Origin: a virus
Taxonomy: Duplodnaviria; Caudoviricetes
Direction: 5' to 3' (one strand)
IMG/VR virus record: IMGVR_UViG_3300037400_002919
Coordinates: 4,424 to 68,423 of that record
Length of the DNA stretch: 64,000 nucleotides
In this document: piece by piece, positions 1 to 64,000 of the stretch
How positions within the stretch are numbered: position 1 is the stretch's first letter
Layout: each line of letters begins with the position of its first letter
Notes under the pieces: generated by a model
Databases searched by the model: none
Seen by the model: only the letters and a program-made list of their open reading frames with translations
What the model was told of the DNA's origin: nothing
Made by a program: the position numbers and the translations under genes

Positions 1-38
1 GACAATATGTGCATATTTTTTAAAAAAGGTGTGATTAA

Positions 39-1664
39 ATGGCGGTAAAGAAAGGTATATTTACCTCCTTAGTTGAAGCCGTTGAAAGTGCCACTTCCGT
101 AGAAAATATCAATTTAGGAAAAGAAGTAAATCAGCGAATTAAAGATTGCTCCAACTCATTAGCTTTGTTCGCTAAAACCTATTTCCCAGAGGTATTTACA
201 TCGGAATTTTGTGAATTTCACAATGAAATCATGAGTGCTTTGGAGGATATGATTCTTCGTAAACATAATAGAAAAAACTATTATGTAAGAGCAGCTCCAC
301 GAGGTCATGGGAAGTCTCAGGTAATATCGTTTTTAGCTCCATTATTCTGTATTTGCTATAAGCATAAGAAGAATATTTTGCTAGTTTCTGACACGTTAGA
401 CCAAGCGAAGTCCTTCATATCAGCTATCAAGATTGAGCTGGAAGAAAATGATGCTTTACGCAGGGATTTTGGTGATTTAGTCAGTGACGAAAAGTGGTCG
501 CAGGATAAAATTATTACCAAAAATCATGTACAACTATATGGCAGAGGTGCAGGACAGAAGTTGCGTGGTAACAAATATGGCTCTTATCGACCTGATTTAG
601 TCATTATTGACGATTTGGAAAACGATGAAGCCGTTGAGACTGCACAACAGAGAAATAAACTGTACAATTGGTTTATGAAAGCCTTGCTTCCAGTTGGTTC
701 TCCCAAGACGGACTATGTATTTATTGGGACAGTTCTTCATTACGAGAGCTTGTTGCAGAAATTGCTTTTTGACCCACAGAACGCCATGTGGAACAGAAAG
801 AAATATCAGGCTGTCGATAAGTTTTCCGATTCGCCTTTGTGGGACGATTGGGAAAGCATAATGACTGACGAGACTAATAACAATGCGGCAGAAGATGCTT
901 ACAAATTTTATCAGGAACATCGTGATGAAATGCTGTCTGGCATCAAGGTTCTTTGGGCAGACCAGAGTCCAGATTATTACTACGATATGATGGTTCTGAG
1001 ACTGCAAGATGATGCTTCTTTTAATTCAGAGTATCAGAATGAACCGATTGACCCTAATTCTGCCGAGTTTATGGAGGAATGGTTTGATTACTACTATGAC
1101 CTTCCAGAAATTGTCGAGGTCTACGGAGCTTGCGACCCAAGTTTGGGTAAGGCTAAGTCAGACAGGGCAGCTATAATTTGGGCTGGCAAAGATAGTAACG
1201 GCTTCTTGTATATCATGGACGTTATTATGGGAAGGTTTACTCCAGACCGTTTATGTGACCTGATTATCAATGGAGCTATGACTTATTCTGCAAAACTAGC
1301 CAGCGTAACCATCGAGACTGTTCAGTTTCAGGCTATGTTCAAGGATGAAGTAGCCAAAAGAGGTCTTAACGCTGGTATTCAGATTCCTATTGTTGAGTAT
1401 AACAGTAAGGTGGAAAAACAGCTTAGGCTTCGAGGACTTATTCCTAAGATTAAGAATAAGTACATCAAGTTCAAAAAAGACCAAGTTACTCTTTTGAATG
1501 AGTTTAGGCGTTTTCCGAAGGGTTCTGACGATGGCATGGATGCCGTAAATATGATTTGCGATACAGCTTTTCCTAGTAATGGAAACAGACTGGTGTTCGG
1601 CAAGCTAGAAAATCCTTCTAAGAGGATTAGAACGAATGCTTGGAATTGGGGGAGATTCAGATAG
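39..1664 (+). CDS. terL: Terminase large subunit
   Basis: Walker A APRGHGKS, Walker B LVIIDDLE, C-terminal RNase H-like nuclease (ACDPSLG ... DDGMDA); first gene of the head module. Confidence 0.93.
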   Translation: MAVKKGIFTSLVEAVESATSVENINLGKEVNQRIKDCSNSLALFAKTYFPEVFTSEFCEFHNEIMSALEDMILRKHNRKNYYVRAAPRGHGKSQVISFLAPLFCICYKHKKNILLVSDTLDQAKSFISAIKIELEENDALRRDFGDLVSDEKWSQDKIITKNHVQLYGRGAGQKLRGNKYGSYRPDLVIIDDLENDEAVETAQQRNKLYNWFMKALLPVGSPKTDYVFIGTVLHYESLLQKLLFDPQNAMWNRKKYQAVDKFSDSPLWDDWESIMTDETNNNAAEDAYKFYQEHRDEMLSGIKVLWADQSPDYYYDMMVLRLQDDASFNSEYQNEPIDPNSAEFMEEWFDYYYDLPEIVEVYGACDPSLGKAKSDRAAIIWAGKDSNGFLYIMDVIMGRFTPDRLCDLIINGAMTYSAKLASVTIETVQFQAMFKDEVAKRGLNAGIQIPIVEYNSKVEKQLRLRGLIPKIKNKYIKFKKDQVTLLNEFRRFPKGSDDGMDAVNMICDTAFPSNGNRLVFGKLENPSKRIRTNAWNWGRFR

Positions 1665-3010
1665 AGATAAGTATTTTTGGGAAAAGGTTAAACTTTTCAA
1701 TCCTTAATAAAGAGCCTATTCCTGTCAATGAGGACAGAAAGACTCATACGACTATTGTTACGCTACCCTCTTTCACTCCAAAAGATACGCTGATGAAGCC
1801 GAATGAGTTCACCTTACGCCATTTTGCGAGAAAGCCCATTCCCCACAGGGCGATAACCCTTATCAGAGACGGAGTTCTCTCTCTGAAATGGAAGGTTTCT
1901 AACATGAGAGCTGACGATAAAAAGTCTTATCGTTTGCAGAAAAGGGCAATAGAAAATATTATTCGCCACCCTAACGATAACGAAAGTTATACAAAATTCT
2001 GGGGAACTTTTATTGATGATGTGTTAATCGGTGACAATGGCTCTGCTGAAATTGTCTTTACTGGCAAGCATGACAAGCCTATTGATTTATACTCAGTAAA
2101 TGGATTTTCATTGGAATTTACTAAAGGATATTTAGCGAACTCTGATTTTCCTCGGTTTGTCCAGCAGGACGATTTTGGCAACAAGATTTTCTTAGAGGAT
2201 AAAGACATTCTTTACGTCCAGCATTGTGCTAGGAATGACAGTCCTTACGGATTGAGTCCCTTAGAAGCAGCGTTTAATGAGCTTGATGCCTTGACTCAGG
2301 TTCAGAGGTATTGTGCTACTCAGGCTAGTAACGCTATGCCTAAGAAAGCATTGAATCTGGGAGAAGGAGTCACGGAAAAAGACCAGAAAGCATTTAGGAA
2401 GTATTTCCAGAATGAGGTCTATGGTACTGGCGAGACAGCTATTTTTGGTGGCACTAAGGGTGCTTGTTCCATCGAGATTGGTGCTGATGGGGACGAAGAA
2501 ATGTTCTTGGAGTGGCAGAGCAAGTTAATTACGATTATAGCTTTGTCCTTTGGACTTGACCCTAAGAAGTTCGGGGAAGGCTCTAACACAGACCGCTCTA
2601 CCGTAGCAGAACAGAATGATGCGGTTTTACGAGAAGCCATTAAGCCTTATGCAAGACTTATTGAAGATGCTATTAATGAAAAAATTATTGGTCGATTAGG
2701 TTTATACGATGATTTGAGGTTTGAGTTTATCTTTGAAGATACTCTTGAACAGAAAACAGCCAAGCAAAAACTTATTACAGACCAGTGGAACAGTAATGGC
2801 ATGACTTTTTCCGAGTACAGAGAAGCTCTTGGCTTGCAGAAGATACAGAGTGAATTTAGCGATATGACACAGGCAGAAATGAAGTCTGCTTTGAACAAGA
2901 AGTATGCCATTCAGACAATGAGCGGCAACGCTGGCGGTTTTCACGGAGTCGGTATCAATCGCAAGGAGGATATGGAAAAGAAAAATGAACTTCAAACTAA
3001 GTACGAATAG
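1640..3010 (+). CDS. Portal protein
   Basis: 456 aa directly after TerL; portal-like motifs (PYGLSPLE, IIALSFGLDP, IKPYARLIEDAIN). Start codon uncertain. Confidence 0.88.
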   Translation: MELGEIQIEISIFGKRLNFSILNKEPIPVNEDRKTHTTIVTLPSFTPKDTLMKPNEFTLRHFARKPIPHRAITLIRDGVLSLKWKVSNMRADDKKSYRLQKRAIENIIRHPNDNESYTKFWGTFIDDVLIGDNGSAEIVFTGKHDKPIDLYSVNGFSLEFTKGYLANSDFPRFVQQDDFGNKIFLEDKDILYVQHCARNDSPYGLSPLEAAFNELDALTQVQRYCATQASNAMPKKALNLGEGVTEKDQKAFRKYFQNEVYGTGETAIFGGTKGACSIEIGADGDEEMFLEWQSKLITIIALSFGLDPKKFGEGSNTDRSTVAEQNDAVLREAIKPYARLIEDAINEKIIGRLGLYDDLRFEFIFEDTLEQKTAKQKLITDQWNSNGMTFSEYREALGLQKIQSEFSDMTQAEMKSALNKKYAIQTMSGNAGGFHGVGINRKEDMEKKNELQTKYE

Positions 3011-3989
3011 TTTTTCCGTTTCTGATAACGAAAAGACCATGAAATTTACTACTGTTGCTGGCTTTGTAGGCATCCCAACAGATAAAACTCCTTCCGTTGG
3101 CGGCAAATCTGGCTGGAAGTTTATGCTTTCAGAGGAAGGTGCTGCCGAAGCGGTTAAGGGTTTAGTCGGTATGGGTGTAAACTGTTGCTGGCATAGTAAT
3201 AGAGAATTTGCTAAGCATGATAAATCCTTTAAAATTGGTGTCATAGAGGAAGCGAAGTTGGAGGGAAACCAGATTTTATGTTCAGGTTACCTCTGGAAAT
3301 ACGATTTTCCTGATGTGTGTGATGCCATTAAAGAGGAAAAGGATTGCATGGGGGCTTCCGTGGAGCTGGCTGCTGGCTCTGTGGAGGACGATGAAGCAAA
3401 GAAAGTCCGAGTTGCAAAGGAAATTACCTTTACTGGTCTTTCCATTGTTTACAAAGATAAAGCAGCGTTCTACAATACAAAGTTTATGTGTTCCGTAAGG
3501 GAGGAAGAAGAATTGACAGAACAGGAAATCAAGGACGTACTCGCTAAGAATAGTGAGGAAATCGAGAAGAAGCTGAACGACAAGATTACTGAGCTTTCTG
3601 CTGGTATCGCTGATACTGTGGCAAAGGCTGTTGAGACTGCTGTTGCTGGCGTAAAGACCGAGCTGGCTGCAAAGGCAGAGGAAAAGAAGGACGAGCCAGA
3701 GAAGGATAAGCCAGAGAAGAAGGAAGAAGCAGACCTCTCCGCTCAGATTACCAAGGCTATTGCAGATGGTTTCGCTGCTTTAAAGACCGAGCTGGCAGCA
3801 AAGCCTGAGGAAAAGAAAGAGCCTGCTCGTAAGACCAAGGTAGATTTTTCTGCATTTGAGCGTTATGGCAAGGATAAGGGCGTGGCAGAGCTTTCCGCAG
3901 AGATTGACAAGGATAGTATGCTTACCGAGGAGCAGAAGTGGGCTACTAAGTTATCCCTTTGGCAGAAGTCTCAGCAGGTTAATGCCTGA
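2985..3989 (+). CDS. Prohead protease / scaffold fusion
   Basis: Lies between portal and capsid; protease-like N-terminal domain (GYLWKYDFP ... MGASVE ... FTGLSIV) and an E/K/A-rich helical C-terminus with repeated KTELAAK. Confidence 0.75.
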   Translation: MNFKLSTNSFSVSDNEKTMKFTTVAGFVGIPTDKTPSVGGKSGWKFMLSEEGAAEAVKGLVGMGVNCCWHSNREFAKHDKSFKIGVIEEAKLEGNQILCSGYLWKYDFPDVCDAIKEEKDCMGASVELAAGSVEDDEAKKVRVAKEITFTGLSIVYKDKAAFYNTKFMCSVREEEELTEQEIKDVLAKNSEEIEKKLNDKITELSAGIADTVAKAVETAVAGVKTELAAKAEEKKDEPEKDKPEKKEEADLSAQITKAIADGFAALKTELAAKPEEKKEPARKTKVDFSAFERYGKDKGVAELSAEIDKDSMLTEEQKWATKLSLWQKSQQVNA

Positions 3990-4008
3990 TAAATAGGAGG
4001 AATTATAA

Positions 4009-5043
4009 TTGAGTACAAGATTATTTGATGGCGAATCTCGCTTTATGTTAGCTGGTGAAGCGGCTGATTACATCGGTACTGGTGCTTTGTATGTGCCAGT
4101 TTTCGAGCAGCAGATTATGGACAAGACCAAGAAGCGTGGCACTTTGCTGCAACGTGTAAAGACCAAGAAGGCTACTGGACATCCAACTCGTTACTTCGAG
4201 AAGGTTGCTCACGATTCTAAGCATCAGTTCATTGACCCACGTAATATCGACCATGCTCTGAATACTGAAATCCAGCGTGTAGAGCGTTCTGCTTACATCA
4301 AGGCTATGGTTGACGGTATTACTTTCGGCAAGTTTGATTATGAGGTTACTCAGCAGCAGGGCTTGTTCGGTGATTTACAGGCTCAGGATTTATCCGAGGT
4401 TGTTACCGATATGCTCGATGCTCAGGACAGAAATGTATGGGAAGGTACTGCCACCAGCTTAATGGATAGCACCAATAAGGAGTATTGCTCTATTCTGACT
4501 CAGATTACCAAGACTGGTGTTATTGCTCGTGATGCTCGTTTAACCGCAGCTATTTCAGATGCCGTAGCAGTCCTGATGTACAACAAGCAGTACAAGGTAA
4601 CTCCTACCGCAATTTACATGAATCCACTCGACAAGGCTCGTCTGGATAATCAGGAGAAGGAAGCTACTGACAAGACTAAGTTCTACATCGTAGAAGTAAT
4701 TCCTGGCATTAAGATTGACGGTATTATGACTTCCGCTGGCATTCTGCCTATCATTACCGATATTTATTGTCCTGCTGGCAAGATTGCAATCGTTGACGAG
4801 ACTATGCTGGAACGTCAGTATATTACTTCTGCTACCCCTCGTTTGTATCAGTTGGGTACTGAGAAGGATTTAGCGACTCGTTTCATCGCTATTCTGTTCG
4901 ATACTTTTATCGTTCGTGGCGGTTCTTACGGTCATATGGTTCTCACCATTGATGGTGTAGATGCAAGCACCTCTTCATCTAAGGTTGTAACCGTGTCTGC
5001 AACTCCTGAGTCTCCTTCAACTTCTAACGCAGTAGCGGGATAA
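4009..5043 (+). CDS. Major capsid protein
   Basis: 344 aa after the scaffold; strong SD (AGGAGG), TTG start, highly biased codon use, followed by a terminator-like hairpin. Confidence 0.85.
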   Translation: MSTRLFDGESRFMLAGEAADYIGTGALYVPVFEQQIMDKTKKRGTLLQRVKTKKATGHPTRYFEKVAHDSKHQFIDPRNIDHALNTEIQRVERSAYIKAMVDGITFGKFDYEVTQQQGLFGDLQAQDLSEVVTDMLDAQDRNVWEGTATSLMDSTNKEYCSILTQITKTGVIARDARLTAAISDAVAVLMYNKQYKVTPTAIYMNPLDKARLDNQEKEATDKTKFYIVEVIPGIKIDGIMTSAGILPIITDIYCPAGKIAIVDETMLERQYITSATPRLYQLGTEKDLATRFIAILFDTFIVRGGSYGHMVLTIDGVDASTSSSKVVTVSATPESPSTSNAVAG

Positions 5044-5044
5044 C

Positions 5045-5077
5045 GGAAAGGGGGACAACCCCCTCTCCTTCTTTATT
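5045..5077 (+). terminator. Intrinsic terminator-like hairpin after capsid gene
   Basis: AGGGGG-acaa-CCCCCT stem followed by a T-rich run. Confidence 0.6.
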
Positions 5078-5089
5078 ATAGGAGGACAA

Positions 5090-5269
5090 ATGGCAAGAAA
5101 GAAAACTACAAATACTTCTGAAAATCAGGATTCTTTGTTTAGAGTAACTTCTCTCTCTCATGATGCGGTATTCCTTCCTCAGAAGATTATTGCTTTTGAT
5201 TCTAATCATCAGGCATTAGTCACAAAGAGCGAAATAGAGCTGCTGAAAAAGATGGGCGTGATTGTGTGA
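5090..5269 (+). CDS. Small virion-associated protein (59 aa, below ORF-track cutoff)
   Basis: SD AGGAGG, ATG at 5090, MARKKTTNTS...GVIV; TGA overlaps the GTG of the next gene. Confidence 0.7.
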   Translation: MARKKTTNTSENQDSLFRVTSLSHDAVFLPQKIIAFDSNHQALVTKSEIELLKKMGVIV

Positions 5270-5835
5270 GTTATTTAACCAATTCTGATATAGCTGCTCT
5301 CTGTGATGGCGTTATTGAGGGGGTAGAGCCTTCCGATGTGGCTATGGCTTCTGACTTAGTAGATGCTTACTTAGGACGAAGCTACCGCCCTTCCAAGAAG
5401 GTTGATAGGGTAAAATTGATTAGGGGAAAGGGAAAACTTTCTTATAGCCCTGTTATCTCCGTTGAATCGGTAAAGGGGATATTCAGAAACATTTTTGGAA
5501 CATCTGTAAGTGATTTGAAAATAGAAGATATTGACTTAGACCCTGAGAATGATGGTTATTTCACTTATATTGGTGATTATGGACTAAACGCCCTTGTTCT
5601 TGGTAATAAGCCTGTTATGCTTGAAATAGAGTATACCACTGGTTTTGCAGAATATCCTAGCCGACTAAAGACAGCCGTAGCGATGCTCGCTTGCAATATT
5701 CGTGAAGCTAAATCTTTTGCTGGTGCTAAACAAATGACTTCCTTGGATTTCCAAGTGTTAATGGCTGACGATAGTTTCTTCACTAGCGATATAAAAATGC
5801 TGCTGAAAGGACTGAGCCACGATGAGTATGTTTAA
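5266..5835 (+). CDS. Head-tail adaptor (connector)
   Basis: Position; adaptor-like motifs (ASDLVDAYLGR, IEYTTGF..YP..LK.AV). Confidence 0.7.
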   Translation: MSYLTNSDIAALCDGVIEGVEPSDVAMASDLVDAYLGRSYRPSKKVDRVKLIRGKGKLSYSPVISVESVKGIFRNIFGTSVSDLKIEDIDLDPENDGYFTYIGDYGLNALVLGNKPVMLEIEYTTGFAEYPSRLKTAVAMLACNIREAKSFAGAKQMTSLDFQVLMADDSFFTSDIKMLLKGLSHDEYV

Positions 5836-6394
5836 TCGTTTCAATAGATACCAGAAGCAGATTGTCTTAAAAGACGGTTCGATAGAGAAAGCGGTATTCA
5901 CTCGTGTTGGTCGCTCCAATTCTTCTAACTTCCGTACAAACTTTGTGTACACATTGTTGTTAAAGCTAGGAACAGCCGTGGGAAATGGCGACCTAGTTAG
6001 ATGTGAAATCTATGGCAAGAAAAGAACCTTTATAATTGTTTCGATTCGCTGTACCGATAGTTCTGTTCAGGCAACGGCTTATGAGTGTAATTGCAATATT
6101 GAGGTTTATCGCCTTGAAACAAAGTATGATGATTATGATAACGAAATTGGAAGTTCTGTTGAGTGTGTTTTGACTACGGAAGCCAATTATGTTACCGTAA
6201 ATTCTTCTATGAGAATGTTAGATGCTGGATTGCTTCCTTCCACTACAATGGAGTTTAGAACCCCTATTTGTGATATAAGGGAACTGGACAGAATTGTTTT
6301 AGAGGGGAAAAATTATTGCGTGGACGTTATAGATAAGACTAAATTCTACGGAATGCTGGCTGTTCAGGTTTCTTATGACGAGCGGTCTTTATGA
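5822..6394 (+). CDS. Head closure / neck protein
   Basis: Synteny; beta-rich 190 aa protein, coupled to its neighbours. Confidence 0.5.
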   Translation: MSMFNRFNRYQKQIVLKDGSIEKAVFTRVGRSNSSNFRTNFVYTLLLKLGTAVGNGDLVRCEIYGKKRTFIIVSIRCTDSSVQATAYECNCNIEVYRLETKYDDYDNEIGSSVECVLTTEANYVTVNSSMRMLDAGLLPSTTMEFRTPICDIRELDRIVLEGKNYCVDVIDKTKFYGMLAVQVSYDERSL

Positions 6395-6969
6395 TAGAGC
6401 GATACAAAAGAGTAGTAGAAAAATATCTCCGAGTTGCAATCGAACAAGTTAAGCAACAGTGGGGAGCGTACCCAGACTCTTATGGAAACGCCCAGATTGA
6501 TTTAATCGAAAAAAACAGTGCAATAGACATAGTTGCGTTTATTATTACTGCATTCGGTCAAAAAATGTGGCTTTTAGAGTATGGTAAAGGCGAGTTAATG
6601 GCATCTTCTTCTGAGAATCCGTTTCTTCAAGAGTACCTTTCTAGCGGATTGTACAATGATGCTCGTGAGAAAGCAAGTCGAAAAGTCTTAGGCAGACCGA
6701 AGGGGACTTATCTTGACCTTGACGGAAATTTGCATACTTCCAACGGTAGGTTTAAGGGTATTCCGTTACAAGAAATTGGTATTCAGAAGTTTATAGATAA
6801 TCAGATTGGATTGCCATTGAAGCCTAAGTACATTATTCGTAACATCCTATTTGGAGAAAATAACAACGGTCTTATTTCCGAAATGAAAGCGGAATTACAG
6901 CAAGTAACATCGGATATTATAACCGAAATTTTTTCTAAATTCCCCAAAAGGATAGTGATATTAGAATGA
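6391..6969 (+). CDS. Neck / tail-completion protein (HK97 gp10-like position)
   Basis: Synteny; LEYGKG motif similar to gp10-like EYGT. Confidence 0.5.
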   Translation: MIERYKRVVEKYLRVAIEQVKQQWGAYPDSYGNAQIDLIEKNSAIDIVAFIITAFGQKMWLLEYGKGELMASSSENPFLQEYLSSGLYNDAREKASRKVLGRPKGTYLDLDGNLHTSNGRFKGIPLQEIGIQKFIDNQIGLPLKPKYIIRNILFGENNNGLISEMKAELQQVTSDIITEIFSKFPKRIVILE

Positions 6970-7364
6970 TTGACGAAATGGAATTAGCCGATGAAATTTA
7001 TGCCAAACTTGTTAAAAACAGCGAGTTTCTTAGTTTAATCGGAAATCCAAAAACGGCAGCTGACAGAAATGCAAGGATAAGACGAGAAATCTGCCCTGTT
7101 GATTATGCGACTGTCGAAAACGTGAATTTTATCTGTATTTATCTCACCTCTGCTACTGAGACTGAAAATATCTGGGTGACTAGAGGATTTCTGAATGTAG
7201 ATTATTACACAAAAAATCGAGAAGATTGCAGGAAAATGAAGCGTATTGTGATGGATATTCTTAACGACATGGATATGCACTGTGTTTCCATGTATAACGA
7301 GGAATCCGACACAAAGGGTATATTTAAATATACTCAGAAATATAGACCTTTATTATGGTCTTAA
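6966..7364 (+). CDS. Tail terminator protein
   Basis: 132 aa immediately before the major tail protein. Confidence 0.55.
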   Translation: MIDEMELADEIYAKLVKNSEFLSLIGNPKTAADRNARIRREICPVDYATVENVNFICIYLTSATETENIWVTRGFLNVDYYTKNREDCRKMKRIVMDILNDMDMHCVSMYNEESDTKGIFKYTQKYRPLLWS

Positions 7365-7396
7365 TAAAAGTAAATATTTAAAAAGGAGACTAACGA

Positions 7397-8134
7397 ATGG
7401 ATAATTTAAAGCGTACTGAAAACTTTTTTGTTGAAGGTTCTGGCAAGGCTCATGTGCTGGGCGAGAACGGCAAGTATTCTCTGATTCATTTGCAGGATAT
7501 GTCCATCGAGCTTACTGCTAAGATGGAGGATATTTTTGGCGGTGAGGGCATTTTTGCTCTGTACAATTTCCCAACTGAGAAGGGCTGTAACGTCAAGTTT
7601 ACCAATGCGTCTATGTCTATGGAAGCTCTCTCTATCTCTCAGGGTATTGACATGGACAAAAAGGCTGTTGTTTTCAAGACTGAGACCCTCACTGTTGGCG
7701 ATGCTGGTGAGATTGTAATTTCCGAGACTTCTATTTTAGATGATTCTCTGCTGGTATTCAAGGATAATGCGACCGTTCCAGTTACTATGACTGGCGGTGC
7801 TATTACTGTTGATGCTGCTCTGGCTGGCAAGAAGGTAGAGGTATTCTATCGCTACGAAGTTACCGAGAATGCTATCGGTGCTTCTGTGCTGACTACTTCT
7901 GTGCCAGGATATGTGACTATTTATCATGAGTCCAAGCCTTTAAAGCAGAAGAATGGTCGTATCATTAAGATTCTGACTACCATCTACAAGGCTCGTTGCG
8001 ATGGCTCTTTAAAGCTCGACTTCAAGCACAAGAATGCTTTTGCTCCTGAATTATCTTTTTCCGCAGTTGACCCAGAGCGTGAGGACGGTAAGTTCGTTAC
8101 CGTTTCCGTTATGGATGTAACTGATAAGGCTTGA
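7397..8134 (+). CDS. Major tail tube protein
   Basis: 245 aa, strong SD, biased codon use, followed by a terminator, chaperone and tape measure. Confidence 0.75.
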   Translation: MDNLKRTENFFVEGSGKAHVLGENGKYSLIHLQDMSIELTAKMEDIFGGEGIFALYNFPTEKGCNVKFTNASMSMEALSISQGIDMDKKAVVFKTETLTVGDAGEIVISETSILDDSLLVFKDNATVPVTMTGGAITVDAALAGKKVEVFYRYEVTENAIGASVLTTSVPGYVTIYHESKPLKQKNGRIIKILTTIYKARCDGSLKLDFKHKNAFAPELSFSAVDPEREDGKFVTVSVMDVTDKA

Positions 8135-8143
8135 TTGGCTGCT

Positions 8144-8177
8144 AGGGGGTAGTATTCTTTACTGCCTCCTTTTTTTA
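8144..8177 (+). terminator. Intrinsic terminator
   Basis: 11-bp stem (8144-8154/8160-8170, with G.U pairs), TTCTT loop, then a T run. Confidence 0.75.
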
Positions 8178-8199
8178 TTTATCTGAAAGGAGAATTAGT

Positions 8200-8583
8200 T
8201 TGTTAGAGAACAACTTTATTAAGTGTAGGGACGGAGAAGAAAGAGAAATTTTCCCTGCTCTTATTAAGCACAAGAACCGTATTCGTCATTTTGCATTAAA
8301 GTTTAAAAGTGATATGGCGATTATGAATATCCTTGCACCTGACCTTAATTTTAAGGGAGAAAAAATGGAAGATGCCTTTCTCGATGAACCTTACAATGCT
8401 ATGATGGAAATTTTAGTGATGGCTTTTGGAGAAAAGTATACTAAGAAAGAAATCGAAAGTTTCGTAGATGTTGAAATGATACCTGAGATTTTAGACGTAT
8501 TTTTTGGTATATCAGGCTATAAAAAAAAATTGATGGAGAACCAGAAGAATCCGTTACTTGGAATGAGTTCTGTGCCAGCATAA
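8200..8583 (+). CDS. Tail assembly chaperone (gpG-like); -1 frameshift product extends to 8768
   Basis: Sits between tail tube and tape measure; TAT AAA AAA AAA TTG slippery run at 8518-8532; the -1 frame is open for 79 codons to TAA at 8766-8768. Confidence 0.8.
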   Translation: MLENNFIKCRDGEEREIFPALIKHKNRIRHFALKFKSDMAIMNILAPDLNFKGEKMEDAFLDEPYNAMMEILVMAFGEKYTKKEIESFVDVEMIPEILDVFFGISGYKKKLMENQKNPLLGMSSVPA

Positions 8584-8780
8584 TTGCGAATACTAGCCTA
8601 ACTCTCAATGACATAAAGGAAATGACTTATCCCGAATTGGAAGGGCTGATGGAAGGTATGGAAAAGAACAGTAAGAGAGAAAAAGAAGAACTTGAAAAAG
8701 GAACTGTTTCTCATGGTGATGCTAATGATTTCTTGGCTTTCATTGGTGCTAACGGAGGTAGTTTCTAACAGGAGGTACAC

Positions 8781-11700
8781 TTGGCTACACAGGAATTAAA
8801 AACAGAAATCGTGCTTAATGCTCAGAGTGCGATTAACAACATGAATGCGTTAAAAACGGCATTAGAATCTATCAATACAATGAATTTTAGTTCTCTTGCT
8901 AAAGCATTCGGAAGTTTGGAAAGTGCTGCTAAGACTTTTGCCGAGCAGAGCAAAAATATCTCTGCCGTGGAAAAAGAGCAAGCAAAAGAGCAGAATAAAT
9001 TATTAGCTGAGAAAAAGAAAATTCTTGGCGAAATAAGCAAACTTTATAGCGATAATAATGGAAACCTTGGCAAAGCAGAGACAGCGGAACTCAATAAGAT
9101 GCAGGAAAGTCTTGCTAAAGTAGTAAGAAAGATTGCTGACATGAAAGAAGCTATGGGCAACCTCGGTGGTGCTAAGAACGAATTTCAGACTGCATTTGCT
9201 TCTTTGGAAAACATCGGGATAAAGAACATAAAACAGCTTGACGATGAATACAAGTCTTTTATTAAAACCTTGGAAGTAACAAAGGAAAAAATGAGAGCCT
9301 TGCAGGAACAGGCTGTAAAGGACAGTAGAGTACAGGAAGCTCGTGCCTTGACTGGCAGGGATGATAAAACTAAACAGGCAGAGGAAGAAAAGCGTTTGAA
9401 AGATACCTTCAACGCTACAAAACGTAGGTTCGAGAACTTGCTTGCTGGCTTGCAGGACAAAGTTAAGGCTCACACTAATAAAGGCGATGGTCTTGTCTAT
9501 ACAGAAAAAGAACTTTCTGCTGACCGTAGAAATCTGGAAAAAATAGTAAGAGATTTTAACGATGCCATGAAAAATCTGGGAATGAGTGAGCGTTGGGGTA
9601 CTGGTGAATTAGTCCCTAACAGCAAGAAGAAGAAAAATCCTCTTTACAACAACCCAGATATTAATGGGCGAGGTTTCTTTCAGGGGGTTAATGTCAGCCC
9701 TAACGGAAATAATCAGTCTCAGCAGTCTAAAATTGACCGTCTTAAATCCAATTTAGAGGACATCCGTTATCAGGCACAGCAGAGGACGAGTGGAAGTCAG
9801 TTTTATCAGGGATTGTCTTATAGTGACAATAAGTTTGCTTCTACGATAGCAAAAGCAGAAAGATACCTGAAATTACTGGAAGCGATTGACAAGAAAACAG
9901 CAGACATAGAGCGTAAAGCCACTATGGATGCCTTAAATAACGCTGACCGAGTAAAAGGAACTGACGTTGCAGAGCAGAAATTAAAGCGGTTAAACGAAAT
10001 GATGGCGAACTTAAAAGCGGAAATGGATAGATTGAGCAAAGCTCCTATTCTCGACACGCAAGTAAACGCTCTGGAAAATAAGTTTAATCGTATTCGTGAC
10101 ATGATTATGAAGATAGATTCTACTGCAAATCATGTTTTCGACAGGAGCAAGTTTGATATTGAGTCTGCACAGCAGAGAAAACAGAGGTTAGCTGGTGACA
10201 AGGCAAACCAGAAGTCTCAGCTTTACGAAGATGGAACAAAGGCTGTTTACGAGCAGATTAAAAATCTCGAAAAATACAAGCAGAATATTGCTTTAGTTAC
10301 GGCTGAACTTAATAAGCTGAATCAGGCAGAATTAAAAATGAGTCAGCAAGCTAACTCTGGTACTCCTATGAAAGCTGCTGATTACCAGAAAATAGCCACT
10401 TCGATTTCTCAGGTTGTTACCAATATCCAGCGTTTGACAGGAATGCACGTAGGCGATGTTCTTGGGGCGATTAAGCCTGACAATTTGAAAATAGATAAGG
10501 GTCTTACAGAAGCAGAACGGAAAATGAAATCTTTTGAAGATGCTTATAACAAGCTGGTGAATCATCAGAAGAATACTCCTTTCGGAGAAATTTACAGTGA
10601 AAGCAACTATCAGAAAGACCTTAACAAGCTGAAACGCATTCTTTATGAATTAACCCAGTTGAAGCAGAATCCTATGAGCTTATCCGAAGCTAATGCTTGG
10701 GCTAATCTTATTAATAAGGAATTTGCTCGCAGCAATATGAACATTAAGGGGCAGAACAATGGTATTTCTAGTTATGAGAAAAACCTTCGTGAATTAAATC
10801 AGATTTGGAATCTTGTCAATAAAATCCATAATCTTGAAACAAAGTCTCTTAATCATAGTGGAGTTGGTGGTAAATTTTATTCTGCCGAACAGCTTGCCGC
10901 TGACAAAAACAATCTTGCTTTATACAAGGAAGCATTAGAGAGAATAATCTCTGGTCGAAACGAAAAAATTACCGACTATATGCCAAATGGGATAAACATG
11001 AATATGTTCGATAAGGTTAATGTTGGTAACGCTCCTGCTTCCATAAGCGGTCAGCTTAATAAGCAGATAGAACAGGCTAGGTTAAACGCAGAAAGACTGT
11101 ATGCCGAATTACAGAAAACAGGAAGTGTCGCAGACAAGGTTCGGTTTATGAACGGAGTTCGTGAACTTCATCAGTTACAGGCTGCTTCCTCTAAGCTGAA
11201 TGAAGAACTGAAAAGTACAGAGAGTATTTTTAGCAGGATAAAGACAAGCATTGGGCATAGCTCTCAGTGGATGATGCAGATGTATGTTGCGAATCAGTTG
11301 CTACAAATGCCATCTAGTTTAATTCATGGCTATACAGAACTCGAACAGGCTATGGCTGGTGTTAAACAGGTTATGCCAGCAATCGAGAACTCTACTCGTC
11401 TTATGAGTGAAAACATGGACGAGTATACAAAGAGGACTGAAAGAGCTAATCAGGAGACCCAGAATCTTATCCATATTGCCCATGAGTACGCAAGAGCAAC
11501 TGACGAGGTTGTAGAAGCGGCTACTCTGTGGGGTCGTGGTTATGGTAAGAAAGAAAACGCTGACGGATTTACTAAATCAGAAAGAGAATCCTTGTCTAAA
11601 GAACTTGCCGAATCCATGAAGGACAGTGGTCTTGACGACAGTCAGCAAGCGGCAGTTATCAGGGAAAAGATAGATGCCTTAGAGGACGAACAAAGGGCGT

Positions 11701-14700
11701 TAAATGCTGTCGCTACAACTAACGAACTTGTTAGACAGTCTGCTATGTTGGCGACTGTTGATAATTTCTCGATGGCTGAATCCGTAAAAGGACTTGAAGC
11801 AATCTTAGCTGCTTATGACATGAGAGCTAGAAGTGCAGCCGAAGCAACCGCTTTTGCTGGCAGAGCCGTTGATATTGTATCAAAGGTTGCTCATAACGGT
11901 CAGATTTCCGCTCAGGATTTAGTAAGAGGTATTGAAGCAACTGGTAAAGCAGCTCAACAGGCAGGAATTTCTCTTAGTTTCCTTAGTGCCATGATTGAGA
12001 CTGGTGCTAGAAATACTGGTAAAAGCGGTGCTGAGATTGGTAATGCTATTAAGGCATTGACTGTCGGCATTCATTCTACAAAAGGCGAGAAAGAATTAGC
12101 TAAATTTGGTATCGAGTTATCAAAGGTAGGAGAGGATGGACAGAAACATCTTCGGTCTGCTCAGAGTGTTATTCTTGATATAGCAGAAGCGTTGCAGAAG
12201 GGTGAAAAAAATGCTGAGAAAATGTTAATGGCTATCTCAGGCGGTCGTTATCAGTATTCAAAGGTTTCCGCTATCTTAAAAGATGAATCCGAGATGATTC
12301 GTATGTGGGGTTTGGCGGCATCTTCGGCTGGTTTCGCACAGGAACAGTTAGATATTCAGATGAATACCATTAACTCGAAGCTGAAACAGGTTAAGTCCTC
12401 TCTCGAATCGCTGATGCAGAGTGCCATTGGTGGAGGGTTAGGAGACGTAGCTAAAACCCTTCTTGTCAATGTGGATAAGTTAATTCAAGGAATAAGTTCT
12501 TTTGGTGGTGTTCTTGCAAAAGCACCTCAGATAGCAGGATTCTTAGCGTTATTAAAAATTATCCCTAAGATAACCAGCTCTATTAACTTAGCTACGACTG
12601 CCCTTCAAAACTACAAGGCTGCCGCACAAGCCGAGGGCAATACTAATGCAGGAGCTAGGTCTGCTTTATGGTCTGCTGCTAAACAGAAAACTACTGAGAA
12701 GTTCACAGGAACAAACCCTGCTGTTGCTAATACTCAGGCTACAAACGCCAATACTCAGGCTACTAATGCTAATACTGCATCTAAGAGTAAAAACACAGTC
12801 GCAGAGAATACTAACTCCGCATCGAAAAACAAAAATACTACTTCTACTCAGGCAAATACCGCAGCAGAAAGAACCTCTACTGTTAGTCATGTTGCTAACG
12901 CAGGAGCTATGAAAGCAGAAGCCGTGGCTGCTGAAACGGCAACTGCCGCCACCAGAGCATTAACCGTAGCTGAAACATTTTTAACTGCTGGCTTAAATAT
13001 TGCCATCGGAATGGTTGCTGTACTCGCTTATAACTTAATGACAGCCGAGGACGAAACGAAAGAAACCATTGAATCTCTTAAAGGTTTAAATCAAGTTACT
13101 GGCGAAAACGAAGAATCCGTAGCTGAACATATTGATAAGTTACAGCAGGAAATTGGAGCTTACAAAGAACAGCAAGACTGGATGGACAATGGTATTAAGA
13201 TGTATACCAGACTCCGACAAGAAATAAACGATACAACCTTGTCTGAGGAAAAGCGAGAAGAAAAAATTCGCCACCTTGACGATGTTTGTTCTGCTTGGAA
13301 CTCTATGATGGAAGAATATGCTAAGAATACAGGAGAATCATTCGACAAGATTAATTCTGCTATGGAAAATTCTGGCGAGGTCATGGAAGCCCAAAAAGAA
13401 AAGTATAAGAGAATCTACAAGGAAAAGAAAGAGCTGCTTGCAAAGGCAAAAAAACAGCAGACCGATTTCTACGAAAATCAGGTGAAATGGTTTACCTTGC
13501 AGAAAGGCTGGTACAAGACTAATCTTGAAAACTTTGATGTTTGGTCTAGTAAGCAGGGAGAAGGACTGAATTGGTTACAGTCTATATGGGCTAAGTTCTT
13601 TAGTTCTATCGCAAGCGGAATGCGTGGGGCAGCTAGAATTATGGCTGATTTAAAAACTCAGTTTATGCCAAAAGGGGACGGTAATTCAAGTCCGTTAAAC
13701 GCAATAGACAGGTTTTTAGACGAGTTTGTTTCCAATAGGTTTAATGATGCTGAATATGCTTTTAATAAAGCCGCTGATGCAGCTGTTTGGCTTGGAACTG
13801 AAACTCCTATTGCCCCTCTCTCTGAAATGGTAAGAAGTTCTGAAGCTGCTCTTAGAGACTATCAGCTTAAACTTGCCGAGTCTGAATGGAACGAAATCAA
13901 AGAAATGTTCGGTACTGACGATGATAACTCCGTTTATGACGATACCGATGATGGCAAAAAAGGAAAAGGTTCTGGTTCTAAATCTCACTCTGAGAAGAAA
14001 ATCAAGATAGACGAAGCTAGTTCTGAGGAATACAAGACTTATCATAATATGCTTTTAAATCGCAAGGAAATTAGCGATATGGGCTATGATTTCTACGATT
14101 TGATGGCATTTAAGGATGCTATCGCTTCCTTAGGTCTTGACAAGTCTAAATATAAGGGAGCATTCGGAATTACTGATGAAATTTACCAGAAGTACAATGC
14201 CGAGACTCCTATTGATGATTTCATGACTAATGGAGCTTTATTCTCCGAAGCGTTCTCTGATTTGTATGGAAAACAGCGGTCAGCGGTAGGGGCTATGATG
14301 GAGATGTGGGGCATATCTGAGGAAGATGCTATTGCTCTTACTAATAAAATTCAGGAAGCAGGAAAGGCTAACAAGGATGCCTACGAAATTTCTAATGCTT
14401 ATAAAGACCATATCTTTAGCGGAACTATTGTCGAATCGAAAGCAAATACGAAAGACACCCACCAGCTTGTAGAGGAAGCTGCTAAGAATCTTATCGGTCA
14501 GACTATGGACTTACATGGGGTCGGCTGTGTAGAAGCTGTTGAAAAAGTTGGTTCTTACTACTCCGAGTTCTTAAAGGATTCCTACGACAGAGGTATTAGG
14601 GGTGTACCTAGCCTTATTGATTACGCAAAAGAACAGGGAGTTCAGGTTATTGCTTATGACGAATCCCAGCTTGATTCAGGTGACGTAGTTGTTTGGCGTG

Positions 14701-17135
14701 ACCCTTCGCAGGAGAACGACCAAGACCATGTAGGCGTTTATACTCATACGGCTGACGATGGGACTCTTATGGGAGTAGACAATTCCTCTAGCAGAGACGA
14801 AGTAGTTGAAAGAGCCTTACATACTGGGGATAGGGTAGGACAGTATATCATCAAAACAGGTCTGGACTCTATCAGCAACAAGCTGTCATGGCACAGGGAC
14901 GGCAAAGAAAATCCTGAAAACCTCTCTCAGTACAGACTTACCTCTAGAGAAATCAGGGAGGGTTATGAGCGTGACGAAAGAAGCAGAATTGAAAAAAGAT
15001 TCTCTATCCGTGAAGCAGAAATCAAGAGAATGCAGAGCGATGGGGAAATAGCCAAGGCTAGTACCGAAAACTTATCTTTGTTAAGCAACAAATTATCCAG
15101 TGCTCAGAAAAATTATGCAGACCAGTTAAAAATAGCATCTGCTACTATGGCTGGTTTAACGAGATTCTCTAAAAAGAATACGAGCTTTAAGGAATGGTTA
15201 GACAGTCAGGGAGTCAAGGCAAAAGACCTCTCTATCGACCAGCTAAAAGAAGTGGCAAGACTCCTGAAGGCTCAGAAAGACGAAGGGGCAGAATCTTTTG
15301 AAAAAATCGTTAATAGCATGGAAAAACTCGGTCTTGATAAGAACGGAAATAGTGTTGCGGTTGACGAAGCAAAGAATAAAGTTGAAGAAGCTAAACATAA
15401 TCTTTTCTCAGCTTATGGAAGAAAGAGTCCTGATGCTCAATATGAGTTTGACAGGGCAAAAGCTGAACTTGATTACAAATTAGCGGAAGCAGAAATAAAA
15501 TCACAGAGAAGTTTCGGAAAAAATGAGTCTTTGAATGATGCTAAGAGGGTTATGTATCAGGAAAAGATTAATGCTGCTTTGAAGGAAGAACAGAGACTCC
15601 GTGGACAGTTAATGGAGTCCAAAAAGAACGACCTTTTAGTTCAGAAGGAACTTTTAGAAGAAATAGAGCGGATAAGAAAAGAGATAAAGGAAGTCGAAGA
15701 ATCCGACAAAAACGATGAAGAAAAAACGAAGGCTTTAGAGAAGTTAAACAAAGAACTTGAAGAAGCAAAAGAAAACCTTAATGCCCTTTCTATCAATGGT
15801 TCGGAAGCTACGCAGACGTTGACTAACAAATGGAAAGAACTTACTGTGACTATTAAAAATACGCAGAAAGAAATGTTGGAAAATGTCGGAAAAGTTTCTA
15901 AGGCTACGGCTGATGCAATTGGTGATGCTTTCGATGATTTGCTTCTCGAAGGAAAATCTTTACAGGATATTGTAAGAAATATCTTAAAGGATATTGCCAA
16001 GGTTGCTTTGCGTAATATTGTTTATAAGTCTTTCGGTCTTGTTCCTTCTGCTACTAATACATGGACAGATGCTATTATTGGCGGAATTGATAGAAGGCAG
16101 AGAAAAACCCCTGCTTCTCAGTTAATGAGTACGTTAAGTGCTAGTGGCTTTAATGTAAATGCAGGGTGGGGAGCTTTAGGCAACAACAATAAGCCGAACG
16201 AACTTAGTAGCAAGATAGACAATTTATCAAATGCTATTTCTATCTCTAGTGAGATGCAGCAAGCTACTAAAAACGCCACAGATGCTCTTACTATGTCTAC
16301 TCAGGCTAGTACCTTAGCTACCCAGACTGAGACGATAGCTACTGAGCAGAATACCATTCAGGGAACAATAAACACCACCACAAAAATCACCGCAGATGCT
16401 TCTAATACCGTTTCTGAGAATTTAAGTAGGAGCATGAATACTACTGCTACTAACATGAACTCTACCGCAGTAACTAACGCTGCTACTCAGGTTAGTATGG
16501 CTTCTGCAACCGCAGGAGCAGGGAAAGCAGGAAAAGGAGGATTTGGCGGTGGCATAATAGGAGCTATTTTCTCTATTGGCTCTACGTTCTTAGGGAGGGC
16601 TAATGGCGGTGCTATTCCTCGATTTGCTACTGGAGGTTATACAGACGGGCTAATTAAAGGAGCAGGGACAGGGACTTCCGATAGTATTCTCACTTATCTT
16701 GCGAACAGGGGTCAGTTTATAAAGACTTCTAATGGCGAATTTATCATGCAGAAAAAAGCTGTTGATAAGCTCGGTGTTAATTTCTTAAATATCCTCAATA
16801 GCAATCCAGAAGTCTTAGATGGTTTAAAAAAGTATGCCAACGGTGGTGCATTGGGGTATGAACTGACAACTAATATAAGCCCGAAGGCAGTAAATTCTTA
16901 CAAAAACTTTACTAGAATGAAAGGTGAAGATAAGAGTTCCTCTAACAAGAGATTAGAAGAATTAATGCAGCAGCAGACAAATGTTATTGCAAACAAGGAT
17001 AACGGTGGAGGAGCAGGCAAGCTGGTTGTCTTGAATACTCAGGCTGACAGTACCGCAGTATTGAAGGCTTTAAAGGACAACCCTCGTGCTGTCCAGAAGA
17101 TACTTGGTAATCAGCAGAAACATGGTTTTAGATAA
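8781..17135 (+). CDS. Tape measure protein (2784 aa) with internal NlpC/P60-like hydrolase domain
   Basis: Very long helical ORF after the chaperone; phage minor-tail-type region (VAHNGQISAQDL ... GARNTGKSGAEIGNAIK); GCVEAV...GDVVVW...DHVGVY segment; C-terminal FATGGY ... GTGTSDSI ... SNGEFI motif. Confidence 0.93.
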   Translation: MATQELKTEIVLNAQSAINNMNALKTALESINTMNFSSLAKAFGSLESAAKTFAEQSKNISAVEKEQAKEQNKLLAEKKKILGEISKLYSDNNGNLGKAETAELNKMQESLAKVVRKIADMKEAMGNLGGAKNEFQTAFASLENIGIKNIKQLDDEYKSFIKTLEVTKEKMRALQEQAVKDSRVQEARALTGRDDKTKQAEEEKRLKDTFNATKRRFENLLAGLQDKVKAHTNKGDGLVYTEKELSADRRNLEKIVRDFNDAMKNLGMSERWGTGELVPNSKKKKNPLYNNPDINGRGFFQGVNVSPNGNNQSQQSKIDRLKSNLEDIRYQAQQRTSGSQFYQGLSYSDNKFASTIAKAERYLKLLEAIDKKTADIERKATMDALNNADRVKGTDVAEQKLKRLNEMMANLKAEMDRLSKAPILDTQVNALENKFNRIRDMIMKIDSTANHVFDRSKFDIESAQQRKQRLAGDKANQKSQLYEDGTKAVYEQIKNLEKYKQNIALVTAELNKLNQAELKMSQQANSGTPMKAADYQKIATSISQVVTNIQRLTGMHVGDVLGAIKPDNLKIDKGLTEAERKMKSFEDAYNKLVNHQKNTPFGEIYSESNYQKDLNKLKRILYELTQLKQNPMSLSEANAWANLINKEFARSNMNIKGQNNGISSYEKNLRELNQIWNLVNKIHNLETKSLNHSGVGGKFYSAEQLAADKNNLALYKEALERIISGRNEKITDYMPNGINMNMFDKVNVGNAPASISGQLNKQIEQARLNAERLYAELQKTGSVADKVRFMNGVRELHQLQAASSKLNEELKSTESIFSRIKTSIGHSSQWMMQMYVANQLLQMPSSLIHGYTELEQAMAGVKQVMPAIENSTRLMSENMDEYTKRTERANQETQNLIHIAHEYARATDEVVEAATLWGRGYGKKENADGFTKSERESLSKELAESMKDSGLDDSQQAAVIREKIDALEDEQRALNAVATTNELVRQSAMLATVDNFSMAESVKGLEAILAAYDMRARSAAEATAFAGRAVDIVSKVAHNGQISAQDLVRGIEATGKAAQQAGISLSFLSAMIETGARNTGKSGAEIGNAIKALTVGIHSTKGEKELAKFGIELSKVGEDGQKHLRSAQSVILDIAEALQKGEKNAEKMLMAISGGRYQYSKVSAILKDESEMIRMWGLAASSAGFAQEQLDIQMNTINSKLKQVKSSLESLMQSAIGGGLGDVAKTLLVNVDKLIQGISSFGGVLAKAPQIAGFLALLKIIPKITSSINLATTALQNYKAAAQAEGNTNAGARSALWSAAKQKTTEKFTGTNPAVANTQATNANTQATNANTASKSKNTVAENTNSASKNKNTTSTQANTAAERTSTVSHVANAGAMKAEAVAAETATAATRALTVAETFLTAGLNIAIGMVAVLAYNLMTAEDETKETIESLKGLNQVTGENEESVAEHIDKLQQEIGAYKEQQDWMDNGIKMYTRLRQEINDTTLSEEKREEKIRHLDDVCSAWNSMMEEYAKNTGESFDKINSAMENSGEVMEAQKEKYKRIYKEKKELLAKAKKQQTDFYENQVKWFTLQKGWYKTNLENFDVWSSKQGEGLNWLQSIWAKFFSSIASGMRGAARIMADLKTQFMPKGDGNSSPLNAIDRFLDEFVSNRFNDAEYAFNKAADAAVWLGTETPIAPLSEMVRSSEAALRDYQLKLAESEWNEIKEMFGTDDDNSVYDDTDDGKKGKGSGSKSHSEKKIKIDEASSEEYKTYHNMLLNRKEISDMGYDFYDLMAFKDAIASLGLDKSKYKGAFGITDEIYQKYNAETPIDDFMTNGALFSEAFSDLYGKQRSAVGAMMEMWGISEEDAIALTNKIQEAGKANKDAYEISNAYKDHIFSGTIVESKANTKDTHQLVEEAAKNLIGQTMDLHGVGCVEAVEKVGSYYSEFLKDSYDRGIRGVPSLIDYAKEQGVQVIAYDESQLDSGDVVVWRDPSQENDQDHVGVYTHTADDGTLMGVDNSSSRDEVVERALHTGDRVGQYIIKTGLDSISNKLSWHRDGKENPENLSQYRLTSREIREGYERDERSRIEKRFSIREAEIKRMQSDGEIAKASTENLSLLSNKLSSAQKNYADQLKIASATMAGLTRFSKKNTSFKEWLDSQGVKAKDLSIDQLKEVARLLKAQKDEGAESFEKIVNSMEKLGLDKNGNSVAVDEAKNKVEEAKHNLFSAYGRKSPDAQYEFDRAKAELDYKLAEAEIKSQRSFGKNESLNDAKRVMYQEKINAALKEEQRLRGQLMESKKNDLLVQKELLEEIERIRKEIKEVEESDKNDEEKTKALEKLNKELEEAKENLNALSINGSEATQTLTNKWKELTVTIKNTQKEMLENVGKVSKATADAIGDAFDDLLLEGKSLQDIVRNILKDIAKVALRNIVYKSFGLVPSATNTWTDAIIGGIDRRQRKTPASQLMSTLSASGFNVNAGWGALGNNNKPNELSSKIDNLSNAISISSEMQQATKNATDALTMSTQASTLATQTETIATEQNTIQGTINTTTKITADASNTVSENLSRSMNTTATNMNSTAVTNAATQVSMASATAGAGKAGKGGFGGGIIGAIFSIGSTFLGRANGGAIPRFATGGYTDGLIKGAGTGTSDSILTYLANRGQFIKTSNGEFIMQKKAVDKLGVNFLNILNSNPEVLDGLKKYANGGALGYELTTNISPKAVNSYKNFTRMKGEDKSSSNKRLEELMQQQTNVIANKDNGGGAGKLVVLNTQADSTAVLKALKDNPRAVQKILGNQQKHGFR

Positions 17136-17549
17136 ATGGAAAAGCAGGATATAAATAAATTTATTGGGATTCCTCACCAGTTCGGTGGGGATTCCTATGA
17201 ATCCTGTGATTGTCTAGGTCTTTGCAGACTTTTTTACAGGGAGCATAATGTTGGTCTGGACTTCACAGATGGAAAGCCAATTACAAAAGATTGGAAGAAA
17301 GACGGGCATTTACGATTAAGAAGGTATTTTAAAAAATATTTTGTACGAGTCGAGAAAGATGAATTGCAATATGGGGATATTGTCCTTTTCGATTTGTATG
17401 GAGACACCCATTTTGGCGTTTATACTGATTACGGGAACGTATTGTCTATGTTTGTCCCAGTAGAGTACGGAGTTACCAAGTCGACTATTTATAAACGTCA
17501 CGTGTGGGAAAGAGCTTTTAGGAGGGGATACAGACCGTGGAAACATTAA
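17136..17549 (+). CDS. NlpC/P60-family tail tip assembly protein (gpK-like)
   Basis: GIPHQFGG ... CDCLGL ... GDIVLF ... HFGVY catalytic Cys/His pattern. Confidence 0.8.
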   Translation: MEKQDINKFIGIPHQFGGDSYESCDCLGLCRLFYREHNVGLDFTDGKPITKDWKKDGHLRLRRYFKKYFVRVEKDELQYGDIVLFDLYGDTHFGVYTDYGNVLSMFVPVEYGVTKSTIYKRHVWERAFRRGYRPWKH

Positions 17550-18259
17550 ATTTAGTACCTCGTGGAGAAGTTAGCGTAACTTATACTTGGGGTTCTACCT
17601 CTGTCGATTATCAGACTGGCAGCGTTCAGAAACATAGAAATCGCATTAAAGCAAAGAAGAATTTTACTTTTACGGTATCGGGGACAAAAGAGAAGATGAA
17701 CTATCTTTTAAGCACTTACGACAAGCACAAAGGTTTATACGATAGATTTATCTTTGAGTATGACGATGTAAAAGATATTTGCACCTTTTCTGAAAAGATA
17801 CAGGTTATCGAAAAGAGAGAATTAAAGAAAATTGTCGGCTTTGAATGTGAAATAAAAATAGCTGCTGATACTCAGTCAAGTTCTTATGAGTATGACGATG
17901 ATAATATTTTCCCTTTTACTCCGAGAGGGGAAGTTTCAGAGGAAGTAGAATGGAATACTAATGTACTTGACATGGGAGCTCCCGCAAGAATGACTACGTT
18001 CACTACTCCTAGAAGAAAATTCGTTTTCAAGGTTAGCGGTCTGAAGAAAGATAGGCAGAAATTAATTAATTTGTATAATGTCTATGGCGATTTTACGCCA
18101 ATAATCTTTAAGTATAGAGGGCAGGAATTTGAATGCTATTTTTCTGAGAGTTTAACTATTGTTGACAAAAGAGAAATTGACAAGATTGTGGGATTTGAAG
18201 CAGAAATTGAATTGACTACCTTTACCAATCCTAATGATGGTTCTTTAAAAAAAAAATAA
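17537..18259 (+). CDS. Distal tail / gpM-like protein, two tandem homologous domains
   Basis: Position after the tape measure; both halves begin PRGEVS and end KIVGFE.EI. Confidence 0.6.
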   Translation: METLNLVPRGEVSVTYTWGSTSVDYQTGSVQKHRNRIKAKKNFTFTVSGTKEKMNYLLSTYDKHKGLYDRFIFEYDDVKDICTFSEKIQVIEKRELKKIVGFECEIKIAADTQSSSYEYDDDNIFPFTPRGEVSEEVEWNTNVLDMGAPARMTTFTTPRRKFVFKVSGLKKDRQKLINLYNVYGDFTPIIFKYRGQEFECYFSESLTIVDKREIDKIVGFEAEIELTTFTNPNDGSLKKK

Positions 18260-18429
18260 GTCCGAAGTGGTTTTGGCTGGTTAGAGGTAGACAGAGAATA
18301 AGGGGAGTCAATGCTGAAACAATAAGAATCTATGCAGGAGACAAAGACGGGAACGGAGAGATAATATGGGAAGATTATAATTTTTCCCCTGATATTCTGA
18401 TAGATGATTTTGTACAGCAGAACAATCAG

Positions 18430-19722
18430 ATGGGAATTATTATGAGTAAAGACAACAATAATCTTATTACTCATATCCTTAGCAGAAACGATAAAAACAA
18501 CAAAACGCCTGTTTTAAAGCAATTAGGGATAGCAAATACATCTTGTCGAGTCGGAGTAAGTTCTACTACTGGCGTTTACGCTAATTCTCCCTTTAACGAA
18601 TTTGTAAAGTATGACTATGACGAATACGTTGGTTTTTTAGAACCTTTTGTTTTGGGGCATCACTGTATAACCTATGTGCCAGCGTGGGCTGGTCTTGCTA
18701 TCTCTGATAGGTCTTTTTTCGGCTCTCCTGCTTACCTTCCAGATACTCATGCTTTTGGGCAACTTAAAGATTTTAGAATAGCTAGATTCGAGTATATTAA
18801 CGAAGAAGGAGAACCTGATTTTTCAGAGAGAAGGACTTGGGCTTTTTTTAAAAGCTCAGACGGACATCCTATTATAACGAATTGGTTTCTTATGGAAATG
18901 TACTGGACTTCTAGCATTCCGAACGGTATTCTTTGCTTTTTGGCAACAGACGAATTTTATGTTAATGATTCTGATTATCCATTAAAATTAGAGGATTTGG
19001 TTCACCCTCCTTTTGAGTTTATAAATTACAGATGCGACACTAATATTGGTTTTATATCTGGAATCGAAAGTATATTTAGAGAAGGAACTGAGATATATAA
19101 GCTGCTAGGAAGCAAGCCTTTATACAGTTGGGATAATCCTTTGCCTACAAGAAACGGAAGCGGAAAAGTTAGGATTTATACGGATTCCTCTAAGCCAAAA
19201 CCTAACAAAGTGTATGTTTACGACAGCTCTGATGTTCCTCATGTTTTCTGGCATAGTCTTTACGATGAAAGTTGTTATCTCCCTCTCGATATTGTCCCTA
19301 TTGGCGATGGAAGATATTACGCATTGACGATAAGGAAGCATAAAGAACCAAACCCAAACATTCTGGCAAATAGTAGGTACACGAATCCAGAAGAATACCC
19401 TTGGCACGAGATTTCGCTTGAATTGATTGAAAGCAAAGATAAAATAATCAAGGTAGCTACTGTTGCTGTGCCTAAATTAGATGTAGTAGAGGAAATGACT
19501 GTTGATGGATTTTACTATCTGTACGTAAGCAAGACTATTGCTTATCATGAAGATGGTGAATATGCCACCCAGTATATTAAAGATATGATGCAGAGCATGA
19601 GAGACGGAACTATTGAGAATATTGTAAAGACTCTAAGTGGACTTACTAATGTTCACGAAGGGAAACCCCCTAGGTTCGGTTTTAGAGATGCGAAAGCTAT
19701 GGTTCTTTGCGAGGAGGAATAA
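18430..19722 (+). CDS. Unknown tail-tip protein; frame open from 18238, likely the C-terminal extension of the previous gene via -1 shift
   Basis: No SD before ATG 18430; the frame is open back through the A10 tract at 18247-18256. Confidence 0.6.
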   Translation: MGIIMSKDNNNLITHILSRNDKNNKTPVLKQLGIANTSCRVGVSSTTGVYANSPFNEFVKYDYDEYVGFLEPFVLGHHCITYVPAWAGLAISDRSFFGSPAYLPDTHAFGQLKDFRIARFEYINEEGEPDFSERRTWAFFKSSDGHPIITNWFLMEMYWTSSIPNGILCFLATDEFYVNDSDYPLKLEDLVHPPFEFINYRCDTNIGFISGIESIFREGTEIYKLLGSKPLYSWDNPLPTRNGSGKVRIYTDSSKPKPNKVYVYDSSDVPHVFWHSLYDESCYLPLDIVPIGDGRYYALTIRKHKEPNPNILANSRYTNPEEYPWHEISLELIESKDKIIKVATVAVPKLDVVEEMTVDGFYYLYVSKTIAYHEDGEYATQYIKDMMQSMRDGTIENIVKTLSGLTNVHEGKPPRFGFRDAKAMVLCEEE

Positions 19723-19724
19723 AA

Positions 19725-20519
19725 TTGGCGTATATACCAGTCAACATGGAGAGTGCGAAAAATAGCGGAAGCACCTTCTTTGTTGAATTATATGTTTTGG
19801 ATTTAAAAACAGGTGTTTCTTACATAGCTGCTTGCGACCAAGATATTTATTTTAACGATATTTTGTTTGTGGCAGTACCTTTTTCGAGAGGTGATATAGC
19901 AAGAAGTATCGACAGCGTTGTAAATGAGTGCGAAGTCAAGCTCGGAGATATAAACGATGATAGGCTTGCTATGATAATGAACGGAATAGATTTCAGAGGG
20001 TGCGGCTGTACTATTTATCGAATTGTTTATCCTGATAGTCTGTCAGATAGTTCAATGTGCCAGTGTGTATTTAATGGTTATATTGACTCTCCTAGTTACT
20101 CAGAGGGCGTTTTAACTTGTGTTGTGAAAGATTATTTCCCTAGCCTGAATGCTCCTGTTAGAAGTTATCGTTTGCCTTGTAATTCTGTGTTTGGAGACGA
20201 GACTTGTGGAGTAAGCAGGGATAGGAGAAATGAAACTATTCAAGAGGTAAATGGGAATACATTGGTTTTAACTGGAGTTTATCCTGATAATTATTGGAAA
20301 AACGGTACTATAAATGTAAACGGAGAGACTAGAATTATAACTTCTTCCTCGGCTAACATGGTTAGAGTTCATATTACTTTTGTTCAGACAGGAATTACAG
20401 GGGTTTCTGCAACGATAGAAAGAGGTTGTGACAAGACTCAGACTAACTGTGCTATTTACGGAAATCTTCATCGTTACTCTGGATTCCCAGCCATTCCATT
20501 TGAGAGTATGTACAGATAG
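19725..20519 (+). CDS. Tail tip protein, gpL / BR0599-like (Fe-S Cys motif)
   Basis: PCNSVFGDETCG ... GCDKT..NC ... RYSGFPAIP; SD GAGGAGG favours the TTG at 19725 over the track start at 19707. Confidence 0.75.
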   Translation: MAYIPVNMESAKNSGSTFFVELYVLDLKTGVSYIAACDQDIYFNDILFVAVPFSRGDIARSIDSVVNECEVKLGDINDDRLAMIMNGIDFRGCGCTIYRIVYPDSLSDSSMCQCVFNGYIDSPSYSEGVLTCVVKDYFPSLNAPVRSYRLPCNSVFGDETCGVSRDRRNETIQEVNGNTLVLTGVYPDNYWKNGTINVNGETRIITSSSANMVRVHITFVQTGITGVSATIERGCDKTQTNCAIYGNLHRYSGFPAIPFESMYR

Positions 20520-20528
20520 GAGTGTTGT

Positions 20529-23486
20529 ATGAAGAAAAAATATTCTTTTAAAAGCAAAAAAAGAAATCTTTTAAAAAACAATGCTTTTGATATAAATTTG
20601 TTTAGCGGAAAAGCTGACGAACAGTATTCCGAGAACAGAGAGCTTTTGTTTCAGGCAAGAAACGTAATGACTACTGAAAGATATAGCAGAGTTTTGAATA
20701 GGGACACAATGTCTTTTAATTTCGACTTGCAGTTGTTCGGTGGCGATGCTGGTAAAATTTTATTCTGCATAGCTGGCTTTTTCTTGGGTGGCGGTTTCTG
20801 GACTGTCTTAGGAGCTGGCTGTTGGCTCGGTGGAGCTATGATGGGTCTTGCTCTCTTTTCCTCTATTTGGGGAGCGTTGCACAGAGACGACCCTAAATCT
20901 TCTTCTCCATCTTCTGTTACTCGATTTGACCGTTCACAAGAAGGAATGAGTTCTGAGAACCCTATTCAGATTGTTTACGGAGAACGCATGATAGTTGGCA
21001 ATCAGACTTATCATCAGACTAATGCTGATGCTAATACCCTTCATAAGCACGTAGCGTTGTGTGAGTCAGATATTTTTAGATTAGAGTCTCTTACGGCAAA
21101 CGGTTTGGCAGTACCTACCGCTAGTCCTGTCCAGACCTTTGATACCTACCCTTTCCCTGTCATGAAAAAAGACGGTAGCGTTGAATACCTAAAAGCAGTC
21201 TCTTATGAATCGAATAAGCCTATTAGTGGGAATATAGAGAAGATAGAAAGAAATAACACTAATGATATTTTTATTATTTCAAATCGAAAGTATACTTCCG
21301 ACCAGTGGAATGTTTATAGGGAGGACAAAAGGCTTACATTATACTCCCCTGAAAAGACAGTCGCAATTGATTTAAAGAATGTAGACGATATGAAAAATGG
21401 TGAAACCTACTGGGAGTGGCAATGCTCCGTGGCGGGACTTATCGCCTATATAAACAGATTGGGATGTGGATGGGAAGCATATCCTTGTGCTACGACTAAA
21501 GATTATCCTGCTGATTTGGGCTTTAGTAGGGAAGGAGACAATGTTTATGCGACCTCGGACTATGTGAAAGGCGGCTCTCACTACACATTTAACCAGAATG
21601 TCACCCCTCCTAATTACAAAGAGGTCGGCGGTTATCCTAATCTCGCTTGGATTGATGCTGTGTTTAAGGTTGACGATACTTTTAGCGGAAACCCAAATGT
21701 CGAATGTCTTGTAAAAGGAAGAATCATTTATGATACTCGATATGGTATTCACTGTTATTCTACAAACCCTGCTATGTGCCTGAGAGACTTTCTTTTAAAC
21801 AAGCGATTTGGCGGGGGCTATTGGATAACCCCTGAACTGCTAGACGAAGATAGCTTTAAGGAATCTGCTGATTATTGTGATGAAATAATTACTTTCAGGA
21901 AAAATGATGGCAGCGTTATCAGGGAAAAGAGATTTGAACTGAATATTGTAATAGATACAGAAAAATCCTTGTGGGATTGGGTCGAAGATATTCTTGCCAC
22001 CTTCTGTGGATTTATGGTTATGTCGAAAGGCAAGCTAGCGTTACGAATCGAGAAAAAGGATAACATAGTCTATAAGTTTGATGATACCAATATTTCAGAT
22101 TTAAGTGTTTCTCAAATGAGTATTGACGATTGTCCAAATCGCTATAACATAACTTGTATTCTGCCTGAGAACAACTGGAAAAGTGCTAAGGTTACAGTAG
22201 AGGATTTCGCAGACCAATTCGAGAGAAATAAAACAGTAATCAAAGAAGTTAACTTAGAAGGTGTCACTTCTCAGAGTCAGGCTCTCAGATTAGGGAGATT
22301 TTATAGAGACTACAATAGGCTCTGTGCAATAATGATTTCCTTTAAGACAGGGCATCAGGCGGCACATTTAGAACCAGGAGATGTAATCACCCTTACTTAT
22401 CGCAAAGCTCTTGTGAATATGCCTATTCGCATCACAGAGATAAAAGAAGATGAAAAGGGCGAGTACAGTATTACTGGCAGACAGTACAATGAAACCATTT
22501 ATAATGATAGTCTTGGTGCTAATTTAATTGCATTTAATTATTGCCAGCAACAGATAATTTATGGTGATTTGACTCCTCCTAGTAACGTAAATGTTTCTCA
22601 GCAATATTATTTAGACAGAGAAGGAAATTCTCATAGCGTTGTTATTATTTCATGGGATGGCAAGTCTCAGTTTGGAAGGTCAAAAACTTATAATGTTTAC
22701 AGACGTTCAGACTCTAGTGTAGAATGGGAATTTTTAATAAATACACCTGAATGTAGGCTTACGACAACAGAAAGCATCGGAGCTTATGTACAGTACGCTG
22801 TTTGTGCTGTGGTTGGAGAAAAGGTTTCTGATTTTGCCATTAGCAAGCATATAACAATAGAGGGAAAAGACGAACCTCCTAACCCTGTTAGTAATTTGAG
22901 ATGCGAAGTCAGCGGAGAAAAAATTGTTTTAACATGGATTCCCCCTAATGACCCTGACGTAAAGAGGTTTAGGGTTACGGCTAATGGGCAGACTGTTTAC
23001 ACGACAATATCAGAATATTCTTTTACAGCGATTAACGGAGAAAATATTGTACGAGTTGAAGTTGAAGATTATGGTGGAAATATTTCTGTCCCCGTTGAAA
23101 ACGTAATTTCTGCTTCTCTTGTCCCTTCTCCTGTTTTTGACCTGAAAGAAGCTGTTATAAGCGGAGCTGTTTTCTTAACATGGGGAAAGCCTAAAAACGC
23201 TACTTCTTTTGTTGTTGCAACTGACAAAGAAGTGGAGACTACGGCAAATAGCTTGACTATTCCTGTTTCCGAATCGGGTAGTTTCTCTGTAACTGTCTAC
23301 GCAAAAAATAAATATGGACTCAGCGATGGCAAGAGAGTAACTGTTGTTGTGACTCTTAATGATTTAGATGTTGACCCTGACATGAATACAATAGAGTTGC
23401 TGGAGGAAGGAACTTGTCTGTTAAATTGCCATATTGAGGAAGGGACTCTTTATTTTACAAATCGAAAGGAGAATATCTATGAATAA
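20529..23486 (+). CDS. Central tail fibre / host-specificity protein (gpJ-like) with FN3 repeats
   Basis: PIQIVYGERMIVGN, STNPAMCLRDFL, RFELNIVID, HLEPGDVI motifs; C-terminal FN3-like repeats (PPSNV, PPNPVSNL, PSPVFDL). Confidence 0.85.
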   Translation: MKKKYSFKSKKRNLLKNNAFDINLFSGKADEQYSENRELLFQARNVMTTERYSRVLNRDTMSFNFDLQLFGGDAGKILFCIAGFFLGGGFWTVLGAGCWLGGAMMGLALFSSIWGALHRDDPKSSSPSSVTRFDRSQEGMSSENPIQIVYGERMIVGNQTYHQTNADANTLHKHVALCESDIFRLESLTANGLAVPTASPVQTFDTYPFPVMKKDGSVEYLKAVSYESNKPISGNIEKIERNNTNDIFIISNRKYTSDQWNVYREDKRLTLYSPEKTVAIDLKNVDDMKNGETYWEWQCSVAGLIAYINRLGCGWEAYPCATTKDYPADLGFSREGDNVYATSDYVKGGSHYTFNQNVTPPNYKEVGGYPNLAWIDAVFKVDDTFSGNPNVECLVKGRIIYDTRYGIHCYSTNPAMCLRDFLLNKRFGGGYWITPELLDEDSFKESADYCDEIITFRKNDGSVIREKRFELNIVIDTEKSLWDWVEDILATFCGFMVMSKGKLALRIEKKDNIVYKFDDTNISDLSVSQMSIDDCPNRYNITCILPENNWKSAKVTVEDFADQFERNKTVIKEVNLEGVTSQSQALRLGRFYRDYNRLCAIMISFKTGHQAAHLEPGDVITLTYRKALVNMPIRITEIKEDEKGEYSITGRQYNETIYNDSLGANLIAFNYCQQQIIYGDLTPPSNVNVSQQYYLDREGNSHSVVIISWDGKSQFGRSKTYNVYRRSDSSVEWEFLINTPECRLTTTESIGAYVQYAVCAVVGEKVSDFAISKHITIEGKDEPPNPVSNLRCEVSGEKIVLTWIPPNDPDVKRFRVTANGQTVYTTISEYSFTAINGENIVRVEVEDYGGNISVPVENVISASLVPSPVFDLKEAVISGAVFLTWGKPKNATSFVVATDKEVETTANSLTIPVSESGSFSVTVYAKNKYGLSDGKRVTVVVTLNDLDVDPDMNTIELLEEGTCLLNCHIEEGTLYFTNRKENIYE

Positions 23487-23898
23487 GTTTATTAATATTT
23501 ACAAAGGCGAGGTTACTTTAGGAGGTCAGGACGGAACTGTACTTTCTAATGGAGATAATTCTGCTCCTATTACCGTTACTCTTAATGCAAGGCGGTTAGA
23601 CCACGAGTGTGTTCTTTTAGCTGTTAGAGCCGAGAGCGGGTATATCGGCTATGATGTCGAGATTTCTTTTACAGGTCAGACGGCATCCAAGTGGAGCGTG
23701 GCAAAGGACGATGGCTATGATAAAGAGACGGTGAACAGTAGTGCATCATGGAGCGAGTCTGTTATTTTTGATACAGTCGGCTCTACGAACTCTTTGTTCT
23801 GGGTGAAGGCTATTTCAACGGCAGAAGAACTTCCTCTTGATGATAGAACTGTAAAGATAAACTTAAAGGCAACTGTCGGCAGCGAGACCGCCGAATGA
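23479..23898 (+). CDS. Tail-associated hypothetical protein
   Basis: SD AAAGGAG favours ATG 23479; beta-rich. Confidence 0.6.
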   Translation: MNKFINIYKGEVTLGGQDGTVLSNGDNSAPITVTLNARRLDHECVLLAVRAESGYIGYDVEISFTGQTASKWSVAKDDGYDKETVNSSASWSESVIFDTVGSTNSLFWVKAISTAEELPLDDRTVKINLKATVGSETAE

Positions 23899-24725
23899 GG
23901 TACTTCAATACCCATTACAATACCTTTGATGAAGGTACTTGTTTAACTAATGGTTATTACTTAACTAAAGGCTCATTAATTAAATATCTTTCTGAACTAA
24001 AAGGGAACAAGTTATACATTCTCTACGAATTTCGCAGAAACGCCTTACAAAACATAGAAGATGTTATGTCAGTCTTTAGAAGGATAGAAGTAGTTGTTGA
24101 CAAGAAAAAGGAAATTATAGACACCAAATGCTTCTCGAACCGCAGTATCGGGACTCCTAGTATTCTTTTAAAGGATAAAGATGATGTAACAGAGGTAAGT
24201 TGCGGAACTAGGACTACTCAGTGGCATAGAGTGCTGAATATCTACGATTTTGAAAAAGGGACTGTAAGCCTTTATTTAAACGGAAGATTAAGAGGTACTG
24301 GTAAGAATGCCTTGACGGAGATTCCTACTTATGTAGAGTTTAGACTTCCTTATGTCAACGAAGGTGACAGTATTTCTATTCGTAACATTGTTATTTCTGA
24401 TGAAGAAATTAAGCCTAACCAGTATTTAAGAGAAGCCCCTTTAGAAGTAATACAAAAAGGCTATGAAACCTATAAGTCAGTAAAATTTACAAACGCAAGC
24501 TCTCAGAGTTTTTATAACATAAATCCCAATAATTTCCCAAAATATGAAAAACCTGTCGAAATGCAAGTGGTTTTAGAGGACGTTGTTTGTAACAAGGGAT
24601 TGAAGAACGTAGAAATATCCACCGACATTGTTAAAGAATATGATGCTTTAAAAGATGTTAAAAGTGGAAATATTATCAGTGACTCTTTTCCGTATTCTGA
24701 CTCTATAACTGTAAAAATTAAATAA
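23895..24725 (+). CDS. Tail/receptor-binding module paralog 1
   Basis: Shares an M.Y.N start and an IRNIVISDEEI motif with the next two ORFs. Confidence 0.55.
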   Translation: MRYFNTHYNTFDEGTCLTNGYYLTKGSLIKYLSELKGNKLYILYEFRRNALQNIEDVMSVFRRIEVVVDKKKEIIDTKCFSNRSIGTPSILLKDKDDVTEVSCGTRTTQWHRVLNIYDFEKGTVSLYLNGRLRGTGKNALTEIPTYVEFRLPYVNEGDSISIRNIVISDEEIKPNQYLREAPLEVIQKGYETYKSVKFTNASSQSFYNINPNNFPKYEKPVEMQVVLEDVVCNKGLKNVEISTDIVKEYDALKDVKSGNIISDSFPYSDSITVKIK

Positions 24726-24736
24726 GGAGAAGAATT

Positions 24737-25489
24737 ATGATTTACTTAAATCAGTGTGAAAATTCCTTTGATATAGGTAGTTTTTCTTTTACAGACGGCT
24801 ATCTCACAGATGGCAGTTCAGTTCAAAAAGTTTTAGGCAGTCCCAGCGGCTCAAAGTATTATATTTCTTACGAAGTAATGTTTTTAAAAGGCAGTAAGAA
24901 ACTGTATTTCTTTAAGGCGTTATCTACTTCGGGTACTTGCTTTTCAAATTATACACAGTATCAATCTACGATTACTCTTGAAACAAAATCAAACGACACA
25001 GTACGCTCTAAGAGTACAGACGGTCTTGTATGGTATAAGGTTTATGAAGTTTTTGATTTTGAGGAAGGGTATGTTGAAATGTATATAGACGGAGAGTTTT
25101 TCGCAAGGACAACTTCTGTAAGACTAGAACCTTTATCTTCTATCGAATTAAACTTAAATGGAGTTGCTATTCGTAATCTTATTGTTTCTGATAAGGAGTT
25201 TCCGAGGAAAGCAGAGCTTATTTCTTTGCCGATAGAAATTAATTCAGAGTGGGAGGAAAAAGGAGATTACTATTTCACAGAAGATGCGGATAAAAAAATC
25301 ACCGTAAATGCTAAAGTTTCAGACGATTATACTATATTTGGAAGTTCAGTTATAGTGACAGGAATAAAATCTGGGTTTATTAACAGTCTTGATATTGACG
25401 GAAAGAAATACGATGTGGAAGACAAGAACACTTTGTCTGTTCCTGTTGAAGATTTATCTCACATTGAATTGAAAGGAGCTTTAGATTGA
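24737..25489 (+). CDS. Tail/receptor-binding module paralog 2
   Basis: IRNLIVSDKEF motif. Confidence 0.55.
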   Translation: MIYLNQCENSFDIGSFSFTDGYLTDGSSVQKVLGSPSGSKYYISYEVMFLKGSKKLYFFKALSTSGTCFSNYTQYQSTITLETKSNDTVRSKSTDGLVWYKVYEVFDFEEGYVEMYIDGEFFARTTSVRLEPLSSIELNLNGVAIRNLIVSDKEFPRKAELISLPIEINSEWEEKGDYYFTEDADKKITVNAKVSDDYTIFGSSVIVTGIKSGFINSLDIDGKKYDVEDKNTLSVPVEDLSHIELKGALD

Positions 25490-26319
25490 AATACATAAAT
25501 ACTAAATATCTGCTTTTTGATAGAATTTGCGGAAGGTTAGATTCGACCCCAGAAGGAATATCCTCTTTAGTAGATAATCACGATAGTAACAATTATGGCT
25601 ACGTAGAATTGAACACAGCCAAAAAAAAGATGTATTTTGCCTTGCAAAGCAGATATGATGGGACAGACAGTTATGTAAAAGGAAACGTCCTTTCTATAAA
25701 TCTTTCTGCTAGTAAAGTTAGCTTTTTACTTTCCCCTTCCGAACAGCTTATTTACGTTAAGCTGGGTGACAAAACTCTCGCTTCTTTTGTTTACTCTCCT
25801 TCCGCTTTTTTTACAAAGTTTTATTCAGAAATAGACACAGAGAACGGAAAGATTGTAGTAGGTATTAGTAATTTAAAAAAAGAATTTGACTCTCCGTCTA
25901 TTATCGGTGAAAATTTTCTTTCCGCTTGTATTGGAGCTAAATACTATACTTCTTCCAAAAAGTCTGTCGTGAAAGATATTATTATCTCAGACGAACCTAT
26001 AAAAATGAATGAAACTATTAAGGAAATACCTATCTCGGTAGCTTCTTCTGATTGGAATAAAGACGGTGATTCCTATTTGACTGATTCTTCTGGAAAGAAA
26101 ATCACATTCTCTGCCGACACAAGTGACTTAGAAGCCTTTAATGTTAGGTCAGCATCTTTGTTTTTCGAGTCCTCTCAGAGTTCAGAAAATATTAATGAAA
26201 TAAAGACAAATATTGGAGGAATAGAGGGCAACCTCATTTTATCTGATGAAGGTGGGTTGTCTAATTCAAATTGCGTAATTAACCCTGATTTGAGTAAGGG
26301 AATATCCGTAGAGTCATAA
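25486..26319 (+). CDS. Tail/receptor-binding module paralog 3
   Basis: VKDIIISDEPI motif. Confidence 0.55.
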   Translation: MKYINTKYLLFDRICGRLDSTPEGISSLVDNHDSNNYGYVELNTAKKKMYFALQSRYDGTDSYVKGNVLSINLSASKVSFLLSPSEQLIYVKLGDKTLASFVYSPSAFFTKFYSEIDTENGKIVVGISNLKKEFDSPSIIGENFLSACIGAKYYTSSKKSVVKDIIISDEPIKMNETIKEIPISVASSDWNKDGDSYLTDSSGKKITFSADTSDLEAFNVRSASLFFESSQSSENINEIKTNIGGIEGNLILSDEGGLSNSNCVINPDLSKGISVES

Positions 26320-26329
26320 AGGAGGAAAT

Positions 26330-27325
26330 ATGGCAGATTTAAAAAATCCTAAACTGCTGGTTTCTGTAACTCCAAAAGATATTGCAGTAAAAAATCCTAA
26401 ACTGCTGGTAACAACTACCCCTTGCAATACAACTGTTGCTAATCCTGTCTTTCTCGTTTCGGGCGATTATCCTTTAACTATTTCTAAGGATATTAAGGTT
26501 TTTGCTTTAGCTTGTAAAGCTGGAATTTATATCAAAGACATAAAGGTACTTGCTGCTGTTTCTAGTGAAAATAACATAAGAGAAGTCTTAGAATTTTATA
26601 ATACTCGCAGAAAAGTTTCGGTAGATGTAGGCGAAGAATTTGACACTCAAAGAGATATTCTTGCTTTGCTTAATGTTGAAGATAATTTTGACACAAGCAG
26701 ACGAGTATTGCAGGAGGTTAGCTTCTCTATCCCTACTAGACGTAGATTATTACCTCCAGACAGGGCTGAACAAACGTATTCTTATAATACTTACCGAAAA
26801 GTCACTAAAGATATAGAAGTCAGCTTTGATACATACAGATATGACTCTAGTTTTGACGAAAGTTTTTCTTTTGATACACAAAGAAATGTCATTCTTCCTT
26901 ACGGCATATTCCAGTGCAAGCAGATTGATTTAGGGTTTGAGCAGAATGTTATTTTAGGAGTCTCAATAGACGGTGACGGCTACGCCTTGATAAAGGATGT
27001 TGATGGAGAATACAGAGAATTTACTATGAAAGAAATCACGACTCAGATTATTGACGTAATAATTCATGTAAACGACTCTATTAGAAGTGCCAAATTATAT
27101 ATTATCCATCCTGTAAAGTCAAAAGTTGTAAAAGCAAAAGTATCACAAGGCGGTTCTACAATAAGCTACGGCATGGTTTTCAGGCATCCCCCAGCCATTT
27201 TCCCATCTCTTAGCCCTTACGAAATAAAGCTCATTGAGCAGACTAACACTGACGTTACCTTACAGCTTTTTAAAGACGGAGAACCAGTAGAGGGAGATAT
27301 TACTTTCGAGGTGAAGGGCAGATAA
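26330..27325 (+). CDS. Tail-associated protein with internal repeats
   Basis: KNPKLLV repeat and about six F(D/N)TxR repeats; SD AAGGAGG. Confidence 0.55.
   Translation: MADLKNPKLLVSVTPKDIAVKNPKLLVTTTPCNTTVANPVFLVSGDYPLTISKDIKVFALACKAGIYIKDIKVLAAVSSENNIREVLEFYNTRRKVSVDVGEEFDTQRDILALLNVEDNFDTSRRVLQEVSFSIPTRRRLLPPDRAEQTYSYNTYRKVTKDIEVSFDTYRYDSSFDESFSFDTQRNVILPYGIFQCKQIDLGFEQNVILGVSIDGDGYALIKDVDGEYREFTMKEITTQIIDVIIHVNDSIRSAKLYIIHPVKSKVVKAKVSQGGSTISYGMVFRHPPAIFPSLSPYEIKLIEQTNTDVTLQLFKDGEPVEGDITFEVKGR
26341..26409 (+). repeat. 21-bp exact direct repeat (48-bp period)
   Basis: AAAAAATCCTAAACTGCTGGT at 26341 and 26389. Confidence 0.9.
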
Positions 27326-27498
27326 TGCTTACAATGGCGAGGTACTTGTCCAAAAAGTTGCAGAATGGACAGATAAAATGGAAGAATGTTATACACTCAA
27401 AAGTATTCTCTCGATACGCAACTTTAATAGCTAAAGACTTAAAAGGAAACGGCTATGTAATAAAGAATGACGAAATAAGAAGGGAGGTGAAAGATTGA
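27325..27498 (+). CDS. Small hypothetical protein (57 aa)
   Basis: ATG overlaps the previous TAA; TGA overlaps the next TTG. Confidence 0.55.
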   Translation: MLTMARYLSKKLQNGQIKWKNVIHSKVFSRYATLIAKDLKGNGYVIKNDEIRREVKD

Positions 27499-28013
27499 CC
27501 TTTGAACAAGCATGGATGGTTTTCATCGGTGCTATAATTACAGGTGCGGTAGGAGCGATATTTTCATTTGCCAAGGAAGTCAGAATCAAGCACGAGCAGG
27601 AACAGAAACAGAAAGACGAAACTATTCGTATTCTTTTAGAGCGTGAGGAAAAAGCACAGGAATGGAGAAAAAAGACAGAAGAACGAATGGCTGACCTGAT
27701 GGCTGATTACAAAAAACTTTTTAAGCATATCGAAAATATCACGGAAGCAGACAAAGCGATTCTCAGAGACAGAATAGTTCAGAGTTGTAGGGTTTTTTTA
27801 GAGCGTGGCTCTATTACTCTAGCGGCAAGGGATAATATCAGGAGTATGTATAAATGGTATAGTCTCATGGGTGGTAACGGCATTGGAGAGTATTACTATA
27901 CTCAGGCGATGAAGTTAGAAGTAGACAAGGCTGTTCCTAACATACCTTATGTGAACATCGACTATCACGAAATGGAGGAATTTTTGGAAGAACATGGAAA
28001 GAAAACTGATTAA
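27495..28013 (+). CDS. Membrane-anchored lysis-module protein (holin/antiholin-like)
   Basis: Single N-terminal TM helix plus coiled coil; C-terminal Y..MGGNG motif; first gene of the lysis block. Confidence 0.5.
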   Translation: MTFEQAWMVFIGAIITGAVGAIFSFAKEVRIKHEQEQKQKDETIRILLEREEKAQEWRKKTEERMADLMADYKKLFKHIENITEADKAILRDRIVQSCRVFLERGSITLAARDNIRSMYKWYSLMGGNGIGEYYYTQAMKLEVDKAVPNIPYVNIDYHEMEEFLEEHGKKTD

Positions 28014-28296
28014 GATTTTTGGGTGGATAAAAGAGAACCAGATAGGACTTCTTTTGTCTGCTATGATGCTTTTCCTTGTAGTCGTTCTTTGCTGCTGGTT
28101 ATATGCTTTTTGGAGCAACGGTTTGTACGGGACTAAGTTTGACTTAGGGAGCTGCTGGCAGGGCTTAACTGTTGTGGCTACTGGTCTTGTTACCGTGGCT
28201 GGTTTCGCTTCGAAGGACTATGTAAAGCATTGGATTGACAGTAAATACAATTCTAAAGAAGGAGAATCCCCAAGTGCAGATTGTTTCAAGCCTTGA
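27994..28296 (+). CDS. Holin
   Basis: 100 aa, two hydrophobic segments, charged tail, upstream of the endolysins. Confidence 0.6.
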   Translation: MERKLIKIFGWIKENQIGLLLSAMMLFLVVVLCCWLYAFWSNGLYGTKFDLGSCWQGLTVVATGLVTVAGFASKDYVKHWIDSKYNSKEGESPSADCFKP

Positions 28297-28492
28297 TTGT
28301 AGGCACGAAGTTCTTAGAGTAGGGGACAAGGTTGTGTTTATTGACCCAAATTGGGAAAAATACAATGCAAGATTACAGGTTGGTGAGGTTGTGACTGACG
28401 AGGGGAAAAATCTCCTTGTCAAGTCCCCTTACCACAAGCCGTTCCCTATCAATTCCCATAAGGTTTGTAAGTTAGAGGAGGTGAAAGAATGA
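28235..28492 (+). CDS. Hypothetical protein
   Basis: ORF coupled (ATGA) to the endolysin; start uncertain. Confidence 0.45.
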   Translation: MTVNTILKKENPQVQIVSSLDCRHEVLRVGDKVVFIDPNWEKYNARLQVGEVVTDEGKNLLVKSPYHKPFPINSHKVCKLEEVKE

Positions 28493-29064
28493 TTCTTGGT
28501 ATTGATGTGTCTGAAAACAATGGTTATGTAGATTGGGATGCGGTCAAAGAAGCTGGCGTAAAGTTTGCAATCATCAGATGCAGCTACGGTATGCAGAGCC
28601 GTGACCCTATGTTTGCTCGAAACGTAAGTGAAGCTCATGCACGAGGTATTAAGTGCGGTGCGTATCATTACGGCTACGGTTTAAATCCAGACGAAGCTAG
28701 GGCAGAAGCAATTAACTGCAAAAATGCTATTGCAGAAGCAGGAGTTCTTCTCGAATTGCCTGTTTTCTACGACTTGGAGGATGCAGACGGCTTTAAGGTT
28801 CGTTACGGTTTTGAGTTTACTCAGGAGAACTGTACTGAAATGTGCAGAACTTTTCTTAAAAATCTCGGCTTAAATGGCGGTGTTTATGCAAGCTACTCTT
28901 GGTTCTGCGACAAGATTGATTGGCAGTCTCTAAATTGCCCTGTTTGGAACGCACAGTGGGGTAACAGCGATGATTTAAAGGGTTATATCTGGCAGTTTAC
29001 AGATTCCTTAGAAATCGGTGGAAGAATTTTTGACGGTAACTATATGTACTTGGAGGAGATTTAA
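28489..29064 (+). CDS. Endolysin, GH25 muramidase
   Basis: GIDVSENNG.VDW, GAYHY, PVFYDLED, IWQFT, FDGN motifs. Confidence 0.92.
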   Translation: MILGIDVSENNGYVDWDAVKEAGVKFAIIRCSYGMQSRDPMFARNVSEAHARGIKCGAYHYGYGLNPDEARAEAINCKNAIAEAGVLLELPVFYDLEDADGFKVRYGFEFTQENCTEMCRTFLKNLGLNGGVYASYSWFCDKIDWQSLNCPVWNAQWGNSDDLKGYIWQFTDSLEIGGRIFDGNYMYLEEI

Positions 29065-29651
29065 TGGACATTATTAATTTAAACGAGCTTCGAGACGAAG
29101 TGGCTCTTGCTAAAGAGAGTTTAGAGCTTGCGGCAGAGCGTTGCGACAGGAACGTAAAGGTCTATCTCCATTGGTCTGCTGGGCATTACGGTCAGTTTTA
29201 TGACGATTATCACATCAACATAGACAAAGATGGAACTATGTATATGAGTCACCCTCTTGACGTAACATTGGCTCACACATGGAAGCGTAATACTGGTTCT
29301 ATTGGCTTATCTATGGCTTGCTGTGCCTTTGCTACGTCAGGCGACTTAGGAGACGAACCGCCTACTACCGCCCAGATTGAAACAATGGCTCAGGCTATTG
29401 CAGTTATTTGCAGGGGTTTAGATATTCCTATCACTAAGGATTTCGTACTGACCCACGGAGAAGCCGCAGATAACGAGGACAACATCTATCCGCACGAGCC
29501 TTATGGCTGCAAGAATGGCTGTGAGCGTTGGGATTTGGAGTATCTTGGTACTGACGAGTCCCCTGAGTTTAACCCTTGGGCTACTGACGGCTCTCGTGGT
29601 GGAGATGTACTTCGTGGAAAAGCGAATTGGTATCTTAACAGATTAATTTAA
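29064..29651 (+). CDS. Endolysin, Amidase_2-type N-acetylmuramoyl-L-alanine amidase
   Basis: YLHWSAG, YHINID.DG, LAHTWKRNTGSIG, VLTHGE zinc-ligand pattern. Confidence 0.8.
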   Translation: MDIINLNELRDEVALAKESLELAAERCDRNVKVYLHWSAGHYGQFYDDYHINIDKDGTMYMSHPLDVTLAHTWKRNTGSIGLSMACCAFATSGDLGDEPPTTAQIETMAQAIAVICRGLDIPITKDFVLTHGEAADNEDNIYPHEPYGCKNGCERWDLEYLGTDESPEFNPWATDGSRGGDVLRGKANWYLNRLI

Positions 29652-29665
29652 AAGGAGAATTTACT

Positions 29666-30235
29666 GTGCAGAATTTAAAAGATTTTTGGGATAGCCATTG
29701 GCGTTTTATACTCTTGGCTGTCCTCTGCATAGAAACTTTTATAGCTGGCTGGTATTCCTGCAAGGAGTTTAACGCCAACTACGTGGAAGTTACTGTGGAA
29801 AAGGAAATTGTTAAGGAAATTCCTGTTGAAATCCCTGTCGAAGTTAAGGGCGAAACTGAAATTGTTTATGTTGAAAAAGAAAGCCCTGATGATTCTGACG
29901 TATCTATAACAGCCGAAAAGCCGACTATTAAAATGGACTACAATGGTGAACAGTATGAGTTTGAGACGTTATCGAATGAAACACAGAAATTTGATAAGGG
30001 CAAGCTGGATATAAAAACAAGCTCTACAACCACGTTAGATGTTACCCCTATTGTGGACAGGGAAGTAACTCTGGCGGTAGAAAATAAAGAATTAGAAATG
30101 AATAAGCAGTTCGAGGAAGAAGTCAAGGAAATGGAAATTAAGGCTGATAAAGATAAAGGCAAGGCGAAGAAGCATGGCTTCTGGACAGGAGTAGGAACTG
30201 CTCTCGGAACAGGATTGTTGATATTAGCGTTATGA
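29666..30235 (+). CDS. Candidate spanin / outer-membrane lysis protein
   Basis: N-terminal and C-terminal hydrophobic segments flank a charged extended domain; last gene of the lysis block. Confidence 0.4.
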   Translation: MQNLKDFWDSHWRFILLAVLCIETFIAGWYSCKEFNANYVEVTVEKEIVKEIPVEIPVEVKGETEIVYVEKESPDDSDVSITAEKPTIKMDYNGEQYEFETLSNETQKFDKGKLDIKTSSTTTLDVTPIVDREVTLAVENKELEMNKQFEEEVKEMEIKADKDKGKAKKHGFWTGVGTALGTGLLILAL

Positions 30236-30664
30236 GTAAGTATTATAAAGAACTCGGCATTGACGAAGAAAAACTGAGAAAAGATTTTCAGAAAATTCGC
30301 CAGAACCATCCAGATGCTTGGGTTTATCTCAGAGAAATGGCAGATATTTGCCCACCGCCATATTATGAATACAAGATTGACGATGTAGATAATATTTGCT
30401 GGCAGGGTTGCAGAATATGCTGGGAGAACTATCTGAAAGGAAAAAACAATGGAAGCAACTAAATACTACAAGCTCTGCATGAAACTTTGCGATAAGGTCG
30501 GTGGAATTAAAGACGAAACTAGATGCAAGTTATGCCCATTGTTTAACCTTAGTTGCGGATTCTACTTTGATAGTATGAAATATCCTGAGATAAAGGAAAC
30601 TGTAAAAAAAGTCAAGAAGGTTCTTAAATCTGTTTTCCCTCATAAGTTCGGGAGGAAGAATTGA
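30232..30664 (+). CDS. Two small Cys-containing hypothetical proteins (30232-30462; 30449-30664)
   Basis: Overlapping start/stop coupling, SD sites. Confidence 0.55.
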
Positions 30665-31347
30665 AGTTATTACTTGGAAACTGTTTCGATTTGATAAAAC
30701 AAATTCCTGATAACAGCGTAGATTTTATCTTAACGGACATTCCTTATCTCATATCCAAGAACAATAACATAAAGACTATGGCTGACAGAAAAGGCAGAAA
30801 CGGTTTGGACTTCGGGAGCTGGGACTATTCCTTTGATATTAGCTCCCTTAGTTCCCTTGTTCCGAAACTGAAAAAAGATGGTAGTTTACTTACTTTTCAC
30901 TCCTTTGAACAGTATAGTCAATTACAGGACGTTTTAGGTTCAGATATGATTTTTAAGGACAAAATAATTTGGGAAAAGACAAACCCAATGCCTAGAAATA
31001 GAGACAGACGTTACATATCAAATATTGAAATAGCAAGTTGGTATGTAAAACCTAAATCAAAATGGATTTTTAACAGGCAGAATAGTAGCTATGACGGCAG
31101 CGTATACAGGTTTCCTTCTGAGAGTGGTGGCGGTTTTAAGCGTTACCATCCATGTCAAAAGAATTTAAAGCTAATCGAAACTTTAATTATGAGACATACC
31201 AATGAGGGCGATACTGTCTTTGACCCTTTTATGGGAAGCGGAACTGTCGGGGTGGCTTGTAAAAACACGAACAGGCATTTCATAGGAATAGAGCTTAACG
31301 AAAAATATTTTGAAATAGCGAAACAAAGAATAATGGAGGACATTTGA
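30661..31347 (+). CDS. DNA amino-methyltransferase (N6-A/N4-C, beta class)
   Basis: Motif IV TDIPY near the N-terminus, HPCQK, motif I FDPFMGSGT near the C-terminus. Confidence 0.9.
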   Translation: MKLLLGNCFDLIKQIPDNSVDFILTDIPYLISKNNNIKTMADRKGRNGLDFGSWDYSFDISSLSSLVPKLKKDGSLLTFHSFEQYSQLQDVLGSDMIFKDKIIWEKTNPMPRNRDRRYISNIEIASWYVKPKSKWIFNRQNSSYDGSVYRFPSESGGGFKRYHPCQKNLKLIETLIMRHTNEGDTVFDPFMGSGTVGVACKNTNRHFIGIELNEKYFEIAKQRIMEDI

Positions 31348-32684
31348 TAAGATTATTAAGTTTATTTAGTGGAATTGGAGCTTTTGAAAAGGCATTAGAA
31401 CGTATTGGTATGCCTTACGAGTTAGTAAATTATTGCGAAATTGATAAATTTGCAAGCAAATCATACTCCTTAGTCCACAATGTTCCAGAGGAACTAAATT
31501 TAGGTGACATTAGCAAGGTTGACGAAAACTCCTTGCCAGATTTTGACCTTCTTACGTACGGATTCCCTTGTCAGGATATTTCGCTCGCAGGGAAACAGAA
31601 GGGTATCGTAAAAGGAGAAACTAGAAGTGGTTTGCTGTTTGAAGCGTTGCGTATTATAAAGGCTAAAAAGCCTAAATATGCTATTGCAGAAAACGTAAAA
31701 AACTTGGTCGGAAAGAAGTTTAAAGCCGACTTTGACAGCTTCTTGAAAACCCTTGATGATATGGGGTACAACTCTTATTGGAAGGTATTGAATGCTAAGG
31801 ACTATGGCATACCGCAAAATAGAGAGAGGGTGTTCGTTATATCTATCCGCAAAGATATAGATGATGGCACATTTAAGTTTCCTGAAAAGTTCCCACTGAA
31901 ACTCAGACTGAAAGATATACTTGAAGATAAAGTCGATGGAAAATACTCCTTGTCAGACAAAACAATAAAGGGAATCCAGAACACCTCTTATATCAGCAGA
32001 CAGAGACTTTTGCAAAAGAAGGATGTCTGCGACACACTCTGTGCTAGGGATTACAAAGAGCCTAAATGCGTAGAAGTTCCTATTCGTCTCGGTAATATTT
32101 ATAATGAAAAATGGGGGACTGGTTACGGAGGAAACGTGTATTCCCAAAAGGGGTTAAGTCCTACCCTTAATACAATGCAGGGAGGCGGCAGAGAACCTAT
32201 GATTCCTATTGACGAGTTAAACCCAAACCCTCGTATTCGTAAACTTACCCCTAAAGAGTGTTGGCGACTAATGGGTTTTGGTGACTCCTTAAAAATGAAA
32301 GATATTCTTAAATCAGATGCAGAATTAATTCTTATCCCTGTAAATTGTGTTGGTGTGATGGGAGCTGGTCTGGCGAAGCAATTCAAAGAAAAGTTCCCTC
32401 GCCTATACTCTCAATACAGGAAGTTATGTGAACTAAATGCCATTGATGTTGGCAAAGAGCCTATTGTTCTTTCTGACAAATGGTGTATGTTCCCTACTAA
32501 AAAACATTGGAAAAATCCCTCTAAACTTGAATATATCGAATCGGGACTAAAGAAGTTGTCTGAAACAAATTACAAATCCATAGCTGTCCCAAAACTAGGG
32601 TGTGGATGCGGAGGGTTAAACTGGAATGACGTTAAACAGTTAGTGATTAAATACTTAGGAAGAAGGGCTATTATATATGCTTAA
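31344..32684 (+). CDS. C5-cytosine DNA methyltransferase (motifs I-IX) fused to a DarG/Poa1-like macrodomain
   Basis: LSLFSGIG, YGFPCQ, ENV, QNRERVF, RKLTPKECWRL, then directly KDIL..DA...IPVNCVGVMGAGLAKQFK ... FPTKKHWK ... SIAVPKLGCGCGGLNW. Confidence 0.88.
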   Translation: MIRLLSLFSGIGAFEKALERIGMPYELVNYCEIDKFASKSYSLVHNVPEELNLGDISKVDENSLPDFDLLTYGFPCQDISLAGKQKGIVKGETRSGLLFEALRIIKAKKPKYAIAENVKNLVGKKFKADFDSFLKTLDDMGYNSYWKVLNAKDYGIPQNRERVFVISIRKDIDDGTFKFPEKFPLKLRLKDILEDKVDGKYSLSDKTIKGIQNTSYISRQRLLQKKDVCDTLCARDYKEPKCVEVPIRLGNIYNEKWGTGYGGNVYSQKGLSPTLNTMQGGGREPMIPIDELNPNPRIRKLTPKECWRLMGFGDSLKMKDILKSDAELILIPVNCVGVMGAGLAKQFKEKFPRLYSQYRKLCELNAIDVGKEPIVLSDKWCMFPTKKHWKNPSKLEYIESGLKKLSETNYKSIAVPKLGCGCGGLNWNDVKQLVIKYLGRRAIIYA

Positions 32685-33359
32685 TGTAGTGCAATTTAGC
32701 GGAGGAAAAGACAGTACCGCCATGCTACTTATGATGTTAGAGAAGAATATGCCAATTGATGATATTATTTTTTGCGATACAGGTAAGGAATTTCCTCAGA
32801 TATATGAACATATTGAAAAGGTGAATAAGTACATTGGGGGGGTATAACTGTCCTTCAGGCAGAGAAAACCTACGATTATTATATGTTCGACCATGTAAAA
32901 ACTAGAGGTAAGAACAAAGGGAAGAAAGGATATGGATGGGCTGATATGAGATGCAGGTGGTGTACATCTTATCTGAAGCAGATTCCACAGAAAAAGTACA
33001 TGAAGGGAAAAGATTATTTATCCTACATTGGGATAGCTTATGACGAGCCTAAGAGACATCAAAATCTTCCTGACAATGTTATACATCCTCTTTTTGACTG
33101 GAAAATAACAGAGAAAATGGCATTAGAATATTGCTATGAGAAAGGTTTTGATTGGGGTGGACTTTATGAGCATTTCGACAGATTATCGTGTTGGTGTTGC
33201 CCTTTAAAAAATAACAAAGAACTTGAAATAATCTACAAGAATTTTCCAGAGTTATGGCAAGAATTAAAAGACATGGATAAAAGAGCATACAATGATTTTA
33301 AAGGTAAAGGCATTGAATATTACGAAAATAAAATTGTTTCTAAGCTGAGACATCACTAA
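32677..33359 (+). pseudogene. PAPS-reductase-family protein split by a frameshift at a G7 tract
   Basis: ATG 32677 gives MLNVVQFSGGKDS...DTGKEFP, stop at 32845-32847; the 32883 frame (RWCT.YLK, IGIAYDE.KR, RLSCWCCP) is open back to the G run at 32836-32842; G8 would fuse them. Confidence 0.85.
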
Positions 33360-33374
33360 TAAAAGAAAGGGAGA

Positions 33375-33602
33375 ATGTTTATGAATGATTACGAAAAGAT
33401 AGCAGACAATGTAATTCAGAAGAAAAGAAGAAAGGAGGTTAAAGTGTTGATGGCGTTAAATGTTATCGTAACAATTCTTGGTTTTTACAATCTTACCAGA
33501 GGGGATTGGTTTTTCGATATTCTTGGCGGCTTTATGGTGGTAAGTGGACTGGTCGGTCTGGGTTGTAACCTCAAATTTTTAGAGGAGGAAAACAATGACT
33601 GA
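33375..33602 (+). CDS. Small membrane protein
   Basis: Two hydrophobic segments, SD AAGGGAG. Confidence 0.55.
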   Translation: MFMNDYEKIADNVIQKKRRKEVKVLMALNVIVTILGFYNLTRGDWFFDILGGFMVVSGLVGLGCNLKFLEEENND

Positions 33603-34218
33603 TTGCTTAGTTAAGCAGTATTGTTCTACCGTTGAGAAGAAGAAAGGAGTTTGCCGTACTTGCAAAGAGTACAATAAGTTTAATAAAAAGAACTCTAAAT
33701 CAGCGGTGGCTATCGGCAGAAGCAATAAAAGAAAGGGAAAGAAAAGTGAAAAGAAGCTACTTCTTCATTTTCAGAGACAGAATCTTGAAGCTCGTATCAT
33801 TGAGGGCTCAGGGTGTCTTAAAAAGATTAAAGCTGATGCTGATGCGGATTTAAGAGTTGTAATTAACGGCAAGGAGCGAAAGGTAGAGAACAAAAAGAGG
33901 ACTTCTTTTGAGCGTATTCGCAAACTGATAAACTCAGATAAAATTCTTTATATTACTGGTTTCTGCTACGTAATGAATGAGAATATCTTTTATGATATTA
34001 TTTCTTCTTTTAACGGGAAAGTAGAGCCGTTGTTAAACGGGAATATCGTCTCTACTGACAGGAATAACTATCCGATTCGAGAAGTATCTGACAGAAATTA
34101 CGGAGAACTTCATAAGTTCTTCTTACAGGATAACGCTGATATTGTGAGCTTAGATGAAAGCTACAAAGACTTCATGTTTGCATTAAAGCCTAGTCTTTTT
34201 AAGGAGGTCGTGGAATGA
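33595..34218 (+). CDS. PD-(D/E)XK nuclease, possible Holliday-junction resolvase
   Basis: N-terminal Cys cluster; G..SEK.L ... GSG ... AD ... VENK pattern. Confidence 0.45.
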   Translation: MTDCLVKQYCSTVEKKKGVCRTCKEYNKFNKKNSKSAVAIGRSNKRKGKKSEKKLLLHFQRQNLEARIIEGSGCLKKIKADADADLRVVINGKERKVENKKRTSFERIRKLINSDKILYITGFCYVMNENIFYDIISSFNGKVEPLLNGNIVSTDRNNYPIREVSDRNYGELHKFFLQDNADIVSLDESYKDFMFALKPSLFKEVVE

Positions 34219-34258
34219 ATAGTGTAGATATTGTTTTTTGGAGTGAGGATAACAAGTA

Positions 34259-35470
34259 GTGTTTATTGGTTTACACAGGCATTCTCATTATAGCAAACGT
34301 GATGGTATCGCTAAAATCCCTGATATTATCAAGAGAGTCGATGAATTAGGTCAGTCAGCATGGGCTTTGACAGACCACGGAACGACTAGCGGACTGTTGG
34401 AAGCATATAAAGAAACCCAGAAATACAACAAGGCTCATGGGACTAACATAAAATTCATTTTCGGCTGTGAAGTTTACTGGATTCCTAATTATTGCATAAA
34501 AGACAGAAAGGCTTCTTGCCACTTGCTTCTTTTGGCAAAGAACGAGACAGGTTACAAAAATCTTTTAAAACTTGTTACAATCGGGTACGGAAACAAGGGA
34601 AAATCCCCTGATAATTATTTCTACACAATGAGACTGACAACGAAGGATATTCAGAAACATTCAGAGGGCATTATTGTTACTTCTGCTTGCATGGGTGGCA
34701 TCTTAAATCCAGTCGATTTTGATGGAAATTGGGATGATGAATTAGCCTTTGAAAGAGCGGAAAACTTCCAGAGTATTTTTGGAGATAACTTCTTTCTCGA
34801 AGTGCAGACAGGAACAAGTCCTGAACAGATTGAATACAATAAAAACATTGTGTTCATCGGGGAAAAACTAGGCATTCCAATTATCGTTACAGAGGATTCT
34901 CATTATGTCCATAAAGAAGATGCTGACGTTCATCGTAAGTGGCTTGGTCTTGATGATGATTCAGAGTATTACTCCACTGACGACTTTTATATTCACAGCG
35001 AAGAAGAAGTCCTTGAAAAGATTAAATATCTCAAAGATGCACAGAAATTTATTGACAATACAAAGATTATTGCTGATTCTTGCGATGTGGTTCATATTCA
35101 GTTCGGAGGAAAGAACTTCCCTGAACTAAAATTGGACGAGCCTGTCCTCGATAAAGTCTGTAAAATTGTATCAAAAGGCTGGAATAATAAAATCGTTGGT
35201 AAAGTCCCAGAAGAAAAATATCCCATATATAAAAAGCAGATTTCCCATGAGTTAGAAGTCTTGGCTAAATGCGATTACCTCACTTACTTTTTGATGAACG
35301 TAGACTTTTTGGAGTGGGCTAGAGAGAACGGTATACGAACAGGCATCGGCAGAGGTAGCGTAGGCGGTAGCCTGATTGCTTATCTCATGGATTTAACTAG
35401 AATAGACCCGATTAAGTACGGTCTGATTTTTGAAAGATTTGCTCACACGCAGAGAGTATCATTACCAGAT
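34259..35470 (+). CDS. dnaE: DNA polymerase III alpha subunit, exon 1 (PHP domain to active-site PD)
   Basis: LHRHSHYS.RDG, ALTDHGT, GCEVY, DSHY, GIGRGSVGGSL, LIFERF ... RVSLPD. Confidence 0.93.
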
Positions 35471-36303
35471 TAACAACATAGTCCGAGCGATATAGAAATA
35501 TACGACTCGTTTCCTGTGAACCACGATTACAAGTGGGTGTAGCTACATTGTAGCTGCTAACGGTAGAAGTTAAATAAGACTGGTGGTATGACAATTACCA
35601 TCTTTACCCAAAGGCGAATACGCTTCGTAAGAGAACCTACGGTCTTTCGCAAGATAGCAGGCAATACCGTGCTAAGACAATTTTATTACCTCCTAATGAG
35701 GGGGTGTTATTATTTACAAAAAAATCAAAGGATATGAAGATTACGGAGTTTCAAAAGATGGAAGAATATATTCTTTTAAATCAAACAAAGAACTTGCAAA
35801 ATCAACAACTACAAGAAGTCCTTATCTTCATGTCGATATTAGTGTAAATGGGGTTAGAAAACATTTACAAGTTCATAGGCTAGTTGCCATGACTTATATC
35901 CCTAATCCCAGAAATTTACCAGAGGTAGACCACATAGACAGAAATGTTTTAAACAATAATGTTTCTAATCTTCGGTGGGCGACTAGAAAAGATAATCTAC
36001 TAAATACAGAAATTAAATTTAGGCGAAATTTAAGGCGTTGCAAATTGTATCATAACAACCAATTTGTAAGAGAGTTTGATTGTGTTCATCAGGCGGCATT
36101 ATTCGCAAAAGAAAAATTCGGAGCTTCTCTAAGTTCTATGGAGAAATGGTATTCTAGTAGAGGTAGTAAAATTGTAAAGTGTAACGACTAACCCAGTGGT
36201 GGGTGTAGGGAGGATAATGTTACCTCTCGAAGTGCAGGATTCCTAAGTCAAAAGATATGGAAAAGAGATAGTCTAGTCCTTATGGAAACATAAGGTAGTA
36301 ACG
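35471..36303 (+). ncRNA. Group I intron in dnaE (833 nt)
   Basis: Exon ends in U and intron ends in G; P4 CGGTA 35561-65/TACCG 35665-69; P7 GACTA 36186-90/TAGTC 36269-73 inside AAGAGATAGTC; P9 CCTTATG-GAAA-CATAAGG 36278-95; splicing restores SLPD|VDTDV in frame. Confidence 0.9.
35712..36191 (+). CDS. Intron-encoded NUMOD4-HNH homing endonuclease
   Basis: Frame open from 35700: IKGYEDYGVSKDGRIYS ... VHRLVA ... VDHIDRN..NN.V.NLRW; no ATG/GTG/TTG before 35889, so a likely ATT start at 35709 or 35712. Confidence 0.85.
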   Translation: MYKKIKGYEDYGVSKDGRIYSFKSNKELAKSTTTRSPYLHVDISVNGVRKHLQVHRLVAMTYIPNPRNLPEVDHIDRNVLNNNVSNLRWATRKDNLLNTEIKFRRNLRRCKLYHNNQFVREFDCVHQAALFAKEKFGASLSSMEKWYSSRGSKIVKCND

Positions 36304-38148
36304 GTTGACACGGATGTCCCAAACACAAGAAGAAATGACGTTATAAACTATCTGGTCGAAAAGTATGGAGAAGTTTATCATGTTAGAACCTTCGGCACTG
36401 TTGCGGAAAAAGCCGCTATACAGAGAGCAGGAAAAGCATTAGGATATTCCCCAGCGGAAGTAAGAGAACTTTCTAAAAAGCATCAGTGCATCGCAACCAT
36501 TCCAGAGGGAGAGTTAAAAGACACGGCAAATGATTTCCTCGGCTTAATACAGTTCTTCGGAGTCCACGCAAGTGCTATAATGTTATTCCCAAGCGACCCT
36601 AACAATTGGTGTGCCATTGAAAAACAGGGCGAAGATTATGTATGCGGATATGAATATCCCGACCTCGAAAAACAGGGACTTTTAAAACTTGATATTCTCG
36701 GTATTAAGACCTTGGATGCCATTCAGAATTGTATTGATATTGCTGGCATTGATATTGATATGGAAAACCTTCCTGACAACGACCATTTGTCTTTTGAAAT
36801 GCTGAGTTGTGGTGACGTTATGGGTTGTTTTCAGGTCGAGAGCAAGGGCATGAGAGAGCTGCTCACTAAGATTAAGCCAGAGAATATTTTCGATTTGATA
36901 CCGCTGGTTGCCTTGTACCGTCCTTCAACTATCCAGAGCGGCATGGTGGATAGCTTCGTGAACAGACGAGCAGGAACAGAAGAAACTACTTATCTTGACC
37001 CAAAGATAATTCCCTCTTTGCAAGATACTTACGGAGTTCTTCTCTATCAAGAACAAGCGATGAAGATTGTACAGGACGTAGCAGGATATGACCTTGGAAC
37101 AGCAGATATGTTTAGACGAGCTATCGGACACAAAGTTCCAGAGGAAATGGCTATCCTGATTCCTAAGTTTGTTAAAGATAGCGTGGAGCGTGGTCTTGAC
37201 GAAGAAGTTGCAAACAAGCTGGCGGAATGGCTTACAAATTGTGCTAGTTACCAGTTTAACAAATCTCATAGTGCTAGTTACGGCTATACTTGCTACGAGA
37301 CGGCTTATTTAAAGGCTCATTATCTGCCTGAGTATATCTGTGGTTATCTTAATGCTTATTCTGACGACAAGCAGGAAAATTTGATACCTTACATCGAGGA
37401 TGCTAAAAGGCATGGAGTTAAGATTCTCCCTCCTGATGCACGTAAGAGTCTTGATTGGACTATCGAAAATGCTGACGGAGAAATTGCGATTCGAGTAGGA
37501 GTATCATACATTCATGGAGTTGGCAAGATTGAGTTGCCAGTAACCAGAGAGAATTTGTTTAAGCTGAACAAAAATAAGGCTGAGAATCTTATCAAAGCTG
37601 GTGCTGTCGATTACCTCGGAGACAGGAAGGAACTCCTTAAAGAGCTGTATACGTCTGGGGAAATAGCAAGACTGGAGAAGCAATTAGAAAGAGCGGAAAA
37701 CTTTAGACAGCAGAATTTAGAACGCTACAACAACGCTAAAGAGGGAACTAAAAAGAAAGCCGAAGCGTATGAAAAGATGTTGAAGTATTCCGAGCAGAAG
37801 TATGACATTGAAACAAAGATAAAAGAATTGAATAATTTTGATGAAGGGTTCGATAAGTCTACGGCAGAAACAGAGGTTCTGGGATTCACCTTTGTTGACC
37901 CCTTCGATGGGTATGATGTAAATAGCTTCAAAGAGCCGTCAGACAAGACGGAAATAGTGCTTGGACAGGTAGTGAGACTAAAACCTTGGAAGCAAAAGAA
38001 CGGCAAACCTATGTGCTTTTTCACTATTAAATGCCCTAGCGGAAAGACTTACGATATAGTTATGTTTAACAGCGTTTATGTAAATCTTGAACTAAACAAG
38101 GTTTATCGTATGACGATTTGCGGAGACAAGTTTAAAAGAATTTTGTAA
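36304..38148 (+). CDS. dnaE: DNA polymerase III alpha subunit, exon 2
   Basis: Open from 36304 (VDTDVP...), in frame with track ORF 36580; GVHASA, LLKLDILG, GCFQVES, YQEQAM, FNKSHS.SY; C-terminal OB fold. Confidence 0.93.
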   Translation, partial: VDTDVPNTRRNDVINYLVEKYGEVYHVRTFGTVAEKAAIQRAGKALGYSPAEVRELSKKHQCIATIPEGELKDTANDFLGLIQFFGVHASAIMLFPSDPNNWCAIEKQGEDYVCGYEYPDLEKQGLLKLDILGIKTLDAIQNCIDIAGIDIDMENLPDNDHLSFEMLSCGDVMGCFQVESKGMRELLTKIKPENIFDLIPLVALYRPSTIQSGMVDSFVNRRAGTEETTYLDPKIIPSLQDTYGVLLYQEQAMKIVQDVAGYDLGTADMFRRAIGHKVPEEMAILIPKFVKDSVERGLDEEVANKLAEWLTNCASYQFNKSHSASYGYTCYETAYLKAHYLPEYICGYLNAYSDDKQENLIPYIEDAKRHGVKILPPDARKSLDWTIENADGEIAIRVGVSYIHGVGKIELPVTRENLFKLNKNKAENLIKAGAVDYLGDRKELLKELYTSGEIARLEKQLERAENFRQQNLERYNNAKEGTKKKAEAYEKMLKYSEQKYDIETKIKELNNFDEGFDKSTAETEVLGFTFVDPFDGYDVNSFKEPSDKTEIVLGQVVRLKPWKQKNGKPMCFFTIKCPSGKTYDIVMFNSVYVNLELNKVYRMTICGDKFKRIL

Positions 38149-38160
38149 AGGAGTGAAAAT

Positions 38161-38531
38161 ATGACTAACGTAATTAATGCTAAATGCGAAAATGAACATG
38201 AAATTTTGATTCCTACTCACGAGATTATGGCTGGTAGGAACGAGGTTAGACTCCCTGATGGTAATACTGTCTACATTAGCGGAGCTTATTTTGAGAACTG
38301 GTCTGTAAAGCAGATTGGTTTTAAATTTTATGTAGTCATGCCAAAATCCCTGTTTGATGCCATGCTGGAGGAAGCTGCGTGAGATACTACAACGTAGAGC
38401 TTAGGCTAGAGTGTAGTTATTGCGTTCAGGCAAGTTCAGAAGATGAAGCCTACGAAAAGGTTATAGACAGGATTCCTAGTCATTATGAGATTGTTTCAAA
38501 TCACATTGAAATTGCAGAAGAAGAAGATTGA
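38161..38531 (+). CDS. Two small hypothetical proteins (38161-38382; 38379-38531)
   Basis: SD sites and GTGA coupling; the second is 50 aa and acidic. Confidence 0.55.
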
Positions 38532-38534
38532 ATT

Positions 38535-38559
38535 GAAGCCTTTCGGGGCTTCTTTTTTT
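38535..38559 (+). terminator. Intrinsic terminator
   Basis: GAAGCC-tttcg-GGGCTTC followed by a T run. Confidence 0.8.
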
Positions 38560-38567
38560 AAAAGTTA

Positions 38568-38596
38568 TTGCAAAAATTCACGTTTTGTGGTATAGT
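38568..38596 (+). promoter_or_regulatory. Sigma-A-type promoter of the repressor gene
   Basis: TTGCAA-N17-TATAGT with upstream TG. Confidence 0.7.
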
Positions 38597-38628
38597 TTAA
38601 TTAAATTTAAGTAAAGGAGTGATAACTC

Positions 38629-39132
38629 ATGTTATCTAAAGACAATCGCTGTCCCACATCTAAAGTGGCTAACACTCTGGAAGATTACCGCCTTAAACGC
38701 AACCTGAATAAAGCTCAGATGGCAAGGTTGCTTGGATGGACTGCTTCTGCTTACAGCAATCTTTTGAGAAGGAAAGACTCTAGCAGCGAGGTACAGGGAA
38801 ATACTATTGAGAAAATAGCGAAAGCCTTGGAAATCCCTGTGGAGAGCATACTAAACATGGAAACATTTAAAGAAAGACATGAGAGGATTTTAAGTACCCT
38901 TCCTGATTTTATTATCGAATGGCTAGGGACTGCAAACGGTAGAGCGGCAGTATTCCAGCTATACAAAGCTCATTATGAAGCCTTGCAAGAACATGAAAAA
39001 GAACTTATGCTTAACAAGTTGAGAATGAACCCTAACGAAGCTCCTGATGTATGGGAGAACTCTTATGCTGATACTAACCCAAAACTAGAGTACACCGTGG
39101 AAATACATTCTGCCCCCCCCCGTGGACATTGA
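38629..39132 (+). CDS. XRE-family HTH transcriptional repressor
   Basis: LEDYRLKRNLNKAQMARLLGWTASAYSNL ... TIEKIAKALEIPVESIL. Confidence 0.85.
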   Translation: MLSKDNRCPTSKVANTLEDYRLKRNLNKAQMARLLGWTASAYSNLLRRKDSSSEVQGNTIEKIAKALEIPVESILNMETFKERHERILSTLPDFIIEWLGTANGRAAVFQLYKAHYEALQEHEKELMLNKLRMNPNEAPDVWENSYADTNPKLEYTVEIHSAPPRGH

Positions 39133-39146
39133 TATTTTTTAGAAAT

Positions 39147-39188
39147 TAAAAATAGCCCATGACAATTAAGTCGTAGGCTACTTTTTTT
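39147..39188. terminator. Bidirectional terminator between repressor and parR
   Basis: A-run, TAGCC...GGCTA stem, T-run. Confidence 0.65.
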
Positions 39189-39195
39189 GCATATT

Positions 39196-39543
39196 TTACT
39201 GAATAGAAGGGATAATCGGTCTTTTCTTTTTTTCGGGAGAACTTTTTACGACAGGGGGAACAGATTCTTCTTTTCTCTCGATAGGGATGATAGCTGGCTT
39301 AGGAGCAACCTGTACAGGTGATTCTACATCCTCGAACAGCTCTGAAAACAGTTCCTTAGTCTTGTCAAAACCATTTTTGCTAAGGTACATAGAAGCCATT
39401 TCCAGCTTTTTTCTCTTTCCCTCTGGGATAGGGTCTATCATATCCTGCAATATGAGCATTCTAATATACGCTCCTGCGGTCGTCCCCTTAGACGAAATAT
39501 GCTCTTTCAAAACATCGTTGAGGGATATTGTCATAGTTCCCAT
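39196..39543 (-). CDS. parR: ParR-like ribbon-helix-helix adaptor
   Basis: Directly downstream of parM; SD AGGAGG supports ATG 39543; RHH-like N-terminus, unstructured C-terminal tail. Confidence 0.65.
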   Translation of the reverse strand: MGTMTISLNDVLKEHISSKGTTAGAYIRMLILQDMIDPIPEGKRKKLEMASMYLSKNGFDKTKELFSELFEDVESPVQVAPKPAIIPIERKEESVPPVVKSSPEKKKRPIIPSIQ

Positions 39544-39544
39544 A

Positions 39545-40456
39545 TTACTGTCCTCCTGCTTTAGCGTAGAAGCCACAGGCGTTGGCAAAAGCAAAGTTCT
39601 GATGTAACTCGACACAAGGAATAGACTGCTTTAAGTATTTTTCTACGTAAGCTGCACCGCCACCTACCAAGATGATACGGTCTAACTCGTTGTAATTCCA
39701 TGCTAATCTACGAAGTTCTGTCTCGATTTTCTCAGCAAATTCCTTGAAAAAAGGCTCTGCAATCTCGGCAATCTCAGGGCGTTTAGCAATCCTATCTGCC
39801 ACCTGATAGTCAGGGATTTCATAACCCAACTTTGTGTTTACTGCCTTGATAATATTCTGATAGACAAAGGAACATCCAAGGGTATCATAAGAGCGGCTAC
39901 GATTATCTACTTCGATGCCGTCAGAATACCACGCAACGTCAATAGTTTTCTGTCCAATATCAATAATACCGATAACGCTGCTCTCTACATCCTCGTACTC
40001 TGCTAACTCGTCAAATACTGCAATACCCTGCGGGAAAACAGAAACCTTTGAGATAACAACCTTACGAGGAATGCCGTTATAAACGAACTCATAAGTACCA
40101 GCGAAGCTCTCGAACTGAGAAGCCATATTCATATCTCCGATAGGGAGTCCCAAGGCAACTTCGGTAGTTACGTCTCCGCTTGCAATTCGAGAAATGGCAG
40201 TCAGTATGCAGAGCTTGTGACGAAGCATATCGTTCTTATCAAATGCTGATTCGCCCTCTTTGATAACGGCATACTTCCCCATGAAATATCTCTTACCGTC
40301 AATCTCGATATGGGAATAGTCTCCACGCTGATTCTCCTGATAAGGGGAGCTTGTTTCTAAATAAACAGAATGGAAGCCAGTGACAACAGCCTTGCCGTCT
40401 TTAACTCCTGCGTAAGCCTTTGTGATTCCGTAACCTACGTCAATTCCAATAATCAT
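39545..40456 (-). CDS. parM: ParM/StbA actin-like partition ATPase
   Basis: IGIDVGYGITK, GLPI, VFPQG, IIDIGQKTID, LVGGGA, ANACG actin-fold motifs. Confidence 0.9.
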   Translation of the reverse strand: MIIGIDVGYGITKAYAGVKDGKAVVTGFHSVYLETSSPYQENQRGDYSHIEIDGKRYFMGKYAVIKEGESAFDKNDMLRHKLCILTAISRIASGDVTTEVALGLPIGDMNMASQFESFAGTYEFVYNGIPRKVVISKVSVFPQGIAVFDELAEYEDVESSVIGIIDIGQKTIDVAWYSDGIEVDNRSRSYDTLGCSFVYQNIIKAVNTKLGYEIPDYQVADRIAKRPEIAEIAEPFFKEFAEKIETELRRLAWNYNELDRIILVGGGAAYVEKYLKQSIPCVELHQNFAFANACGFYAKAGGQ

Positions 40457-40470
40457 ACCTTTAATCTCCT

Positions 40471-40544
40471 TTAACTAATTATTAATTAATTAACACTTAA
40501 TCATTAACTAATCACATTATAACACATAATTAATCGTTTGTCAA
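40471..40544 (-). promoter_or_regulatory. parMR promoter with parC-like AT-rich repeats
   Basis: TTGACA (40544-39)-N17-TATAAT (40521-16) on the minus strand; repeated TTAA(C/T)TAAT units between promoter and SD. Confidence 0.7.
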
Positions 40545-40646
40545 GCAAAAAAGAAGGAGCTGTAAAAACAGCCCCAAATAGAAATAATAATTAGAAAAGG
40601 ATGATATTATATGTATCACTCAATTAAATAAGTGATAGGAAATCCA

Positions 40647-41717
40647 TTATAAGAAATCAAGTAAATCATGAAATTTACTTTGTCCAGCATAATCCTCTTG
40701 AATGGCTTTGACAAGTAATGCTGGTTTTATCTTGCCACGCTGACGGAGCATCTTTATGTTTCGGTTAACAATAGTTACTCCGTATTTTTTTACGAGATTG
40801 TCGCACATCGGCATATCGACACCGAGGGCGAATAAATCCCTTCCTGCGACAGTTTCCTCTGTATGGTCTAACATTGATGTGATGTTATGACTTTCGAGAT
40901 AAAACGCCACCCGCCTATTTTTCTGAATTTCCTCACTCTTTTGGTGGACAATTTTCCTGTCGTTTTCTCTCCATACGCTCTCAGGGACTTTAGCAACGAA
41001 CTCAGCCCCTACGACACGCCTACCAGACTTTTCGTAGTTTACAGAGATGATTTCAAAGCCTGTTTCGTCCTTATGGGAGTTAATATCCTCGACCGCTTTT
41101 TCGAGGACATATTTTTTTAAATCTGTCCACCGATTGTACTCTGGCGCACCGAGAAATTCTCCAATTACAGACTTGTCTATATATCTCTTGACAAGCCCTG
41201 TTTTCGTCAACTTTCCATCTTTTCCAATCTGAGGGAAAAGGCAGATAGTCTCGATAAGGTTTCTGGCATACTCACTGTTCATTTTGAGCAGCAAGTCTTG
41301 CGGGATTCTCGTGTAAGCCTTGTCGTCTAAAACTAGGAGGTATGGAATGAGAAACGGATTTAATTGTATGACAAAACCTTTTTCGTTTTTTGTATAGTGA
41401 GACAGCCAGTTATAATAGCTTTTCCCTTCTGGAGTAATTAACTGTGCTTGGGTTTTCATCAGTCTTTTTAACTGTTCTTCTGCCCTGTCCATCCAGACCC
41501 AAATCTGGGAGGGAGGAATTTTAAGTTTATCCATGACTTCCTCCTTTGTTATCTCGATTCGTCCAAATTCAGAGTCATAGTTCTTGCTGCCTTTGAGTTT
41601 CGGGTTTAGTTTGTCAAGCACTAAGTAATAAATGCTCGAAGAATGGATGCCCTCAAAATCCCTTCTGCTTTTCAATTCTTGCAGTAAAGCGTTGGCTTGG
41701 TATATCATTCCATTCAC
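40647..41717 (-). CDS. rep: Plasmid replication initiator, Rep_3 (RepB-like) family
   Basis: QANALL, YYLVL.KL, FVIQLNPFLIPYL..L...YT, SEYA..L, DLKK.VL..AV.DIN, EKSGRRVVG; GTG 41717 has SD AGGAGG (track start 41738). Confidence 0.88.
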   Translation of the reverse strand: MNGMIYQANALLQELKSRRDFEGIHSSSIYYLVLDKLNPKLKGSKNYDSEFGRIEITKEEVMDKLKIPPSQIWVWMDRAEEQLKRLMKTQAQLITPEGKSYYNWLSHYTKNEKGFVIQLNPFLIPYLLVLDDKAYTRIPQDLLLKMNSEYARNLIETICLFPQIGKDGKLTKTGLVKRYIDKSVIGEFLGAPEYNRWTDLKKYVLEKAVEDINSHKDETGFEIISVNYEKSGRRVVGAEFVAKVPESVWRENDRKIVHQKSEEIQKNRRVAFYLESHNITSMLDHTEETVAGRDLFALGVDMPMCDNLVKKYGVTIVNRNIKMLRQRGKIKPALLVKAIQEDYAGQSKFHDLLDFL

Positions 41718-41745
41718 TTTTACCAACCTCCTTTTCAATGTCTAT

Positions 41746-41774
41746 ATTCTACATTCATTTTTTACAAATGTCAA
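41746..41774 (-). promoter_or_regulatory. rep promoter
   Basis: TTGACA-N17-TAGAAT on the minus strand. Confidence 0.7.
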
Positions 41775-41816
41775 CACTTTTTGTTAATTATATATAAATT
41801 TTTTCTTATTTTCCCA

Positions 41817-42108
41817 CAACAATTGCTCCACATATCACAACATTTGCTCCACATATTAATGATTTTTTACACTTATTTTTCACAAATGTAAGTGAATTTT
41901 ATTCACACCTGTGGATATATATGTGGATATTTATCTGTGGATAACTATGTTGATAACTAGCTAAAACCTGTGGATAAATACTGATAATGATAATCACGCT
42001 CACAACATTTCCTCCACATATTAACAACATTTCCTCCACATATCGGGGGTATTAGTCAAAAGGTCAACAACATTTCCTCCACATATTTGCAACAATTGCT
42101 CCACATAT
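41817..42108. repeat. Plasmid origin: six 19-bp iterons plus DnaA boxes
   Basis: CAACA(A/T)TT(G/C)CTCCACATAT at 41817, 41838, 42003, 42025, 42068, 42090 (pairs 21-22 bp apart); TGTGGATAA at 41936 and 41969; TGTGGATAT at 41910 and 41922; TTATTCACA at 41899; AT-rich flank. Confidence 0.9.
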
Positions 42109-42579
42109 CGACCTCAAAAATCCCTCAACCACAGGGCTTCCAGAGCCTCCTTAGCATTAAGCATATACTACAAGCAATACTAAGCATAGGGAAATGCTAC
42201 TCCTACTAAATCACTAGGCTTTTCTAATTTGCTACAAAGTCCTCTTTATTTTTTTGTGAAAGCACGAAGTAAAATTAACCTATCTTGATGCAAATCAACC
42301 GTGACTGATACAAATCGCTGTATAAACACAGAGGAAAATTCAAATCTCTGTCGAGATTCAAATTTTAGGTTATTTAGCACTAATCGAAAGGTTAAGGGTA
42401 CGGATATATTATTACGATAGCCATAGAATTAACGAGAATGCCACTAGATTGAACGATAACAATTTTTAGGTATAAAACCATTAAGAGGTGTTTTTCAAAC
42501 GCATACAGGGCAAATACGGAGCAATTCACTTATTTTTCATACAATCTGCAAAATAAATAAAAAAATAACTAAATTTTAC

Positions 42580-42609
42580 TTGACAAAAGGTATTGTCCTA
42601 TAATATAAT
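42580..42609 (+). promoter_or_regulatory. Consensus promoter of the replication operon
   Basis: TTGACA-N18-TATAAT ending 6 bp before ATG 42616. Confidence 0.7.
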
Positions 42610-42615
42610 AGTATC

Positions 42616-43281
42616 ATGGACAAAGGAAGTTTATTTTCTAGGCTCAGTCTGCCATTCCCAGCTTCTCGTTTAGAGTGGCGTATTGGAAGAAAGACTGCTA
42701 GTGGTAAGGGCTTTATGTTCCCTTATGTTACAAGTCGTGGCATCATGGAACGGCTTGATGATGTTTTTGGAGCAGATGGCTGGTCTGCTAGTTATACTGC
42801 CATTGAAGGTGGTTTTTTGTGTACTCTGGGTTGTTGCGTGAACAAGGAGAAGGATTGCTGGGTTCACAAACAAGACGGAGCTGGCAGGACAGACGTAGAA
42901 CCTGTGAAGGGTGGCATCTCTGGGGCGTTAAAGAGAGCTGCTGTTGCGTGGGGTATCGGAAGGTATCTTTACGAATTGCCACAGGTATTGGTCGACCTCG
43001 AAGATGGAAAATATTTTAAGGGCAAGATTATTCTTCCTGACGAGTTTCTTCCTGAAAGCGAAAGGACTGGCAACAACGAAATCAAAGTTGTTTACGACAA
43101 CCAAGCTCCTGAAATGACCTACGAAGAAGCAAGCGAGGTTGTTCTCGAAAAGGACAAGTTCAATGCTGGTAAGAAAATGAAGGATATTCCCACAAAGAGT
43201 CTGTCATACATAGCGAACAGTAAGTTTGTTTCCGCAACAGAACGAGCTGCCGCTAGAATTGTATTAGAGCAGAGAGCGTAA
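42616..43281 (+). CDS. Rad52/22-family (Sak-like) single-strand annealing protein
   Basis: LEWRIG ... YVTSR.IMERLDDVFGADGW ... KQDGAG ... KGGISGALKRAAVAWGIGRYLY. Confidence 0.92.
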   Translation: MDKGSLFSRLSLPFPASRLEWRIGRKTASGKGFMFPYVTSRGIMERLDDVFGADGWSASYTAIEGGFLCTLGCCVNKEKDCWVHKQDGAGRTDVEPVKGGISGALKRAAVAWGIGRYLYELPQVLVDLEDGKYFKGKIILPDEFLPESERTGNNEIKVVYDNQAPEMTYEEASEVVLEKDKFNAGKKMKDIPTKSLSYIANSKFVSATERAAARIVLEQRA

Positions 43282-43305
43282 GGGAGAAGTAATCTCCCTT
43301 TTTTT
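43281..43305 (+). terminator. Intrinsic terminator
   Basis: AGGGAGA-agtaa-TCTCCCT followed by a T run. Confidence 0.75.
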
Positions 43306-43310
43306 GTGTT

Positions 43311-43661
43311 ATGACAATAAAAGAATATTTAGCAAAAGCTGATAACGTCCAGCTAGATAAATGTGCTAAGTTATACGTGATTAAGTCAGGTCAAATATTG
43401 TATGAAAAACGTGGGAAGTACAGCCGACCTACCCCAGCTTATTTTAAAGCGAGAGCTTATTTTAAGTCAATTCCTGCTCAAAGTATTATTAATATTTGGA
43501 TTTACCTGAGCGAAGTTGACAAACCAGTATTCCTGTATAACCTTGAAGCGGAATCAAAAGAATTTGTTCGCAAAAAGCAAATCGAAGAAGAAGCTAAGAA
43601 ACAAAAAGAACTTAGTACAGGAAACCATGCTTACAATTTGGAGGATTTTTTAAATGATTGA
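43311..43661 (+). CDS. Hypothetical replication-module protein
   Basis: Coupled to the primase-helicase. Confidence 0.55.
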   Translation: MTIKEYLAKADNVQLDKCAKLYVIKSGQILYEKRGKYSRPTPAYFKARAYFKSIPAQSIINIWIYLSEVDKPVFLYNLEAESKEFVRKKQIEEEAKKQKELSTGNHAYNLEDFLND

Positions 43662-45609
43662 GCATATCATATCTCAAATTGACCTCGTGGACTATGCGGA
43701 GAAGTTCACAGAATTAACCCCGACTGGCGACACATACCGTGGCGTTTGCCCTATTTGTAAGCACGATAACAATACAGAGTTCGTAGTCTACAATCATCGA
43801 ACTTATCACTGTTGGGCTTGCGGAAAAAGCGGAGATGCTATTAATTTAGTCAGGGATATTAATCAGGTTGATTTTTTTACAGCAGTCGAGAAGATTGCTG
43901 ATGAATTAAACATTGACGTTAAGCACAATCCTGAGTACAAAGAAAAGAAAAAGATTGTTAGCGAATTGCAGGAAAAGCTAGTTGATTTTGAGAAAAATAT
44001 TAACTCGGTAAAAGGCTATCTTACCGATGAACGCAAACTGGAAGAAGAAACTATTCAGGCGTATCATTTGGGAGCAAATAACGGAAATGTAGTTATCCCT
44101 TTTATTAACGACAACGGCTTATATATCGGCTATGCCGTCAGACGGTTTGAGGGAGCGAAATACCTCAACTCCAAAAACAGTTCTATCTTTACCAAATCAG
44201 AATTTCTTTACGGCATGAGACAAGCGAAAGAGAAATTATCTAACGAGCTGTACCTTGTCGAAGGCTATTTCTGCGTGATGTCTCTGTACCAGATGGGCAA
44301 GGCAGCGGTAGCTTATAACAGTAGTCAGCCTACGAAGCAGCAGTTAAGCAAAATCTCCAAAATGGCTGAGTCAAATCCTGAATTGACCGTTATCCTTGTC
44401 CCTGATAATGATAACGTGGCTCGAAGTCTACTCCCTAAGGTCAGGTCTAACGTCTTAAAGTATTGTCCGAAGGTAGCTTTCGAAATAATTCAGCTTCCAA
44501 AGGGAATCAAGGACGTAAACGAACTCCTTGTGGCTGGCGGAAATATTGACGAATGCTCTAAACGGTCTTTAGATTTGGCTGCTCTCGAAGTAGCATTGGA
44601 GAAATGCAATAGCATTCAGGCAGAAAGAAAGATAGCAGAGAAATTTTCAAAGAGCGTAACTGATGAATTGGTTCTGGTCGATATAGCTAAATATCTTGCC
44701 GACAGGTGGCTAATCGAAGAAAGAATTGTTCGTGATTTCCTTCACGTCTCAGCCAGCGGAGAAGATGTTGACGAGGACTTCAAAGACGTAGACCGTTGCA
44801 TTGATGATGCCTTTAAACTGATTTCCCAAACTCCCATAGAATACGGATTTAGTCCTTTAGATAATGGCATCAATGGTGGAGCTAGACTCAAAGACGTAAC
44901 TTTTATTGGCGGTTATTCAAGCGTAGGTAAGACAGCTCTTATCGTCCAGATGTGCTTAGATATGGTCGTAAGGCAGAAGCTAAACGCCTTGTTCTTTTCT
45001 CTCGAGATGGATGCAGGAGCGTTATACGAGCGTATCATCGCTATGCTTCTCGAAAAGCCTGTTAGCGTTGTTGACGATATGATAAAAAATCATAGTCCTA
45101 TAATATATTCTATTAAGAAGAAGCTGGACAACAGGTTGTTTATCGTAGACAAGAACTCCCTGACGATTGCTGAGATTGATAACTATATCAAGATTGCCAA
45201 TGCGAAGATTTTTGATAAAGGCGTAAATGTGGTCTTTATTGACTATATCCAGTACATGAAGAATTGCTCTGAGTATTCTGTTCTTGCGGAAACGGCTAAA
45301 GGAATGAAGCCGCTTGCTAAATCGAACAATACTCACGTAATAGTATTATCTCAGTTAAACCGTGGCTCTCGCATCTGGGAAAAACCTACAATGGCTGACA
45401 TGAAGGGTGGCGGTGACTTAGAAGCATCTGCCGATAATATCTTCCTTCTCTGGCGACCAAGCCTGAACCCTGAACTGTCTCCGCAGGAATACGAGGTTGT
45501 AAAAAATGAACTCATGGTCGGGATTGATAAAGCGAGACGAGGTTCGAAAATTAAAGAAGTAAAACTGGTTTTCGACAACAAAACTAATAGGTATTTATTA
45601 CCACAATAA
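43654..45609 (+). CDS. Primase-helicase fusion (CHC2 zinc finger, TOPRIM, DnaB-type helicase)
   Basis: CPICKH...CWAC; KYLNS; LVEGYF; PDND; GGYSSVGKT; FFSLEM; VFIDYIQ; LSQLNR; GGGDLEASAD. Confidence 0.92.
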   Translation: MIEHIISQIDLVDYAEKFTELTPTGDTYRGVCPICKHDNNTEFVVYNHRTYHCWACGKSGDAINLVRDINQVDFFTAVEKIADELNIDVKHNPEYKEKKKIVSELQEKLVDFEKNINSVKGYLTDERKLEEETIQAYHLGANNGNVVIPFINDNGLYIGYAVRRFEGAKYLNSKNSSIFTKSEFLYGMRQAKEKLSNELYLVEGYFCVMSLYQMGKAAVAYNSSQPTKQQLSKISKMAESNPELTVILVPDNDNVARSLLPKVRSNVLKYCPKVAFEIIQLPKGIKDVNELLVAGGNIDECSKRSLDLAALEVALEKCNSIQAERKIAEKFSKSVTDELVLVDIAKYLADRWLIEERIVRDFLHVSASGEDVDEDFKDVDRCIDDAFKLISQTPIEYGFSPLDNGINGGARLKDVTFIGGYSSVGKTALIVQMCLDMVVRQKLNALFFSLEMDAGALYERIIAMLLEKPVSVVDDMIKNHSPIIYSIKKKLDNRLFIVDKNSLTIAEIDNYIKIANAKIFDKGVNVVFIDYIQYMKNCSEYSVLAETAKGMKPLAKSNNTHVIVLSQLNRGSRIWEKPTMADMKGGGDLEASADNIFLLWRPSLNPELSPQEYEVVKNELMVGIDKARRGSKIKEVKLVFDNKTNRYLLPQ

Positions 45610-45660
45610 TAACATAATAATCATTAATTAATTAATGATTAGTTAATAGCTAATTAAGAG

Positions 45661-46569
45661 GTGATTAACATTCCATACAGTAAATTCATATGCCCTGACG
45701 GGGAGACTTGCGAAATTGAAAAGTGCCTTGAAAGATGCCGAATCGAAGGGGATTTTAGTGCAGGAAGATGCCTTAGCCACAGAACTTTAACTGCTATATC
45801 TGAACAGAGAAAATGGAGGGGAACTCCCTCTGCGACTCAGCTTTTAGGAGGAATCAGAGAAGCCTACCTTAAAATAACCAAGGACTATCCTTTAGACCCT
45901 CAAAGTAGCATCTTCGCTCTGTTCGGGACAGGCTGTCACGCTTTTTTAGAGAGCTATCTCGAAAACGAAAAAATGATTGTAGAAAAACGGCTTACTGACC
46001 CTACTGGAACTTACAGCGGTCAGTTTGATTGCTATGATGGCAAGAGAAAAATCCTCTATGACGTAAAGACCTATGGTAGCTTTAAGACAGCTAAATTACT
46101 CGGACTTGTCAAAAATAAAGAAGTCATGTATGACGAGAACGGAAAAGTTAGAAAGTACAGGAACGGAAAGACTATGTACAAGACGTGGTTTTCTATTGGG
46201 CATAGGGGTGTTTTTGATGTGGCTGTTCAGCTAAATGCTTATCGGCTCATGGTAGAGAACGCTGGTTATCCTGTCGAGGATATGCAAGTCGAAGTATTTA
46301 CTCGTGATGCAGGAACTTTCTCAGCTCGTGACAGAGGTATTTTCACCAACGCCCAGTTGGTTCGCATTGGTAAAATCTCAGACCATTGGGTTCAGAAATT
46401 TTTCTTAACCAAGGCAAAAAGACTGAAAGAAGCTATCGAAAAAAAGGAATTACCGCCAGTATGTTCGTATCGTGAGCGGTGGGGAGACAGAAAGTGCGAA
46501 GGGTATTGTCCTGTCTGGATGCACTGTGACTACGGAAGGGAAATACATAACAATAAAAAAGGAGAATAA
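45661..46569 (+). CDS. Cas4-like PD-(D/E)XK exonuclease
   Basis: SATQL, GTGCH, GQFD, LYDVKT, QLNAY, C-terminal C...CEGYCPV..C cluster. Confidence 0.75.
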   Translation: MINIPYSKFICPDGETCEIEKCLERCRIEGDFSAGRCLSHRTLTAISEQRKWRGTPSATQLLGGIREAYLKITKDYPLDPQSSIFALFGTGCHAFLESYLENEKMIVEKRLTDPTGTYSGQFDCYDGKRKILYDVKTYGSFKTAKLLGLVKNKEVMYDENGKVRKYRNGKTMYKTWFSIGHRGVFDVAVQLNAYRLMVENAGYPVEDMQVEVFTRDAGTFSARDRGIFTNAQLVRIGKISDHWVQKFFLTKAKRLKEAIEKKELPPVCSYRERWGDRKCEGYCPVWMHCDYGREIHNNKKGE

Positions 46570-46574
46570 ATAAT

Positions 46575-47171
46575 ATGACACACGTTGAATTAATTAAGGA
46601 ATTTAAGAAGATTAATGGCTGCACTTTACAGGAATTTGCTGATTCCTGCTTAAAGAACAATATTCCAGAGCATACCAAGGTTGAATTTAGCGTTTTTAAC
46701 GCTGCTTCAAACGGTGATATGCAGATTATCTACAAGGGTAATTTCTACGCTCCTGCTGTCGCTTCTGGCACAAAGGAGTACATTGTAGTTTCTTTTGGAG
46801 AGAGAGGTATTTTTGATTACAATTTCGACAGAACCCTTTCAAACGAGGAAATTATTGCCGACTTAGAGGAAAAGTGGGACAGTCTCATGCGTAAGAAGTT
46901 TACTACTCTGCCAAATCACTGGCTGATTTCCGTAAACTATGTAGCGATGGGTATTAACGGAGACTACGAGTAATTGACTAAACAAAAGCTAGTCGAGAAA
47001 TATTTTCTTCGTCCTGCTTTCTTAAACAAAAGTTTCAGCGGGAAAAGAAAAAGGCAGAAAAAGACTGCTTTAAAACAAATCGAGAAGGGAATATCTAATC
47101 TCAGTCTGCTTGATTATGCAAAGAATATAGCTTTCTGGACTAGGTTTTTGGAGAATAGACTTGAAAACTAA
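46575..47171 (+). CDS. Two hypothetical proteins (46575-46973; 46974-47171)
   Basis: Contiguous ORFs with SD or coupling. Confidence 0.55.
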
Positions 47172-47703
47172 AGATACTATCGCCATTGAAAAAGCTCTTA
47201 TGATTATGACAGAGCAGAATAGGACTTTCGGTTGCCCCGAAGTAACAATCGGCTGGTATGGAAACAAAAGAGTAGACTTCATGGAAACAAATACCAGAGG
47301 TCTTATTAAATGCTACGAGATTAAGGTAACAAAGAGCGATTTTCGTTCCAAACATGGGCATAACTTCGTAGGAAATTATAATTACTATGCCATGACAAAA
47401 GCCCTTTACGACAAGGTAAAAGAGGATATTCCGAAAGGAATAGGAGTTCTTGTCCTGAGCGGAAAGTTCTTGATTGTGGCAAAAAAAGCTACTTATCAGA
47501 AGATAAACAATTCTCAATCCCTTTTGTTAAACCTGATTCGCTCCATGAGTAGAGAAGTGAAGAAGTCTTTTGACAGCAAAGACCTCTCTACTTTGTCTTA
47601 TCTAAAGAGAGAAATTTCCAAACTGAAAAAATCATTGAGTTCGGCAGAAAACGAAGTTCAGGATTTACGCAGAGAAAATACAAGACTACACAGAAAAAAA
47701 TAA
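47161..47703 (+). CDS. MmcB-like PD-(D/E)XK endonuclease
   Basis: EVTIG ... RVDFM ... CYEIKVTKSDF ... NYNYY. Confidence 0.65.
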   Translation: MKTKDTIAIEKALMIMTEQNRTFGCPEVTIGWYGNKRVDFMETNTRGLIKCYEIKVTKSDFRSKHGHNFVGNYNYYAMTKALYDKVKEDIPKGIGVLVLSGKFLIVAKKATYQKINNSQSLLLNLIRSMSREVKKSFDSKDLSTLSYLKREISKLKKSLSSAENEVQDLRRENTRLHRKK

Positions 47704-47727
47704 ATTAATTAAAAATTAACAAAACTA

Positions 47728-47757
47728 TTGACATTTAATGAAAAATGTGTGTATAAT
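47728..47757 (+). promoter_or_regulatory. Consensus promoter of the nucleotide-metabolism operon
   Basis: TTGACA-N18-TATAAT with TG; implies the next gene starts at ATG 47771. Confidence 0.75.
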
Positions 47758-47770
47758 GAGGGTGGAAAAC

Positions 47771-47956
47771 ATGAAGAAAAAGAAAATAATTTATGTAAGA
47801 CAAGGAAAGAGAACCAGACAGGCGGTCTATTGTCCTAAGTGCTGTAACAAGAAATCTGCTATAAAGTATTTGGGGGATTTCGCTTACGCTGACGTTCCTT
47901 GTAGATGCAGAAATTCCGTATGGAAAAAATTAAAGGAGAGATTACGTAATGGATAA
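47771..47956 (+). CDS. Small Cys-rich (zinc ribbon) protein
   Basis: CPKCC ... CRC. Confidence 0.5.
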   Translation: MKKKKIIYVRQGKRTRQAVYCPKCCNKKSAIKYLGDFAYADVPCRCRNSVWKKLKERLRNG

Positions 47957-48569
47957 GTTAAGATTTAAGGAAGCCGCATGGAAGGCAAGTCGTATTTGTG
48001 ACGATTTGGTAAGAAACGCTGCTCCTGTCGATAAGGAACACCCTCTGGAAGCACACATGGCTAATGAAGTCGTAGCTATGATTGCTGCTCAGGCAAGAGA
48101 AGATTTTACGGATGCCCTTTTCAAAGAACTGTTTTCTTGCGAACGCAAGTTTGAAGCAATTCGTAGTGGGGCTATTATTCCTTATCGTGGTTCTAAGCAT
48201 TCTGCTTGTTATGACTTCATATCCCCAGTAAACGTAACTGTTCCTGCTGGCGGTTTTGCTACTGTTGAGACTGGTATTCGTGCAAAATTCCCTTCTGATG
48301 AAGCCTTGGTGATTTATCCACGAAGCAATATGGGTTTTAAGCACGATATTGTCCTTGTCAACGGAACTGGCATTATTGATGCAGACTATTACGGCAACCC
48401 TACTAATAACGGTGAAATCCTTATCGGCTTACGTAACCACGGCAGCGAAGATTACTTTATTCGTGCTGGCGAAAAGGTTGCTCAGGGTATGTTCGTTCAG
48501 TATGGTTTGACTGATAATGATAATGCAGATGCAGAGAGAATTGGCGGCATTGGAAGCACAGGGAAATGA
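47949..48569 (+). CDS. dut: Trimeric dUTPase with N-terminal extension
   Basis: SACYDF, PRSNMG, GIIDADYYGN, GEKVAQG, RIGGIGSTG. Confidence 0.92.
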   Translation: MDKLRFKEAAWKASRICDDLVRNAAPVDKEHPLEAHMANEVVAMIAAQAREDFTDALFKELFSCERKFEAIRSGAIIPYRGSKHSACYDFISPVNVTVPAGGFATVETGIRAKFPSDEALVIYPRSNMGFKHDIVLVNGTGIIDADYYGNPTNNGEILIGLRNHGSEDYFIRAGEKVAQGMFVQYGLTDNDNADAERIGGIGSTGK

Positions 48570-48572
48570 GAA

Positions 48573-49745
48573 ATGATTGATTTAAAATTAACAGAAGAAG
48601 AAAAAGAAATGATTCTGCTAAACAGGAAGATTGGCAAGGAAGCGGAAAAAAGAGGGGAATTAAACGACAAGTTTGTTATGATTTTTCTTATGCTGGAGGG
48701 AATCCCTTCTTCCATCGATGCTATTGACAATATGACAGCTATGTCCGTTCTGTTTTTCAGAAAGAATCCTGAATTAAAGGAAAAGTTTTTGGATTTGGCT
48801 TTCAAAATTACATCTAAAGTTGATGAATAAAATTTAGAGGGCAAGGGCATTTGCCTTTGTCCTTCTTTTTTTAAGGAGAATTATGAAAATAGTGTATTAT
48901 GGAATAGAATTAGTCATAGCTTGTCTTATCATTAGTAATTTAATGAGAATGAGCGAGTCGACAATCCCAATATTTACTTGTGTAGGGATAATCTTTTCTG
49001 CTTGTTGCATAACAATAGCAATTAATTACTTACGGAAAGCGATTTGGGAGAAATGGGACAGCCAGTCCTAGTTTGTGCCAGATGTTTTTCACGAGTAACA
49101 TATAGTAACCCTCGGTGCGACTGTGGCGATATTTTTCTTATCGACTCAAAACAGGTTTTACGCAGAGAAGGTTCTTATTATTATTTGAGTGAAAGGGACT
49201 ACTATGAAAGTAGAAACGATGGTAACGACAGAAAAAGTAGCAAGCATCCATTATATAAACGGGATAGCCGTAAACGTACACAGCTTCGTAAACGAAAAAG
49301 GAGACACAGTAATAAATATCTCCATTGAAAACGGAAGCGTGCTAGATGTTAAAATGAGACACGAAGTCGTGTCTGTAACAGCGAGGACTAAATATGGCAA
49401 GAAATGATATTATTTACGAGATAGCAAAAAGAGATATAGGAGAACAGTTTAATGAAAACCAACTTTGCATCAGATGCGGCAAGAATGCTCATGACAACTG
49501 CTACTCGATAAGAGGTCACAGAGAAGTCGCTATGTCTGGCTTTTGTGAAAAATGCTTTGATGAAATAATGAAAACAGAGGAAGATTGCGATGAAGATTCT
49601 TGAATACGAGTGCTTTAGTGATGCTAATCGCTTGTGCGATTTTGTCAATAAGCACAAAGCCAAAGTTGTTCAAATTTTATGGACAGACGGGGAGAATTAC
49701 CCATACAAGCTGTTTTACTACAAGAAGAAAATCGGAGGGATTTAG
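48573..49745 (+). CDS. Run of small hypothetical genes (48573-48830, 48883-49071, 49053-49328, 49204-49407, 49394-49603, 49590-49745)
   Basis: Closely packed ORFs with SD or overlapping starts; terminator hairpin at 48836-48872. Confidence 0.5.
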
Positions 49746-49748
49746 TCA

Positions 49749-50378
49749 ATGAAAATTGAGAGATTGAAAGTATATGACTTTGAGAATGCTATCAGAGCCA
49801 TGAGAGAGCCGATGAATAGTATGGACAAATCCGACAGTTATAACTCTAATCACGGTTTTGTTATTGGCAAAAATGACTTAAATCTGATGAAGAAGCTCTA
49901 TAAAGGCGGCAGCCCTCACTCCAAGTTCATGAGACAGATTCCAGTTTCTTTTGAATTAGTAAATGCTCCTGTGTACTGGCTGGCTGAGTTTGACACTTAT
50001 AAAGTCGGAGTAGTCAGGAATAGCAGTTCCTTCATGCACAAAGGCTTGTCGGAAAAATTCAGTCTTGATGATTTCGAAGTGGACTTTGCCAAAATGCCAG
50101 AACCAGAGAGAAGGGCTTTAATAGAGCTGATTGCTACTCTTAATATTATGAGGGCAGATTACCTGTCTACTAAAGACCCAGATATTTTCCTGAGAATCCG
50201 CAAGCTGCTCCCAATGAGCTATCGCTACAACAGCATGATTTCTACTAACCTTGCCGCTATTGCAAACATGATTGAGTGGAGAGAGAATCATAGGCTTCCT
50301 GAATGGAAATACTTCTGCAATTTCATGTTAGACAATATTCCATACCTCAGCGAGATAATGGGAAAAAAAGATGTATAA
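49749..50378 (+). CDS. ThyX-like flavin-dependent thymidylate synthase family protein
   Basis: H.KFMRQI, EFDTYKVG..RNS.S.MH, LPMSY, WRENHRL.EW..FC; lies between dut and nrdD. Confidence 0.65.
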   Translation: MKIERLKVYDFENAIRAMREPMNSMDKSDSYNSNHGFVIGKNDLNLMKKLYKGGSPHSKFMRQIPVSFELVNAPVYWLAEFDTYKVGVVRNSSSFMHKGLSEKFSLDDFEVDFAKMPEPERRALIELIATLNIMRADYLSTKDPDIFLRIRKLLPMSYRYNSMISTNLAAIANMIEWRENHRLPEWKYFCNFMLDNIPYLSEIMGKKDV

Positions 50379-50607
50379 GATAATTGTCATTTTGCTAGTA
50401 ACTCTTTTCCTTGCTGGCTGTACCCACTACGAAGAAGGGGATGCTGTCGACAAGTATAACCGTGCCCCTGCTGGCTACTTTACTGTTATTAAAAGAGTAG
50501 ACAATAGGCATTATATAGTCTCAGACCCTTATGGCAATAAATACTATGGAACTGCATCAGATAAATTCGGGCAAATCATAATAGGAGGAGAGTTCCACTG
50601 TGATTGA
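50371..50607 (+). CDS. Small lipoprotein
   Basis: Signal peptide ending in the lipobox LAGC. Confidence 0.7.
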   Translation: MYKIIVILLVTLFLAGCTHYEEGDAVDKYNRAPAGYFTVIKRVDNRHYIVSDPYGNKYYGTASDKFGQIIIGGEFHCD

Positions 50608-50697
50608 ATTTAAGGACAGAGAAAGAAACTATTATTTTAGACCTCAATTATGATACTTTTATAAAACAACTTTTTCTTAAAAAAAGGGGAAATAATA

Positions 50698-52830
50698 ATG
50701 AATGTTACAAAACACGATGGAAGAAACGAAGATTTCCATATCAAAAAGATTATTATAGCTGTCGAAAAGGCGGCTCATAGTGTCTATCCTGAAAAAACTA
50801 CTCATTCTCTTCCTTTGACAGTAGCAGGACAGGTGCTGGAGGAACTCGAAGGAAAAGAAGAAGCAACCGTGAACGAAATTCACGATATGGTTGAAAATGC
50901 CCTTATGAAACTCGATGAAAAGGTTGCAAAAGCCTATATTCTTTACCGCCAGCAGAGGACGAATATCAGAGAAGCTGGTAGCGAACTCAATAAACAGATT
51001 GATGCTATCGAAAAGGAAATGCACCATGACAATGCCAATACTGGTAACTGTGCCGCAAGCAAAATGTATGGTATAGCAGAGCTTGTCGAAAAGAATCACA
51101 ATCTGGCTAGAATGAATCCTGTCCATGCTCGCAATCACCGCACAGGAAAGGTTTATATTCACGATTTAGGATATTACAATCTGACTGTGAATTGTTTCTT
51201 TAGTCCTCTGGCAAAGATACTCGAAAAAGGATTTGACAATGGGGTAGGCACTCTTAGACCTCCTAAGCATATCGGGACGGCTGTCCAGTTGGCTTGCATC
51301 ATTTTGCAGTCTGTTCAGAATGATTTTTTCGGAGGACAGGGATTTTTACATTTCGAAACCGATTTAGCTCCTTATGTAGAAATGGAGTACATGAATCAGC
51401 TCGAAGAAATAAAAGAAACAAACAGTCGTTTTCATGGCAGCAATAACCCAGAAGATATGGAAAAGCTCGCTATGAAGCGTACCGAAAATGCCGTTCATCA
51501 GGCTATGGAAGCATTTGTAGCCAACATGAATACAATGAGAAGTAGGAGCGGTGCTCAGGTTACTTTTAGCTCCGTAAACTTCGGTACTGATACTGGCTGG
51601 TCTGCAAAAATGATAAGTAAGCATTTACTTCTTGCTTATATCGAAGGACTCGGAAAGGGAGAAAACCCTATTTTCCCTAATCTGTGTTTCAGGTTACAAA
51701 ACGGGGTTAACCTCCATGAGGGAGAACCTAATTTTGACCTGACAGAACTTGCTATTGAGTGTGTAGGCAAGCGTATCCAGCCTAGGTTCGTTTTTTGCGA
51801 TAGTCCTGCTTATCCTGACAAATGGAATGCAGGAGCGATGGGATGCAGAACCTCTGTGAGAAGTAATGTTAATTCCCCAGAGCAGTCCCCAGATGCAAGA
51901 GGTAACTTAGCATTTAATACAGTTAACCTTCCTATGATTGCTTTGGAGGCTAGGCAGAAGCAAATCGAAATGGAAAAAGACAATATGTATGTAGATGTTA
52001 TTGACGTTTTCTTCAATGAACTTGAAGCAACCTTAGAAGATGCCGCTAATCAGCTTTATGAGCGTTATCAGGTAATGAAAAATCTGAAAGTAAAAGATTT
52101 GCCTTTCGCTTCTCAGTGGTATCAGGGTCACGAGGGTCTTAATGAAAACGATACTATCGAGCCTATGATAAAGAATGGAACTCTTGGTATCGGCTTTGTA
52201 GGCTTGTCCGAATGTCTGTATGCCCTCTACGGGACAAACCATGTTCATGACTTAAAGGTTCAGGAAGTTGGTCTTGAAATTGTAAGGCGTATCAAGACTA
52301 GAGCAGATTACTCTACAAGAAAATGGAGCTTGAATTTTAGCTGTTTCGCTTCTCCTGCGGAAAGTGCTTGCCATACTCTTTTGAAAAAGACTAGAGAGCA
52401 GTTCGGCATCATTCCTAACGTCACTGACAAGGAATACTTTACAAATAGCTTTCACGTTCCTGTTTGGGAAGAAGTTGACATTAAGACTAAAATTGATATT
52501 GAAGCTCCATACCACCTGCTGTGTGCTGGCGGTGCAATTTCCTACGTGGAACTCGGCACAACCCCGAAGGACAACCCCGAAGGATTGCTCAGCATTTTAC
52601 AGTACATGGCTCAGAGCGGTATTGTTTATGGTGGCGTAAACTGGGAGCATAATTACTGTATGAGGTGTGGCTATCAGGGGCATTTCGAAGGCAATTGTCC
52701 TAAGTGCGGTAGCGATAAGATTAAGGTTACTGCTATCATCACAGGCTATTTGTCAGAGATTTTCAGATTTAACAAGGGCAAGCAGGACGAAAAGAAAGAC
52801 CGTGTATCGCATGGTGGCGGTAAACTCTAA
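50698..52830 (+). CDS. nrdD: Anaerobic (class III) ribonucleotide reductase with ATP cone
   Basis: N-terminal ATP cone (VTKHDGR.E.F), IHDL, SSVNFG, MGCRT, GNLAFNTVNLP, YFTNSFH, CMRC..CPKC, ITGYL. Confidence 0.95.
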   Translation: MNVTKHDGRNEDFHIKKIIIAVEKAAHSVYPEKTTHSLPLTVAGQVLEELEGKEEATVNEIHDMVENALMKLDEKVAKAYILYRQQRTNIREAGSELNKQIDAIEKEMHHDNANTGNCAASKMYGIAELVEKNHNLARMNPVHARNHRTGKVYIHDLGYYNLTVNCFFSPLAKILEKGFDNGVGTLRPPKHIGTAVQLACIILQSVQNDFFGGQGFLHFETDLAPYVEMEYMNQLEEIKETNSRFHGSNNPEDMEKLAMKRTENAVHQAMEAFVANMNTMRSRSGAQVTFSSVNFGTDTGWSAKMISKHLLLAYIEGLGKGENPIFPNLCFRLQNGVNLHEGEPNFDLTELAIECVGKRIQPRFVFCDSPAYPDKWNAGAMGCRTSVRSNVNSPEQSPDARGNLAFNTVNLPMIALEARQKQIEMEKDNMYVDVIDVFFNELEATLEDAANQLYERYQVMKNLKVKDLPFASQWYQGHEGLNENDTIEPMIKNGTLGIGFVGLSECLYALYGTNHVHDLKVQEVGLEIVRRIKTRADYSTRKWSLNFSCFASPAESACHTLLKKTREQFGIIPNVTDKEYFTNSFHVPVWEEVDIKTKIDIEAPYHLLCAGGAISYVELGTTPKDNPEGLLSILQYMAQSGIVYGGVNWEHNYCMRCGYQGHFEGNCPKCGSDKIKVTAIITGYLSEIFRFNKGKQDEKKDRVSHGGGKL

Positions 52831-52929
52831 ACCTATGACAAATTGAGAATTTGATAAAACCAGCAAGACCGCTCGTGGTTAGTTTTCGCTCCTGCCACGA
52901 GCCAAAATGCTCGGTTTGGGAAGGTAAGT

Positions 52930-53348
52930 ATGTCTACTTTAGCAGTTATTGAACATCTGCCAAATCTTGTCGAGGTTGGTGGAATTATATTTATAAAACA
53001 TGAAAGTCAAATGTATATAGGATGCAAAAGTTTGTGTGCATTGTCTTTCGTTCATTGTCGGACTTATATTCGTTTCAAGGGGTTTAGCTACGCAAAATCG
53101 CCATATCAAATCTATTGGAATGTGGCTCAAAAAAGTCACACGTTATTAAAGCGGCAAAGAATAGCAAATCTAAGATAGTTTGTATTCCTCTAGGAGAAAT
53201 CTGGCGATATGTTGATTGCATAAACAGTCTCCTGTCGAGACAGAAATACATAGACAAAGTATATGTTGACAGTGCGGTAAATTTAGCGAAAGAATTTTTG
53301 TTTAAGGAGGATAAAAACATGAACGAAGAAAATATTAATCAGAAATAG
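52930..53348 (+). pseudogene. Possibly frameshifted hypothetical (antirepressor-N-like?) gene
   Basis: ORFs 52930-53178 and 53115-53348 overlap at an A6 run (53129-53134); one extra A would give a single 139-aa ORF. Confidence 0.3.
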
Positions 53349-53354
53349 GGAGCT

Positions 53355-53910
53355 ATGACTACTGGTGTGTTTATGGACAAAGTAGAGAATTATTCCAAAT
53401 ACACTATCGAAGGAATGGAGAAGCTCTGTTACGCCTATAATACGCTCTGCAAGGACTATAATAACTTGTCTATTGACTACGCAGAAACAACCAGTAAGTT
53501 GCAGAACTGCGAGGAAGAAATCCTCCGTCTTAGAGAAAAGGCTCGTAAGTATGATGCCCTTATCGAATTAATTAAACAGGAGTAAAACAATGAAGTTAAT
53601 ATACGAAGCAAAAGTGAGTATAGAGATAGACCTCGCTAAAGCAGGAGTAACTAATGAAGAAGTGGAAGAAAAGATTAAGGAAGTTGGTCTTAGTGGCTTA
53701 AAGAAACATATAGAATGCTCTTTAGTCAAGACTTTTTTTCAACATTACCAGAAAGAGTGGAGAGCTTCAGTGTCACTACTACTTTGCTCGATATTCAGGA
53801 GTAGCAGACCTGTGGCGAATCGGGAAATCAATTTCGCCTACAAACACCTTTGGCATAGATTTTTTAATAATAGAACAACCAAAAATGCTTGGTTTGGAAC
53901 GGAGGAATAA
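53355..53910 (+). CDS. Two hypothetical proteins (53355-53585 coiled coil; 53590-53910)
   Basis: SD sites; the second may really end earlier via a T7 slip at 53733-53739. Confidence 0.5.
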
Positions 53911-53912
53911 TT

Positions 53913-54380
53913 ACGAGAATTGCAGGAACACATTCTACATCTCTGATAGATGGCTTCGGTGTCAATTTCACCATCTTTTTGCAGGGATGTAAACACCATT
54001 GCGAGGGGTGTCATAACCCTTCCGCATGGGATTTTGACGGTGGTGCAGAAGTAAGTATTGATGAATTAAAGGGGAAGATACTTTCTTATGTCCCCCCAGT
54101 AACAGGAGTAACCTTTAGCGGTGGCGACCCTGTTGAACAGCCTGAGGAAGTGGAAGCTCTGGCGAGATGGTGCAAAGAGAATGGTTTACAGACCACCTTG
54201 TATACTGGCTACACTTTCGACCAGCTTAGAAAAAATAACCTTATCAACGTAAATCTTTTTGATTATATTGTTGACGGAGAGTTTGACAAATCTCTGAAAA
54301 CTTGTCTCGTACCGTTCAGAGGAAGCGGTAATCAGAAGATGTGGAAAAATACTGGTAACGGTTTTATTCTTGTCAGCTAA
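53913..54380 (+). CDS. nrdG: Anaerobic RNR activase (radical SAM)
   Basis: CKHHCEGCHNP, GVTFSGGDP, YTGYT, VDGEF, FRGSGNQ; SD GGAGG points to ACG 53913 (track start TTG 53889). Confidence 0.92.
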   Translation, partial: TRIAGTHSTSLIDGFGVNFTIFLQGCKHHCEGCHNPSAWDFDGGAEVSIDELKGKILSYVPPVTGVTFSGGDPVEQPEEVEALARWCKENGLQTTLYTGYTFDQLRKNNLINVNLFDYIVDGEFDKSLKTCLVPFRGSGNQKMWKNTGNGFILVS

Positions 54381-54987
54381 TATTTTCGACCCTATCGAGA
54401 TAGATTCTTCTCTCGACCCCCTCGAAATGGCTGTCAATAAAGAAAAGTCTGATGAAGCATTGAAATGCCTAAAGTTATTGTTAGCAGAACTCACCGAAAC
54501 CCAACAGAAAATTTTATTATTAACATCAGAAGGTTATAAAGAGAACGCTATATCAAAAAAAATAGGCATCCCTCAGACGACAGTTTCCTATCATAAAAGG
54601 AAAATACCTAAGATTTTCGGCAAGCTAACTTCGGATGAAGAACTAGAGAAGATTAAATCTAAAATCGAAACTGCTAAACACAGCGGTAAAAAAGAGAAGT
54701 TAAAAAAAGAATATGAGCATAAGATTGCAATTCGGGAAGCGATGCAAACCCTCTCTAAATACTTGTTATCTTCTCCAATGGAAACAGAGACGGTATTCCA
54801 TAGTCCTACCCCTATCTTTACGTTTGAAAAGAAAAGGAAGGTCTGTACAGGAACTCGCAGGACAAGGGTATATGAGGGTTACAAGTATGTTTCCGACTTC
54901 GTATGCAAGATGCCAGAATATCTGTCAGAATGTGGCATAGGTGGAACTGTATGTACCCTGTGCAATAATTGCAAAAGAACAAGCTGA
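54370..54987 (+). CDS. Sigma-factor region-4-like HTH transcription regulator
   Basis: ELTETQQKILLL..EGY....ISKKIGIPQTTVSYHKRK; C-terminal Cys cluster. Confidence 0.65.
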   Translation: MSANIFDPIEIDSSLDPLEMAVNKEKSDEALKCLKLLLAELTETQQKILLLTSEGYKENAISKKIGIPQTTVSYHKRKIPKIFGKLTSDEELEKIKSKIETAKHSGKKEKLKKEYEHKIAIREAMQTLSKYLLSSPMETETVFHSPTPIFTFEKKRKVCTGTRRTRVYEGYKYVSDFVCKMPEYLSECGIGGTVCTLCNNCKRTS

Positions 54988-55016
54988 TTATCTCCTTTAT
55001 GGAGTCTGCTGCATAG

Positions 55017-55045
55017 GAAAACCCCCTTTTCAGGGGGCTTTTTTT
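55017..55045. terminator. Bidirectional terminator at the convergence of the two arms
   Basis: AAAACCCCC-tttca-GGGGGC-TTTTTT. Confidence 0.8.
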
Positions 55046-55049
55046 ATTC

Positions 55050-55259
55050 TTACTTTTCTTGTTCTTCAACAGATTCGATAGTCTCGTAAGTTTCATCTTC
55101 TACGACTTCTACATGGTCGCATTCTTTTTCTATGATACTGTCTACAAGGTCGGGGTAATCACAAAAACTATCCCCATCCTCTATCTTCCAGTCGTCAGGA
55201 ATATCTACTGTCACTTCCGCTACAACTCTTTTTGTGTACTTAATAGTTACTGTTCTCAT
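55050..55259 (-). CDS. Small acidic hypothetical protein
   Basis: 69 aa, D/E-rich, SD AGGAG. Confidence 0.6.
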   Translation of the reverse strand: MRTVTIKYTKRVVAEVTVDIPDDWKIEDGDSFCDYPDLVDSIIEKECDHVEVVEDETYETIESVEEQEK

Positions 55260-55271
55260 GGTAAATCCTCC

Positions 55272-55628
55272 TTATAAATCTTTCGGAAACAATTTCTGCA
55301 TCTCTAAACATTGATACACCCAACCTCGGATAACATCACTTTGAGTATACCCAAACCTAGAACAGAGATTTTTAAAAACCTCACGCACCTCAACAGGAAT
55401 ACAAATAGTGAGCTTGTTTACGTTTTTCCCTATATATGTATGTTCTGTTTTGTATAAATTAACATAGTCATAAGTAAGACTAGAAAAAATTCTTAATCTC
55501 ATATAATCGCCAATAGACGTTCCATGTTTTTGAACCATGTCAAGAAAATTCTCGTAGGCATCTTCTTCAATGTAAATTCTTATCCGAATATTGGACGATA
55601 ATTCTGCTGCATTTTCTGTTTTTCTCAT
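55272..55628 (-). CDS. Tandem ribbon-helix-helix DNA-binding protein
   Basis: Two strand-helix-helix repeats (IRIRIYIE...SIGDYMR; KLTICIP...TQSDVIR). Confidence 0.55.
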   Translation of the reverse strand: MRKTENAAELSSNIRIRIYIEEDAYENFLDMVQKHGTSIGDYMRLRIFSSLTYDYVNLYKTEHTYIGKNVNKLTICIPVEVREVFKNLCSRFGYTQSDVIRGWVYQCLEMQKLFPKDL

Positions 55629-56486
55629 TTATTTTCTCCTGTCAATCTTATTAACTGCTTCTTCTAAATCGTCCATGCTGACACCGATATACCTCTGGGT
55701 AATATTAATATCAGAATGTCCTAACTGCTCCTGAATAATTCTAAGCGGAACTCCATTCCTGCTCATTTCGGTAGCACAGGCATGACGGAAACTATGGCAA
55801 GTTAGCTTAGTGAAACCAGCACTATCACAGGCTTCACGGATAAGTCTACTAATAGAGCGGTCAGTCATTCTTCCGAATCGTCCCACTACTAAAGCTCTTT
55901 TGTCAATCTCTAAGGCTTCTGCTTCGATAGACGGCTTGTCTTTTAAGTATTTGTCTATTATCTCTGACAAGAAGCTAGGAATAACCAGCCTCCTATCCTT
56001 TTTGTTTTTAGGGTCACGGACAATCATATATACCCTGTCGCCTTTTCTCTCGAAGTCCTCTAAGTTCAGAGCCGCTACTTCTCCCACTCTAAGCCCTGTA
56101 TAATACATAAGACCTATGCATATGGCGGTTCGAGAATCAGCCCTATCCATTAGGTATTCCACTTCTTTTACCTCGGCAACAGGAGCAACCCTGCTGTCCA
56201 TCTTTGTTTCCTTCATATACCGAAGCATCTTTTTTGCTTCCTTGCTATCAAATTCGTCCTCAAAGTTAGTCAAGACAAATCTAAGAGCGGAGAACTTCAA
56301 AAGAATACTCTTGTTAGTCATTCCATCTTCATGGAATCGGGTCGTAGCCTTTACCAGAGAATCCAAACTAGGCTTTTCAGTAAACCCGAAAGACCTAAAA
56401 GCACTTTCGTAGCTAGAAACTGTATTCTTTGAGCGGTTGCTTTTTAAATACTCCATTGTTTTTGCATATATTTCTTCCCATGTCAT
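55629..56486 (-). CDS. Tyrosine recombinase (Xer/Cre-like, probable dimer resolvase)
   Basis: TGLRVGE, K..K.R, HSFRH, LGHSD, TQRY catalytic set; SD supports ATG 56486; own promoter TTGACG-N18-TATAAT at 56537-56508. Confidence 0.92.
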   Translation of the reverse strand: MTWEEIYAKTMEYLKSNRSKNTVSSYESAFRSFGFTEKPSLDSLVKATTRFHEDGMTNKSILLKFSALRFVLTNFEDEFDSKEAKKMLRYMKETKMDSRVAPVAEVKEVEYLMDRADSRTAICIGLMYYTGLRVGEVAALNLEDFERKGDRVYMIVRDPKNKKDRRLVIPSFLSEIIDKYLKDKPSIEAEALEIDKRALVVGRFGRMTDRSISRLIREACDSAGFTKLTCHSFRHACATEMSRNGVPLRIIQEQLGHSDINITQRYIGVSMDDLEEAVNKIDRRK

Positions 56487-56576
56487 AACAAATATCCTCC
56501 TTTTCAAATTATACTACAAGACAATATCAATCGTCAAGTAACCAAAACAGAAAACCCCAGAACAATGCTCCTAAAA

Positions 56577-56906
56577 TCATACTGACAACTCCTTTACAAT
56601 CTTTTCCCAGTATTCTTCGGCAACATCATCAGAGATAAATCTGTTGCTAGGGATGTTTTTTAATAACTTCTTAGCGGCAAGAACAACCCCTCCTAAGTCG
56701 TCTACAACCTTACGGCTTTCCCTCGACCTATCGTTATAAATAGCATCACAGGCTGTCATAAAGTCTCCGTAGCCAGTTACTTCTTCTTTTAGTTCCTCTG
56801 CGGAATCATACTTCTCTACTTCATATTCGAATCGAGATAGGTTCTTTACAATGTCATCTATCTCTACGTCTGCATTCATGCTAGTAGGTTCAATTAAGTA
56901 AACCAT
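56577..56906 (-). CDS. Acidic hypothetical protein
   Basis: 109 aa, SD AAGGAGAG. Confidence 0.6.
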   Translation of the reverse strand: MVYLIEPTSMNADVEIDDIVKNLSRFEYEVEKYDSAEELKEEVTGYGDFMTACDAIYNDRSRESRKVVDDLGGVVLAAKKLLKNIPSNRFISDDVAEEYWEKIVKELSV

Positions 56907-56920
56907 AATTCTTCTCTCCT

Positions 56921-57304
56921 TTAATAAATCGTCTTACAAATCTCGGCTGCTAAGTTCGCTCCTGCTCTCCTGTCAGAACCAGTCTTACTAACGGTGAATT
57001 GGTATCGGGTGTCACCATGATAACGAATTTTATAATGCTTACGTCCCTCAATAATTTCAAAACCTAAGTCTTTTAAAACCTTTTTAAGACTTGCATTCAT
57101 TTCGCTATATCCTTTAAGCAAATCCTTAATTCGCTTCTTCTTTTGGTCTATACTATTGGTCTTGTTTACCTCTAGGAAAGCGTTTAGAAGGTCTACTCTA
57201 CGCTTCTCCTGCGGATGGTCGGTAACATATTTAGATAGTATATCCAGAATAATATTTCTTGTTTCGTCATGCTCATACTCTAACTCATTTGACTTCTTAA
57301 ACAT
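56921..57304 (-). CDS. Protein with a HicA-like C-terminal domain
   Basis: LKDLGFEIIEGRKHYKIRY...FTVSKTGSD.RAG.N pattern. Confidence 0.45.
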   Translation of the reverse strand: MFKKSNELEYEHDETRNIILDILSKYVTDHPQEKRRVDLLNAFLEVNKTNSIDQKKKRIKDLLKGYSEMNASLKKVLKDLGFEIIEGRKHYKIRYHGDTRYQFTVSKTGSDRRAGANLAAEICKTIY

Positions 57305-57354
57305 TATTTCACTCCTAACTAATTATTAATTAACTATTATTTATTTACTAACTA

Positions 57355-57384
57355 ATTATAGCACATTACACGCTATTTTGTCAA
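57355..57384 (-). promoter_or_regulatory. Early promoter with ATAGC-N9-GCTAT palindrome
   Basis: TTGACA-N18-TATAAT plus TG on the minus strand. Confidence 0.75.
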
Positions 57385-57532
57385 GACCTATTTCGATTTT
57401 CAATTCCTGTCAGGGAACGCCCTGCGGTTCGACAGAAAATTTATTTAATCTGTTTGGTCGCAAAACGCTCCCTTTGGAATCGCCTTAGTCTATTGGGACA
57501 ATAAGGAATAACTCTCTGGCATCATAATTTTC

Positions 57533-60382
57533 TCATACTATCCCTTCCAATCTCGCATTCTCGATACAAATCATCATCATCTTTTTTTCTACGTCAAGGG
57601 CGTGGGTCATAAGATAACCTTCGTCAATAGATTTTAATTCCTCCTGTAACATAGAAATAACTTCTTCTATATTCTTCTTTAATTCTTTTTTCTTCTGGTA
57701 AGCCCGAAAATCCTTACTGCTTGTAAAAACCTTACCATCAACTTCAAATCCATTGATTAAGTTACAGTCAAAGCTATATCTACCTTTATTCAATAACTCG
57801 GTGTTACCATGTTCGGCATTCTCTATCTCGTACTCATAGTCCTTTTTAAACTTCTCAAATTCTTCCTCTGTCATTTCTGCTGCATGAACATCCTCAATAT
57901 CATTTAAAAAGTCTGGTGTCCAGTTATCTCCGTCCCATTTTCTTAAAGTTGCCTTGTATACTTTTTCGCCTACTATAATTTCCATAATAATTCCTCCTTT
58001 ATAAATTTAAAACCCTTGCGTTTTCTAAGATAGCTGCTTTAGCAGACTCAGATAACGTCAGTCTATATGTACGGGTATGGTCTACGTTGTACCTATCAAC
58101 TTTTGTTAAGAACCATCCGCTAGAAAATCTCTGAATAGTAAACTCTGTCCCCATCGGCTGTCCGTTATAGTTAGCAGGAAAATGCTGACAATGTAAGCTG
58201 ACTCTTGCTATTACACCGACCATAGCCTTTTTGGAAATGTTCAACTTTTCCTCGATATGCTCTATGGTCTCCAAAATATCCTCATAGGATATAGTTCTTG
58301 CCTTTGCACGTGACTGCACTTCATTCAAAGCCGCTTCAATCTTTTCTTTGTTGTTAATGTTAATCTTCATAATAATTCTCCTTTCAAATCATAGTAAACA
58401 AAGCGTCATCCTTGTAACCAATCAATTTCACATTCCCCCCCATATGCCATCTTATTAAATCAGACCTAAGTATATTGTAGAACCTTCTTGTACCATAATT
58501 GACTAAGATGTAATAATAACCTGTATTTAATGCTTCATTTCCATACACATCAAAATCAAGCTCAGGCGAATTGCATAGAACCTCTATCATGTTTAAATCC
58601 ATTTCCTCACCCTCTGCCGTAACATGGAAATTACCATTCTTAAACTTCTTAATAATCATTGTTATCCTCCTTGATGATATAAGTTTTGTTATTGCTATTC
58701 TTCTTGCCTTTGTTAAACGCTTCAATAAAAACAGCCTTTCCGTTTTTGTAATGTCTCCAGTGTCCTCTGACAGACCATGATTCTGTGTGTCTCTGATTAT
58801 GTCGCTTGCCACGTTCCTCGTATTTATAAATTTTATTATTGACATATACGATACCAGAATTATTGTTATTTCCTTTAGTGGCTTCTCTTACTGTTTCTTT
58901 TGGTTTTTCCTTTAGGGTAATTTCCTTCTTTTTATTTAAAGAAGTCTCTACCAGATAGAATGTTTCAAGAAATAGAATAAAAGAATAATTGTTTTTAAGT
59001 ATACCCTCTTTGTCATTAATATCAAAGATATGTATACTGTTGGCTGCATGAACAAAAAAGTTTATTTTCGAGCCGTTAATTCTGTAACTAAACAACCTCT
59101 CTCCCATAATCTCTACGTTTACCATATTAAGAGAATACGTCTTATTTCTCAGGATTGCTATACTTTTGTTAAGGGCTATTATATCCATTTTAAAATCAAG
59201 TGCTTTAAAAGGAAGAACCACTTTATTAAATTTATTAAAGTTCATATTTATCACCAGACCTATTACAAATTTGATTTTCGTTTTTCAAGGGTATCAGCGA
59301 GGGAAATGTTTTTGCGATTCCCCCACCGACCCAAAATGCCCCGTTTGGACACGAATTAATTTATTTTATCCATTTCGTTTTCAATCACCATATCAAGATT
59401 TTCCTTGAATGAATTTCCCCCAAAAAGGGAGTCAAATTCCTCTATATCATCTACTACTAAATCCGTAAAGATGTGTTCAGAAATAGCCTGTAAAAATTCC
59501 TCAAAGTGTTCCTTCACAAACTCATGTACCGCATTCTTTTCCATTTTAAATTCCTCCTGTCTTAATAATTTTTATTATCGGTCAATATGGTTTCCATTAT
59601 TGTAATGAAGCTAGTATCATCAGGGTAGTTGTCTAAAATATACTCATAACCTTCCTTAAAGGAACGATACTCAAAGAAACTCATTTTACAAGCATTGTAT
59701 ATCTTTGCCATGGTTTCCGTTTCAGACAGGGTTTCATAGTCGTCCTCAATGGTGTCAGGCTTCATAAATGCTTCAAATTTTTCAACATATCCATCATCGG
59801 GATGGTTAGCTTTAAGCCAGTTTACAGCCGCTTCCAAATCGTTAAAATAAGGAACTTTTTCCTCATAATATTTTTCAGCAATATCATGAACATCACTGTC
59901 AAATATAAAGTTGTCTAAGTTGTCAATAATATTTTCGACACTGGTAAAAACCTCGTTTTCAATGCCAAAAATATTCATAGCACACTTATCCTGCAAGGCA
60001 TAATAAACCTTGTCATTAGTCTTAAACTTTATACAACCCAAATCGTAACTCTCTAAAATCTCACTTAACTTCATTTTATTTTACCTCCTAAATTCTCTTT
60101 AATATAATCAGCATAATAATTTAAAACATCATAGGCACATTTGTCAAATGCTATAAGACAATCAGACTTATTGCTCCCTTGATACTCCAGATTGGCAATA
60201 TCTACAAGATAATCAGGAACATCTTTCAAAGGGAAAACTTGTATTGTTTCAATGATGTATTGAGTGGCTTGAATGCGACCAGCCCAGCCGTACTTGTCTA
60301 TCTTTTTTTGAGGAAGTTCCTTTGCCTTTTTGCAATCATTGATGTAAATTCTTAATCCATTGATAAATTTTTTCTTGTCCAT
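57533..60382 (-). CDS. Early-region hypothetical genes (57533-57985, 57999-58370, 58384-58659, 58649-59254, 59356-59544, 59562-60074, 60071-60382)
   Basis: Co-oriented ORFs each with an AGGAG(G) SD; several are strongly acidic; 58649 ends in a VRGHWRHY..GK.VFI motif. Confidence 0.6.
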
Positions 60383-60451
60383 TTCATCTACCTCTTTTCT
60401 TGAATTTTTATTTTTTAGTTGTTGTTGTCTCACCCCCCTCTCCATGCTTTT

Positions 60452-60480
60452 ATTATAGCACAATTTGAGCTATTTGTCAA
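60452..60480 (-). promoter_or_regulatory. Early promoter with ATAGC-N9-GCTAT palindrome
   Basis: TTGACA-N17-TATAAT plus TG. Confidence 0.8.
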
Positions 60481-60635
60481 GTGTTTTTTAATTTATTTTT
60501 TCATAATCTTGAAACAATATTCCACGGACACCGTACTTAACTGTATTTCTAACGCCACTAAATCATTTCTTGTGTCCTCATTCAATTCAGAAAAAACATT
60601 TTCCAGCGATTGAACCCAAATCGCTCCGTTTGGAA

Positions 60636-63007
60636 CTATTCCCCTATTCTATTAAAGTACCTCTGAAATATATCCTCTAATGTACTTTTAGCGTGTGTTT
60701 TCTTTATCCAGTAACGCTGGTGAGATGTAGCATTTCTGAAAACTACTCTCCATGTGGATTTGTCCACATTATACAACAATGAAAATTCAGGTATAGCAAT
60801 CTCATAGCCGCCCTCGTTGTATAGCTTCACGCTACTGGTCGCTTCGACTATGCTCCCCTTTTTCTCTACTACATAATCATAGTAGTCAATATTAGGGAGA
60901 TTCTCAGCCCACAGAAAAACAGGGATATTTGCCTTGCCAGAGCGGAAAAACTCTATGTATTCTTTTAAATAAACGTCTATTTCCCTCCTGTTAGTCTCTT
61001 TATGAGAAACATTCATCGCCATCTTTTCATACTTCTTTGTCAGCTCATAATTACCTATGCCAAAAGGAGCATACCCAGTCACAATGGCTACATCACCGAA
61101 CACATAAACATCACTAGCCCAGCCGTAAATGTTAGTGGTATAAAACGATGGATTTTTATACCTTAGCAGGAATTGCAAATCGCAATAACCAACCTTGATG
61201 ATTGTTTTATGATGTTCTTCAACAAATTTTCTAGTAACTAACACTTTCATTGTATTATCCTCCTTTATCCTTTGACTTTTCTAATTGTACCACTAATATA
61301 GATATACGCTAATTTTGATACGTCTCTCTTTTTAGTTGTTTTTACGTAACCAGAGAACCCTTTTTTGCTAAGATAGTTACACAAACTATCAAAATCGTAC
61401 CAGTGTAAACAGTTGCGAAGCTGGTTTTCTTTTATTACCACACTAGCCGCAGTTTCCGTAAAATTCATCGCAAAGTCATACAGGTCTGACTTCATATCGT
61501 TGTTCAAATTGGAGTTGACAATTCTCTCCATCAAGCCTACACAATAGTCAGACAGGGTTATTCTTTGGAATTGTTCATCCCTGTATAATCTGTTTAAACC
61601 CAGCTTGTACGCTTCGACCGCTAACAGAGCTTTGTATTCCTCGTAGTTATTGACTTCTTTCCTTAACATAATCATAATAAAACCTCCTCCACACATTCCA
61701 TAATTCCCCCGTACATGGCTGCCATTACAGGCAGCCATGCAGGGTTAAAACTGGTTAATTCTAAGCAGGTAACGTAGCCTAAAAGCATAGAAGCCACAAA
61801 TAACACAACCAGCAGTAACGCCTTTGCCATTAGAACAATTCACCTCCTTCTGTAAACTCGTATCCATTCGCTCTTATGGTTTCAGCCACGATTTCATCAG
61901 AGGTAAGGTAGTCGTATTCCTCCTCCAAATCTCTATATAGTTTCTCGCAAAGCTCATCCTTTACTTTTCCCAGTTTTTCTTCTATAAGATTAGACAAACG
62001 AGGATAATAACCACCATTATCAGCTTCTACCGTCTCACTAGGGTAATATTGATAGGTAACCCTTTTTACCAGCATATTTAAATTATACTCAATAGAGTTA
62101 GACAAGCGTACTAACCGCTTCAGACCAGTTTTCTCTGCAAACTTCTTAAAATCAGAAATTTCCCCTGTAAAACTAGCTCCGTCCCCCTGCGAATAGAAGC
62201 CGCTAAAATTCATATCGTCTACCTCAATACCGTACTCGTTTGCAATCTCCTCGAACCCTTCATATACAGGCTCGTACCAGTCATGTTCTACATTAATGTA
62301 GCGGAACTTCTCCAGAACCTTCTCTTGTGTCTTTGCAGCTAATTCGTCAAACTGAAAAACCTTAATAGTTACTTCTCTCATTATTCTTTTCCTCCTAAAA
62401 TTTAGTTTAGGGATAATTCCCTTTAGAGTGCCAGCCAGCAAAACCAACTAGCACGTAAAAGGAACTATTTTATAGATTCTCTAACTCCTCGAACAATTCG
62501 GGATAAAACTCGAACATCTGGGTTCGAGAAAATGATTTTATCTCAAACACCGCCAACAGGAAAAACTGCTTTTAGCGATTAAACAGAAATCGCTCCGTTT
62601 GGACACCCCCGAAGGGGAGGGGGATAACCCCCTTATTATTCATACTTGAACTTGTTCTCTTTACCACGTACCTCCCAGAAATCTTCGTTATAAACATCAC
62701 AGCCGACCCCCTCCCATGATGTGCCGAAGTGGTCTACGAGCAAGCACCAACGACCTAACTTGTCGGAATAAGCCAGAATAAGCTCAAAGGTTTCCTGCAA
62801 CCAGTTTGCTTCTGACTCGGAGCTAATGTCTGTCAAGTACCACTGAAAAATTTCTGGGTACTCGTATTCATCCTCCTCCTCATTGTAAACAGAGGGGATA
62901 TTTTCCCAAATGTTTTCATCCAATTCTGGGATATTGTTGAGTAATATTTTGTTCTGAATAAAAGATGTTGCGAAACGATAACTAACTCTACCGAATACCT
63001 TTTTCAT
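60636..63007 (-). CDS. Early-region hypothetical genes (60636-61250, 61265-61675, 61830-62381, 62636-63007)
   Basis: SD-supported ORFs; 61830 (FSGFYSQGDGASF) and 62636 (EIFQWYL...HFGTSW) are highly acidic. Confidence 0.65.
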
Positions 63008-63052
63008 AATAATCTACCTCCATATTGACTAAATAAAATTTCTTATAAGACA

Positions 63053-63139
63053 TTAACAGGACACCGCCACGATTACCCAGCTTAAAAAGATGGATAAGGG
63101 TAAGGATAAAATCTCTAGGATAATTTTTAGACTATCCAC
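63053..63139 (-). CDS. 28-aa hydrophobic peptide (type I toxin-like)
   Basis: SD AAAAGGAGGTGAG, GTG start, MDSLKIILEILSLPLSIFLSWVIVAVSC. Confidence 0.55.
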   Translation of the reverse strand: MDSLKIILEILSLPLSIFLSWVIVAVSC

Positions 63140-63256
63140 GGCATCTCACCTCCTTTTAGCTAAATGAAACCAACCAGATTGATTGATTTCAGTCAGCTAA
63201 AAAGCTGATTGCTTATTTATCTTAATGATTCGGTTGAAGCACACCTCCGAACAGAA

Positions 63257-63878
63257 CGCCCTTTTTATTTGACAACCTCACACTAGCTTGATTTTCCCTT
63301 TTCCTGTTGTCTTGTAACTGTTAGATGTTTACATCTAGTTGACACTAACCAGCACATAGTCAGACGGCTACCCTACATCTAAAAACGTTACCATTCAAGG
63401 AAGCTGGATTCATGTATCATTTTTGTTACCTGTATGACAAACAGGGCTTTTCGCCAGATTGGAAAAACTAACTAATGTGAAGTTGTCAAAGGGCGGAGAT
63501 TAATTGTATTATATTAAACTCCATTTCGCTTCTATTTTCTCATTCCATATCTTTAGACCAGAACCAGACAAACCTCTATTTTTTAGCGTGTCTATGGTTG
63601 GGTAGCCAGAGCCATAGCCGTTTTAAAAAACTTTGAAAAAGTCTTTTATCTAGCCGCCAGATACTTCCTAAGAAATATCCACGAAACTTTATTTAATTTT
63701 TCGGGTTTAATCACTCACCCGACCGATTGCGTATCGGTAGACGACCTCTATTACAGGAGAAACCTTCCTTTTACCGTTTTAAAAAGTTACGGCAAACTTT
63801 TGGTACTTTTTTTATCTTGTTCGGTTAGGGTGTACATCCCTACGTCATTTCTTATTAGGTCGCCCGATTGACGACCAT
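63257..63878 (-). ncRNA. Candidate large structured RNA / leader
   Basis: No ORF of 60 aa or more; begins at a consensus promoter; several hairpins and a ~35-bp long-range stem whose mismatches are G.U only on the minus strand. Confidence 0.5.
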
Positions 63879-63884
63879 GCTTTT

Positions 63885-63913
63885 ATTATAGCACGCAACG
63901 TGCTATATGTCAA
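63885..63913 (-). promoter_or_regulatory. Consensus promoter containing a perfect 9-bp inverted repeat
   Basis: TTGACA-N17-TATAAT; TATAGCACG-caa-CGTGCTATA at 63887-63907. Confidence 0.85.
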
Positions 63914-64000
63914 GCACTTTTTAACTTGTGACTCTAGTTAAGAGGTATAGCTTTTTTTACAACGTCTATACACGTTGATGTTGGTGATAACACTTCACGG

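Follow-up and report, generated by a model that had tools for sequence, protein, structure and literature searches.

Layout of the maintenance module

The window analysed here is a stretch of 64,000 nt from a 68,423-bp IMG/VR record, and a maintenance module lies at 39196-42108 within it. An earlier note had claimed a contiguous ParR-ParM-Rep_3-iteron-DnaA-box module at this place, and profile and motif searches recovered it, with ParR as a candidate. All parts of the module are present, far above chance expectation. The rep and parMR transcription units are parted by an intrinsic-terminator-like hairpin at 40556-40575 (minus strand), 3′ of rep.

The Rep_3 replicon and its origin

The Rep_3 initiator, with WH1 and WH2, is encoded at 40647-41738 on the minus strand and was recognized by both Rep3_N (E = 6.5e-11; 43.2 bits, cut-off 22.4) and Rep3_C (E = 1.1e-9; 38.8 bits, cut-off 21.1). 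Its likely start at 41708 or 41717 gives a protein of 353-356 aa, the length at which metagenomic Rep_3 homologues are called. The rep promoter (41746-41774, minus strand; TTGACA-17-TAGAAT) adjoins the proximal iteron pair, and a stretch of about 85% A+T at 41775-41815 (80-85% stretches) is a candidate DNA-unwinding element.

Six 20-mer iterons form three pairs, at 41816-41856 (copies at 41816 and 41837), 42002-42043 (42002 and 42024) and 42067-42108 (42067 and 42089). All six matches to the 20-mer fall within 41816-42108 and none elsewhere in the window, with 0.01 expected. The number and pairing are as the earlier note described them, but the spacing of 21, 22 and 22 bp corresponds to two helical turns and not to one. 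The predicted DnaA-box cluster was also found: among the iteron pairs, at 41899-41977, there are five co-oriented boxes (41910, 41922, 41936, 41948 and 41969) and, on the other strand, an 8/9 match at 41899. The whole 64 kb contains only 25 sites of the DnaA-box type. From these sites we infer binding and copy control. Rep_3 would bind the six iterons and host DnaA the five boxes between them, upon which the adjacent AT-rich DNA would open and the host replisome would run theta replication. By occupying the iteron pair nearest to its own promoter, Rep probably represses that promoter.

Rep homologues of 87-99% identity occur in nine metagenome protein clusters, one of which, viewed in full, has an identical context. 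A more distant homologue (72% identical) adjoins ParA/ParB, with iteron pairs, DnaA boxes, an iteron and rep following one another as they do here. Its iterons have diverged but the layout of the origin has been retained, a sign of purifying selection on function. It is surrounded by the backbone of another temperate phage, which encodes an HTH_36/Phg_2220_C initiator of its own. Since the same cassette sits in a different backbone that has its own initiator, we interpret the Rep_3 cassette as a portable maintenance replicon.

ParM, a candidate ParR and the partition locus

ParM, an actin-like partition ATPase of 303 aa, is encoded at 39545-40456 on the minus strand. It matched the Pfam families ALP_N (1.2e-17), MreB-like_C (2.4e-11) and ParM_N (4.5e-8), each over its cut-off, as well as PHROG 691 ‘partition protein’ (1.4e-51). 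A profile of the group's ParM proteins matched solved ParMs, namely pCBH ParM (2e-16), Cbc-ParM and Alp12, and the actin phosphate and adenosine motifs do not vary across 7 relatives.

The next ORF (39196-39543, minus strand) encodes the ParR candidate of 115 aa, with an RHH-like N-terminus, a disordered tail and a basic C-terminal motif, KKKRPIIPSIQ; the relatives also have a basic motif at this end. It starts at the ATG at 39543, 1 nt past the parM stop and behind GGAGGA, and is translationally coupled; the gene caller also gives a 115-aa ParR in the 97%-identical relative L046. The protein had no family match. Residues 1-34 of the group profile gave weak matches to the RHH proteins CopG (E = 0.024), AvtR and NikA (E = 0.024-0.5 across the matches). 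An AF2 model of the monomer, built on a 6-row alignment, places helices at residues 8-19 and 23-36 and leaves the tail disordered; its pLDDT of 55 is too low for a fold search. Gene position and the weak RHH signal thus make this protein a candidate ParR.

The parMR promoter at 40516-40544 (minus strand; TTGACA-17-TATAAT with extended TG) matches at 12/12 positions. Between it and the parM start, a motif cluster of four tandem 11-bp units, TTAAnTAATnA, forms the parC candidate (40471-40514). Similar arrays lie at 45621-45646 and 57315-57358 before two unrelated operons, and the array at 40471-40514 may equally be a general or shared operator. If it is parC, the ParR candidate would bind it as an RHH dimer downstream of the parMR promoter, and the resulting complex would cap ParM filaments that push sister copies apart.

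Convergent with parR, an HTH_3 (Cro/CI-type) regulator is encoded at 38629-39132 on the plus strand. It matched Pfam HTH_3 (9e-7) and PHROG transcriptional repressor families, and its position is kept, with homologues of 25-28% identity at the same place in 5 relatives. It is the likely prophage repressor, and we infer that the prophage would be inducible.

The phage genome

The record holds the whole phage genome: its two 38-bp ends are identical, and host DNA does not flank it. CheckV estimated its completeness at 100%, and a Logan assembly made independently from the probable source run yielded a single contig of 68,229 bp. Virion DNA or replicating phage DNA would be just as likely as an episome to give a circular assembly. 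The DnaE, primase-helicase and ribonucleotide reductase (RNR) genes of the earlier note were confirmed, the last as NrdD/NrdG, together with terminase, portal, adaptor and virion structural protein genes, a 2784-aa tape measure and GH25 and amidase lysins. Every ORF examined for structure, packaging, lysis or replication has its full length and is conserved across relatives. Lytic growth would use the phage's own DnaE, primase-helicase, Rad52/exonuclease and NrdDG. An Rfam search at gathering thresholds, covering the whole window and the corresponding slots of two relatives, returned no match and so lent no support to a group I intron in dnaE or to an RNA in slots that lack ORFs.

We searched Logan contigs, some of them fragmentary and from community-like data, with a 4.8-kb stretch. 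Runs belonging to 11 studies, on gut samples from cattle, pigs and other sources, contain at least part of this stretch, mostly with half or more of its sampled words present. This occurrence fits horizontal spread.

A single Xer-like recombinase

The recombinase claimed at 55.6 kb is a tyrosine recombinase of 292 aa at 55629-56507 on the minus strand (PF00589, 8e-31). Its matches are Xer-like from end to end, beneath the NCBIfam cut-offs. It is the sole recombinase of the genome; there is no serine recombinase, in keeping with the earlier view that an integration module is missing. As a candidate multimer resolvase, it would resolve multimers of the element. Close to the genome ends there are copies of ATAGC-N9-GCTAT, which we do not regard as att-like sites because they match an operator repeat at early promoters.

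Relatives as plasmids and as a prophage

The backbone and gene order are shared with pSRC4 (NC_017069.1), a 72,893-bp circular plasmid of the fully sequenced isolate Selenomonas ruminantium subsp. lactilytica TAM6421. Identity reaches 72% for TerL and the exonuclease, 66% for capsid, 60-64% for DnaE, 57% for portal, 54% for primase-helicase and 44% for Rad52. In the same slot pSRC4 likewise encodes ParM (38%), followed downstream by an RHH-like adaptor; it also has an Xer-like recombinase (28%). It differs in having neither Rep_3 nor iterons, its slot holding a 268-aa ORF of unannotated function instead, in its longer ParR (193-197 aa) and in its uninterrupted DnaE. Both pSRC4 and pSRC3, the second circular plasmid of TAM6421, are RefSeq records annotated only as plasmids; pSRC4 is also in IMG/VR.

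Further IMG/VR relatives were reached via TerL, and ParM lies in the same slot in all five complete ones tested. Among 262 Selenomonadaceae species genomes this ParM type was found only on pSRC4. Pattern-based IMG/VR searches with Rep or ParM alone found nothing, and the module had no blastn match among 50,697 phage records. For TerL, a first scan of the genome collection returned nothing and an alignment-based scan one MAG fragment. The genome-collection scans revealed no close relative in a chromosome.

The slot lies between dnaE and the recombination and replication genes (Rad52/SSB, primase-helicase), and its contents differ in distant relatives. In pSRC3 it holds ParA with ImmA and HTH genes. 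In an integrated relative, a prophage flanked by trp genes in a 2.49-Mb chromosome, ParM is absent and the slot is occupied by a 367-aa integrase together with ImmA and HTH genes. This integrase is end-located and is 24% identical to the internal recombinase over the catalytic part. Orthologues of the internal recombinase are kept in pSRC4, pSRC3 and the integrated relative. Since the integrated relative keeps its internal Xer-like recombinase in addition to a separate integrase, the former is not that relative's integrase, and the internal recombinase of our element is probably not the integrase either.

Across relatives the slot thus carries ParMR with the Rep_3 origin, ParMR with another or no recognisable initiator, ParA, or an integrase-ImmA-repressor set. 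We consider it possible, at slightly less than even weight, that in a single lineage of Selenomonadaceae siphophages this slot, with dnaE on one side and the Rad52/SSB and primase-helicase genes on the other, serves as a hot spot for lifestyle switching.

A phage probably kept as a plasmid

The reading that we favour, and consider likely, is that the element is a temperate siphovirus-type phage that infects Selenomonadaceae of the rumen and gut and persists as prophage in the form of a low-copy circular plasmid. It is based on collinearity with pSRC4, on ParM in all complete relatives tested and on the integrase that replaces the module in the integrated relative. For the relatives pSRC4 and pSRC3, both circular plasmids of a complete genome, the record type shows an extrachromosomal state, which by analogy is probable for the element. 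This supports the earlier interpretation, in which a phage-plasmid combines type II partition and an iteron replicon.

We weighed this against an element that integrates through its tyrosine recombinase or is effectively lytic, with the Rep_3-iteron region as an early theta origin like lambda O/ori and ParM/ParR positioning DNA or serving another role in infection. PHROGs does label the recombinase ‘integrase’ (4e-42), and relatives keep ParM without Rep_3. ParMR also occurs in phages that are not known as plasmids, such as the SPO1-like Bacillus phages, and ParM genes in large Bacillus phages that are regarded as virulent; Pfeifer 2021 doubts that SPO1-like Bacillus phages are phage-plasmids (PMC7969092). 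However, pSRC4 carries the same recombinase and ParM but exists as a circular plasmid within a complete genome, and the integrated relative uses a different integrase while it keeps the internal recombinase and lacks ParM. With no close relative found in a chromosome, and with Rep_3 cassettes accompanying partition genes in two different backbones, of which one possesses a phage initiator besides, we regard integration or a lytic lifestyle as unlikely.

The Rep_3-iteron cassette could also have been inserted recently from a small plasmid, or be what is left of a cointegrate, and contribute little, with upkeep through the origin of the Rep-less relatives (a perfect DnaA-box pair and some further factor). 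The cassette was found only in this sublineage and is missing from all five complete relatives and from pSRC4. Slots of Rep-less relatives hold an HTH_36 ORF, the 268-aa ORF or no ORF above 91 aa, and in two that were scanned two perfect DnaA boxes lie near parM. Since close relatives do without it, the group's lifestyle does not depend on Rep_3, and on the sequences compared the Rep_3 origin is a cassette of one sublineage and no group trait. This reading is nevertheless rather improbable, given an intact cassette with its own promoter and terminator, the 87-99% identical homologues (one in identical context) and an origin architecture kept in the 72% homologue despite diverged iterons. A defective, domesticated phage-derived plasmid that makes no virions, as the plasmid-only annotation of pSRC4 and pSRC3 might suggest, is very improbable in view of the full-length, conserved phage ORFs, the CheckV completeness and the partial or better presence in runs of 11 gut studies.

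Comparison with known systems

The partition locus resembles R1 ParMRC in the order of promoter with repeat array, parM and the parR candidate, in its actin-like ATPase and in its 11-bp promoter units. It differs from R1 in that the similarity of ParM is distant (NCBIfam ParM 1e-12, far beneath cut-off), ParR has no sequence match, the array has four units compared with ten in R1, and like arrays occur at two other loci of the element.

Phage P1, a myovirus of enterobacteria, has an iteron-binding RepA, DnaA boxes in oriR, an adjoining partition operon, the dimer-resolving tyrosine recombinase Cre and a separate lytic replicon. The element follows the same logic, with a similar Rep, iteron and DnaA-box layout, and is not known to share sequence with P1. 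The partition system of P1 is of type Ia, ParAB-parS. On the grounds that P1 and N15 use ParAB, the earlier note had proposed that ParMR may define an undescribed phage-plasmid group, and this part of its interpretation does not stand.

PMC11526630 already describes the temperate Bacillus siphoviruses vB_BceS-IEBH, Bp8p-C and vB_BtS_B83 as experimentally confirmed plasmid prophages that are kept through a protein resembling ParM together with an RHH/HTH adaptor; B83 also encodes Xer recombinases. Their backbones and hosts are unrelated to ours and ParM identity is below 30%; they are not known to have a DnaE replisome or Rep_3. The closest ParM homologues in isolated phages (28%) are those of the Clostridium perfringens phages vB_CpeS-1181, phiCp-D and LPCPA58, which differ in backbone and host and have no Rep_3 match. 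ParM is also carried by 37-57 kb plasmids of C. perfringens, for which there are reports of phage-plasmids (PMC10210947). The lifestyle and its modules are thus known from other phages, and the element is a new example and not a new kind.

Novelty and implications

Our literature search found no paper that describes the Negativicutes lineage or pSRC4 as a phage-plasmid. Neither pSRC4 nor NC_017069 had a text match, TAM6421 was mentioned only in passing, never in a title or abstract, and a search directed at the rumen gave no title or abstract on Selenomonas phage-plasmids. The supplements of Pfeifer and Rocha 2024 gave no match. We regard as modestly new the Negativicutes lineage, a Rep_3 origin cassette that is portable between unrelated phage backbones and one slot with exchangeable lifestyle modules.

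Our knowledge of how such elements work is unchanged by this one. Recognition of phage-plasmids as vehicles of gene flow is growing, and those studied come mostly from enterobacteria, Bacillus, Clostridium and mycobacteria. The element documents a rumen and gut Negativicutes lineage with a culturable model host, TAM6421, which carries both pSRC4 and pSRC3. Partition and integration modules swap at one locus, which makes the transition from an integrated to a plasmid state testable in this group. If the slot is indeed a hot spot, its relatives would form a natural series that includes two co-resident phage-plasmids in one culturable strain, and both the interconversion of integrative prophage and phage-plasmid and the compatibility of related plasmids could be tested directly.

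The module and its phage genome

The window covers positions 4424-68423 of a single virus record of 68,423 bp, whose first 38 bases are the same as its last 38. IMG/VR classes the record under direct terminal repeats, and CheckV gives its completeness as 100%. Its virion, packaging and lysis genes include terminase, portal, head-tail adaptor, a virion structural protein, a 2784-aa tape measure and two lysins. The replication genes encode DnaE, a primase-helicase fusion, a Rad52-family annealing protein (Erf-like in PHROGs), an exonuclease, a dUTPase, and the anaerobic reductase NrdD with its activase. As no sheath gene was seen among ten head and tail genes scanned, it is reasonable to call the element a siphophage.

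An earlier note had placed a plasmid-maintenance module at 39196-42108. Profile matches and motif counts confirmed its ParM, Rep_3 initiator, iterons and DnaA boxes, and its ParR is likely; all three genes lie on the minus strand. ParM (39545-40456) scores over the cut-offs for ALP_N, ParM_N and MreB-like_C and matches PHROG 691 at 1e-51. Its family profile matches the solved structures of pCBH ParM (2e-16), Cbc-ParM and Alp12, and the nucleotide-binding motifs are unchanged across seven relatives. The downstream gene starts at an ATG at 39543, one base beyond the parM stop, with GGAGGA ahead of it. It encodes 115 aa, which is also the gene caller's length in a 97%-identical relative. The protein itself has no family match. 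The profile of its group has weak matches to CopG, AvtR and NikA, all RHH proteins, over residues 1-34; a low-confidence AlphaFold model has the two expected helices and a disordered tail, and a basic motif at the end of the tail is common to several relatives. On the basis of its coupling to parM, the weak RHH match, the model and the tail motif, this gene is likely parR.

A perfect promoter precedes parM, and four tandem 11-bp units lie between the two. Similar AT-rich 11-bp arrays occur at 45621-45646, with a promoter on one side and the beginning of the exonuclease operon on the other, and at 57315-57358, ahead of the gene at 56921-57304. Judged by sequence, they could represent a shared operator or additional ParR sites.

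A portable Rep_3 origin

Rep (40647-41738, minus strand) contains both Rep_3 winged-helix domains over their cut-offs. Upstream of rep, at 41816-42108, a 20-mer iteron occurs six times and is absent from the rest of the 64 kb (0.01 expected). The copies form three pairs with a spacing of 21-22 bp. Five co-oriented DnaA boxes (41910-41977) are sited between pair 1 and pairs 2-3, and stretches of 80-85% A+T flank pair 1 on either side. The promoter of rep is near-consensus and directly adjoins pair 1, and a terminator follows rep.

Metagenomic Rep homologues share 68-99% identity, one of them within a near-identical phage. The 72% homologue, on gut metagenome contig L044 (9690-13702), adjoins ParA/ParB in a different, unrelated temperate-phage backbone, itself a further candidate phage-plasmid. 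Its cassette holds five iterons and 3-4 DnaA boxes; the iteron sequences have diverged, and the order (iteron pairs, DnaA boxes, iteron, rep) is that of the element. The Rep_3 cassette thus serves as a maintenance replicon that is portable between backbones and combines with either kind of partition system.

Relatives and the exchangeable slot

Of 72,556 plasmid records, pSRC4 gave the best ParM match. This plasmid belongs to the complete genome of Selenomonas ruminantium TAM6421, was deposited as circular with a length of 72.9 kb, and is collinear with the element from terminase through recombinase. Across 262 Selenomonadaceae species genomes, pSRC4 is the sole carrier of this ParM. IMG/VR holds 17 TerL relatives, and all five complete ones searched have ParM at the corresponding position, together with one tyrosine recombinase. 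No Rep_3 was found in these five or in pSRC4; their slots between dnaE and the Rad52/replication genes contain an HTH_36 protein, a 268-aa ORF or no long ORF. Two perfect DnaA boxes lie near parM in each of the two Rep_3-less relatives scanned, L031 included. The parM-Rad52 interval of four complete relatives (L031:6025-7606; L030, L033 and L034) spans ~1.3-1.6 kb without a long ORF, the longest seen being 91 aa in L031 and 98 aa in L030, and these ORF-poor intervals had no Rfam match.

More distant members of the same backbone have 36-40% TerL identity. In pSRC3, a second circular plasmid of TAM6421 (NC_017073.1, 73.4 kb), ParA and ImmA/HTH occupy the slot beside DnaE. This strain carries two circular ~73-kb plasmids of one broad phage lineage, with ParM on one and ParA on the other, which suggests that they are compatible through their differing partition systems. 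The same backbone also occurs as an integrated prophage of roughly 78 kb in a 2.49-Mb chromosome contig (G087:C1, about 1,741,900-1,820,000), with trp genes on both sides. Its slot has no ParM; a 367-aa integrase, ImmA and a repressor stand where the element has parMR and rep.

This prophage also retains the internal Xer-like recombinase, which is just 24% identical to its end-located integrase over the catalytic part. The conserved recombinase is therefore probably not the integrase, and its likeliest role would be multimer resolution. No second recombinase was found in the element's genome.

Plasmid lifestyle and novelty

The element is probably a phage-plasmid, as the earlier note had proposed, and its relatives are the strongest evidence for a plasmid prophage. 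An independent assembly of the probable source run gave a single 68,229-bp contig without host flanks, which agrees with an episome but falls short of proof. ParMR by itself is insufficient proof of a plasmid lifestyle, because SPO1-like Bacillus phages, doubted as phage-plasmids (Pfeifer 2021, PMC7969092), also have it.

The proposal did not hold in treating type II partition as new for a phage-plasmid. The element follows the plan of P1, which joins an iteron initiator with DnaA boxes and an adjoining partition operon, has a resolving recombinase and keeps its lytic replisome separate. ParM-type partition is already established in the plasmid prophages of Bacillus phages IEBH, Bp8p-C and B83 (PMC11526630). 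The element therefore belongs to an already-known kind of phage-plasmid. ParM is also present in Clostridium perfringens phages and plasmids. Our search, whose scope did not extend to published phage-plasmid catalogues, found no literature on pSRC4 or Selenomonas phage-plasmids. What is new is modest: this lineage, its portable origin cassette and a slot with exchangeable modules.

Other features of the genome

Across the circular junction, 167 bp separate two identical 49-bp direct repeats, one at 63874-63922 of the window and the other beyond it, at genome positions 79-127. Both include the palindrome ATAGC-N9-GCTAT, noted earlier at early promoters. Beside the recombinase gene, 55355-55626 is a variable cargo spot, where 270 bp are swapped for 675 other letters in contigs from other samples. 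The dnaE gene is interrupted at 35458-36303 by an insertion of ~833 bp that carries a 100-aa ORF (35889-36191) and matched no Rfam intron family at gathering score. In the metagenomic relative L046 (96-98% identical), dnaE is free of the insertion and encodes an intact DnaE of 1018 aa. The dnaE of the integrated relative is likewise interrupted and bears an HNH/NUMOD4 ORF.

Follow-up and report, generated by a model that had tools for sequence, protein, structure and literature searches.

Large RNAs with conserved and intricate folds are rare in bacteria and phages. Beyond about 500 nt, the described examples are ROOL, GOLLD, OLE, HEARO, and raiA, and the known classes of large RNA serve as guide RNAs, form RNA-only assemblies, or are still unexplained. 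ROOL is often located beside tRNA genes in phages and prophages. Structured RNAs are also known from the leaders of messages. The lambda N leader (~220 nt) contains nutL, an RNase III-sensitive hairpin, and the protein-binding boxB; in this leader and in the T7 early mRNA, long duplexes act through RNase III on how stable the message is and how well its first gene is translated. The type I toxin mRNAs tisB and zorO carry structured, processing-dependent 5' UTRs. The put RNAs consist of two stem-loops in ~70 nt.

ROOL averages 581 nt in length and GOLLD is often longer than 800 nt (PMC5737381; bioRxiv 10.1101/2024.12.08.627333). Both are RNAs of unknown function found in phages of bacteria from the gut or rumen or of the Lactobacillales type, and GOLLD levels increase during lysis (bioRxiv 10.1101/2024.12.08.627333; PMC5737381). 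Furthermore, IMG/VR viruses are the source of a catalogue of ~10,000 candidate structured RNAs (Fremin, Bhatt and Kyrpides 2023, PMC10690425). The RNA described here is of the type held in that catalogue, an intergenic phage RNA with covariation support, in many cases located upstream of genes, and it comes from the same source collection.

The locus lies on the minus strand at the right-hand end of the window, i.e. the whole 64-kb stretch of DNA that was analysed, which covers bases 4424-68423 of a 68,423-nt IMG/VR virus record. The ends of the record share a 38-nt overlap, so the assembly is circular, and the locus is near its junction. Judged from its sequence, the leader is, with a probability of roughly 90%, a genuine structured and functional non-coding RNA of ~741 nt with several folded domains. 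In the best explanation, a 68-kb gut phage makes it as the 5' end of its first early (lytic) transcription unit. DNA similarity searches against INPHARED phages and PLSDB plasmids gave no match. The terminase reaches at most 38% identity, to phages of Faecalibacterium, Bacillus and Clostridium, and the top match of the Rep_3 initiator among plasmids is 25% identical. The host is probably a Firmicute, as suggested by strong AAAGGAGG SD sites. The surroundings of the leader are as follows.

63885..63913, minus strand: early promoter P2, TTGACA-17-(TG)TATAAT, extended sigma-70 type, 12/12 consensus match
63913-63908, minus strand: -35 element TTGACA of P2, 17-nt spacer to the -10
63890-63885, minus strand: TG-extended -10 element TATAAT of P2
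63140..63880, minus strand: the structured, conserved leader RNA in full (741 nt), with its 5' end at the predicted +1 and its 3' end immediately ahead of the GTG start codon of the peptide gene
63053..63139, minus strand: first ORF of the transcript, begins with GTG and encodes a hydrophobic peptide of 28 aa with a single predicted TM helix
62636..63007, minus strand: next early gene, acidic 123-aa ORFan, the handle for finding relatives
62528, 60636, and 60535, minus strand: terminator-like sites downstream of the leader
Past the 945-nt region beyond promoter P1: divergent operon with a 104-aa gene, a Bro-N/ANT protein, and more small ORFs, then the large terminase at the window start

The Bro-N/ANT label is taken from the Pfam families listed for the counterpart in the relatives' contigs, and the downstream early genes are ORFans in Pfam and PHROGs, so they offer no clue to function.

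Like ROOL and GOLLD, the leader is several hundred nucleotides long, has many helices and multistem junctions, and is carried by a phage. It differs from them as the 5' part of a protein-coding early operon without a 3' end of its own, and it is known from one narrow clade, whereas ROOL and GOLLD are known from several phyla. The leader lies in a phage, and ARAGORN found no tRNA genes in the 64-kb window. With the lambda N leader and the T7 early mRNA, it shares the position of a structured leader heading a repressor-controlled early operon; compared to the lambda N leader, it is more than three times longer and has conserved multi-branched cores, and no boxB-like motif was identified. The type I toxin mRNAs (tisB, zorO, fst/par) are similar in their hydrophobic peptide of 25-35 aa and their SD buried in conserved structure. 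Their UTRs, however, measure 40-200 nt against ~740 nt here, and the peptide gene of this phage, unlike theirs, is embedded in a lytic early operon.

The sequence-only reading had named a ROOL/GOLLD-like class among its candidates and an Infernal comparison with Rfam as one way to check it; as a claim of membership, this did not survive the comparison. Searching the whole window with Rfam 15 (4227 covariance models) at gathering gave 0 hits. At E<=10 on 62900-64000 there was no relevant match, only chance-level miRNA, snoRNA, and sRNA models at E ~1-10, well below gathering, and at E<=5 six homologous loci and the upstream region yielded nothing relevant. The covariance models of ROOL (RF03087) and GOLLD (RF01998) match neither the genome nor the six relatives. 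OLE, HEARO, raiA, group I/II introns, RNase P, tmRNA, and 6S were likewise set aside, none of them giving an Rfam match. The leader, matching no catalogued family, is read as a new RNA family.

Transcription of the leader would start at P2, which encloses a palindrome, TATAGCACG-N3-CGTGCTATA, with 9-bp arms. The palindrome is presumed, from its sequence, to be a repressor-bound operator. The predicted +1 of P2 lies near 63878-63880, and the consensus minus-strand promoter with a +1 near 63878 that had been proposed at the outset is indeed there, matching 12/12 with the TG at 63913..63885. An identical 49-nt promoter copy, P1, occupies positions 79-127 of the record, 167 nt upstream of P2 across the circular junction; another early unit is preceded by a third, similar copy at ~60442-60481 (83% identity across 40 nt). 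The -35 and TGn -10 elements are preserved in the relatives, most of which carry a gene of 126-130 aa between P1 and P2 that is absent from this genome. Beyond P1 follow 945 nt without ORFs, and then the divergent operon.

A position directly downstream of an early promoter would suit a put-like, cis-acting processive antiterminator serving the terminators of the early operon. Moreover, terminator-like hairpins are over-represented in 60000-64000 (8 found against 2.2±1.4 expected), three of them downstream of the leader on the minus strand. Such a role is nevertheless held to be very improbable: the leader is ten times larger than a put RNA and has several independently conserved domains, and other early promoters that share the operator have no comparable leader.

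The relatives were found through the 123-aa ORFan neighbour, which forms seven 90%-clusters with 78-90% identity in ENA and Logan gut-metagenome assemblies. The contigs of the relatives, several of them 68-71 kb in length, share with this genome an aligned segment that begins at the 104-aa gene and includes the early genes. Altogether, gut-metagenome contigs of ~70 kb provided 12 distinct leader sequences, which are 79-97% mutually identical, and the position of the leader locus is identical in all relatives. As a single query against IMG/VR, the 123-aa protein gave no match; a profile search of IMG/VR and GTDB gave 82 loci, with homologues 37-54% identical. In the loci of these distant homologues (87 including those fetched earlier), neither a full-leader nhmmer profile nor a covariance model of domain A found the leader RNA, and one hit at E = 4.7 was dismissed as chance. 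Scans of IMG/VR, JGI metagenomes, and GTDB genomes with invariant blocks as exact or degenerate motifs found none; an 18-mer match (L025) had no further similarity and was also put down to chance. Because the distant loci and the motif scans gave none, the RNA family appears restricted, as known so far, to one narrow clade. No further member of this clade was found in IMG/VR by protein, profile, or motif searches, so a comparative pipeline confined to IMG/VR would presumably have no homologues to work with.

Conservation was measured over the 59 sequence pairs with a leader identity below 93%. The mean identity of the leader is 0.879, which is close to the 0.873 of codon positions 1+2 in the adjacent gene and well above the 0.630 of its third positions. 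Within the leader, paired columns have a mean identity of 0.884 and unpaired columns 0.873. These values show purifying selection on the leader sequence at paired and unpaired positions alike.

This conservation does not reflect coding. On the minus strand, no ORF of at least 25 aa occurs in 63140-63880, where 57 stops are spread over the three frames, in agreement with the ORF-poor character first ascribed to the region. There is also no codon periodicity in the variable sites of the leader (79/74/82, p = 0.81). The 624-nt stretch at 63257-63880, to which the sequence-only reading had assigned the RNA, is indeed structured, but the conserved element continues for ~115 nt to the SD at 63153-63149. 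The MFE of the 624-nt stretch is -183.6 kcal/mol on the minus strand, with z = -7.98 relative to dinucleotide shuffles, and -140.5 (z = -2.29) on the plus strand. The 945-nt ORF-free neighbour served as an internal control and gave no fold signal on either strand (z = -0.66 and -0.16). The signal is thus specific to the leader stretch, since flanking ORF-free DNA shows none. Local 200-nt windows of the leader have modest z values of -1 to -3.7, which are unimpressive because the signal lies in long-range helices. The predicted fold has ~200 base pairs in at least three multi-helix domains, and its elements are listed from 5' to 3'.

63858..63876, minus strand: 5'-terminal hairpin GGUCGUC/GGCGACC with one U.G pair, beginning 3-5 nt past the predicted +1
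63826..63842, minus strand: hairpin UAGGG-N7-CCCUA
63702..63796, minus strand: domain A, four adjacent hairpins (63796-63770, 63768-63739, 63738-63722 with ACCGAU/AUCGGU, and 63721-63702)
63513..63697, minus strand: domain B, a long irregular stem-loop of ~185 nt
63496..63512, minus strand: single-stranded A/U-rich linker between domains B and C
63257..63495, minus strand: domain C, a 30-bp long-range stem closing a multi-branched interior of ~160 nt
63444-63430 and 63337-63322, minus strand: hairpins of the domain C region, CCUGU/ACAGG and UAGAUG/CAUCUA
63141..63212, minus strand: 3' hairpin of 22-30 pairs, whose 3' arm holds the SD GGAGG (63153-63149)

All five local hairpins of the earlier description are present where it placed them. 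Its long-range stem is real too, with 30 bp and seven covarying pairs; the three G.U pairs claimed for it come down to two, a minor correction. In this stem, 63495-63461 pairs with 63297-63257 through small bulges, with 28 Watson-Crick and 2 G.U pairs, and an inverted-repeat search returned arms at 63268-63297 and 63461-63490 (30 nt, 83% complementary, 163 nt apart).

The elements vary in different ways among the lineages. The pairs of the 5' hairpin switch between G-C, G.U, and U.G; lineage L017 lacks its 3' arm, so this hairpin is not universal. The hairpin 63842-63826 is shortened by one bp in L023 and L029, where one G and one C are lost together (UAGG/CCUA), and L005 retains it while disrupting an alternative long-range pairing. 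Global closing helices (63835-63818 with 63253-63239) were considered and rejected, as they are broken in L005, L008, and L017; the local hairpin 63842-63826, by contrast, persists through a compensatory indel. In domain A, 76% of columns are invariant and five pairs have compensatory changes; columns 93/113, in hairpin 63796-63770, take AU, GC, GU, and CG across lineages. Domain B has a conserved apical hairpin (CUAUGG...CCAUAG, 63617-63592) above variable, covarying lower stems, with 10 pairs showing double changes (helices 9-18); its fold at 63677-63660 is ambiguous, a local 8-bp hairpin being the alternative. The linker between domains B and C is invariant in 14 of 15 scored columns (A2 381-395) in the 12 sequences. 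In domain C, seven pairs of the stem have double changes (helices 19-20), and 72% of interior columns are invariant, rising to 80-90% around 63390-63330. Between domain C and the 3' hairpin lies a further conserved 3' segment. Covariation yielded only single-event pseudoknot candidates, at chance level, and no convincing palindromic kissing loops were found in the leader.

Over the 12 sequences, RNAalifold gives -169.0 kcal/mol for the leader and -113.9 for its reverse complement. Of 2354 pair cells, 98.0% are canonical, including 269 G.U; when the structure is mirrored to the other strand, only 87.5% of cells are canonical. Owing to these G.U pairs, the fold is specific to the minus strand. 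The consensus structure contains 26 pairs (72 cells) with pair-preserving double changes. Shuffles within pairs gave 14.2±2.0 and reached this count in 0 of 500 trials, and slid partners gave 2-6. Because RNAalifold rewards covariation, the count was repeated on the MFE structure of the window sequence alone, in which 91.8% of cells are paired and 28 pairs are compensatory (shuffles 14.2±2.3; slid 4-9). Additionally, a column-swap null was used, in which the 3' partner column is replaced by a real column of the same majority base and variability with the phylogeny kept. In 1000 trials it gave 9.0±2.3 pairs with a maximum of 16, and 15.9±4.8 cells with a maximum of 33; overall, this null gave 9-10 pairs with maxima of 16-20. 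The covariation is spread over many helices, namely 63796-63770, 63738-63722, 63721-63702, the domain B stems, and the domain C stem. The clade is narrow and recombination between lineages is visible in the 12-sequence alignment, so not every compensatory cell counts as a separate event.

The comparative sequence evidence shows strand-specific, covariation-supported helices in the 5' hairpin, domains A, B, and C, and the 3' hairpin. The core proposal of the sequence-only reading, a minus-strand RNA under selection for structure, is borne out by the 26-28 compensatory pairs, the strand bias of the G.U pairs, and a conservation that matches non-synonymous codon positions; the covariation it had proposed to test in homologues stands above the shuffle, slid, and column-swap controls.

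The same data bear on whether the signal lies in the DNA, as a MITE remnant, a packaging site, or a replication or single-strand origin, or is a chance fold. The long inverted repeat is superficially like terminal inverted repeats, and the locus is near the assembly junction, ~2.7 kb from the small terminase gene. However, the compensatory changes, with their many G.U pairs, preserve pairing in one strand but not in the other, and conservation is well above the synonymous level. The leader is single-copy, no part of it recurs in the genome, the exact motifs tried are absent from IMG/VR, JGI metagenomes, and GTDB genomes, and the locus is the same in all relatives. A DNA element or chance fold is therefore given hardly any weight. 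With no second copies, G.U compensation on one strand, and a fixed locus, the MITE and DNA-site readings are rejected. This disposes of two alternatives raised earlier: the MITE, for which there are no signs of target sites and the arm changes form G.U pairs, and the packaging site. The iteron-like short direct repeats sit in the unstructured 945 nt beyond P1, not in the leader, and a packaging- or origin-type element is more likely to be that repeat-bearing region on the other side of the promoters.

The 3' end of the leader leads directly into a gene. The 28-aa peptide is conserved in all 12 homologues, with an in-frame deletion of three codons in L017, and the leader abuts its gene in every one. 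The variable sites of the gene fall on the three codon positions as 9/4/20, and residues 5-26 change almost only synonymously; by this sequence criterion, it is a genuinely coding membrane peptide gene. A mini-ORF, MPWIV, upstream of the peptide start was discarded, as it is not conserved and its ATG is deleted in L004, L005, and L008. On the minus strand, no terminator-like site occurs between 63880 and 63007, the first being at 62528. The 5' (anti-SD) arm of the 3' hairpin is invariant and can alternatively form a local hairpin, UCAGCU-UUUU-AGCUGA; alternation between the two is a possible translational switch, as far as the predicted folds indicate. The pairs in the SD hairpin are all invariant, so covariation cannot confirm them.

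The preferred reading, held tentatively and at a little under even odds, is that the leader acts mainly in cis as a processed early leader gating translation of the peptide and stability of the message. It is favoured by the missing terminator before the peptide gene, the placement of the SD in the final hairpin's 3' arm, and the invariance of the anti-SD arm. A leader of the peptide at 63139 had been among the first suggestions, and with no intervening terminator and the SD within the last hairpin it is the best anatomical fit. In such a scheme, the leader would be transcribed from P2 under the presumably repressor-bound palindromic operator, and the 5' hairpin would stabilise the transcript end. 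Two long duplexes, the domain C stem (30 bp, near-perfect) and the 3' hairpin (22-30 bp), may, purely by inference, be sites of double-strand-specific, RNase III-type processing or occlusion. The 3' hairpin would mask the SD of the peptide and alternate with the local hairpin, and a factor from the host or the phage would probably set the switch by binding to the conserved cores of domains A and C. Peptide translation and early-message stability would thus be gated post-transcriptionally, a second safety layer over repressor control.

Some observations speak against the cis leader. In partition-function folds, masking of the SD is predicted to be moderate, its unpaired probability being 0.14-0.62 across homologues, similar to that of the next gene's SD. 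The sequences also come from a narrow family, one clade at 79-97% identity, and so record a limited number of independent events, and the global closing helices lack support. To our knowledge, 741 nt and ~200 pairs are far beyond the needs of any known SD-masking leader, and the loops are more conserved than gating of this kind would require.

A small, conserved, truly coding peptide with a single predicted TM helix, and an SD inside a conserved long hairpin, would also be expected if the leader were the 5' UTR in a module resembling type I toxins. There, the mRNA of a 28-aa membrane toxin would stay inert until the leader is processed, and the module could serve plasmid-state addiction or host shut-off. 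This is considered improbable. A consensus scan, by its nature a weak test, found no plus-strand antisense promoter-like site in 62100-63480, and every lineage lacks a usable -10 for a TTGACT that is conserved downstream of the peptide gene. A plus-strand candidate for such a promoter, at 63483-63512 (10/12), was rejected: its -35 is variable and forms part of a stem arm that covaries, which points to selection on pairing. Furthermore, the peptide gene heads a repressor-type lytic promoter with other early genes and is no autonomous cassette, the spread of the SD's unpaired probability (0.14-0.62) counts against this reading also, and the leader exceeds every type I toxin UTR known to us several-fold in length.

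The size that sits poorly with a simple masking leader suits a different function. A maximal tandem promoter, the oversize, and the conserved unpaired positions together fit an abundant RNA with its own job. Ranked next after the cis leader, as a serious though less likely rival, is a stand-alone, large and ornate trans-acting RNA of the ROOL/GOLLD kind but unrelated to them. It would be the bulk product at lytic onset, possibly excised at the long duplex stems, with the peptide gene merely co-transcribed, and could act as a scaffold, a decoy, or an RNA-protein or RNA-only assembly in host takeover or counter-defence, e.g. by titrating a host factor or defence sensor when the phage leaves the repressed state for the lytic one. 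Its 741 nt with ~200 pairs in at least three multi-helix domains, the near-equal conservation of unpaired and paired positions (0.873 vs 0.884) with long invariant single-stranded tracts and invariant domain cores, and a perfect consensus promoter present twice in tandem agree with this. So does the domain C stem, which varies by compensation around a near-invariant interior, like processing stems flanking a mature RNA. ROOL and GOLLD offer a phage-borne precedent, GOLLD being up in lysis (bioRxiv 10.1101/2024.12.08.627333). On the other hand, neither an intrinsic terminator nor any other defined 3' end was found ahead of the SD, and in 12/12 homologues the peptide gene follows the RNA directly. 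The RNA also has no Rfam relative and no tRNA neighbours, its distribution is narrow, and no convincing palindromic kissing loops or pseudoknots were found. A search for trans targets in the rest of the genome gave at best 14 complementary nt, within the rep gene, which is at chance level (E = 0.16).

Whether as the cis leader preferred here or as an RNA acting in trans, the leader adds a new family in an informative context, i.e. a maximal operator-bearing promoter, the first-transcribed position, and a membrane micro-peptide directly behind, so its function is directly testable. Rfam misses clade-specific large RNAs that are recoverable only from Logan and ENA assemblies, and catalogues based on IMG/VR presumably do so as well. 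The leader could reveal a new post-transcriptional layer of early-gene control or a new trans-acting phage RNA. If the trans reading is true, it would be a functional analogue of ROOL and GOLLD in an experimentally tractable context.

Two small open reading frames lie in the early unit of the present genome, downstream of the structured RNA leader (minus strand), and both have counterparts in the relatives, which are gut-metagenome contigs carrying distinct homologues of the leader. The small ORFs are as follows:

63053-63139, minus strand: gene for a 28-aa hydrophobic peptide, conserved in 12/12 relatives
62470-62556, minus strand: 28-aa ORF with a TTG start, matching in position the second micro-ORF of relatives
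L007:1660-1755 and L016:1407-1502: examples of that second micro-ORF in relatives, from gene callers

Among the 12 relatives, changes in the hydrophobic peptide gene are mostly synonymous, being distributed 9/4/20 over the three codon positions, and judged from sequence the gene is genuine. An out-of-frame mini-ORF proposed upstream of it (MPWIV) was rejected: three lineages have lost its ATG by deletion, so conservation is lacking. The second micro-ORF, of 29-32 aa, is called in many relatives immediately 3' of the 123-aa gene, an early ORFan downstream of the peptide gene; its TTG-start counterpart overlaps a terminator-like hairpin (62528-62509, minus strand). Distant homologues of the 123-aa protein, 43% identical, occur in further phages (L018:7184-7363 and L019:4088-4267), which are devoid of the long leader and carry a gene for a 422-aa reverse transcriptase (RVT_1) about 3.3 kb downstream of the homologue.

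Upstream of the leader, the early promoter is duplicated across the circular junction, and a long ORF-free region lies beyond copy P1:

63874-63922: early promoter with operator palindrome, copy P2
record bases 79-127 (L002:79-127), past the window end: the same, copy P1
L002:128-1072 (record coordinates), just beyond the window: ORF-free region of 945 nt, flanked by P1 and a divergent 104-aa gene

P1 and P2 are identical 49-nt tandem copies separated by 167 nt. As most relatives have a gene of 126-130 aa between the promoter copies (an ORFan with no PHROG match), this gene appears to have been lost from the present genome. Contig ends in many relatives fall within about 40 nt of the promoter repeat.

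The stretch containing the 945-nt region is 88-91% identical to relatives, exceeding the conservation of the RNA leader. The region shows no sign of an RNA fold (z -0.66 / -0.16) and contains short direct repeats, namely a 23-mer present twice (spacing 36 nt), TATCGAGAGGGT twice (spacing 44 nt) and GGGAAATAG three times. The region probably serves as a site at the DNA level, such as an origin, pac or a regulatory array.

An Rfam scan of the whole window at gathering thresholds, including 35471-36303 and the group I intron model, returned zero matches, though a divergent intron could escape it.

Within the leader itself, the alignment (A2) is mosaic at columns 403-435 (window about 63488-63456) and at columns 484-505 (window about 63408-63387), and this pattern accounts for the small number of cells in the long stem that are unpaired. 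Since one relative, L033, combines segments of the version shared by L017 and the window with segments of the majority version, the aligned sequences suggest inter-lineage recombination within the leader.
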